Made by a program: the position numbers and the translations under genes
In this document: piece after piece, positions 1 through 24,000 of the stretch
Numbering within the stretch: the first letter of the stretch is position 1
Layout of the letters: the number at the start of each line of letters is the position of its first letter
DNA from: Mediterraneibacter agrestimuris
Lineage (GTDB): Bacteria; Bacillota; Clostridia; Lachnospirales; Lachnospiraceae
Assembly: GCF_943193195.1 (NCBI RefSeq)
Contig: NZ_CALPDG010000043.1
Span: 1-24,000 of the forward strand
Direction: 5' to 3'
Length of the DNA: 24,000 nucleotides
The notes under the pieces: generated by a model
Told to the model about the DNA's origin: nothing
What the model saw: the letters and a program-made list of their open reading frames with translations, nothing else
Databases searched by the model: none

Positions 1-153
1 GCTGTTGAGAACGCTGTAGCATATGACTACAGTAATGGTTTTGTTGAGGGCACAAACAGCAAATTGAAAATGATAAAACGTACCATGTATGGCCGTTGTG
101 GCAAGGAGTTATTGACCGCAAAGCTTATATTGTCAAGTGGTGAATACGGATAA
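1..153 (+). mobile_element. 3' end of an ISL3-family transposase gene (last 50 codons; the 5' part lies outside the window)
   Basis: Frame 1 reads AVENAVAYDYSNGFVEGTNSKLKMIKRTMYGRCGKELLTAKLILSSGEYG, then TAA at 151-153. The N-G-x-x-E-G-x-N-x-K-x-K-x-I-K-R-x-x-x-G block is the conserved C-terminal signature of ISL3 DDE transposases. The sequence ttgcggaagaacccc (about 155-170) looks like the outer terminal repeat, so the element probably ends near 170. Confidence 0.7.
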
Positions 154-958
154 TTGCGGAAGAACCCCAGTAGTTCTGTCTGCACAGGTAATAAGATATC
201 TTTCACGTCTCATTTTTTTATTTCATTCCAGAATCGAAAGCCCAAATTTTGTACTTTTATTCTGTCCTACATATCAAACACATCCTTTTCCCTCTACCTG
301 TAATATAAATCGCACGTTTTACAATCAGTCCCTCATTACGTATATAAAAATGGATTGTTGTATCTATAAATATAACTACATAGATTTTTTACAAATAGAG
401 TTCCTGCCATTCTTTTACAATGGGAAGGAATTTTATTTTTATACGTGTTCCTGCTGATGATACTGTCTATAATATCAATTCGTAAAGTTCACACATATGG
501 TTTTCGATATCGCATGTTGTCATGCTTTTGGGATGTATGGAGATAATTTTTTTCTATGCATCCGTGTTCTGTGTGACTGTTCTTTGATATTTCTTGATAA
601 TTGTGATTCAAACTTATCCTTACAATCATGGGAAATGTGATCATAACGGATATGCATTATTTTGGGAGCTGTCAGACTCTTTATTACGATAATCATGCAT
701 GGAGTATTCTGATTCTTCATTTACTTCATAATATAGAGGCTTTTTAAGATGATAGACATGATATCTTACATAATGGAATTGACATTTATAGTTTTTATGC
801 ATAGGCAATCCGTATCTAATAGTTTGACAGAGATATGGAACTTGTCTGATTAAACAAAATCTAATTAGGGTCAAATAATAACGGAAAGCGGACAAAAGAA
901 AATAGAGGATGTAATTTGGTATATGATACATTTATCAAATAGGAAGGAGGACGATAAG

Positions 959-1063
959 ATGGCAAAAAAGAAAAAAGCTCAGTCAAGTAGTAAGAAAAAA
1001 AGTGGTTGTGTCAATATCTACATTGTAGAAGCCGGATACAACGGAAAAAAGTGGACAATTTAA
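959..1063 (+). CDS. RiPP precursor peptide copy 1 (34 aa): MAKKKKAQSSSKKKSGCVNIYIVEAGYNGKKWTI
   Basis: A strong SD (AGGAAGGAGG, 941-950) precedes the ATG at 959, and the stop is TAA at 1061-1063. It is a paralog of five downstream copies and sits upstream of rSAM/SPASM, protease and transporter genes. Confidence 0.8.
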   Translation: MAKKKKAQSSSKKKSGCVNIYIVEAGYNGKKWTI

Positions 1064-1075
1064 GGAGGAAAAAAG

Positions 1076-1183
1076 ATGTCAGAACAGAGAAAAGATGTAA
1101 AAAAGAGTGGTAAGAAAAAAGGTGGTTGTATCAATATTTATATTGTAGAAGCCGGATACAATGGGAAGAAATGGACAATTTAA
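1076..1183 (+). CDS. RiPP precursor peptide copy 2 (35 aa): MSEQRKDVKKSGKKKGGCINIYIVEAGYNGKKWTI
   Basis: SD AAGGAGG precedes the ATG at 1076, and the stop is TAA at 1181-1183. The C-terminal 19 residues differ from copy 1 by one residue (I/V), plus several synonymous changes. Confidence 0.85.
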   Translation: MSEQRKDVKKSGKKKGGCINIYIVEAGYNGKKWTI

Positions 1184-1196
1184 GGAGGAAAAAGAA

Positions 1197-1304
1197 ATGT
1201 CAGAACAGAGACCAGATGTAAGAAAGAATGGTAAGAAAAAGGGCGGCTGCATCAATATCTTAATTGTGCAGGCAGGCTATGATGGGAAAAAATGGACAAT
1301 TTAA
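1197..1304 (+). CDS. RiPP precursor peptide copy 3 (35 aa): MSEQRPDVRKNGKKKGGCINILIVQAGYDGKKWTI
   Basis: SD AAGGAGG precedes the ATG at 1197, and the stop is TAA at 1302-1304. The 20-aa C-terminal segment is identical to copies 4 and 5 despite synonymous nucleotide differences. Confidence 0.85.
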   Translation: MSEQRPDVRKNGKKKGGCINILIVQAGYDGKKWTI

Positions 1305-1316
1305 GGAGGAAAAAAG

Positions 1317-1421
1317 ATGTCAGAACAAAGAGATGTAAGAAAGAATGGTAAGAAAAAGGGTGGCTGTATCAATATTTTAATTGTGCAAGCAGGTTATGAT
1401 GGAAAAAAATGGACAATTTAA
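1317..1421 (+). CDS. RiPP precursor peptide copy 4 (34 aa): MSEQRDVRKNGKKKGGCINILIVQAGYDGKKWTI
   Basis: SD AAGGAGG precedes the ATG at 1317, and the stop is TAA at 1419-1421. It has one codon fewer in the N-terminal region than copies 3 and 5. Confidence 0.85.
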   Translation: MSEQRDVRKNGKKKGGCINILIVQAGYDGKKWTI

Positions 1422-1434
1422 GGAGGAAAAAGAA

Positions 1435-1542
1435 ATGTCAGAACAGAGAAAAGATGTAAAAAAGAATGGTAAGAAAAAGGGTGGCTGCATCAATATCCTA
1501 ATCGTGCAGGCAGGCTATGATGGGAAAAAATGGACAATTTAG
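1435..1542 (+). CDS. RiPP precursor peptide copy 5 (35 aa): MSEQRKDVKKNGKKKGGCINILIVQAGYDGKKWTI
   Basis: SD AAGGAGG precedes the ATG at 1435, and the stop is TAG at 1540-1542. Confidence 0.85.
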   Translation: MSEQRKDVKKNGKKKGGCINILIVQAGYDGKKWTI

Positions 1543-1555
1543 TGGAGATAAAACC

Positions 1556-1648
1556 ATGAAAGAAATATTGAATAAAAAGAGAGAGATGTTAAAAAAACAT
1601 TCAGGATGTATTAATATTTCTATAGTAAATGCAGGGTTTAAGAAATGA
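1556..1648 (+). CDS. Divergent RiPP precursor copy 6 (30 aa): MKEILNKKREMLKKHSGCINISIVNAGFKK
   Basis: The ATG is at 1556 with a weaker SD (GTGGAGA), and the stop is TGA at 1646-1648. It keeps the G-C-I-N-I-x-I-V-x-A-G-aromatic block but lacks the D/N-G-K-K-W-T-I tail. Confidence 0.65.
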   Translation: MKEILNKKREMLKKHSGCINISIVNAGFKK

Positions 1649-1683
1649 TGAATCAAAGAAAAGTAAGAGGTTGCAAAAAATGA
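1645..1683 (+). other. Possible truncated seventh precursor relic (12 aa): MMNQRKVRGCKK
   Basis: Its ATG overlaps the stop of copy 6 (AAATGATG). It has a basic N-terminus and G-C, then stops two codons after the Cys. No separate SD is present. This call is speculative. Confidence 0.2.
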
Positions 1684-1743
1684 GGTTTCAAAATGTTCTC
1701 TGCCATCCGGATGCGGTGGCAGAGAACATGGAAAGGGATTGAT

Positions 1744-2202
1744 ATGAATCAAAGTAAAAAAAAGACAATTATGTTTGCGGTATCAGCTTGCTTATTAACA
1801 GCAATTTATGTTGTATATAATACAATAGGAGTAGATCTTGGACAAAAAACTATTATGCATTTTATGACAACAACAATAGCGGGACCTGCGGTAATACTTA
1901 TTGTTTATGGAATTTTGGTCGGAAAGGGGAAAAAACTTGTTCAAGTGTTTCCGCAACTTATCGGAGTTTCCTTCGTAGTTTTTATAATTTCATGTACTAG
2001 TATGTTTTATATGTATAATACAGAGTACATTTTCCAAATGTTAAACAATACTGCAACAAATGGAAATATTGTTTTAAATATTAATGAATCTATTACCATA
2101 GGAACAGTGGTGCAGCAGGCATTAATTTTCTTAGTTTGTTCGTGTGTAGGAAGTGGGATCGGGAACAAAGCTATAGCTTTATTGGATAAAATTAAAAATT
2201 AA
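1744..2202 (+). CDS. Small integral membrane protein (about 4 TM segments), candidate immunity or accessory protein
   Basis: The ORF-track ORF is 1693-2202. I prefer the ATG at 1744 (MNQSKKKTIMFAVSACLL...) because GAAAGGGA lies just upstream. Hydrophobic stretches include FAVSACLLTAIYVVY, AGPAVILIVYGILV, LIGVSFVVFIISC and ALIFLVCSCVGSGIG. I recognise no family. Confidence 0.6.
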   Translation: MNQSKKKTIMFAVSACLLTAIYVVYNTIGVDLGQKTIMHFMTTTIAGPAVILIVYGILVGKGKKLVQVFPQLIGVSFVVFIISCTSMFYMYNTEYIFQMLNNTATNGNIVLNINESITIGTVVQQALIFLVCSCVGSGIGNKAIALLDKIKN

Positions 2203-2212
2203 GGGGGCTACC

Positions 2213-3082
2213 ATGCTAGAAATTAGAGGTGTATGTAAGGAATTTGGTGATAAAACAATTTTGAAAGATATTAATCTTACAGTAGAGAATGGGACTATTG
2301 TGGGCTTACTTGGGAAAAATGGGGCGGGAAAATCAACCTTAATTAAGTGTATCAATCAGTTATATAGATTTCAGGGAGAAATAAAAGTAAATGGAATTAA
2401 TTATCGACAGAATTCAGAGAAATATCTAAGAAATGTCGGAGTTTTATTAGAACCAAGCTACTATGAGTATATGAGTGCAATAGAAAACCTGAAATCTTAT
2501 GCTTCACTAAGTGGAGTTTCTTATAAAAATATCGAAAACGAAATGAAGGCTTTACTGGATATTATGGGGTTAGGAGATTCAATAAACAAAAATGTAAGTG
2601 AATTTTCTTTTGGCATGAAACAAAAATTAGGTGTGGCTATGGCTTTGGCAAAAAAGCCAGATGTGTTGGTTTTAGATGAGCCTACAATAGGTGTAGATCC
2701 GAAAGGATTGGTGGCAATGTTTGATATTTTGCGAGATTTGGCTAAGAAGGAGAATACTGCGATCATCTTTTCTAGTAACAACTTGAAAGAAGTCCAGGAT
2801 ATGAGTGATCGAATTTCTTTTTTGAAAAACGGAGAAATAATTCAGACGGTAGATACAGAAAAATTATTAGAAAAAGAGAATTCATATGTAATTACAGTTC
2901 AAAAAGCAATCAAAGAAAAAGAAAGGCTTGAAAGAAAATGTAATTGTGTCGTGAGAGAAAAACAGATTAGTACGGAAAATTATAAGGATATGAATATTGT
3001 ACTAAACTATTTGATCAATACGGATAATCCTATCTTAAATGTTGAACGGGAAAATCACTTTTTGAAAAAGTTTTACGAATAA
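2213..3082 (+). CDS. ABC transporter ATP-binding protein
   Basis: Walker A is GKNGAGKST, the ABC signature-like motif is FSFGMKQKLG, and Walker B is VLVLDEPT. SD AAGGGGG precedes the ATG. Confidence 0.9.
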   Translation: MLEIRGVCKEFGDKTILKDINLTVENGTIVGLLGKNGAGKSTLIKCINQLYRFQGEIKVNGINYRQNSEKYLRNVGVLLEPSYYEYMSAIENLKSYASLSGVSYKNIENEMKALLDIMGLGDSINKNVSEFSFGMKQKLGVAMALAKKPDVLVLDEPTIGVDPKGLVAMFDILRDLAKKENTAIIFSSNNLKEVQDMSDRISFLKNGEIIQTVDTEKLLEKENSYVITVQKAIKEKERLERKCNCVVREKQISTENYKDMNIVLNYLINTDNPILNVERENHFLKKFYE

Positions 3083-3103
3083 AGAGGGAGGGAATTGGAG
3101 TTT

Positions 3104-3862
3104 ATGATTGGTTTGGTAAAGTTAGAATTAAAGAAAATATTTTCTAAAAAGGATATCATGATTATTAGTTCAATTTTGATTTTATCCCCGTTAGTGTTCG
3201 GGATTTGTATGGTAAATCGGATTGCAGGTCTGAATTTTAACGGTCAAATTACGATAGATGCCTATGGCATTATGATTTGGAGTTTTCTAAAGTATTTGTT
3301 TGTGTTGTATTTGATGCCAATATATTTAGTATGTTGTTTTGTTGGTAAGGAGATTGAGAGCAGAAGTATAAACATAATGTTATCAAATTACGATAGAAAA
3401 AAAGTTTTCGCGGCGAAGATGATGACATATTTGATAACAATTATAATCTTTTTTGTGCTTTTTCATATAGTAAGTATGTTGACATTTTCAGGTTTGATAC
3501 ACAATACAGAATTTGCTCTCGCAGGTTCGGGAAATACTTTAACAAGAAATTTTTTTCTGTATTTGTTTCAGTGGTTAGAACTTTTATTTGTAGCTATTAT
3601 TTCATATCTTTTATGTTGTGCGATAAAGGGAAATGCCGTATTAGTATTGGGAATAGGAGTTATTATTCTTCAGAAAATAGTAGTAAATATTGAAGGTGTA
3701 AGGCGTTTTTTACCATTCTATATTTCAGATTTTAATTACTATAGTATGATACCAGATGGCGTGCTAATGAATACTAATATAATATCATGCATTATTTATA
3801 CAATTATAATTATGGCAACTTTCTGCATCGCATTAAAAATGTGGAGCAGAAAAGACTTTTAA
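3104..3862 (+). CDS. ABC-2 type transporter permease (partner of the 2213-3082 ATPase)
   Basis: This is a polytopic membrane protein (about 6 TM) directly after the ATPase. The ORF track starts at TTG 3095, but the ATG at 3104 sits about 11 nt after GGGAGGG and is preferred. The family assignment comes from context and topology only. Confidence 0.7.
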   Translation: MIGLVKLELKKIFSKKDIMIISSILILSPLVFGICMVNRIAGLNFNGQITIDAYGIMIWSFLKYLFVLYLMPIYLVCCFVGKEIESRSINIMLSNYDRKKVFAAKMMTYLITIIIFFVLFHIVSMLTFSGLIHNTEFALAGSGNTLTRNFFLYLFQWLELLFVAIISYLLCCAIKGNAVLVLGIGVIILQKIVVNIEGVRRFLPFYISDFNYYSMIPDGVLMNTNIISCIIYTIIIMATFCIALKMWSRKDF

Positions 3863-3878
3863 AAAGGAGAATAACAAT

Positions 3879-5090
3879 ATGTATCAAATGTGTAAGGCGG
3901 TAGCATTCATTGAACTGGATTCAGAAAGATATTTGGCGGATTTTGAAAGTGGTGCACTTATTAAAATGAGTGATAAAAGAGAAAAAATTTTAGGAGAGAA
4001 TATTCAGGGAAAATATTATGAAAAAGGAGACTTTTCCGAAGATCCTCTGTTATTTGCTGAGTTAGAAGATGGTGGATATTTTCAAGAAGTTATCCAACCA
4101 TTGTCTACGGCTTATGTTCATGTAACAAACATTTGCAATTTAAATTGTATTGGCTGCTATTCTTATGATAGAACCAGAAATTGTACAGATAAATTGACAT
4201 TAGAAAATTACTCCTATATTTTATCTGAATTGGCGAAAAATGGTGTGGAAACAGTGACCATTTCTGGTGGGGAACCATTAATTCGAAAGGATATTATTGA
4301 GATATGTAGATATGCAAAAGATAAAGCAAAAATTTCTGTGTTAAATCTGATAACGAATGGAACTTTGTATAATGAAGAGCAGATAAAACAGCTTAAAAAG
4401 TATGTAGATGCTTTAGCAGTATCTATTGACGGATATAGTACGGAAAACTCTCAATTTTTGCGAGATGCCGGGAGTTTTCAGAAAGCAGTTGAATTTGTAC
4501 GGAGGGTCAAGGAATTAGGATTGCCAGTTTCGATATTGCCTACATTACATAAGAAGAATATCAAGGCTATTGGAGAATACATGAAATTAAGTCGTGAACT
4601 TCAAGTGCCAATTAGCTTTAGTTTGCTTACATGCTCAGGGGAATTGAAAGATTTTATACCTACAGATCAAGATTTGAGTTTTCTTGCTGAGTATTTGTGT
4701 GAATATATGAAAAATGGTGTTGTTCCTTTACAGGATTATTCGGAACTTGAGGCTCGAAAGAGCTGTGGTGCAGGAAGTAGCATTATTAGTGTAACGTCGG
4801 AAGGAGACATATATCCATGTCATATGATGCATGATACAAATACAGTTATGGGGAATATTTTAGAAAGACCGTTAAAAGAAATTCTATATAATGCAAAACC
4901 GCTTCCAAACGTAGAAGATATTGAAAAGTGTCAAAACTGTGAGATGAAATATCTATGTGGAGGGGGATGTAAGGCAAGAGCATTGTTGATTAATGGCAGT
5001 TGGGAAAAACCTGATCCATATTGCAGTCTAAACATGGACTTTTACAAAAGATTCTTAAAGGAGAAAAGGAATAGTGAAAAAAGAAAATAG
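3879..5090 (+). CDS. Radical SAM enzyme with C-terminal SPASM domain (RiPP maturase candidate)
   Basis: The CNLNCIGC motif gives CxxxCxxC (C86, C90, C93; nt 4134-4157), with SGGEPL downstream. The full SPASM pattern is present: C-x12-G-x4-C (CGAGSSIISVTSEGDIYPC), then C-x2-C-x5-C-x3-C (CQNCEMKYLCGGGC) and a later DPYC. An extension of about 85 aa precedes the rSAM core and has the size of an RRE/PqqD-like peptide-binding domain. Confidence 0.9.
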   Translation: MYQMCKAVAFIELDSERYLADFESGALIKMSDKREKILGENIQGKYYEKGDFSEDPLLFAELEDGGYFQEVIQPLSTAYVHVTNICNLNCIGCYSYDRTRNCTDKLTLENYSYILSELAKNGVETVTISGGEPLIRKDIIEICRYAKDKAKISVLNLITNGTLYNEEQIKQLKKYVDALAVSIDGYSTENSQFLRDAGSFQKAVEFVRRVKELGLPVSILPTLHKKNIKAIGEYMKLSRELQVPISFSLLTCSGELKDFIPTDQDLSFLAEYLCEYMKNGVVPLQDYSELEARKSCGAGSSIISVTSEGDIYPCHMMHDTNTVMGNILERPLKEILYNAKPLPNVEDIEKCQNCEMKYLCGGGCKARALLINGSWEKPDPYCSLNMDFYKRFLKEKRNSEKRK

Positions 5091-5730
5091 AGTTGAACAA
5101 TATTTAATGGCGGGAATTCATATTGCTATATATTGCATTTTGCCTATGATTGGATTTATGACTTGGGTTCTTTGTGTACCAATTCTATTCTATGGTGGGA
5201 TGATGACCAGTGTTGATGATGCTCAAGGATTGGGACAAACATTACTTGTTTTTTCAGCTCCAATGCTACTATTTTTTGCAGTGATACCGGTTCTTTTTCA
5301 ACTGAGAAGGGTTTCAGTAAGGGAATTAGGGATAAAGTTCAGCTATGATAAAAAAAATATAGTAGTTTTTGGAATTAACTGTTTTATTGTAATAATACTC
5401 CTTGGAAGACTGGTACTGAATTTTAATTCTCCATTGGATGCACTTCCTATAGTATTTCAATTATGTGTGATAGGTATTTCTGAAGAAATCCTTTGTAGAG
5501 GTATTATATATCATGAAATTGAGAGCGGATTTGGAAATAAGTGGTTTGCAGTAATTCTTAGTTCTATGATTTTTGCGTTCTTATTTCATTCAGGGGATAC
5601 AGATTTAGCCAATTTGGCAATTAGATTTCCTCTTGGATTAGCACTTGCACTGGTGCGTTGCTATACTGGAAATGTATATAGTAGCATTATGATGCATATT
5701 TGGTATAATTCCTGGATGTTTATACTGTAA
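5074..5730 (+). CDS. CPBP-family (CAAX/Abi) intramembrane glutamic protease
   Basis: Motifs are EEILCRG (EExxxR), FAFLFH (FxxxH) and HIWYN (HxxxN) in a polytopic membrane protein. The GTG start overlaps the rSAM gene by 17 nt, which suggests translational coupling. Confidence 0.8.
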   Translation: MKKENRVEQYLMAGIHIAIYCILPMIGFMTWVLCVPILFYGGMMTSVDDAQGLGQTLLVFSAPMLLFFAVIPVLFQLRRVSVRELGIKFSYDKKNIVVFGINCFIVIILLGRLVLNFNSPLDALPIVFQLCVIGISEEILCRGIIYHEIESGFGNKWFAVILSSMIFAFLFHSGDTDLANLAIRFPLGLALALVRCYTGNVYSSIMMHIWYNSWMFIL

Positions 5731-5744
5731 GGAGGAAAGAGCCT

Positions 5745-7451
5745 GTGAGGATACTATATCAATATCTATTTAAATTCAAAACATTAAGTGGAGCAAGAAT
5801 TTTAACAAATGTTTGTAAGGCGGCTTGTACAGTATATTTGTCTATTATTTTAGGCAATGTATTAGATGGCTTGGCAAATTCAGATGTATCGATGTTGACT
5901 GCTGCTGTCCTCAGATGCGTAGTATTGCTATTCTTCTTTGTTGTAGTATCAGGGCTGGATATATGGGTAACAACTTTACAAACAAAGAAAATATTAAATT
6001 ATATAAAACATGATATTTTTTCTAAAATAATTTCTGGAAGTATCGAGAAGTATAGAAGCATGCATAGTGGAAAATATCTATCTATTTTAAATAATGATAT
6101 TTCTACCATAAATGAAGAATTTATCACTAATTTTTTTGATTTAATTTTTCAGATTTTGTCATTTGCAATTTCTTTAGTAATAATGCTACGAATTAATATA
6201 GTAGTGACAGGCATTATTTTGGGAATATCAATGTTAAGCATGTATGTTGTATCAAAGATTTCAGATAAGCTGATGAGACAGCAAGTTAAATTATCTGAAA
6301 GCCTTGAAAATGTGACAAAATTAGCTGCAGATATTTTCTCAGGGATACTGGTTATAAAAAATTATAATTTAACTAGTAAAATAGAGGAAATGTATTATAG
6401 TAATGATCAAGCAGTAGAGGATAATAGAGAAAAGTATTCTATTATGATAGGTGTGATAAATATATTGATGGTTTGTTTTAGTATGTTAATTTATTTGACA
6501 ATCGTTGTATTTTGTGCCACTTCAGTGATGAATGCCACATTATCTGCTGGAACAGCTTTGATTATTCTGCAGTTAAGTAGTAATTTGACCGAACCGATAA
6601 ATGAAATTATTTCCATTGGAAGTGCAATGAATTCTGTAAAAGGAATTGGAGAGAAAATACAGAAAATATATATGGAAAATGGTGATGAAACCGGAACCAT
6701 ACATAAAGATGTATTTAATAAATCAATTAATATTCATGGTTTGGAATTTGGGTATAATCCGGAGGATAATCTAGTTTTAAATGGTGTCGATTTAGAATTT
6801 TGTAAAGGGAAAAAATATGCGATTGTTGGGGAAAGTGGTTCAGGAAAAACTACGCTGATTAAATTGCTTTTAAAGTATTATAACAAGTATAGTGGAAAAA
6901 TTTTGATTGATGAAACAGATATTCGTACTATTGATATTAACGATTATTGTAGTCTTATTTCTTCAATGGAGCAAGATACTTTTATTTTTGATGAAACTTT
7001 GTGGGACAATATTTGTCTGTATTCAGATTATACAGAACAAGAGGTAAAAAAGGCGGTATTACAGGCTGGTTTAACATCTGTAGTAGAACGGCTTCCAGAC
7101 GGTCTTCAAACAATGTTAGGTGAAGGAGGTTCAAATCTTTCAGGAGGAGAATGCCAACGTGTTGCTTTTGCAAGACTTTTATTAAAAAAGACGCCAATAC
7201 TGCTTTTGGATGAGGCTACAGCAAATTTAGATAATGAAATGGCAGTAAAGATTGAGAGACTAGTTTTAGAAAATAAAAACCTAACATTGGTTTCTATTAC
7301 ACATAAATTAATTAAACAAGTTCTGCAGCAGTACGATGAGATTATTGTTTTGAAAAAAGGGATTGTGATCGAAAAAGGAAGTTTCAATCAGTTAATGCAA
7401 AAACAAGGATACTTTTTTAATTTGTACAATGTGCAGACAATGGAGGCATAG
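5745..7451 (+). CDS. ABC exporter, fused 6-TM permease plus ATPase; no N-terminal C39 peptidase domain
   Basis: The N-terminal half is hydrophobic. The C-terminal half carries GESGSGKTT (Walker A), LSGGECQRVAFAR (signature) and LLLDEATANLD (Walker B). The protein is 568 aa and starts directly with TM segments. Confidence 0.9.
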   Translation: MRILYQYLFKFKTLSGARILTNVCKAACTVYLSIILGNVLDGLANSDVSMLTAAVLRCVVLLFFFVVVSGLDIWVTTLQTKKILNYIKHDIFSKIISGSIEKYRSMHSGKYLSILNNDISTINEEFITNFFDLIFQILSFAISLVIMLRINIVVTGIILGISMLSMYVVSKISDKLMRQQVKLSESLENVTKLAADIFSGILVIKNYNLTSKIEEMYYSNDQAVEDNREKYSIMIGVINILMVCFSMLIYLTIVVFCATSVMNATLSAGTALIILQLSSNLTEPINEIISIGSAMNSVKGIGEKIQKIYMENGDETGTIHKDVFNKSINIHGLEFGYNPEDNLVLNGVDLEFCKGKKYAIVGESGSGKTTLIKLLLKYYNKYSGKILIDETDIRTIDINDYCSLISSMEQDTFIFDETLWDNICLYSDYTEQEVKKAVLQAGLTSVVERLPDGLQTMLGEGGSNLSGGECQRVAFARLLLKKTPILLLDEATANLDNEMAVKIERLVLENKNLTLVSITHKLIKQVLQQYDEIIVLKKGIVIEKGSFNQLMQKQGYFFNLYNVQTMEA

Positions 7452-7465
7452 ACGGAGGAGCGCAT

Positions 7466-8083
7466 ATGTATCACATAATAACAATTAAATTTTTAGAAAG
7501 TTTTTTTGGAAAAACTAATATGAGAAATAACAGATTATGGGAAAAATATGTGGAATATTTTTTACCATTAATTCTGAATACGATGGTGGCTTCTGGAATT
7601 GGTCATACATTTGAAATAGAAATAGAAATGATTATCTTTAGTATATTTTATACGGTTCTTAGGACGAGTAATGGCGGAAATTATTATAAAATAAATGTGA
7701 AAAATACTCTATTTTTCTGGAGTTCTGCGGTAGTAGTACTTAAAAGCATACCACATATAATAGCAGCTGAATATGGAAAGATTTTGCTTTTAACATTTAT
7801 TTTGGGAAGTTTAGCAATTGTATTTATTTTTTTGCCAGTATCAATTCGGCAAAGAGAATTTCCAAAGAATGTACGAAAGACAATTTTAAAAATGAGTTAT
7901 GCGGTAATATTGTTAGAAAGCCTTCCCTTACTGATTGGAACATTTTTTTGTATAAATAGATTTATTGTAGCAGCTGTGTCAGGTGTTTTGCTACAGAGTA
8001 TTTCGCTGATTTGGGTTCGGGAAAGAGAATGGAAAATGACTACTTTATATAATAAAACAGAAAGGTGTGGGATATGTGAATAA
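7466..8083 (+). CDS. Polytopic membrane protein with AgrB-like layout but lacking the catalytic His/Cys pair
   Basis: LRTSNGGNYYKINVKNT aligns by eye with the AgrB LR..GG.HA......C block, with Y replacing H and no Cys. FLPVSIRQREFPKNVRKTILKMSY resembles the basic cytoplasmic loop of AgrB ([21 protein letters not shown]). The family call is tentative. Confidence 0.35.
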   Translation: MYHIITIKFLESFFGKTNMRNNRLWEKYVEYFLPLILNTMVASGIGHTFEIEIEMIIFSIFYTVLRTSNGGNYYKINVKNTLFFWSSAVVVLKSIPHIIAAEYGKILLLTFILGSLAIVFIFLPVSIRQREFPKNVRKTILKMSYAVILLESLPLLIGTFFCINRFIVAAVSGVLLQSISLIWVREREWKMTTLYNKTERCGICE

Positions 8084-8392
8084 GATGCCGATTGTCATGT
8101 TAGATGATAAATTTATTACAAATTCAAGGAAACTAAAAAAATATTTTGGTTTCAGATGTAGTTTTTGAATTAAGATAGAAGTAACACATAGGTAGAAAAG
8201 GGAGAGATGAAATATTATAAGTTTTAAGATTTAGAAAGCGGTGAATCTATTAGGTTTGCTGCTTTTTATTTTAGAAATAGATTAGAAATACATAATATGA
8301 AAAAAGTATAAAAAAGTATAAAAGTATAAATAATGAAACCCAAATCCAACTCTCTTCGTATTGATAAAAAGTAGGTGGATTGGATTTGGACA

Positions 8393-8940
8393 ATGGATGA
8401 AAAGATTTTAATAAAGAAACTACAGAGAAAAGATTATTGATATGTACAGTACCTATATTACATACATTGTCTGGGGGTTATTGCATAAAAAAGGAACACG
8501 GGAAGACGTTGAGGGAGGTGGTAGCAGATACTTTTATTTCGCTATGGATGACAGCAGAACGTGTTGATTATAAGCATTATAGTAGTATTCGGGGATACAT
8601 AGGTACTATTGCGAGAAATAAAGCCAAAGATTGGTTGAGAACTCATCGAGGTGTAGATTTAGGCTTAGATGAGGATATCGTAAGTGCTGATCAGAATTTA
8701 GAATTATTGGTTTTACAAAAGGAACAACAAAAAATAGTCCAAAACACCTTGAAGGAGTTGAAGCAAGAGGATAGAAGCATTTTTACTAAGTATTATTATG
8801 AATGTATGAAAATCGAAGAAATAGCGGAAGATCTACAGATGAATCCACAAACAATTAAAACCAGACTACGACGGGGACGGGAAACTTTGAAACAAATTCT
8901 TCTGAAAGAGGGGTATAGGAGCAGTGAAATTGAGAATTAG
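8393..8940 (+). pseudogene. ECF-type sigma-70 family sigma factor, apparently disrupted by two frame changes near the 5' end
   Basis: MDEKILIKKLQRKDY-stop occupies one frame (8393-8440). REKIIDMYSTYITYIVWGLLHKKGTREDVE occupies a second frame (about 8424-8513). EVVADTFISLW...IARNKAKDWLR...region 4 (EIAEDLQMNPQTIKTRLRRGRETLK) occupies the third frame (8515-8940). Joined together, these read like a normal clostridial ECF sigma factor. Confidence 0.6.
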
Positions 8941-9646
8941 TGAAATGATGGATCATTCCAGCGAAATTTTGGAACATGATATGGCTTGTGACTTTATGGT
9001 GGATGAAGATCGTATAAAGCAAATTGTATTTTATAAAATTGGCTGTTCTAGAGTGAAAAATGGCAGAAGGAGTAAAAAAAGGTATGCAGCTATATTTGTT
9101 GCCACATTAGGGATTGGAGGAATGACCGCATGGGCACACAGTATTCTTAAATCTGCCGGAGAAATTAACGGAAATAAAAATGAAGTATTGGAAAGCCAAG
9201 AAGGAATCTCCATATCAGAAAATATGGAAGATCAGGAAGAAATTTTTGAACCGGATACGGCAACAGAGTGGATAACTGACGAAAATTTATGCAGAGATGG
9301 AGTACCGATTGCAAAATATATTATAGAATTACCAATACAAAAAGATGGAACTGTGCCGGAATGTTATTATTATGGCAAGACGAAAGAAACCTGTACACCG
9401 AGTACAAATTATAGAATCGTCTCTCATAAAAAACGTGAACCGGGAATCCCCAAAAAGGTTCCCGGTCTTGTTCTATTTTTTCGTATGTTCTTTTATAATA
9501 GGAGGAATCTGCCCCATCATATTGTCGATATCTTCAAACATAGCGCTTTTCGTGGTTCCCAGCTTGCTTGCTTTGCTTATATGTTTCACTACTTCCTGAT
9601 ATCCGTTTCTCAGCTGTTCAAAGAATCCGCAAAGCATTTGGAGTGA
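8924..9646 (+). CDS. Anti-sigma-factor-like single-pass membrane protein; the 3' end is unreliable
   Basis: The start overlaps the sigma gene stop. It has a short cytoplasmic N-terminus, one TM segment (YAAIFVATLGIGGMTAWAHSIL) and an extracytoplasmic tail. The frame has no stop before the hairpin at 9439-9466 and runs antisense into the convergent MCP gene, so the last 60 or so codons are very unlikely to be real. Confidence 0.4.
   Translation: MKLRISEMMDHSSEILEHDMACDFMVDEDRIKQIVFYKIGCSRVKNGRRSKKRYAAIFVATLGIGGMTAWAHSILKSAGEINGNKNEVLESQEGISISENMEDQEEIFEPDTATEWITDENLCRDGVPIAKYIIELPIQKDGTVPECYYYGKTKETCTPSTNYRIVSHKKREPGIPKKVPGLVLFFRMFFYNRRNLPHHIVDIFKHSAFRGSQLACFAYMFHYFLISVSQLFKESAKHLE
9439..9480. 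terminator. Bidirectional intrinsic terminator between convergent genes
   Basis: ACCGGGAA (9439-9446) pairs with TTCCCGGT (9459-9466) around a 12-nt loop. A T-run follows on the plus strand (ctattttttcg), and an A-run on the left (cataaaaaacg) gives a T-run on the minus strand. Confidence 0.7.
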
Positions 9647-10417
9647 CATCTTTGACTCATCGAGCACTTTGGAGATCTCAGACTGCACATCCTTGGCGCC
9701 TTCTGCCGATTGTGTGATTTTATCAAACATATCGTAGGTTTCGTTTACCTTAAACAGACTTTCTCCCAAAGCTTTCTGCGACTCTGCAATGCTGTTGTTA
9801 AGCCGCTCTGTTCCTGCCTCCACATCATGGATGCCGGAGTCCACTTCGCCGGTCAAATTCTTGATTTGATCCGCAAGTTTTTTTACTTCCACTGCGACTA
9901 CTGCAAATCCCTTTCCCTGCTGTCCGGCTCTTGCAGCTTCTATAGAAGCATTCAGTGCAAGGAGGTTCGTCTGTTCGGCAATGGCTACAATGCTGCTGGT
10001 ACAACGCTTAATTTTCTCCACCGACTGCTGCAGAGACTCAAATGTATTTTCCATTTCACCGAAGTGGGCTTCTACTTGAATGGAGCTGGTTCTCAGTTCC
10101 TCAACCCCCCTTTGGGCGTGGTCAACCGATTGGTCAATATTCTGTTTGACAGCGGCAAATTCACCGGACACCTGTTCAATATTTGAAAAATTCAGGTCGA
10201 ACTGCTGTAATTTATCCTGAAAGTTTTCTGCTTCGTTAAGTATTTTTCCGAAGGAACTTCCTATATTGCCCAATTCCTGCAGGGATTCCACCTCTTTTTG
10301 CACCAGCTCGGTACGGTAGTCCTTCAAACTTTCCATTACATGGAGTACCGGATACAGATCGTTTGTGTCTTCAGGCATCTTTTTTGTATCTTTCTTATCT
10401 CTATTCCAAAACATCAT
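9473..10417 (-). CDS. Soluble methyl-accepting chemotaxis protein (signaling domain only, no TM segments)
   Basis: AEQTNLLALNASIEAARAGQQGKGFAVVAVEVKKLADQ is the highly conserved MCP hairpin-tip motif. The ORF track starts at TTG 10435. I prefer the ATG at 10417, preceded by AAGGGGGA, which also removes the overlap with the upstream gene. Confidence 0.85.
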   Translation of the reverse strand: MMFWNRDKKDTKKMPEDTNDLYPVLHVMESLKDYRTELVQKEVESLQELGNIGSSFGKILNEAENFQDKLQQFDLNFSNIEQVSGEFAAVKQNIDQSVDHAQRGVEELRTSSIQVEAHFGEMENTFESLQQSVEKIKRCTSSIVAIAEQTNLLALNASIEAARAGQQGKGFAVVAVEVKKLADQIKNLTGEVDSGIHDVEAGTERLNNSIAESQKALGESLFKVNETYDMFDKITQSAEGAKDVQSEISKVLDESKMSLQMLCGFFEQLRNGYQEVVKHISKASKLGTTKSAMFEDIDNMMGQIPPIIKEHTKK

Positions 10418-10427
10418 GAATCCCCCT

Positions 10428-11483
10428 TTACTCAAACACTACGCAGGTCATGGACTGGTTCACGAAGCGGTTATTATAGTGTTCTCCATATCCCACAAAG
10501 CCTGCATGTGATCCCAACAAACTCATATCGTTCAAATACTCCTGCATATAGTGGTTGTCGGTAAACAGTAAATATCTGAACAGGCAGTTTACGGAAAATA
10601 CTGCGGAAATCCGGGAGAAATCCTGTTGTATCTGACGAATCGTATTCCTTACAGTCTCTTTATAATCGCCTAATTCCAAAAGAACCAATACATCCGAATC
10701 ATTTACCTGCCGAAAGCATGTCAAAGCATCTCCTTTTACTTCCTTGATGGAAACAATGCAGGTGTCGTCTCCGTTAATTTTACCGAAAGGATTCTTGAAG
10801 GTCTGTGTTGTGATTTCTTTCTCTGTTATATGTAGAATGTCCTGATAAACCCGCTTTGCCGGATATCCGTTTAATGCCCCCATAACATAATTTGCCTTAT
10901 CTGTCCGAGATGCGATAAACCGATATTGGTCTAATGGATGGTAGATATTCTCTTTATATGCTTTTACCTTTCCGTTTTGGTTCTTCACTATTGCATAGGC
11001 AACAGCGTCCTCATAGACTCTGCCGTTTGCTGACACTTTTCCTGCATCGCCGGTTCCTCCCACTAGGGAAATATTTTTTCGCTTTAACACGGAATAAATC
11101 GTGGTAAGTACACAAGCATCGTTTCCTGAGCATAGGTCGATACATATCGTATCGTTCTGGGAGCCGTTCACGCGTTTTACGTCCTCCTCAAGGCGCTGGA
11201 TATATTTTACAGGCATAACAGATACTTCCTCTAATACGTTTGCAGCTGCGGCAACGCCGTCATAAAATGCAACAACGCCGACACCTTTCTCAACTACTTT
11301 AGTGTCGTAACTCATACCGATACATCCAATACTTGGCACTTCGGGAAAAAGCTTCTCCAATTCTACTACGTGTTTCTCAAACTGATTACTATTAGAAAAC
11401 AGCATAATAAATTGAGGTCTGCTTAATCCACGAACCGCGTCTGTTAAATTTCCCTGCTGGCTCATTCCGAAAAACTGTTTCAT
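10428..11483 (-). CDS. FIST-domain sensor protein (FIST_N plus FIST_C like)
   Basis: The N-terminal pattern PQFIMLFSNSNQFEKHVVELEKLFPEVPSIGCIGMSYDT...GVGVVAF matches the FIST layout (previous-state/Fxx block, then a G-C-x-x-x-G block). It lies immediately upstream of an MCP, which is the usual FIST context. The call is made by eye only. Confidence 0.55.
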   Translation of the reverse strand: MKQFFGMSQQGNLTDAVRGLSRPQFIMLFSNSNQFEKHVVELEKLFPEVPSIGCIGMSYDTKVVEKGVGVVAFYDGVAAAANVLEEVSVMPVKYIQRLEEDVKRVNGSQNDTICIDLCSGNDACVLTTIYSVLKRKNISLVGGTGDAGKVSANGRVYEDAVAYAIVKNQNGKVKAYKENIYHPLDQYRFIASRTDKANYVMGALNGYPAKRVYQDILHITEKEITTQTFKNPFGKINGDDTCIVSIKEVKGDALTCFRQVNDSDVLVLLELGDYKETVRNTIRQIQQDFSRISAVFSVNCLFRYLLFTDNHYMQEYLNDMSLLGSHAGFVGYGEHYNNRFVNQSMTCVVFE

Positions 11484-11578
11484 TATGCGGTCCTCTCTTT
11501 CGTTTTCGTATCTTTAACGTATATATTATAGGATATTTACAGATAAAGCGTCAACATTTTTTTCCAATTATAATCCAT

Positions 11579-11607
11579 TTGATTAATTTATAAGAACGTG
11601 ATATAAC
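11579..11607 (+). promoter_or_regulatory. Candidate sigma-A promoter for the 11639 gene
   Basis: TTGATT (11579-11584), a 17-nt spacer and TATAAC (11602-11607), followed by SD GGAGGG before the ATG at 11639. Confidence 0.35.
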
Positions 11608-11638
11608 TTAAGTTAAGTTGTAAATTTGGAGGGATTTT

Positions 11639-13012
11639 ATGCGGATTAATTCTAGTTCCAGTCTTTTCTATTCGAGAAACTGTTTTTCATCCATTCAGAA
11701 TAAAAATTTGAGGACTTCTGCTGTTAATACAAGAAGTAATGTGGTGATTGATTCCTTATATGGCGGTAATAAGGAAATCACCAAAGAAGACGCGCTCATG
11801 TATAAGTATTGGCAAGAGAACCCGCTTTCTATTTTCGATAAGGATGCAGGTTCTAAAATGATTCATGACGTATCGCAGATTCCAAAAGAATATATGGATA
11901 ATCTGAACAACACAGAAATTACAGAATGGGACAAAAACAGATTAAATTATGCATTAGACTTCAGCATCATGGACAGCGATATTGATACCAATTTAAACCG
12001 TCTTGCAGCAACTTATATCACGACGCTGGAGCATTTAGAAACAAACTTTAGTGGTGAGAAACTTGAAAATTACAGAAAGGAACTGGAATCAATTGTTTCT
12101 GGAATCTCAGAGAAGATTGCCAATCATTTTTCACAAAAAGTCGGCGATTTTTTAGAAGAGAATGGGCTGCAAAATGAAACCCAAAAAATATATGATAGTA
12201 TTATGTCTGAATATCATAAAAAAGTGTCTTCCTATACTGAGTTTGCAGAGAACAATAAGGATTATGCTCATTTAAAAAATTCAGAAGACCGGTGGCTGGT
12301 AAATGACATCGCATATATGTCACAGCAGCTGCAAAAAGCTGCAGCAGAAAAAACACAAAATCAGGGACTTTCTGACAGTCACTACTCTTTGGAAGAAATA
12401 TCTTTTGCCAGCCGTATGGTAGATGAAGTCAATCAGACAAAATTATTTTCATCTCTTGGAAATGAAGAAAGTGTTGGTATGGAAGTAGGAGTACTTCTTT
12501 TAAAAACCAAATTGTTTTCAGAAAATGAACATGTATCGGAAGGGCTTGCTAGCAAAATGACATCATCTATCAAAGGCTATATTAGGAAAAAAATCGATCA
12601 GGAAAATAATAGAATTCTTGACATGTACGACAAGCCTTATTATGATAAGGACAGAAATCCGATCTATGATATATCCGCAATTTATGCGGTCAGCGATAGA
12701 TTCCTGTCCATCTATCAAGAGAATCAGAATGACTATCATAAGACCATTCTTGAGGGGATTAAATTTGCACAAAGCAGGAGTGATCAAAAGGAATTTTCAA
12801 AGGGGTTCATTGACAGATACAAAGATAATAAATATTGGGATTACTTTTTTGATAATTCTGCTGTCTTTTCATCCAAATATTATCAGGCAGTAAAAGGATA
12901 TGACAGCAGAACAGAATTTGCGAAATTATTAGAATCATGGAATCAATTTTCTTTTGATATTACTGGTTCTGATAGATATTGTTTGGAGTTTAATAATAGA
13001 AGTTATATTTAA
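11639..13012 (+). CDS. Hypothetical protein, 457 aa, no recognised domain
   Basis: A long ORF with a good SD (TTGGAGGGATTTTATG). It is hydrophilic and acidic/Lys-rich, with no signal peptide or TM segment visible. Confidence 0.6.
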   Translation: MRINSSSSLFYSRNCFSSIQNKNLRTSAVNTRSNVVIDSLYGGNKEITKEDALMYKYWQENPLSIFDKDAGSKMIHDVSQIPKEYMDNLNNTEITEWDKNRLNYALDFSIMDSDIDTNLNRLAATYITTLEHLETNFSGEKLENYRKELESIVSGISEKIANHFSQKVGDFLEENGLQNETQKIYDSIMSEYHKKVSSYTEFAENNKDYAHLKNSEDRWLVNDIAYMSQQLQKAAAEKTQNQGLSDSHYSLEEISFASRMVDEVNQTKLFSSLGNEESVGMEVGVLLLKTKLFSENEHVSEGLASKMTSSIKGYIRKKIDQENNRILDMYDKPYYDKDRNPIYDISAIYAVSDRFLSIYQENQNDYHKTILEGIKFAQSRSDQKEFSKGFIDRYKDNKYWDYFFDNSAVFSSKYYQAVKGYDSRTEFAKLLESWNQFSFDITGSDRYCLEFNNRSYI

Positions 13013-13259
13013 GCGCTCCTTTTCTTAAATACAAAATGCCGGTTTTGTTTAATAAGCTCATGTTAGATTTCATTAGGCAGAACGGGCATTTTTTAATCTA
13101 TTTGGGGGCACCTGCCCAGTAGGGATTATCCGTTAACGAGTTCGCAAAATGCAGTCAAATTTAAAATTACTGAATATTCTTGCACCGAGGAAACCATAAT
13201 TCCGGTAATATGGAAACTGTCATGTTCTATAGATTATAAAAGAAAGAATTGACAGATGA

Positions 13260-13538
13260 TTGATACAATCCAATAGAGTCAAGACTTACGCATTCATTTA
13301 CAGCATTGTGGAAACTGTAAAAGCCAATAATCTGAAATCTTTTGATTATGTGCAGTATCTCTTGGAAGAAATCCCGAAATACATGGATAAATGCATACGG
13401 CTTCATTGTGATCGTGCTTACAACGAAGCCTGTGCAGTTTGGAATATGGATGACGAAGGTTACTGGCGGGAAAATTACAAAGGCATTGGTTACTTTTCAC
13501 ACCTACGGTGCTCAAAGCAACGAATCCGGTCTATTTAA
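13260..13538 (+). pseudogene. 5'-truncated remnant of an IS66-family transposase (C-terminal end only)
   Basis: SNRVKTYAFIYSIVETVKANNLKSFDYVQYLLEEIPK (about 13269-13380) matches the conserved IS66 TnpC C-terminal block (..A.iYSliETaKaNgl.P..YL.yLLE.lP). An in-frame stop lies immediately upstream at 13257-13259, and no catalytic domain is present. Confidence 0.6.
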
Positions 13539-13566
13539 AGTTGCCTTACGGCAAGAGACCGGATTC
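13522..13566. other. Perfect 11-bp inverted repeat with a nested 5-bp hairpin, inside a GC-rich patch
   Basis: GAATCCGGTCT (13522-13532) pairs with AGACCGGATTC (13556-13566). Inside it, TTGCC-ttac-GGCAA lies at 13541-13554. The hairpin spans the stop codon of the IS66 remnant. Confidence 0.6.
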
Positions 13567-13754
13567 CAGCCCCGATACTGTACTGGTCTCAGGCCGTGCA
13601 GCGTAGTGCCCGGCCCGGGTGTGAACTGTAACAGGCATTGACAACGGGGCATTATGAGAAAAGTTAGGTATAGGCTTTTGGATGTATCTTTGTTATAATA
13701 TAGTTAATAGAGAAGGAGTGTGAATGACATGGTTAGAGAAAAAAACGCCTTCCG

Positions 13755-15476
13755 GTGGGAGTAGAAAATTTTGAGCAGATTATTAACGATAACTATTATT
13801 ATGTGGATAAAACAGGACTGATTTCAGAACTGCTCCGCTATGGCGGAATGGTAAATCTCTTTACAAGGCCAAGACGTTTTGGGAAAACCTTAAATATGAG
13901 TATGCTGGAACACTTTTTTTCCATAGAAGGAGAGAAGAGTATCTTTGATGGATTGGAAATTTCAAAAGATACAAAACTGTGTGAAGCGTATATGGGAAAA
14001 TATCCGTTTATTTCAATTTCCCTGAAAGGAATCAATGCAGCCACTTATGAGGATGCATTTGATTTTGCAGTTCAGATTATGAAGAATGTAGCAGGTAAAA
14101 TGCAGTTTCTTTTGGAAAGCGGGAATCTAAGTGATTTTGATAAGTCAGAATATAAGAAACTTTTAGATAGTGGAATGAGTAAAGCTGTATTTTGCAGCGG
14201 ATTGAAAACTTTATCGGAATTATTGGAGAAACATTATGGAACAAAAGTAGTTCTTTTGATTGATGAGTATGATGTTCCATTAGCAAAGGCGTTTGAAAAT
14301 GGGTATTATGAGCAAATGATATTTTTAATCCGTAATCTGCTGGAACAGGCACTAAAAACAAACAACAGTCTGAAATTTGCAGTAATGACCGGATGTATGC
14401 GCATTTCAAAAGAGAGTATTTTTACGGGGCTTAATAACCTGAAAGTATTATCCATTACAGATGAACGTTATGATGAATATTTTGGTTTTACGGATACGGA
14501 AGTAAGAGAAATGCTGAAGTATTATGAAACAGAGGATCAATATGGAGAAATCAAAAGCTGGTACGATGGGTATCAGTTTGGCGGCGTAGAAGTGTATTGC
14601 CCGTGGGATGTATTGAACCACTGTGATAAAATCAAAGACCATGCAAATGTGTTTGCGGAAAACTATTGGATCAACACCAGCAGTAATGATGCTGTCAAGA
14701 AATTCATTCAAATGTCCGACAATCTTAAAACCAAGCGTGAGATTGAAATTCTGCTTGCCGGTGAGGAAATCACAAAAGAGATTCATCAGGAGCTGATTTA
14801 CCCGGAGATGTATCAGTCTTTGGAGAACGTCTGGAGTCTTTTATTTATGACGGGATATTTAACGCAGCGTGGAAGGGTTGATGCAAAGCGGTATAAACTT
14901 GCGATACCGAATCTGGAAATCCGGAATATTTTTGAAACACAGATCATGGAATACTTCAAAGAGAGCGTTGCAAAAGACGGCGATACGTTAAGCCGGTTCT
15001 GTGATGCCCTGAAAAACGGAGAGGAAACGAAGGTAGAGGAGATTTTTGAAAGATACCTGAAAAAGACCATCAGTATCCGGGATACGTTTGTGAGAAAAAC
15101 AAGTAAGGAGAACTTGCCCACAGGGAAAGCGACCACTAAGGAGACTAAAGAACAGTCTCCAAGTGTCTGCTTTTATCATGGGATACTGCTTGGAATTCTG
15201 GGCGTGAAGGAAGAATGGTATGTATCGTCCAATCAGGAAAGCGGCGAAGGATACAGCGATATCCTCGTTGAAACCGAAAACAGTGAAACAGTCATCCTCA
15301 TCGAAGTCAAGTATGCCAATGACGGAAATCTTGATCAGGCTTGTGAACGGGCGCTGCAGCAGATAGAGGAAAAGAAGTATGATGAAGAACTCCGGGAAAA
15401 CGGAGTGGATAAAATTTTAAAATATGGGATTGCATGTTATATGAAACGCTGCAAAGTACAACTGGCAGAGGAATAA
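13755..15476 (+). CDS. Predicted AAA-ATPase (AAA-ATPase_like N-domain) fused to a PD-(D/E)xK nuclease-fold C-domain (DUF1703/PDDEXK_9 type)
   Basis: The N-terminus is GVENFEQIINDNYYYVDKTGLISELL...FTRPRRFGKTLNMSMLEHFF, with LLIDEYDVPL as a Walker-B-like motif. The C-terminus is FYHGILLGILG...SNQESGEGYSDILVE...ILIEVKY...ALQQIEEKKY. The start is problematic (see findings). Confidence 0.8.
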   Translation: MGVENFEQIINDNYYYVDKTGLISELLRYGGMVNLFTRPRRFGKTLNMSMLEHFFSIEGEKSIFDGLEISKDTKLCEAYMGKYPFISISLKGINAATYEDAFDFAVQIMKNVAGKMQFLLESGNLSDFDKSEYKKLLDSGMSKAVFCSGLKTLSELLEKHYGTKVVLLIDEYDVPLAKAFENGYYEQMIFLIRNLLEQALKTNNSLKFAVMTGCMRISKESIFTGLNNLKVLSITDERYDEYFGFTDTEVREMLKYYETEDQYGEIKSWYDGYQFGGVEVYCPWDVLNHCDKIKDHANVFAENYWINTSSNDAVKKFIQMSDNLKTKREIEILLAGEEITKEIHQELIYPEMYQSLENVWSLLFMTGYLTQRGRVDAKRYKLAIPNLEIRNIFETQIMEYFKESVAKDGDTLSRFCDALKNGEETKVEEIFERYLKKTISIRDTFVRKTSKENLPTGKATTKETKEQSPSVCFYHGILLGILGVKEEWYVSSNQESGEGYSDILVETENSETVILIEVKYANDGNLDQACERALQQIEEKKYDEELRENGVDKILKYGIACYMKRCKVQLAEE

Positions 15477-15507
15477 TATACCAGAATGCGATCGGGTTAT
15501 AAAAATG

Positions 15508-15539
15508 CGGAGCTGTAATGACACAGTTCCGTTTTTTTT
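15508..15539 (+). terminator. Rho-independent terminator
   Basis: CGGAGCTGT (15508-15516) pairs with ACAGTTCCG (15523-15531), with one G-U pair and a 6-nt loop, followed by T8. Confidence 0.75.
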
Positions 15540-15699
15540 ATGGCCTGATTTATGTATGAGCCAGAAGAAGGGAGATGAAAGGGTATGCACATACGGGAGA
15601 GTCCGCCCCCAGATATGCCGGGCAGTAACAAGGCAGACATATAGCGCTGCTACGAAATTCAGGGATTAAAAAATCAACAACAGGAAAGGAGTTTTGCGA

Positions 15700-16094
15700 T
15701 TGAAAAATTGGAGACGCAGATGGCTGGCGGGAACGCTGGCTTTTCTTTTGTCCTGTTCCGTACTTCCGTACTTGTTTCTTCTGGAAATATGGTATTTGCA
15801 GCACCGGGAGAGAAGACGGCAGGAGAGAAAATAAAATCGACAAAGGAGGAAAAGGGCGATGAGAGAGGGGAACAGATCACCGCCGAAACCCTGACGATTG
15901 AGCAGGGAGAAACATTTGAAATTGAAAAAGATTTTACAGGTCTTTCTTTGAAAAAAGGTGAAAAGGCTGCCTTGAAAGATGTTGTCAGTGAAGACGGGCA
16001 GGGATTTTTTGCGGACCGTCCGGGCACATATCTGAGTACCTATCTGATTACACCGGAAAAGGGTGACAGTTATGAAGCAATGTCATTTAGATAA
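15700..16094 (+). pseudogene. Small secreted protein gene disrupted in its signal peptide by an 8-bp tandem duplication
   Basis: SD AGGAAAGGAG precedes TTG 15700, which encodes (M)KNWRRRWLAGTLAFLLSCSVL. The sequence TTCCGTAC occurs twice in tandem (15756-15763 and 15764-15771). Removing one copy joins this start to VSSGNMVFA/APGEKTAGEK..., the frame of ORF 15708-16094. Confidence 0.65.
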
Positions 16095-16100
16095 TAATCT

Positions 16101-16137
16101 GAGTTAGATTCTTACAATAGGGTCTAACTCATTTTTT
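16101..16137 (+). terminator. Candidate intrinsic terminator
   Basis: GAGTTAGA (16101-16108) pairs with TCTAACTC (16123-16130) around a 14-nt loop, followed by ATTTTTT. Confidence 0.45.
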
Positions 16138-16187
16138 AAATATTTTCATGATAACTGTTGACACAATAGTTCAAATGTGCGGTCGCT

Positions 16188-24000: not shown

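Follow-up and report, generated by a model that had tools for sequence, protein, structure and literature searches.

A putative radical SAM/SPASM RiPP operon with six short precursor genes in Mediterraneibacter agrestimuris, related to a large unnamed family of maturase and short Cys-peptide loci

Gene content of the locus

The window analysed here, a stretch of 24,000 nucleotides of Mediterraneibacter agrestimuris DNA, carries near its start a set of small genes followed on the same strand by genes of the kinds found in RiPP biosynthesis. The preliminary description of this DNA had placed six SD-preceded genes of 30–35 codons and a following RiPP gene set (4-TM protein, ABC pair, rSAM, CPBP, exporter, AgrB-like protein) in a unit spanning 941–8083. 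We found all six small genes where they had been placed, at 959–1648, and the coordinates and domains of the larger genes were confirmed; the end of the unit had to be moved to 8168, where a conserved 30-aa ORF closes, with decayed sigma and anti-sigma genes continuing to about 9403. The features are as follows.

959..1063, + strand: precursor gene 1 (type A), peptide MAKKKKAQSSSKKKSGCVNIYIVEAGYNGKKWTI, SD AGGAAGGAGG upstream
1076..1183, + strand: precursor gene 2 (type A), peptide MSEQRKDVKKSGKKKGGCINIYIVEAGYNGKKWTI, with SD site
1197..1304, + strand: precursor gene 3 (type A), peptide MSEQRPDVRKNGKKKGGCINILIVQAGYDGKKWTI, with SD site
1317..1421, + strand: precursor gene 4 (type A)
1435..1542, + strand: precursor gene 5 (type A)
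1556..1648, + strand: precursor gene 6 (type B), peptide MKEILNKKREMLKKHSGCINISIVNAGFKK, divergent and lacking the KKWTI tail
1693..1729, + strand: stem-loop without a U-tract, separating precursor gene 6 from the 4-TM gene
1744..2202, + strand: 4-TM protein of 152 aa, four predicted TM segments
2213..3082, + strand: ABC ATPase of an ABC-2-type pair (PF00005)
3095..3862, + strand: permease partner of the ATPase, 255 aa
3879..5090, + strand: radical SAM/SPASM peptide maturase (PF04055, PF13353, PF13186)
5074..5730, + strand: CPBP (Rce1-like) intramembrane glutamic protease (PF02517, 58 bits)
5745..7451, + strand: half-size ABC exporter, 6-TM domain plus NBD (PF00664 at residues 19-284, PF00005 at 345-493)
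7466..8083, + strand: AgrB-family membrane protein, "pseudo-AgrB" (PF04647, 27.7 bits; gathering score 23)
8076..8168, + strand: conserved ORF of 30 aa that overlaps the stop of pseudo-AgrB, (V)NKMPIVMLDDKFITNSRKLKKYFGFRCSF
8393..8931, + strand: sigma-70-family (ECF-like) regulator gene, split over three reading frames
8924..9403, + strand: 5' two-thirds of the gene after sigma, putative anti-sigma (tblastn covers residues 3-157 of 246)

Precursor genes

Each of the six small genes is preceded by AGGAGG or GGAG, and copies 1–5 form a 121-bp tandem array (TRF, 86% matches). Compared over their final 21 codons, copies 3–5 show 3–7 synonymous and 0 non-synonymous differences (3–6 and 0 for copy 3 against copies 4 and 5), and the window precursors compared with their orthologs give pS 0.5-1.0 and pN 0-0.13. 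Purifying selection is seen on the precursor copies; gene 1 has orthologs in the related loci L085, L086 and L088. The synonymous-only divergence among paralogs, together with the SD sites and the tandem array, indicates that the small genes are real: six evidently translated precursor genes that fall into two conserved types, with genes 1–5 of type A and gene 6 of type B. Both peptide types recur upstream of orthologous rSAM genes in L001, L081, L085, L086 and L088, and in L001, L085, L086 and L088 the type-B gene is again single and last. The small ORFs are thus kept next to orthologous maturases in other genomes, a point on which the preliminary description had staked its claim.

Searches of Pfam and NCBIfam give no matching model for the precursors, in line with the earlier remark that they could not be assigned to a described class, and where annotated at all they are called "hypothetical protein". 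The exact gene 5 peptide is present in public assemblies and falls in a 20-member cluster, all without names. The leader is unusually short, at ~11-17 residues. Downstream of the last precursor gene, the stem-loop at 1693..1729 has an MFE of -31.8 kcal/mol (z = -5.1 against shuffles), and a hairpin of different sequence, read by eye, occupies the same place in L085, L086, L088, L002 and L081; the window stem-loop may act as a partial terminator or stabilise the mRNA.

Transport, protease and membrane genes

The 4-TM protein belongs to no Pfam or NCBIfam family. Its orthologs occupy the corresponding place in L001, L002, L081 and L085-L088, and we assign it a presumed immunity or accessory role. 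The best NCBIfam match of the ABC ATPase is the lantibiotic-protection ABC family TIGR03740 (177 bits, cutoff 310); its permease partner has no match in Pfam or NCBIfam, and permease homologs come next after the ATPase in many related loci. The ABC-2-type pair would be a self-protection (immunity) transporter. The CPBP protein carries the EExxxR, FxxxH and HxxxN motifs and, by these, appears catalytically intact. Its homologs occur in 31 of 80 related loci, Bacillota only, as do those of the ABC genes, likewise in 31 Bacillota loci. By analogy with MroQ in AIP maturation, which is a precedent for a CPBP leader peptidase (PMC10885120), it may remove the leader here. The half-size exporter has no C39 peptidase domain, and homologs of it are found in many Bacillota loci.

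The last large gene had been called AgrB-like. The family assignment stands, but Tyr occupies the position of the catalytic His and Asn that of the catalytic Cys. In the subgroup to which it belongs (alignment A2) these positions hold Y/I/F/L and N/S/G, respectively, whereas more canonical AgrB relatives in the same alignment keep GG-x-H-x6-C. The protein is therefore probably not an AgrB-type enzyme, judging from these residues, and its loss of both makes an AIP-type thiolactone route unlikely. Relatives of pseudo-AgrB number only 21 among 1.84 billion representatives.

Conserved order and flanks

The order precursors, 4-TM, ABC, permease, rSAM, CPBP and exporter is the same in L002, L081 and L085-L088 (precursors were not identified in L087); exactly this arrangement is found again in related gut Clostridia. 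An AgrB-like gene closes the operon in L085-L087 and L002, and also in L081, where its position comes from placing the query protein itself; in L088 the corresponding slot holds a 206-aa gene without annotation. The 30-aa ORF at 8076..8168 lies in the same place in L085, L086 and L088, and differs from that of L085 by 3 synonymous and 7 non-synonymous changes (pS 0.19, pN 0.09).

Positions 1109-9368 are colinear with L085 at 77% nucleotide identity, with weaker homology from near 870. Colinearity ends at 9368, where GC changes from 0.32 to 0.41. In relatives, the neighbours of the operon are a quorum-sensing set of agr type or a sigma/anti-sigma pair; in the window, these regulators are absent or decayed. 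The agr two-component genes upstream in L085 are replaced by IS-flanked DNA. With the intact L085 sigma ortholog as tblastn query, the sigma gene is recovered as three pieces in three frames, and an intact gene would need two frameshifts; it is probably a pseudogene or the product of assembly indels.

The maturase

The preliminary description had ascribed to the rSAM protein a CxxxCxxC motif, a complete 7-Cys SPASM motif and an RRE-sized N-terminal extension, and all three hold up. The cysteines of CxxxCxxC (C86/C90/C93) and of SPASM (C296, C314, C351, C354, C360, C364, C382) are invariant across 62 homologs, and residues ~8-64 form an RRE-like b-b-b-a-a-a domain in the AF2 model (pLDDT 91.7). 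At C252, a candidate eighth Fe-S ligand, 43 of the 62 have Cys, so an open CteB-like Aux I site cannot be read from the alignment. Against the PDB, the model matches CteB best (E 1e-21), followed by SuiB, PqqE, SkfB and anSME. SkfB is matched over the rSAM core only (E 1.3e-15), and anaerobic sulfatase maturase, named earlier as an example of a characterised non-RiPP family, is only a weak PDB hit (E 1e-6). The structural TM score is 0.64 for CteB versus 0.43-0.46 for EpeE.

The rSAM protein reaches the cutoff of no curated NCBIfam family and so belongs to none of them, nor to a characterised non-RiPP family such as the PQQ and mycofactocin types. Its top match is WgkB (147 bits, cutoff 650), and PqqE (119/381) and the mycofactocin maturase (107/265) also score below cutoff; C-C crosslinking (WgkB), heme and PQQ enzymes are matched equally poorly. 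StsB, a sactisynthase, and PapB, a ranthipeptide maturase, give near-full-length, sub-threshold alignments. From the AF2 model, the structural matches, these alignments and the invariant SPASM Cys, the protein looks like a peptide maturase. Its N-domain tracks leader type: among closer homologs (core identity 59% or more) N-domain identity is 31–69%, and polybasic leaders were observed in the five members of this group whose contigs were looked up; identity to the remaining homologs is 3–26%, where the catalytic core shares 29–52%.

A wider family of rSAM and short Cys-peptide loci

We found 455 rSAM relatives in GTDB species genomes. Scanning the same strand from -3 to +4.5 kb of rSAM showed that 64 of the 80 homologous loci carry an MLF/MLK-type peptide gene with an SD site, mostly 8-150 nt past the rSAM stop, and the same pattern elsewhere in these loci gave only 4 matches in a total of 453 kb. 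The hosts are Bacillota and Coriobacteriia, and the MLF-type genes next to rSAM are unannotated. The encoded peptides are 22–37 aa long and mostly follow the pattern "MLF-x(6-10)-C-x-x-[IV]-G...", their only invariant residues being one Gly and the Cys, which is found in all 85 aligned peptides. The window peptides lack MLF and the second Cys, and MAFFT aligns them to the MLF type with a gap at that Cys; they have the invariant Cys, and some family members share their GY..KKW[ST][IA] tail. Trp and Lys-Lys are missing from type-B peptides and most family members. By these comparisons, the window cluster is a divergent sub-branch of a large rSAM and short Cys-peptide family, for which no name was found in the databases searched.

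Comparison with known systems

The rSAM here shares its three-domain architecture with the RRE-rSAM-SPASM sactisynthases CteB/thermocellin and StsB/streptosactin (the latter of "type 2" small-ring topology), which also supply its best structural match and one of its near-full-length NCBIfam alignments. Multiple tandem precursor genes are common in the sactipeptide class, and the donor Cys lies near the N-terminus of a short core, as here. However, identity to CteB is ~21%, StsB reaches 123 bits where 625 are required, and the window precursors are unrelated in sequence, with their ~11-17-residue leader and single Cys; the thioether here is a predicted one.

In Bacillus subtilis, skfABCEF encodes a precursor, the rSAM SkfB, the CAAX-type protease SkfC and an ABC ATPase/permease. 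This kind of gene set, rSAM with a CPBP/CAAX membrane protease and an ABC-2-type pair, is alike in the window. The SkfA leader ends in ...KAAG and the core begins with Cys, a junction that resembles ...KAG-C and ...KSG-C of the window precursors. In contrast, the thioredoxin-like gene is absent here, the precursors are not alike, our CPBP matches no SkfC-specific family in NCBIfam, and the rSAM has a full SPASM domain, whereas SkfB belongs to the Twitch enzymes and has a single auxiliary cluster (PMC6231123).

The streptococcal RaS-RiPPs (streptide, tryglysin/WgkB) likewise come from small operons with an rSAM/SPASM enzyme, a short precursor and a transporter, and relatives of the window operon share their quorum-sensing link; they differ in the far sub-cutoff WgkB score and in the WGK or KxxxW motif, neither of which is conserved here. 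RaS-RiPPs are linked to shp/rgg (PMC9389541), whereas LytTR/HK regulator genes adjoin streptococcal members of the window-peptide family (e.g. MLKFSTKKTKKAGCVSVG...), as seen in the one annotated example, the S. salivarius plasmid.

Proposed mechanism and alternatives

We favour, with some reserve, the reading of this locus as a RiPP biosynthetic operon for rSAM-modified peptides that acts as follows. The RRE-like domain would bind the short basic N-terminal leader, and rSAM would abstract a hydrogen from one residue within the hydrophobic core (CINILIVQAGY), and that residue would be joined to the single invariant Cys in a sactionine-type thioether (-2 Da, one ring per peptide). CPBP would then cut off the leader near the G-C junction, a candidate site, and the ABC exporter would secrete the product; the ABC-2 pair, perhaps with the 4-TM protein, would protect the producer, and pseudo-AgrB may be a non-catalytic accessory protein. 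Such a pathway most likely yields a peptide that is bacteriocin-like or serves in signalling, and the modified peptides are probably antimicrobial; the most likely form is a secreted, Cys-crosslinked RiPP of bacteriocin-like type, with its leader removed by CPBP and immunity provided by ABC proteins, its thioether being suggested by the invariant Cys and generic structural similarity.

It is less likely that rSAM performs chemistry other than Cys thioether formation, such as epimerising C-alpha positions in the Ile/Val-rich core (as in epipeptides or proteusins) or forming a C-C or C-O crosslink through a Tyr, Lys or Trp residue in the GY..KKW tail (as in streptide, tryglysin or triceptides). 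The top NCBIfam score belongs to a Trp-Lys crosslinking enzyme, SuiB is the second-best structural match, and type-A peptides bear Y and K-K-W. Yet neither Trp nor Lys-Lys is kept across the family as the Cys and one Gly are, EpeE fits the structure worse than CteB, and the scores for all named families fall far under their cutoffs. Under such chemistry the Cys would have another role, for example Fe-S cluster ligation or cleavage-site definition, and in the CteB crystal a substrate Cys outside the crosslink does ligate Aux I (PMC6231123). Far less probable is that these are agr-type autoinducing peptides, with an AgrB-like thiolactone step, an MroQ-like CPBP and rSAM tailoring. An AgrB-family protein and a CPBP are indeed encoded together with single-Cys peptides, CPBP weakly matches MroQ in NCBIfam (28.7 bits, cutoff 270), and full agr sets flank the operon in relatives. 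Against this, the catalytic His and Cys are replaced throughout the pseudo-AgrB subgroup, the relatives' agr sets have their own canonical AgrB, three with a separate AgrD-like peptide, and more than 70 peptide-rSAM loci have no detected AgrB-like homolog. On inspection of their sequences, the precursors also lack an AgrD-like amphipathic N-helix or acidic C-tail, and an rSAM is present.

A separate matter, compatible with a RiPP cluster type, is whether the copy in the window is a decaying, non-expressed remnant in an IS-rich region, which we regard as a tentative possibility. An ISL3 transposase fragment lies at 1-150 and L085 homology begins only ~90 nt upstream of precursor gene 1; given the decayed sigma gene, the truncated gene after it and the IS-flanked DNA in place of the agr genes of L085, this copy may be silent. 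However, none of the eight structural and biosynthetic proteins or the six precursor genes is truncated or disrupted when set against its orthologs, the precursor copies are under purifying selection, and the frameshifts could be assembly errors.

Implications for the family

Coriobacteriia members consist of rSAM, peptide and a DUF2975-like membrane protein only, without protease or exporter, and the ancestral function may therefore not have been that of a secreted bacteriocin. The locus is not unique, which makes it less of a one-off oddity and raises its general relevance; the family is widespread in gut and soil bacteria.

Organization of the operon and its precursor genes

Six small SD-preceded genes lie on one strand ahead of a full RiPP gene set, as the preliminary description had proposed, and their coordinates were confirmed. 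The genes that come after the precursors are separated by short gaps or overlap one another.

Features of the operon in the window
959-1063, +, precursor gene 1, type A, AGGAGG or GGAG site a few bases upstream
1076-1183, +, precursor gene 2, type A, AGGAGG or GGAG site a few bases upstream
1197-1304, +, precursor gene 3, type A, AGGAGG or GGAG site a few bases upstream
1317-1421, +, precursor gene 4, type A, AGGAGG or GGAG site a few bases upstream
1435-1542, +, precursor gene 5, type A, AGGAGG or GGAG site a few bases upstream
1556-1648, +, precursor gene 6, type B, MKEILNKKREMLKKHSGCINISIVNAGFKK, divergent and without the KKWTI tail, AGGAGG or GGAG site a few bases upstream
1693-1729, +, stem-loop without a U-tract between gene 6 and the 4-TM gene, -31.8 kcal/mol, z = -5.1
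1744-2202, +, 152-aa protein with four hydrophobic segments (4-TM), no family
2213-3082, +, ABC ATPase, PF00005
3095-3862, +, permease, 255 aa, no family
3879-5090, +, rSAM/SPASM protein, PF04055, PF13353, PF13186
5074-5730, +, CPBP/Rce1-like protease, PF02517, with EExxxR, FxxxH and HxxxN motifs intact
5745-7451, +, ABC exporter with TM domain and NBD and without a peptidase domain (domain scan)
7466-8083, +, AgrB-family protein (pseudo-AgrB), PF04647, 27.7 bits against a gathering score of 23
8076-8168, +, 30-codon ORF overlapping the pseudo-AgrB stop, ending ...KKYFGFRCSF, kept in the related contigs L085, L086 and L088

Precursor copies 1-5 form a 121-bp tandem array with 86% matches (Tandem Repeats Finder). 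Type-A peptides follow the pattern M[AS]EQ...KKK[SG]GC[IV]N[IV]x[IV]V[QE]AGY[ND]GKKWTI and are present in one to five copies per locus, while type B, MK..LNKKRE.LKK[HY]SGCINIS[IV][VI]NAG[YF]KK, is encoded by a single gene that is always the last precursor gene. Each window precursor carries one Cys, and Trp is missing from the type-B peptide as well as from most family members. An internal MLKKHSGC in the sixth window peptide resembles the streptococcal MLKF..KKAGC N-terminus. Over the last 21 codons, type-A copies 3, 4 and 5 differ pairwise by 3-7 synonymous and 0 non-synonymous changes, and comparison of type-A copies with orthologs on other contigs gave pS of ~0.5-1.0 and pN of 0.02-0.24; the precursor genes are under purifying selection.

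The precursors scanned had no match in NCBIfam (n=18) or Pfam (n=3) in a broad scan at E <= 10; the preliminary description could not assign them to a described class. A lipoprotein signal, for which the lipobox-like [AST]-G-C was considered, was ruled out by inspection because the hydrophobic h-region is missing. Hairpins differing in sequence occupy the stem-loop position in five relatives, as read by eye; a hairpin past the structural genes is an arrangement often met in RiPP loci.

The rSAM/SPASM enzyme and its comparison with known systems

Pfam matches to PF04055 and PF13186 bear out the CxxxCxxC and seven-Cys SPASM motifs that had been read from the enzyme. Both C86/C90/C93 and the SPASM cysteines C296, C314, C351, C354, C360, C364 and C382 are invariant across 62 homologs. 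An AlphaFold2 model built on the alignment of these homologs (pLDDT 91.7, pTM 0.90) places three strands and three helices (b-b-b-a-a-a, the RRE topology) at residues 8-64, preceding the barrel, and full-length structural alignments of the model to CteB and SuiB appear to take in their RRE. The Pfam PqqD domain gave no match at E <= 0.01. When the model was searched against the PDB with Foldseek, the sactisynthase CteB came out on top (E 1e-21, 21% identity), then SuiB, PqqE, SkfB and anSME, and the sequence search of the PDB gave the order CteB, PqqE, SkfB, with a weak match to anSME (E 1e-6). The Aux I site is open in CteB and fully ligated in SuiB, anSME and PqqE (PMC6231123). An open Aux I site was dropped as an argument for a thioether, since the linker cysteine C252 is Cys in 43 of the 62 homologs.

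Within the group of closer homologs (core identity at least 59%) the N-terminal domain shows 31-69% identity, against 3-26% with the remaining, more distant ones, to which the catalytic core is 29-52% identical. Polybasic leaders were found in all five closer homologs whose contigs were examined. The divergence of the domain fits a co-variation of the leader with the domain that may bind it, with leader type matched for few homologs; co-variation is not proven, because such domains evolve fast and few leader-protein pairs were matched.

All NCBIfam matches of the enzyme fell below their model cutoffs. The RiPP maturase WgkB scored best of all (147 bits, cutoff 650); other RiPP maturases were StsB at 123/625, PapB at 103/340 and the SCIFF maturase model (rSAM_six_Cys) at 88 bits against a cutoff of 425. 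The preliminary description had allowed for a non-RiPP enzyme of the anSME, PQQ or mycofactocin type; in the HMM comparison the window rSAM stayed below the curated cutoffs of AhbD (134/500), NirJ (122/515), PqqE (119/381) and the mycofactocin maturase MftC (107/265), and anSME came up only as the weak PDB match.

In its workings the locus would most resemble bacteriocin clusters of the sactipeptide or SKF type, and agr-like regulation adjoins the operon in relatives. It departs from the sactipeptide systems in missing the StsB cutoff and in a sequence match to SkfB (PDB) that is confined to the rSAM core. The likeness to SKF is one of analogous gene sets only, since the window enzyme has a full SPASM domain, whereas SkfB is a Twitch-domain rSAM (PMC6231123). 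As for ranthipeptides, the PapB and SCIFF-maturase cutoffs were missed and the window precursors are single-Cys rather than Cys-rich; as for streptide and tryglysin, the WgkB cutoff was missed and the Trp of a conserved Lys-Trp motif is missing from type B and from most members.

An AgrB paralog with a replaced catalytic dyad

The membrane protein at 7466-8083 had been called AgrB-like. It does belong to the PF04647 family, but its catalytic His and Cys are replaced. An exhaustive HMMER scan recovered only 21 relatives among 1.84 billion representatives. In the alignment the GG-x-H-x6-C motif is kept in more canonical AgrB relatives, among them the second AgrB of the related locus L002, whose neighbours are LytTR/HK genes and an AgrD-like gene. 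In the window protein, Tyr fills the His column and Asn the Cys column (motif region NGGNYYKINVKN in the window, AGGCYLKLDMKN in L002). Across the window subgroup, Y, I, F or L stands in for the His and N, S or G for the Cys. We take the substituted positions to be the catalytic His77 and Cys84 of S. aureus AgrB, an assignment that reportedly goes back to Qiu et al. 2005 (cited in PMC10885120). Since the AgrB catalytic dyad is missing, this protein is unlikely to support an AIP-style thiolactone route. A PDB sequence search with the protein returned chance matches to MgtE only.

The pseudo-AgrB gene is the last in the operon in the relatives that could be checked, and a complete agr-type set often follows it. 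Such sets, in which a canonical AgrB and an AgrD-like peptide are accompanied by a LytTR regulator and a histidine kinase, adjoin the operon in L002 (12281-16426), L086 (13495-16907) and L085 (1981-5616); in the related loci L082-L084 a DUF4135-only protein stands beside a LytTR regulator in place of the agr-type set. The pseudo-AgrB looks like a recruited, non-catalytic paralog. We also considered the 30-aa ORF as its AgrD-like substrate but did not adopt this reading, as its Cys is third from the C-terminus and its partner is without the catalytic dyad.

Relatives of the operon and the wider family

Orthologous operons headed by genes for window-type peptides were found in four metagenome contigs recovered through rSAM or AgrB-like homologs (L085, L086, L088 and L081) and in L001, an Oscillospiraceae MAG. 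Their rSAM identity to the window is 82% in L085, 66% in L086, 76% in L088 and 97% in L001. The gene set keeps its order in such relatives. With the window proteins as phmmer queries, homologs were found in 31 loci, all from Bacillota and each with CPBP and an ABC ATPase; the ABC exporter is present in most of them and the permease in many. The 4-TM and AgrB-like proteins are confined to the window sub-branch (window, L002, L081, L085-L088), except that L001 also has the 4-TM gene, its contig ending short of the AgrB-like gene position.

One genome per GTDB species was scanned for rSAM relatives, and 455 stretches encoding one were found. The best 80 of these are 32-97% identical to the window rSAM and include Bacillota (Lachnospiraceae, Oscillospiraceae, Thermoanaerobacter, Bacillus, Neobacillus, Staphylococcus, Streptococcus, Enterococcus, Anaerococcus) and a large block of Coriobacteriia (Gordonibacter, Eggerthella, Adlercreutzia, Collinsella, Olsenella, Slackia). 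In nearly every locus the rSAM gene has one to four SD-preceded neighbours, each 22-37 codons long, with peptides such as MLFFSKKVRKAGCASVGAVVCGSVGYSGKKWSA, MLFATKKPATKPNCVSFGVFLCVSYGKNW (three copies), MLKFSTKKTKKAGCVSVGALVSVSIGHYIKEIKSTV and MLFYSEAEPRSICYPIGFNGGICLAIGV, and MLFYSEADPRSVCYPIGIVGGICIAPGF paired with the rSAM of Gordonibacter pamelaeae (L049). For 64 of the 80 loci a pattern scan placed a peptide gene on the rSAM strand between -3 and +4.5 kb, mostly 8-150 nt past the rSAM stop; flanking DNA totalling 453 kb gave a background of 4 matches. Most loci without a scan match have short contigs, copies visible by eye that are distant, on the opposite strand or behind a weak SD, or peptides of the polybasic type. 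The small ORFs are thus kept beside orthologous maturases in other genomes, and therefore the lack of conservation that the preliminary description had considered does not apply.

When 85 peptides were aligned on the Cys, which is invariant in them, V/I followed at +1, S/N/P at +2 and I/V at +3, with G at +4 in 57. In a MAFFT alignment the window peptides align with the MLF type, the commonest family form, with a gap at the second Cys position; window Cys18 and Gly27 stand in invariant columns, and a GY-x-G-KKW-[ST]-[IA] tail is common to the window and the related loci L004, L011, L012 and L034. The MLF start is present in most family peptides (L004-L080, e.g. L049 9097-9183) and absent from window peptides. 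MLF is also the tripeptide of the classical formyl-peptide chemoattractant fMLF, and many family hosts are human-gut species.

In the two Coriobacteriia loci studied closely, L049 and L074, the rSAM-peptide pair is accompanied only by a small DUF2975-like membrane protein encoded after it (L049 9307-9837; L074 9115-9600), with no protease and no ABC transporter. Neither a CPBP homolog nor an adjacent ABC set was found in the Coriobacteriia loci overall, and no similarity was found between the window 4-TM protein and the DUF2975-like protein. Judging by this gene content, the family may have another, or a more basic, role in these loci.

A streptococcal family copy lies at 3808-8050 of an S. 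salivarius plasmid (L089, NZ_CP018188.1, 188 kb), where the rSAM gene is interrupted by an ISSag10 transposase and a lnu(C) lincosamide-resistance gene. The PLSDB gene table, an incomplete one, does not list its peptide gene, MLKFSTKKTKKAGCVSVGALVSVSIGHYIKEVKSTV, and in RefSeq the enzyme of this megaplasmid is labelled only 'SPASM domain-containing protein'.

Peptides and enzymes of other branches had no match among curated families, and public records of family peptides are labelled 'hypothetical' or 'uncharacterised'. The preliminary description had left the class unassigned; no named family was matched, but the locus is part of a widespread one. A literature search did not find the peptides or an rSAM, CPBP and AgrB cluster described, though large surveys may already list the family. 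The atlas of Clark & Seyedsayamdost 2022 is one such survey that might include the MLF-Cys family, and Precord et al. 2023 present 'six new predicted sactipeptide groups', which could include it as well.

State and surroundings of the window copy

The window is colinear with L085 over 1109-9368 at 77% nucleotide identity, with weaker homology from ~870, and all of its biosynthetic genes are intact. Upstream of the operon, L085 has genes for AgrB, LytTR and HK and a 40-aa candidate for an AgrD-like gene; in the window this side consists of unrelated DNA and a fragment of an ISL3 transposase. Downstream, L085 has a gene of the sigma-70 family followed by its partner. In the window the partner stops matching L085 at ~9403, where it is truncated as synteny and low GC end and GC content jumps.

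Features of the window around the operon
1-150, C-terminal end of an ISL3-type transposase (by eye)
8393-9403, +, sigma-70-family gene and partner, the sigma gene needing three frames to match the intact ortholog in L085
9439-9466, bidirectional terminator-like hairpin
9473-11483, -, directly past the island boundary, soluble MCP signalling-domain protein (320 aa) and FIST-domain protein (351 aa)
16188-17371, DDE_Tnp_1 transposase, split into two ORFs
18433-18606, 18621-18797, 18810-18998 and 19003-19323, four lanA-like genes with a common F-E-E-L...Q-G-A-G-D leader
19528-22569, class II lanthipeptide synthetase LanM, DUF4135 and LANC_like
between the LanM and flavoprotein genes, 86-aa membrane ORF
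22878-23606, FMN-reductase-like flavoprotein

Either the regulators of the sigma/partner region have decayed or the assembly has indels, and expression of the window copy is uncertain. No LytTR-type direct repeats were found upstream of the precursors. Consensus scans for promoters and terminators were uninformative, with 38 promoter-like sites where 49.5 would be expected. No plasmid matched the island in a megablast search.

A second RiPP cluster lies at 18433-23606, where the last lanA-like gene matches Pfam PF16934, and both RiPP clusters are in an IS-rich region. The nearby class II lanthipeptide cluster suggests a bacteriocin island relevant to gut competition.

Proposed mechanism and alternatives

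We rate the locus as a variant of the rSAM/SPASM RiPPs within a widespread family that is nameless in the databases searched. The peptides are very likely the substrates of the rSAM enzyme. In the window branch, CPBP would likely process the products, the exporter would secrete them and the ABC-2 pair would give self-protection; the best, though sub-threshold, match of the pair is a lantibiotic-protection ABC. The enzyme may form a thioether between the invariant Cys and a carbon in the hydrophobic core, for which we see the chances as evenly balanced; epimerisation or a C-C/C-O crosslink in its place seems rather improbable.

By these sequence tests, membership failed for StsB, PapB, the SCIFF maturase, SkfB, WgkB, the AgrB dyad and AgrD. 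An AgrD-type precursor has an amphipathic N-helix, a Cys with a 4-residue ring and a charged C-tail. For the window operon an AIP-like route is very improbable: the AgrB-like protein is without the catalytic His/Cys, the precursors have neither an NCBIfam/Pfam match nor AgrD-type features, and separate, typical AgrD-like peptides are encoded in L002, L085 and L086. It is a tentative proposal, which we hold to be doubtful, that the MLF-Cys peptide and the rSAM/SPASM enzyme represent a new class of RiPP whose modification would be without precedent, with a core of 11-23 residues and a leader of ~12 residues. Under this new-class reading it is similarly conjectural that the window branch gained, besides the dead AgrB paralog, a coupled 30-aa ORF and an output of two peptides (A + B), and an N-terminal-Cys peptide, cyclised or processed in an undescribed way, would be one possible product.

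Two puzzles belong to the window branch: a dyad-less AgrB paralog is kept at the operon end in nearly every relative examined, and the A + B peptide pair is conserved. The very short cores and leaders mean that the system would be easy to reconstitute and engineer. The family is hosted by prominent gut lineages (Eggerthellaceae, Collinsella, Lachnospiraceae/Oscillospiraceae) as well as by staphylococci, streptococci, enterococci and bacilli, and, if uncharacterised, it would be a large source of new radical-SAM peptide chemistry with mostly unannotated precursor genes.

Follow-up and report, generated by a model that had tools for sequence, protein, structure and literature searches.

A tandem array of short one-cysteine peptides, likely precursors of a radical-SAM-dependent RiPP in Lachnospiraceae

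Introduction

The described system closest to the locus studied here, in lifestyle and in genetic layout, is Ruminococcin C (RumC1-5) of Ruminococcus (Mediterraneibacter) gnavus. It is encoded at a locus of gut Lachnospiraceae where several paralogous precursors stand in tandem and SPASM radical SAM enzymes carry out the maturation; RumC is a double hairpin with four sactionine bridges (PMC9389541). The peptides described below are unrelated to RumC in sequence, are only 30-35 aa long and contain one Cys instead of four, and their cluster has a single maturase plus genes for a CPBP protease and an AgrB-like protein. With the sacti- and ranthipeptide maturases CteB (thermocellin, of the SCIFF family), StsB (streptosactin) and PapB, the maturase of the locus shares the succession of RRE (here predicted), radical SAM and SPASM domains. 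An invariant Cys in the precursor and the presence of a protease and ABC transporters in the cluster are further likenesses. However, one Cys in place of several is atypical for the known members, and the SCIFF precursors differ by a six-Cys motif in about 45 aa.

The streptococcal RaS-RiPPs (maturases StrB/SuiB and WgkB) likewise have precursors that are short and carry Lys and Trp close to the C-terminus, and they adjoin a quorum-sensing system, as the present cluster does in relatives. The motif here is G-K-K-W, however, not W-G-K or K-x-x-x-W, one precursor type has no Trp, and the adjacent system is of the agr type rather than Rgg/SHP. The same motif, and a score of 147 bits for the WgkB model against a cut-off of 650, also separate the locus from tryglysin (WgkA/WgkB). 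The known pathway to the agr autoinducing peptide (AIP) uses AgrB plus MroQ (PMC10885120). With this pathway (AgrD, AgrB, MroQ) the locus shares an operon that holds an AgrB-family and a CPBP protein, precursors of about 35 aa with one Cys, and, in relatives, an adjacent canonical agrBDCA; it differs in that the AgrB-like protein has lost the His/Cys dyad, the precursors do not match AgrD and a radical SAM enzyme is central. Epipeptide clusters, said to be frequent in Firmicutes of the human microbiome (PMC9389541), are similar in that yydFGHIJ combines a radical SAM enzyme (EpeE/YydG), a membrane protease and an ABC transporter with a small Ile/Val-rich peptide. They differ in precursor sequence and in the distant fold of EpeE, and the array of several copies and the invariance of Cys and Trp set the present locus apart.

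In this study we analyzed an array of six small ORFs. Judging from sequence comparisons, they are likely to be translated precursors of a radical-SAM-dependent RiPP (ribosomally made, post-translationally modified peptide) cluster. The locus is genuine but belongs to a rather common type among natural-product loci. A literature search with core-motif strings and with the combination of radical SAM, AgrB, RiPP and Lachnospiraceae, the scope of which did not extend to the atlas of Clark and Seyedsayamdost (2022), returned no description of the precursor family.

The array of small ORFs

The array spans positions 959-1648 of the window, the whole stretch of 24,000 nt that was analyzed, and consists of six tandem plus-strand ORFs that encode closely related peptides of 30-35 residues. 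Five are of type A: copy 1 (959-1063, MAKKKKAQSSSKKKSGCVNIYIVEAGYNGKKWTI), with an orthologue in the related loci L087-L096, copy 2 (1076-1183, MSEQRKDVKKSGKKKGGCINIYIVEAGYNGKKWTI), copy 3 (1197-1304, MSEQRPDVRKNGKKKGGCINILIVQAGYDGKKWTI), copy 4 (1317-1421, MSEQRDVRKNGKKKGGCINILIVQAGYDGKKWTI), from which one leader codon is missing, and copy 5 (1435-1542, MSEQRKDVKKNGKKKGGCINILIVQAGYDGKKWTI), the peptide of which (P0121) is found unchanged on 29 contigs. Copy 6 (1556-1648, MKEILNKKREMLKKHSGCINISIVNAGFKK) is of type B, which is shorter and ends in GCINISIVNAGFKK. All six have a Shine-Dalgarno site (AGGAGG, GGAGG or GGAG) 6-9 nt upstream of the ATG, and the spacers between them measure 12-13 nt. 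Tandem Repeats Finder reported a repeat with a period of 121 nt, 4.6 copies and 86% matches. The three sequence types that the original prediction had distinguished among the copies are real. The ORFs were missing from the ORF track, as had been pointed out, because of its length cut-off only; all six appear at min_aa 20. Default ORF calling passes over precursors of this size as too short.

The N-terminal part of each precursor is a short, lysine-rich segment of 16-17 residues with a net charge of about +5. It is followed in type A by a core of 18 residues, C-[IV]-N-[IV]-x-[IV]-V-x-A-G-Y-x-G-K-K-W-[TS]-I. Across 27 distinct type-A peptides the core is exactly 18 residues long, with C, V6, G9, G12 and W15 invariant and K13/K14 invariant or nearly so. 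The single Cys is invariant in these 27 peptides and in all type-B peptides. Profile scans of the peptides matched no Pfam or NCBIfam model, and the family is rare: a homologue search, for which the query was an in-frame 53-aa extension of a 35-aa peptide, recovered 11 clusters among 1.84 billion proteins.

Copy 6 had been described as divergent and lacking the tail. It is not a degenerate unit but a separately conserved precursor, seen in four lineages (orthologues in L082, L083, L085 and L097, and also in L087-L096) and placed last in the array in all four, with variation mostly at third codon positions. Nor did the analysis uphold the description of a 12-codon plus-strand ORF (1645-1683, MMNQRKVRGCKK) as a relic of a unit, since its best local alignment to the units was equalled or exceeded by 513 of 1000 dinucleotide shuffles. 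The similarity to the units being no better than chance, demonstrable homology was rejected; the ORF is not conserved, with Phe in place of its Cys codon in L087 and no ATG in L082, and most likely represents just A-rich spacer. The minus-strand ORF at 1498-1752 had been dismissed as noise, and we agree: in L087, a close strain, a stop breaks it, and it is fragmented in L082, L083 and L085, and in the absence of conservation in these four loci it was rejected as a gene.

Evidence for translation

Copies 3, 4 and 5 encode an identical 20-aa segment, GGCINILIVQAGYDGKKWTI, as originally predicted, and every third-position pair then listed was found (GGC/GGT, TGC/TGT, ATC/ATT, TTA/CTA, CAG/CAA and GGG/GGA). 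The segment has eight variable nucleotide sites, all of them synonymous and all transitions; the probability that all eight are synonymous is about 1.5e-4 allowing for transitions, or 4e-6 with a simple model. From the Cys onward, copies 1 and 2 differ by one non-synonymous change (V/I) and six synonymous changes, in agreement with the pattern first described, and their leaders diverge much more. Among 16 distinct DNA versions from related genomes, the variable sites number 7, 4 and 21 at codon positions 1, 2 and 3. Substitutions are thus not evenly spread, and third positions are enriched both within the array and across relatives.

All fully covered copies were intact on array-bearing Illumina-type metagenome contigs of related strains, where the copy number varies from 4+1 to 5+1. 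Frameshifted copies are confined to one nanopore-polished contig, where they lie at poly-A runs, and its Illumina twin is intact; the lineage L098, which does appear truly decayed, is a separate case. The 18-aa core CINILIVQAGYDGKKWTI is unchanged in a species whose maturase has only 82% identity. The region does contain an A-rich tandem repeat of 121 nt, in which the ORFs could have arisen by accident. However, each unit has its own Shine-Dalgarno site, frame and exact core length are kept in 27 distinct variants, and the codon-position data effectively refute a non-coding repeat. Thus, based on the third-position pattern and the intact copies in relatives, the claim is supported that the array is no non-coding repeat and that its peptides are translated and subject to purifying selection.

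The operon and its maturase

Between the window and L082, the only well-conserved stretch upstream of the array is a plus-strand block at 870-903, GTCAAATAATAACGGAAAGCGGACAAAAGAAA, which we consider a candidate promoter or regulator site; a scan for consensus promoters performed no better than on shuffles. Between the array and the next gene lies a conserved plus-strand stem-loop (1693-1729) with 15 bp, a 7-nt loop and no U-tract. Its MFE is -30 kcal/mol (z = -5.3), and in a comparison of five loci 8 of the 15 pairs showed compensatory changes and none was broken. It matched no Rfam family, and an Rfam scan of positions 500-2300 gave nothing relevant. The stem-loop may raise the level of precursor mRNA relative to enzyme mRNA, either by stabilising the transcript or by partly ending it.

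The array is followed, all on the plus strand, by genes for a small membrane protein, an ABC ATPase and permease, the maturase, a CPBP protease, an ABC exporter, an AgrB-like protein and a small ORF. The small polytopic membrane protein (1744-2202, 152 aa, with the start placed after the hairpin and a Shine-Dalgarno site) has no significant Pfam match and is a conserved member of the cluster; orthologues at the same position have 141-152 aa in L081-L086, L097, L100 and L101, 147 aa in L098 and, as called, 169 aa in L087. The ATPase (2213-3082; PF00005, E = 1.5e-28) and a membrane protein of about 252 aa without a Pfam match (3095-3862) are both conserved in synteny. The latter is probably the ABC permease partner of the former, and together they probably form an immunity-type pair. 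The CPBP (Rce1-like) intramembrane glutamic protease (5074-5730; PF02517, E = 1e-15) has intact catalytic motifs, EExxxR, FxxxH and HxxxN (SEEILCR, FLFH and HIWYN), and is a candidate leader peptidase or immunity protein. The fused ABC exporter (5745-7451; 568 aa, TMD and NBD, PF00664 and PF00005) has no C39 peptidase domain, and the NCBIfam bacteriocin-exporter models align to it only from the position after that domain.

The AgrB-like membrane protein of the window (7466-8083) scores 27.7 bits with PF04647, for which the gathering score is 23, and the match is weak or absent in some orthologues. Its catalytic His and Cys are missing: it aligns as GGNYYK...KNT with the GGxHA...(R/K)C of canonical AgrBs, and in all four in-cluster orthologues aligned the His is replaced by Tyr and the Cys by Asn or Ser. 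The canonical AgrBs of L081 and L085 keep H...C. In S. aureus AgrB, the catalytic residues are H77/C84 (Qiu et al. 2005, as listed in PMC10885120). Searching the PDB by sequence yielded no solved AgrB structure. Downstream, the small ORF at 8067-8168 ends in KKYFGFRCSF and is conserved in L081/L082, L083, L085 and L097, where the orthologues terminate in KKY[FL]G.[KR]C.[FLM]; it was considered as an AgrD and rejected, the sequence not being AgrD-like. No agr system is present in the 24,000-nt window, and an ECF sigma gene that neighbours the cluster is frameshifted there.

The maturase (3879-5090; PF04055, PF13353 and PF13186) has a radical SAM domain (PF04055, E = 1e-27) with a CxxxCxxC motif (C86-x3-C90-x2-C93) that is invariant in 19 homologues. 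Its SPASM domain (PF13186) has seven invariant Cys (C296, C314, C351, C354, C360, C364 and C382), as expected for two auxiliary clusters. In a structural model with a pLDDT of 82.7, residues 8-64 form three strands followed by three helices (pLDDT 81-93), a predicted fold that corresponds to an RRE/PqqD-like peptide-recognition domain. CteB is the best match in the PDB both by sequence and by fold (fold E = 6e-19), and the full-length alignment includes the CteB N-terminal domain; PqqE, SuiB, TigE and SkfB follow, and EpeE is distant (E about 6e-9, rank 43). The best NCBIfam match is WgkB (NF050035), followed by StsB (NF045574, 123 bits against a cut-off of 625), PapB (NF047865, 103 against 340) and SCIFF (TIGR03974, 88 against 425), which places the enzyme outside the curated thioether-maturase families. 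Since it lies far below every cut-off, its reaction is not transferable by homology.

The layout of the cluster recurs in about ten gut Lachnospiraceae lineages, and a reduced form in Staphylococcus (Staphylococcus caeli) and Mammaliicoccus retains only the precursor, the radical SAM enzyme, the CPBP protease, the small membrane protein and the ABC pair. The precursors accompany the radical SAM/SPASM gene over a range of maturase identity from 99% to 40%, with homologous peptides next to homologous enzymes in at least ten lineages. This genomic context bears out the label of precursors that the peptides had been given. No recognisable homologous precursor was found beside the maturase homologues of 48% identity or less in Clostridium MAGs (L002, L003) and Enterorhabdus (L005). 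Genes of agrBDCA type adjoin the cluster as full sets in L081/82 and L085 and as partial sets in L097-L100; the AgrB-like gene is missing from L100, L004 and L101, which retain the precursor and the radical SAM gene. Trp is missing from type B, from a Roseburia variant (L001) and from a few copies (GKVTI, GEKVSI), and the Staphylococcus variant has two Cys, so that no residue pair is universal except G-C...A/V-G.

Discussion

Based on these data, we propose the following pathway. The five type-A ORFs and the type-B ORF would be transcribed together, and the precursors would be bound by the RRE-like N-terminal domain of the maturase, the radical SAM/SPASM core of which would then install a cross-link. 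We tentatively favour an intramolecular thioether formed by the single invariant Cys; the A-G-Y-x-G turn would let the Cys-bearing strand fold back onto the K-K-W-T-I strand. An isoleucine-tryptophan cross-link was also considered because the peptides end in W-T-I, and papers citing the JACS atlas of Clark and Seyedsayamdost (2022) gave no details of it. The leader may then be trimmed by the CPBP protease, which alternatively may shield the producer. The 568-aa ABC protein would export the product, and the ATPase/permease pair together with the small membrane protein would provide self-protection. Most likely, a cationic bacteriocin or signal results, which in relatives is probably controlled by the adjacent agr-type quorum-sensing system.

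The reaction of the maturase could also be a C-C cross-link at the C-terminal K-K-W, similar to the Lys-Trp link of streptide and tryglysin, with the Cys-bearing beta-strand as a recognition sequence instead of the reactive site. The best NCBIfam match is indeed a Trp-Lys cross-linking enzyme, SuiB is among the top fold matches, and the conservation of W15 and K13/K14 in the 27 type-A cores extends to a KW[ST][IV] kept in the Staphylococcus and Mammaliicoccus variants. However, the WgkB score is far under its cut-off, CteB outranks SuiB, and the Trp-less type B, L001 and copies are conserved beside the same enzyme, and we therefore regard a Lys-Trp link as unlikely. An epimerase of the epipeptide type (YydG/EpeE) would convert alternating Ile/Val of C-I-N-I-x-I-V to D-forms with no cross-link; beta-branched residues do alternate along the core and the gene set of radical SAM enzyme, membrane protease and ABC transporter resembles yydFGHIJ, but EpeE ranks behind CteB, PqqE, SuiB and SkfB in the fold search, and such a reaction would give no reason for the invariance of Cys and Trp. 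Epimerization thus appears improbable.

The precursors could also be AgrD-like, with the AgrB-like protein cutting off the C-terminal 13 residues and closing a C-I-N-I-Y thiolactone and the MroQ-like CPBP protease removing the leader. The co-occurrence of an AgrB-family protein and a CPBP protease in the operon is consistent with this, as is a single Cys four residues before a possible 13-residue tail. It is nevertheless very improbable, as the catalytic residues are missing from the AgrB-like protein in four of four orthologues aligned, the precursors match no AgrD model in Pfam or NCBIfam, their tail is basic and without the Pro-containing acidic motif (QP(E/K)xP) of the neighbouring canonical AgrDs, and L100, L004 and L101 keep precursor and radical SAM enzyme with no AgrB-like gene. 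Multi-peptide bacteriocins such as aureocin-A70 offer another model, in which small, cationic, Trp-containing, multi-copy peptides near ABC export and immunity-type genes would be unmodified leaderless bacteriocins or small membrane peptides, and the radical SAM enzyme would act on something else. This, too, we consider very improbable: the linkage of precursor and radical SAM gene is kept across families while other genes vary, the maturase has a predicted peptide-binding RRE-like domain, and the sole other conserved candidate substrate, the small ORF downstream of the AgrB-like gene, is missing in Staphylococcus-type loci.

Returning to the radical-SAM-dependent pathway, it is conceivable, if rather unlikely, that the locus represents a new RiPP class. 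Such a class would combine a radical SAM/SPASM enzyme, a dead AgrB paralogue serving as scaffold or chaperone and an MroQ-like CPBP protease with co-evolving A and B precursors, and would yield, under agr control, a stapled beta-hairpin with an undescribed cross-link (such as one that links the lone Cys with the invariant Trp region). In that case, evolution would have merged the autoinducing-peptide and RaS-RiPP pathways into a hybrid.

Through this array, the radical-SAM RiPPs of human-gut Lachnospiraceae (Mediterraneibacter-like and Roseburia-like lineages) gain a precursor family that is rare and lacks annotation. The substrate is compact, with five invariant and three hypervariable positions in the 18-residue core, and is therefore suited to discovering the reaction of this maturase clade. 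The findings raise two questions: why the cluster has kept a dead AgrB paralogue, and why lineages with the shorter type-B precursor retain it in the last position of the array. Should the product prove to be a bacteriocin or a signal, it could be relevant to how gut commensals compete with one another.

Six tandem small ORFs encode peptides under purifying selection

Six small ORFs lie in tandem on the plus strand, at positions 959-1063, 1076-1183, 1197-1304, 1317-1421, 1435-1542 and 1556-1648 (copies 1 to 6), and encode peptides of 30–35 residues. All six start with ATG and carry a Shine-Dalgarno site (AAGGAGG, GGAGG or GGAG) 6–9 nt upstream, with 12–13 nt between successive ORFs. Tandem Repeats Finder described the array as 4.6 copies of a 121-nt unit with 86% matches. 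The original prediction remarked that none of the ORFs appears in the default ORF list, which is correct and solely due to their short length; a listing with a minimum of 20 aa recovered all six, some with spurious upstream extensions.

Synonymous and non-synonymous differences were counted from the Cys onward, using a codon alignment and the Nei-Gojobori method. Copies 3, 4 and 5 differed by synonymous changes only (3 versus 4, five; 3 versus 5, two; 4 versus 5, seven), and copies 1 and 2 by six synonymous changes and one non-synonymous change (V/I), both as predicted. In the 20-codon segment common to copies 3–5, all eight variable sites were synonymous transitions, seven at third positions and one at a first position (TTA/CTA). 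The probability that eight of eight random changes are synonymous is about 1.5e-4 when allowing for transition bias, and 4e-6 under a simple model. For the type-A core (the stretch from the Cys in copies 1–5 and their homologues), pooling 16 distinct DNA versions from the window and its relatives gave 7, 4 and 21 variable sites at codon positions 1, 2 and 3, respectively, each out of 23. The third-position excess, both within the array and among relatives, bears out the proposal of purifying selection rather than a non-coding repeat: the ORFs are coding sequences whose peptides are constrained. The minus-strand ORF at 1498-1752 had been dismissed as noise, and it is indeed not conserved as a gene, since a stop interrupts it in L087, a nearly identical strain, and three other species have it only in fragments.

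The array is linked to a radical SAM enzyme and closed by a hairpin

The array is followed by genes for a 152-aa membrane protein (1744-2202), an ABC ATPase (2213-3082), a membrane protein that is a probable permease (3095-3862), a radical SAM/SPASM enzyme (3879-5090; here the maturase), a CPBP/Rce1-like protease (5074-5730), a fused ABC exporter that lacks a C39 peptidase domain (5745-7451) and an AgrB-like protein (7466-8083). The peptides are genetically linked to an RRE-radical SAM-SPASM enzyme. In the maturase, C86, C90 and C93 and a complete seven-Cys SPASM motif were invariant among 19 homologues, and the AlphaFold model (pLDDT 82.7) predicts an N-terminal domain of three strands and three helices, of the RRE type. 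The closest PDB entries to the maturase, in sequence as well as in fold, were CteB, which is a thioether-forming enzyme, PqqE, SuiB, TigE and SkfB. All curated NCBIfam maturase models scored far below their cut-offs (best WgkB, 147 versus 650), and the reaction is therefore not inferable by homology. The protein WP_251391974.1 of Mediterraneibacter agrestimuris, in the same 90% cluster as the maturase, is annotated only as "radical SAM/SPASM domain-containing protein".

The catalytic motifs of the CPBP protease (EExxxR, FxxxH and HxxxN) are intact. The AgrB-like protein can be aligned with the canonical AgrBs of neighbouring agr loci in relatives, and in all four orthologues both catalytic residues are replaced, the His by Tyr and the Cys by Asn or Ser; the protein is degenerate by sequence, and may be a pseudo-enzyme or a scaffold. 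Most Lachnospiraceae clusters of this kind keep its gene, which is absent from the lineage with 47% maturase identity (L100) and from the Staphylococcus/Mammaliicoccus clusters. These retain the precursor, the radical SAM enzyme, the CPBP protease, the small membrane protein and the ABC pair, and we take these five to be the core set. Directly downstream of the AgrB-like gene is a conserved small ORF (8067-8168, ATG at 8076; MPIVMLDDKFITNSRKLKKYFGFRCSF), whose orthologues in four related loci (L081/82, L083, L085 and L097) all terminate in KKY[FL]G.[KR]C.[FLM]. It was considered as an AgrD and rejected, as its sequence is not AgrD-like.

A conserved hairpin closes the array: positions 1693-1707 pair with 1715-1729, the stem being 15 bp long and the loop 7 nt (-30 kcal/mol, z = -5.3). 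A comparison of five loci showed two-sided changes at 8 of the 15 pairs and no broken pair. Rfam gave no match for the region. Downstream of the hairpin, which lacks a U-tract, are a Shine-Dalgarno site (GAAAGG) and an ATG at 1744, so that the next gene is likely to start there rather than at 1693. By likeness to other bacteriocin operons, the hairpin may stabilise or attenuate the transcript and thereby shift the mRNA balance from enzyme towards precursor.

Conservation of the precursors in related lineages

The copy 5 peptide was recorded on 29 human-gut metagenome contigs. In the ten places read from the same or close species, the array consisted of 5+1 or 4+1 copies, and no disrupted copy was found among those fully covered; one copy in the related contig L088 contains a run of N. 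The few amino-acid changes were limited to the leader and the Y-x-G position. Similar peptides precede the same operon in lineages, located via maturase homologues, with maturase identities of 82, 76, 66, 61, 58, 57 and 47%. In the 82% lineage (peptide P0122, contig L082) the core CINILIVQAGYDGKKWTI is unchanged and the leader differs, which means that the sequence types are older than the species split. Two copies are frameshifted in poly-A runs in L081 (4317-4668), a nanopore "polypolish" contig whose Illumina twin L082 is intact. In L098 (2663-2880; maturase 59% identical), the sole precursor has a Cys-to-Gly change, a frameshift and a lost stop, with the biosynthetic genes still present, and looks truly decayed.

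The type-A core was 18 residues long in all 27 distinct peptides, among which C0, V6, G9, G12 and W15 were invariant, G-1, N2, A8, Y10 and I17 nearly so, and positions 4, 7 and 11 highly variable. The Staphylococcus/Mammaliicoccus precursor, MLFFT(D/N)LFRDKRGC(G/A)SGGFY(V/L)CIS(A/V)GRQVGKWS(I/V), aligns without gaps with ...IVQAGYNGKKWTI.

Copy 6 (MKEILNKKREMLKKHSGCINISIVNAGFKK; type B) had been regarded as a divergent unit lacking the tail. A peptide ending in GCINIS[IV][VI]NAG[YF]K(K) is the last array member in L082, L083, L085 and L097, and type B is also last in every same-species contig reaching that far. Its DNA varies mainly at third positions, with conservative amino-acid changes (I/V, F/Y). 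Judged from these sequences, copy 6 is a second conserved precursor type and not a degenerate copy. The predicted 12-codon relic at 1645-1683 did not hold up: among 1000 dinucleotide shuffles, 513 gave a local alignment to one of the units at least as good as its best, the codon for its Cys specifies Phe in L087, and its ATG is missing from L082, so that it is indistinguishable from A-rich spacer.

Proposed maturation of the peptides

The maturase would bind the peptides via its RRE-like domain and then cross-link the core. We tentatively favour a thioether from the single invariant Cys, because Cys is the only reactive residue common to type A, type B and a Roseburia variant, and because CteB is the nearest structure. 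A C-C link of the Lys-Trp type at K-K-W seems unlikely, and epimerisation of the alternating Ile/Val residues would be a distinctly improbable outcome. A-G-Y-x-G would act as a hairpin turn. Given the part that MroQ plays in AIP maturation (PMC10885120), the CPBP protease is a candidate for leader cleavage, or alternatively an immunity protein, and the two ABC systems would supply export and self-protection.

Regulation and genomic surroundings

Upstream of the array, the block GTCAAATAATAACGGAAAGCGGACAAAAGAAA (870-903) is kept between the window and L082 and may serve as a promoter or bind a regulator. Genes of the agr type adjoin the cluster in several relatives, which suggests quorum-sensing control there: full agrBDCA sets in L081/L082 (50-3685) and L085 (11495-14907), and partial sets in L097 (9654-10338) and L098-L100. 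The full sets encode AgrB, a 35–40-aa AgrD with a QP(E/K)xP tail, a LytTR regulator and an HATPase_c_5 kinase. No agr system was found in the window. Genes for an ECF sigma factor and a putative anti-sigma factor begin at 8375; relative to L081 and L083, the sigma gene (8375-8940) is split over three frames, with frameshifts near 8437 and 8490, and represents either a pseudogene or sequence errors.

Positions 1-153, upstream of the array, encode the C-terminus of a transposase whose translation reads as ISL3-like; sister strains (L087-L090) have three tyrosine recombinase genes upstream of the array instead. A DDE_Tnp_1 transposase fragment lies at 16829-17371. The cluster thus lies in a mobile or rearranged region. 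Convergent to it on the minus strand are genes for a soluble MCP-signal-domain protein (9473-10435) and a FIST-domain protein (10428-11483), both probably unrelated.

A second RiPP locus was observed at 18433-23606. It comprises four tandem lanthipeptide-type precursors (18433-18606, 18621-18797, 18810-18998 and within 19003-19323) with the common leader G K (S/D/P) F E E L ... Q G x G, a class II LanM (19528-22569) and an FMN reductase (22878-23606). The last precursor matches PF16934. Two of the cores have the cytolysin-like endings ...SIKHC and ...SALKC, and the other two lack Cys.

Comparison with known systems

The locus operates in the manner of a RaS-RiPP, sactipeptide or ranthipeptide cluster, and its layout is similar to that of the ruminococcin C locus, likewise multi-copy, in a related gut genus. 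It could be assigned to none of SCIFF, PapB, StsB, WgkB, ruminococcin C or the agr AIP system. No Pfam or NCBIfam model matches the precursor family, and the family is rare, with 11 clusters among 1.84 billion proteins at 50% identity and E <= 1e-3. The literature that could be searched contained no description of it, although earlier cataloguing, as in the 2022 JACS rSAM-RiPP atlas, is possible. The peptide finding of the original prediction was correctly read and is solid.

Follow-up and report, generated by a model that had tools for sequence, protein, structure and literature searches.

Lysine-rich, single-cysteine peptides beside a radical SAM/SPASM maturase in Mediterraneibacter agrestimuris: candidate precursors of an undescribed RiPP family

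Near the start of contig NZ_CALPDG010000043.1 of Mediterraneibacter agrestimuris (assembly GCF_943193195.1), six tandem open reading frames (959-1648, forward strand) code for Lys-rich peptides of 30-35 aa with a single Cys in each. The stretch of DNA analysed here, referred to as the window, comprises the first 24,000 nt of this contig. The locus raises the question of what these peptides are, which end is leader and which is core, and what the neighbouring radical SAM enzyme does to them. In this study, we compared the peptides and the surrounding genes (Table 1) with those of related genomes. Our preferred reading, to which we assign a probability of roughly one half, is that they belong to an undescribed radical SAM/SPASM RiPP family, in which the product would carry a Cys thioether ring, a CPBP protease would remove the leader, and ABC transporters would provide export and protection.

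Table 1. Features of the peptide cluster, with positions in the window
Feature	Position	Strand	Remarks
Precursor copy 1, long type	959-1063	+	MAKKKKAQSSSKKKSGCVNIYIVEAGYNGKKWTI; ORF with GGAAGGAGG upstream; orthologue in locus L001 at 850-954
Precursor copy 2, long type (feature under study)	1076-1183	+	MSEQRKDVKKSGKKKGGCINIYIVEAGYNGKKWTI
Precursor copy 3, long type	1197-1304	+	MSEQRPDVRKNGKKKGGCINILIVQAGYDGKKWTI
Precursor copy 4, long type	1317-1421	+	MSEQRDVRKNGKKKGGCINILIVQAGYDGKKWTI
Precursor copy 5, long type	1435-1542	+	MSEQRKDVKKNGKKKGGCINILIVQAGYDGKKWTI
Precursor copy 6, short type	1556-1648	+	MKEILNKKREMLKKHSGCINISIVNAGFKK
RNA hairpin, 13 + 3 bp, between precursor array and downstream genes	1693-1729	+	
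Multi-pass membrane protein, 152 aa, no known family	1744-2202	+	Candidate immunity or accessory protein
ABC transporter ATPase, ABC-2 type, 289 aa	2213-3082	+	PF00005, 100.6 bits
Membrane protein, 255 aa, likely permease partner of the ATPase	3095-3862	+	Hydrophobic, no Pfam family
Radical SAM/SPASM peptide maturase, 403 aa	3879-5090	+	PF04055, PF13353, PF13186
CPBP (Rce1-like, M79) intramembrane protease, 218 aa	5074-5730	+	PF02517, 58.2 bits
ABC exporter, 568 aa, without C39	5745-7451	+	ABC_membrane 19-284, ABC_tran 345-493
AgrB-like membrane protein	7466-8083	+	PF04647, 27.7 bits
Small ORF partnering the AgrB-like gene	8067-8168	+	..NKMPIVMLDDKFITNSRKLKKYFGFRCSF
Sigma-70-family (ECF-like) sigma factor	8437-8940	+	Sigma70_r2, Sigma70_r4_2; candidate regulator
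240-aa ORF overlapping the sigma gene, possible anti-sigma factor	8924-9646	+	Candidate regulator

All six copies have a strongly basic N-terminus and exactly one Cys, as the first-pass annotation had stated. Each is preceded by its own ribosome-binding site, (A)AGGAGG before copies 1-5 and a weaker GTGGAGA before copy 6, and Tandem Repeats Finder reports a period of 121 bp with 4.6 copies. The segment 1100-1183, on which that annotation was centred, corresponds to codons 9-35 and the stop codon of copy 2, and the exact copy-2 sequence is present, unnamed, on 24 contigs in a public protein collection. The block that had been described as invariant is indeed shared by the six copies, with the correction that copy 1 has Val for the first Ile (GCVNIYIV); the common form thus reads G-C-(I/V)-N-I-x-I-V-x-A-G-(Y/F). 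Within it, the residues G, C, N, A and G are kept via 2-4 synonymous codons each in 20 copies from five loci, which points to purifying selection. Given this codon pattern and the recurrence of such peptides beside the same enzyme in many genomes, the block represents more than chance.

The Gly-Gly pair placed directly before the Cys in the original description is found in copies 2-5 and is lacking in copies 1 and 6, which have S-G-C, and only G-C is constant. As a motif, the pair appears incidental: close relatives nearly always have K-K-K-S-G-C, and SG, AG, TG, AC or NC replace GG among the relatives. A double-glycine leader of the class II/C39 type was rejected, as GG occurs in 4/6 copies, Peptidase_C39 is absent and the membrane domain of the exporter starts at residue 19. 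The transporters had correctly been said to lack a C39 peptidase domain; in Pfam the 568-aa exporter consists of ABC_membrane and ABC_tran, and the 289-aa protein comprises no more than an ATPase. Lipobox lipidation was likewise rejected, because the residues before the Cys form no hydrophobic stretch, with K, G or S at positions -3 and -2.

The K-K-W(-T-I) tail occurs, as claimed, in five copies, and copy 6 lacks it. A short peptide of this type, ending ...AG(F/Y)K(K) directly after the block, ends the array in all close relatives (loci L001, L082, L083, L085/L086 and L088). The possibility that copy 6 is a decayed pseudogene was ruled out, since the short type closes the array in these five other loci; judged from the sequences, copy 6 represents a second type of peptide that has been conserved. 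Downstream of it, the hairpin lies within a 111-nt fold of -31.8 kcal/mol (z = -5.1), and its position and shape are kept, with a different sequence, in L082, L083, L085 and L088. It lacks a T-run on its 3' side and went uncalled in the terminator scan; it is probably an element for transcript processing, stabilisation or attenuation. The promoter scan returned 10 promoter-like sites against 10.2 expected and was uninformative. An alignment of the upstream regions revealed a conserved block from about -75 to the ribosome-binding site.

A profile search over 80 genome loci carrying relatives of the maturase detected homologous peptides of 26-37 aa beside the enzyme in 33 of them at E<0.01, and in 45 at E<1. 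The peptide-carrying genomes, at least 33, span Clostridia, Bacilli, streptococci, staphylococci, enterococci and Coriobacteriia, and metagenomic relatives with 60-82% maturase identity also carry homologous peptides. This recurrence beside the same enzyme supports the proposal that the open reading frames are RiPP precursors of the adjacent radical SAM enzyme. Variants from Streptococcus anginosus and Streptococcus salivarius are present on hundreds of contigs, and the cassette is also found in staphylococci, enterococci, Bacillaceae, gut Clostridia and Eggerthellaceae. Ten family peptides had no NCBIfam match at E<=10, and the peptides have neither a Pfam or NCBIfam family nor an informative name in the sources searched. 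In the literature, a text search of 8 million papers for literal family peptide strings (n=12) gave no relevant match, and searches combining radical SAM, RiPP and CPBP, or MLF, precursor peptide and radical SAM, found none. Neither the peptides nor the maturase is covered by a curated family, by a name in the sources or by any of the papers searched.

Family-wide comparison also clarifies the organisation of the precursors, and the question of leader versus core, previously held to be genuinely unclear, turns out to be largely resolvable. In an alignment of 34 peptides, only M1, C18 and G27 are invariant, the first Cys being conserved in 34/34. The residue after the invariant Gly may be Y, F, W, L, I, N, H, K, M or A, and some peptides stop one residue past this Gly (..APGF, ..ALGW); the short type of L085 ends ..AGYK. 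Peptides of Bacillaceae, Coriobacteriia and Lachnospiraceae end in ...G-K-N-W, ...A-P-G-F or ...A-L-G-W. The invariant Cys and Gly, together with peptides that end just past the Gly, suggest that the N-terminus is the leader, that the Cys-to-Gly segment is the core and that the K-K-W tail is dispensable. They also bear out the earlier expectation that any common modification should lie within the G-C...A-G-(Y/F) block, after which the short type stops. The basic head, thought to be atypical for a leader, is better viewed as an exaggerated form of a short basic leader found throughout the family. Most family peptides start with M-L-F. The clade of the window lacks this start and has a poly-Lys head instead, so that leader recognition in this clade may differ from that in its relatives.

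The maturase carries the radical SAM domain PF04055 (97.7 bits) and the SPASM domain PF13186 (35.4 bits). Its CX3CX2C cluster motif (C86/90/93) is invariant in 29/29 family members. The SPASM motif contains exactly seven invariant Cys, C296-x12-G-x4-C314 ... C351-x2-C-x5-C-x3-C364 ... C382, which fit the pattern CX9-15GX4C...CX2CX5CX3C...C. An eighth conserved Cys is absent from the family, C252 being present in 23/29 members only, which, as in CteB, leaves a cluster ligand to be accounted for. In the latter enzyme, the substrate Cys binds the open Fe site of auxiliary cluster I (PMC8172795). CteB is also the closest solved structure (Foldseek E 5e-21; phmmer E 5.6e-21; 21-23% identity), and the Foldseek alignment of the AF2 model (pLDDT 88) to it is full-length. 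Residues 1-70 are modelled as four strands followed by three helices (pLDDT 81-93); this N-terminal domain gave no PqqD/RRE match (PF05402) in Pfam even at E<=10. With a net charge of -8 over its 70 residues, it complements the charge of the Lys-rich head of the precursors. An acidification specific to the poly-Lys clade was considered and rejected, as the domain is acidic across the whole family.

Altogether, the precursors and the enzyme present the general traits of sacti- and ranthipeptide systems, namely a CX3CX2C cluster, a SPASM domain and a conserved Cys in the core of the precursor. Among the chemistries considered, a sacti- or ranthipeptide-like Cys thioether, which the first-pass annotation had listed as a possibility, is the best supported, given the universal Cys, the seven-Cys SPASM domain without an eighth Cys, and CteB as the closest structure. 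We therefore consider such a thioether the most likely product, with a predicted acceptor residue near the invariant Gly. Assignment to the SCIFF ranthipeptide system itself (TIGR03973/TIGR03974) was rejected: the maturase reaches 88.3 bits against a cutoff of 425 for TIGR03974, and the peptides have one Cys in 30-35 aa.

Different chemistries deserve consideration, since SPASM enzymes of very similar fold make C-C, C-O and C-S links, which sequence and fold cannot separate. PqqE, SuiB, anSME and the triceptide enzyme ChlB match the maturase fold almost as well as CteB does; E-values for PqqE, SuiB, ChlB and TigE range from 1e-11 to 1e-16, and EpeE is also among the Foldseek matches. Moreover, the maturase falls below the cutoff of every NCBIfam family, with WgkB, AhbD and StsB as top matches and none of them near its cutoff. 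The enzyme might thus install another radical modification in the block, such as a C-C or C-O crosslink to the Tyr or Phe after the Gly, an epimerisation of Ile or Val, or a new linkage, while the Cys would only dock the peptide on an auxiliary Fe-S cluster, stay a free thiol or form a disulfide. The alternating beta-branched core (I-N-I-x-I-V), which recalls epimerase substrates, also fits this option. It is somewhat improbable in our view, as the Cys is the only invariant side chain and seven Cys without an eighth suit an open cluster site for a substrate thiolate. A crosslink specific for an aromatic side chain cannot be the family-wide reaction, because the position that follows the invariant Gly varies across the family. 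Similarly, a triceptide cyclophane on F-K-K, Y-N-G or W-T-I was rejected: family peptides stop before the third residue, and the residue after the Gly is often non-aromatic. We regard as very improbable that the C-terminal G-K-K-W-T-I is the core, with a Lys-Trp crosslink as in streptide and tryglysin and the G-C-I-N-I block as a leader recognition sequence. Streptide-type cores are C-terminal in known precursors, K-K-W is present in five copies and WgkB is the best NCBIfam match. However, that match (147.3 bits against a cutoff of 650) is limited to the radical SAM core (residues 79-252). The conserved short type has no tail, Trp is missing from an orthologous long copy with the ending ...GYHGKVTI, and most peptides of the family either have no Trp and/or Lys at the K-K-W positions or end earlier. 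The comparison with streptide drawn in the first-pass annotation is hence disfavoured, and a Lys-Trp crosslink on K-K-W was rejected as the common reaction.

Doubts of another kind concern the membrane proteins of the operon. The CPBP protein has been named as its only processing candidate; this overlooks the AgrB-like gene, whose product lacks the canonical catalytic His and Cys (RTSNGGNYYKINVK versus RLFAGGFHASTYFRC in the true AgrB of relatives). The single Cys and the presence of AgrB-like and CPBP genes could mean that the peptides are agr-type autoinducer precursors, signals and not toxins, with an AgrB-made thiolactone on the Cys and N-terminal trimming by the CPBP protein. MroQ, a CPBP protease, removes the AIP peptide leader (PMC10885120); the CPBP protein of the window resembles it weakly (NCBIfam, E 8e-7), and complete agr modules flank the cluster in relatives. 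Against this, the AgrB-like protein, besides missing its catalytic residues, has its own small-ORF partner. This small ORF is conserved in L083, L085/L086 and L088 and ends in K-(K/E/L)-(K/Q)-K-Y-(F/L)-G-x-(K/R)-C-x-(F/L/M)-stop. Among the genome loci, tblastn detected the AgrB-like gene only in L002 (the L001 contig ends before this position); it was not seen in the cassettes of Streptococcus, Mammaliicoccus and Olsenella, where the radical SAM gene is always there. In addition, the peptides lack both the amphipathic N-terminal helix and the acidic C-terminal follower of AgrD-type precursors, and six gene copies with immunity-type ABC genes suit a toxin better than a signal. A signalling role is accordingly hard to sustain, and an AgrD-like thiolactone was rejected, the Lys-rich peptides having no follower and the AgrB-like protein no His and Cys at the GGxH...C motif. 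A more serious contender, which we still deem doubtful, is that the CPBP protein confers self-immunity of the Abi type, the leader being cut by an unlinked protease or retained as the cationic part of the product. CPBP/Abi proteins are classic bacteriocin immunity proteins, no cleavage motif is conserved beyond basic-small-G/A-C, and a CPBP gene was undetected in many Coriobacteriia loci. On the other side stand the intact catalytic motifs (EEILCR and HIWYN), on account of which the protein is plausibly active, its tight linkage to the maturase gene, with a 17-nt overlap (5074 versus 5090), its wide co-conservation with the maturase, in Firmicutes and Olsenella, and the precedents of SkfC and MroQ. 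A role as leader peptidase is thus plausible, immunity being an equally standard role for CPBP proteins.

Peptide, radical SAM enzyme, CPBP protein, ABC ATPase and permease are conserved together from Streptococcus, Mammaliicoccus and Bacillaceae to Olsenella. The ATPase has as its best NCBIfam match the lantibiotic-protection ABC ATPase TIGR03740 (176.8 bits, below the cutoff of 309.75), and tblastn located a homologue near the maturase gene in about 45 loci, some Coriobacteriia among them. An orthologue of 250-262 aa of the putative permease always comes directly after the ATPase in relatives. For the 152-aa membrane protein there was no Pfam match; its ATG at 1744 agrees with orthologues of 150-152 aa, and it is conserved in L001 and L002 (tblastn). 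Many Coriobacteriia loci have the peptide and the maturase with no CPBP or transporter gene detected by tblastn, and processing or export may therefore be optional, or supplied elsewhere, in these bacteria. The pair of sigma factor and 240-aa ORF also follows the cluster in L081/L082 and L083/L084. The Streptococcus relatives adjoin a LytTR two-component system and have no rgg at the locus; membership in the 16 Rgg-associated streptococcal RaS-RiPP subfamilies was thus not established.

Several known systems share parts of this architecture. The SKF locus of B. subtilis (skfABCEFGH) likewise combines a small precursor and one radical SAM enzyme having an N-terminal peptide-binding domain (a putative one in the window) with an ABC ATPase and permease for export and resistance. 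SkfC is a CAAX/CPBP-type protein, and SkfB has a twitch-type auxiliary domain and no full seven-Cys SPASM domain. SkfB matches the maturase over the radical SAM core only (residues 74-236, E 1.3e-15), and SkfA, of 55 aa with a long leader, has no similarity to the precursors of the window. Unlike the window cluster, where none of these is evident, SKF includes a thioredoxin gene, and its product has a disulfide and is cyclised head to tail. On gene content, the co-conserved precursor, radical SAM enzyme, CPBP protein and ABC ATPase/permease parallel skfA/B/C/E/F, where SkfC is listed as a 'putative protease' (PMC8172795). The SKF product has a single Cys-to-C-alpha thioether, Cys4-Met12, spanning 8 residues (PMC8172795), similar to the distance between Cys18 and Gly27/Tyr28 here. 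As far as this comparison goes, the likeness to SKF is an analogy of architecture, not descent.

Subtilosin A is likewise matured by a SPASM radical SAM enzyme, AlbA, and has its Cys donors in the N-terminal half of the core. Its precursor SboA has a very short basic leader directly before ...K-G-C (MKKAVIVENKGCATCSIGAAC...), which resembles the K-x-G-C-x-S-x-G of the window's family. In contrast, subtilosin has three Cys, a nested hairpin, M16-type AlbE/F and head-to-tail cyclisation, and the window has one Cys, a CPBP protein and no AlbE/F. CteB of the SCIFF system also combines a radical SAM barrel and a SPASM domain, with a Cys count compatible with an open auxiliary cluster I site, and its RRE-like N-terminus has a putative counterpart in the maturase of the window; SCIFF precursors have a conserved leader and six Cys in about 45 aa, whereas the family described here has one to four, usually one or two, in 26-37 aa. 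Thuricin CD has two precursor types in one cluster, which could act together (PMC8172795). This parallels the several long peptides plus one short peptide seen here, whose synergy is putative; thuricin CD involves two maturases and three thioethers per peptide, and here there is one maturase and one Cys. Streptide and tryglysin share a SPASM maturase under quorum sensing, and Lys and Trp lie near each other in the tails of five copies; their context is rgg/shp, unlike the LytTR context of the streptococcal relatives. Finally, the agr pathway (AgrB, AgrD and MroQ) uses a CPBP protein as leader peptidase for a Cys-modified peptide, and agr-type genes lie in or beside the cluster; the main peptides of the window are unlike AgrD, and the embedded AgrB-like protein lacks catalytic residues.

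Taken as a whole, the thioether reading would work as follows. The Lys-rich N-terminus of 15-17 aa would serve as leader, and the maturase would probably hold it through its acidic, putatively RRE-like N-terminal domain. The core would begin at the invariant Cys, and only the next ten residues or so, to the invariant Gly plus one, would be needed. The maturase most likely links the sulfur of the Cys to a carbon atom in a residue close to the invariant Gly, and this sactionine- or ranthionine-type thioether would close a ring of about 9-11 residues. The CPBP protease most likely cuts off the leader beside the modified Cys, the 568-aa exporter would secrete the product, and the ABC-2 ATPase/permease pair would protect the producer, possibly with the 152-aa membrane protein. 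The several long peptides and the short one may act jointly as a cationic bacteriocin; antimicrobial activity and synergy of the two types are pure inference. In relatives, expression would be under quorum sensing of the agr/LytTR type. A bolder proposal is that an ultrashort leader, a SPASM-made Cys...Gly ring, a co-evolving CPBP peptidase, a two-part cationic bacteriocin and quorum-sensing control jointly define an undescribed RiPP class. We advance it tentatively, as an unlikely conjunction of features. In such a class, the ring connectivity may differ from known sactionine or ranthionine topologies, and the CPBP protein would recognise the S-modified Cys, by analogy with the recognition of prenyl-Cys by Rce1.

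The peptide family is widespread and undescribed. Most annotation pipelines do not call precursors this small, yet the cassette is carried by common commensals of humans. With the invariant Cys and Gly, a tail that can be dispensed with and minimal forms of 26-29 aa now named, a new pair of enzyme and substrate becomes directly accessible to experiment, and so short a leader, of 10-17 residues, would be of interest for peptide engineering. If true, a conserved part of CPBP proteins in the removal of RiPP leaders would add to what has been demonstrated so far for MroQ only.

The segment at 1100-1183 (plus strand) comprises the final 27 codons and the stop of copy 2, one of the six precursor ORFs of a tandem array built of 4.6 units of 121 bp. 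Inspection of these ORFs revealed a Shine-Dalgarno sequence for each one individually and a single Cys in each of the six peptides. The first-pass annotation described a Lys-rich head ending in Gly-Gly before the Cys, followed by a shared G-C-I-N-I-x-I-V-x-A-G-(Y/F) block. This description holds overall, except that only four of the six copies have Gly-Gly ahead of the Cys and that the first Ile of the block is Val in copy 1. Across 20 copies from five loci, the G, C, N, A and G of this 12-codon block are each preserved through two to four synonymous codons. Judged by this variation, the precursor ORFs are genuine coding sequences under constraint. The six peptides are very probably the precursors of the adjoining maturase.

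Features of the precursor cluster and AgrD-like peptides of close relatives (L081, L085 and L088)
Feature	Position	Strand	Sequence or remark
Copy 1 precursor	959-1063	+	MAKKKKAQSSSKKKSGCVNIYIVEAGYNGKKWTI
Copy 2 precursor	1076-1183	+	MSEQRKDVKKSGKKKGGCINIYIVEAGYNGKKWTI
Copy 3 precursor	1197-1304	+	MSEQRPDVRKNGKKKGGCINILIVQAGYDGKKWTI
Copy 4 precursor	1317-1421	+	MSEQRDVRKNGKKKGGCINILIVQAGYDGKKWTI
Copy 5 precursor	1435-1542	+	MSEQRKDVKKNGKKKGGCINILIVQAGYDGKKWTI
Copy 6 precursor	1556-1648	+	MKEILNKKREMLKKHSGCINISIVNAGFKK
Membrane protein	1744 (true start)	+	152 aa
ABC ATPase	2213-3082	+	
Permease-like protein	3095-3862	+	255 aa
Radical SAM/SPASM enzyme (maturase)	3879-5090	+	
CPBP/Rce1-like protease	5074-5730	+	EExxxR and HxxxN motifs intact
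ABC exporter	5745-7451	+	568 aa, without C39 domain
AgrB-like protein	7466-8083	+	
Sigma-70-family (ECF-like) sigma factor and possible anti-sigma partner	8437-9646	+	overlapping ORF
AgrD-like peptide, L081	50-172	-	
AgrD-like peptide, L085	12091-12198		
AgrD-like peptide, L088	10837-10944		

A sequence search returned hundreds of maturase relatives. The closest (97% identity) belongs to an Oscillospiraceae MAG that is probably conspecific with the window, and the second closest (58%) to a Roseburia MAG. Maturases at 33-48% identity occur in Clostridium, Thermoanaerobacter, Lachnospiraceae, Bacillus, Neobacillus, Lysinibacillus, Saccharibacillus, Enterococcus, Streptococcus, Staphylococcus, Kandleria, Anaerococcus and many Coriobacteriia. 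Scanning one genome per species gave 386 maturase-encoding stretches, from which we retained 80 loci. With a peptide profile built from the six window copies and then broadened, we found homologous small ORFs beside the maturase in 33 of these loci at E<0.01 and in 45 at E<1. The resulting 68 family peptides include MLFAFAGGNKKAGCISVGVVFCVNIGYNYNNWSI (Thermoanaerobacter), MLFFSKKVNKAGCAAVGVVVCASIGYNTKNWSA (Kandleria), MLKFSTKKTKKAGCVSVGALVSVSIGHYIKEIKSTV (Streptococcus), MLFATKKSTTKPNCVSFGVFLCVSYGKNW (Neobacillus) and MLFYSEADPRATCPYVGWGGICFAPGF (Collinsella). Only three positions are invariant when 34 diverse members are aligned: Met1, the first Cys and a Gly that is the G of the window's AG(Y/F). 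A second Cys is common, and is missing in the window clade, streptococci and some others.

Some relatives carry four clearly distinct family peptides, whose Cys counts are one, two, two and four (loci L005, 9231-9798; L015, 2509-3129; L007, 9260-9742). The order of this set is identical in a Faecousia genome and an Eubacteriales MAG; therefore, one maturase seems to serve fixed multi-peptide sets. In the Coriobacteriia loci (L019, L026-L080), the maturase is present in Eggerthellaceae, Collinsella and Gordonibacter, and the peptide, where detected, has a minimal form of 26-28 aa (e.g. MLFYSEADPRSVCYPIGIVGGICIAPGF). A CPBP protein or transporter was usually not detected near these maturases by tblastn, Olsenella retaining ATPase, permease and CPBP. 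The peptide product may have a different fate in Coriobacteriia.

Comparison of the arrays bears directly on which end of the peptide is leader. In every close relative (enzyme identity 60-82%), several long copies come first and a single short copy of the copy 6 type, such as MKTVLNKKRELQKKYSGCINISVINAGYKK, MKAKVNAKKGILKRHSGCINISVVNAGYKK and ...KKAGCINISVINAGYK, closes the array. By this conservation, copy 6 is a conserved second peptide type. Since one enzyme serves both types, its reaction must fall in the part common to them, which begins at the Cys and ends one residue after the Gly; the earlier proposal that any common modification lies within the shared part is thus backed by the comparative data. 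The C-terminal tail is optional, as many family peptides end one to four residues past the invariant Gly. Runs of N break the arrays in two assemblies (L085, about 4450-4560; L088, about 3000-3100). Tandem repeats are evidently a cause of breaks or scaffolding in assemblies, which makes copy numbers from metagenomes lower bounds.

Family members share a short (10-17 aa), basic N-terminus, whose sequence is variable save for the M-L-F start. The basic head is unusual among RiPP leaders but typical within this family. The junction pattern of basic, small, G/A/N and Cys residues is also kept. On the enzyme side, the N-terminal 75 residues of the maturase are acidic (net -8 in the window; in the family, most values lie between -1 and -10, and one member is at +1). 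They are predicted to form four strands and then three helices, an RRE-like layout, and no PqqD Pfam match to this domain was found. From these sequences and the structural model, we take the basic head to be the likely leader, its charge matched by the acidic N-terminus of the enzyme. We place the probability that the N-terminus is leader and the Cys-to-Gly segment core at about 0.75.

The maturase contains a CX3CX2C motif (C86/90/93) and exactly seven more invariant Cys with canonical SPASM spacing. An eighth conserved Cys is lacking in the maturase family, C252 being present in 23 of 29 members. CteB is both the top PDB sequence match (E 5.6e-21) and the top structural match (Foldseek E 5e-21), with PqqE, SuiB, anSME, SkfB, TigE and ChlB matching nearly as well in Foldseek; every family member scores below the cutoff for all NCBIfam maturase families. 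In CteB, an open site on one auxiliary cluster binds the substrate Cys (PMC8172795). Among family peptides no side chain other than that of the Cys is invariant, and the positions flanking the invariant Gly vary freely, which together fits a thioether. The Cys sulfur would be joined to a carbon in or near the backbone about 9-11 residues further on; the single link of this kind in SKF spans eight residues (PMC8172795). The evidence for this modification is circumstantial, and we give it even odds.

A conserved cassette of peptide(s), radical SAM enzyme, CPBP protein, ABC ATPase and permease of about 255 aa is present in Streptococcus, Mammaliicoccus, Olsenella and about 30 more Firmicutes loci. 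In the streptococcal locus L028 the order is peptide, CPBP, 142-aa protein, radical SAM enzyme, exporter, ATPase, permease, LytTR regulator and kinase. By gene content, the cassette mirrors skfA/B/C/E/F (PMC8172795). The CPBP protease MroQ is a proven AIP leader peptidase (PMC10885120). By analogy, the CPBP protein here is a putative leader peptidase, a role we hold to be slightly less than an even chance. CPBP/Abi proteins are also common as immunity proteins. The first-pass annotation took this protease for the only visible processing candidate and did not mention the AgrB-like gene of the operon. The AgrB-like protein lacks the catalytic His and Cys, with RTSNGGNYYKINVK in place of RLFAGGFHASTYFRC in true AgrB. 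An ORF of 31-33 aa always overlaps the 3' end of its gene or lies just downstream (window 7466-8168; L083 6059-6767; L085 10593-11320; L088 9193-9916); this ORF ends K-K-Y-(F/L)-G-x-(K/R)-C-x-(F/L/M)-stop, with the Cys third from the end and no acidic follower. Given the missing residues and this conserved small ORF of its own, we do not think that the AgrB-like protein processes the six peptides; the two may form a divergent peptide-signal pair.

A complete agr module (AgrB, AgrD-like peptide, LytTR regulator and kinase) adjoins the cluster in close relatives. Its AgrD-like peptides end C-L-Y-K-F or C-L-L-K at the extreme C-terminus (e.g. MSTLLTALANLVEGIAIWGGGLASFGGMYQPEKPKCLYKF) and, in contrast to staphylococcal AgrD, lack a C-terminal follower that AgrB could cleave. 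The agr two-component system is absent from the window, where a transposase C-terminal fragment (1-150) and AT-rich DNA are found instead; a conserved block of ~75 nt upstream of copy 1 is still present. A sigma factor gene and an overlapping ORF of 229-246 aa lie 3' of the cluster in the window, L081 (11511-12795) and L083 (7080-8319), and may be a dedicated regulatory pair. A strong 13+3-bp hairpin (1693-1729, z = -5.1) stands downstream of the final precursor gene and ahead of the following RBS, dividing the array from the enzyme genes, with no T-run on its 3' side. Its position and structure are kept with differing sequences in four other loci (L082, L083, L085 and L088), amounting to compensatory change. 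This conservation suggests differential transcript stability or attenuation. Further mobile-element debris around the cluster comprises a DDE transposase fragment (16829-17371) and an AAA-ATPase/PD-(D/E)XK protein (13755-15476). A separate class II lanthipeptide cluster (19003-23606) encodes a 106-aa ORF with a Mersacidin/cytolysin-type precursor domain (PF16934), a LanM of 1013 aa (DUF4135 and LANC_like), an 86-aa ORF and an FMN reductase.

Profile scans assigned the family peptides to no Pfam or NCBIfam family, and every source consulted lists them as hypothetical or without a name. Searches of the paper collection covered, by peptide string and by concept, returned nothing relevant; a prior bioinformatic mention, for example in a radical SAM RiPP atlas, is possible. 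The streptococcal relatives are not visibly within the Rgg-linked RaS-RiPP subfamilies. We file the system as a radical SAM/SPASM RiPP with sactipeptide-like logic and an SKF-like cassette. Four features set it apart: the leader is ultrashort and basic, a lone Cys/Gly pair is invariant, long precursors are paired with short ones, and a CPBP protease is co-conserved. The product is somewhat more probably a bacteriocin than not, and synergy between long and short peptides is rather unlikely. Of the 68 family peptides, 55 start M-[LVI]-[FK], mostly M-L-F (also M-L-K-F and M-V-F). The M-L-F start, seen in relatives L004-L072, is lost in the window clade, where a longer Lys-rich head replaces it. 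Most likely, this start serves as a motif recognised by the maturase or the protease. fMet-Leu-Phe is a classical chemoattractant, and the M-L-F start, if formylated and released, would be this very sequence.
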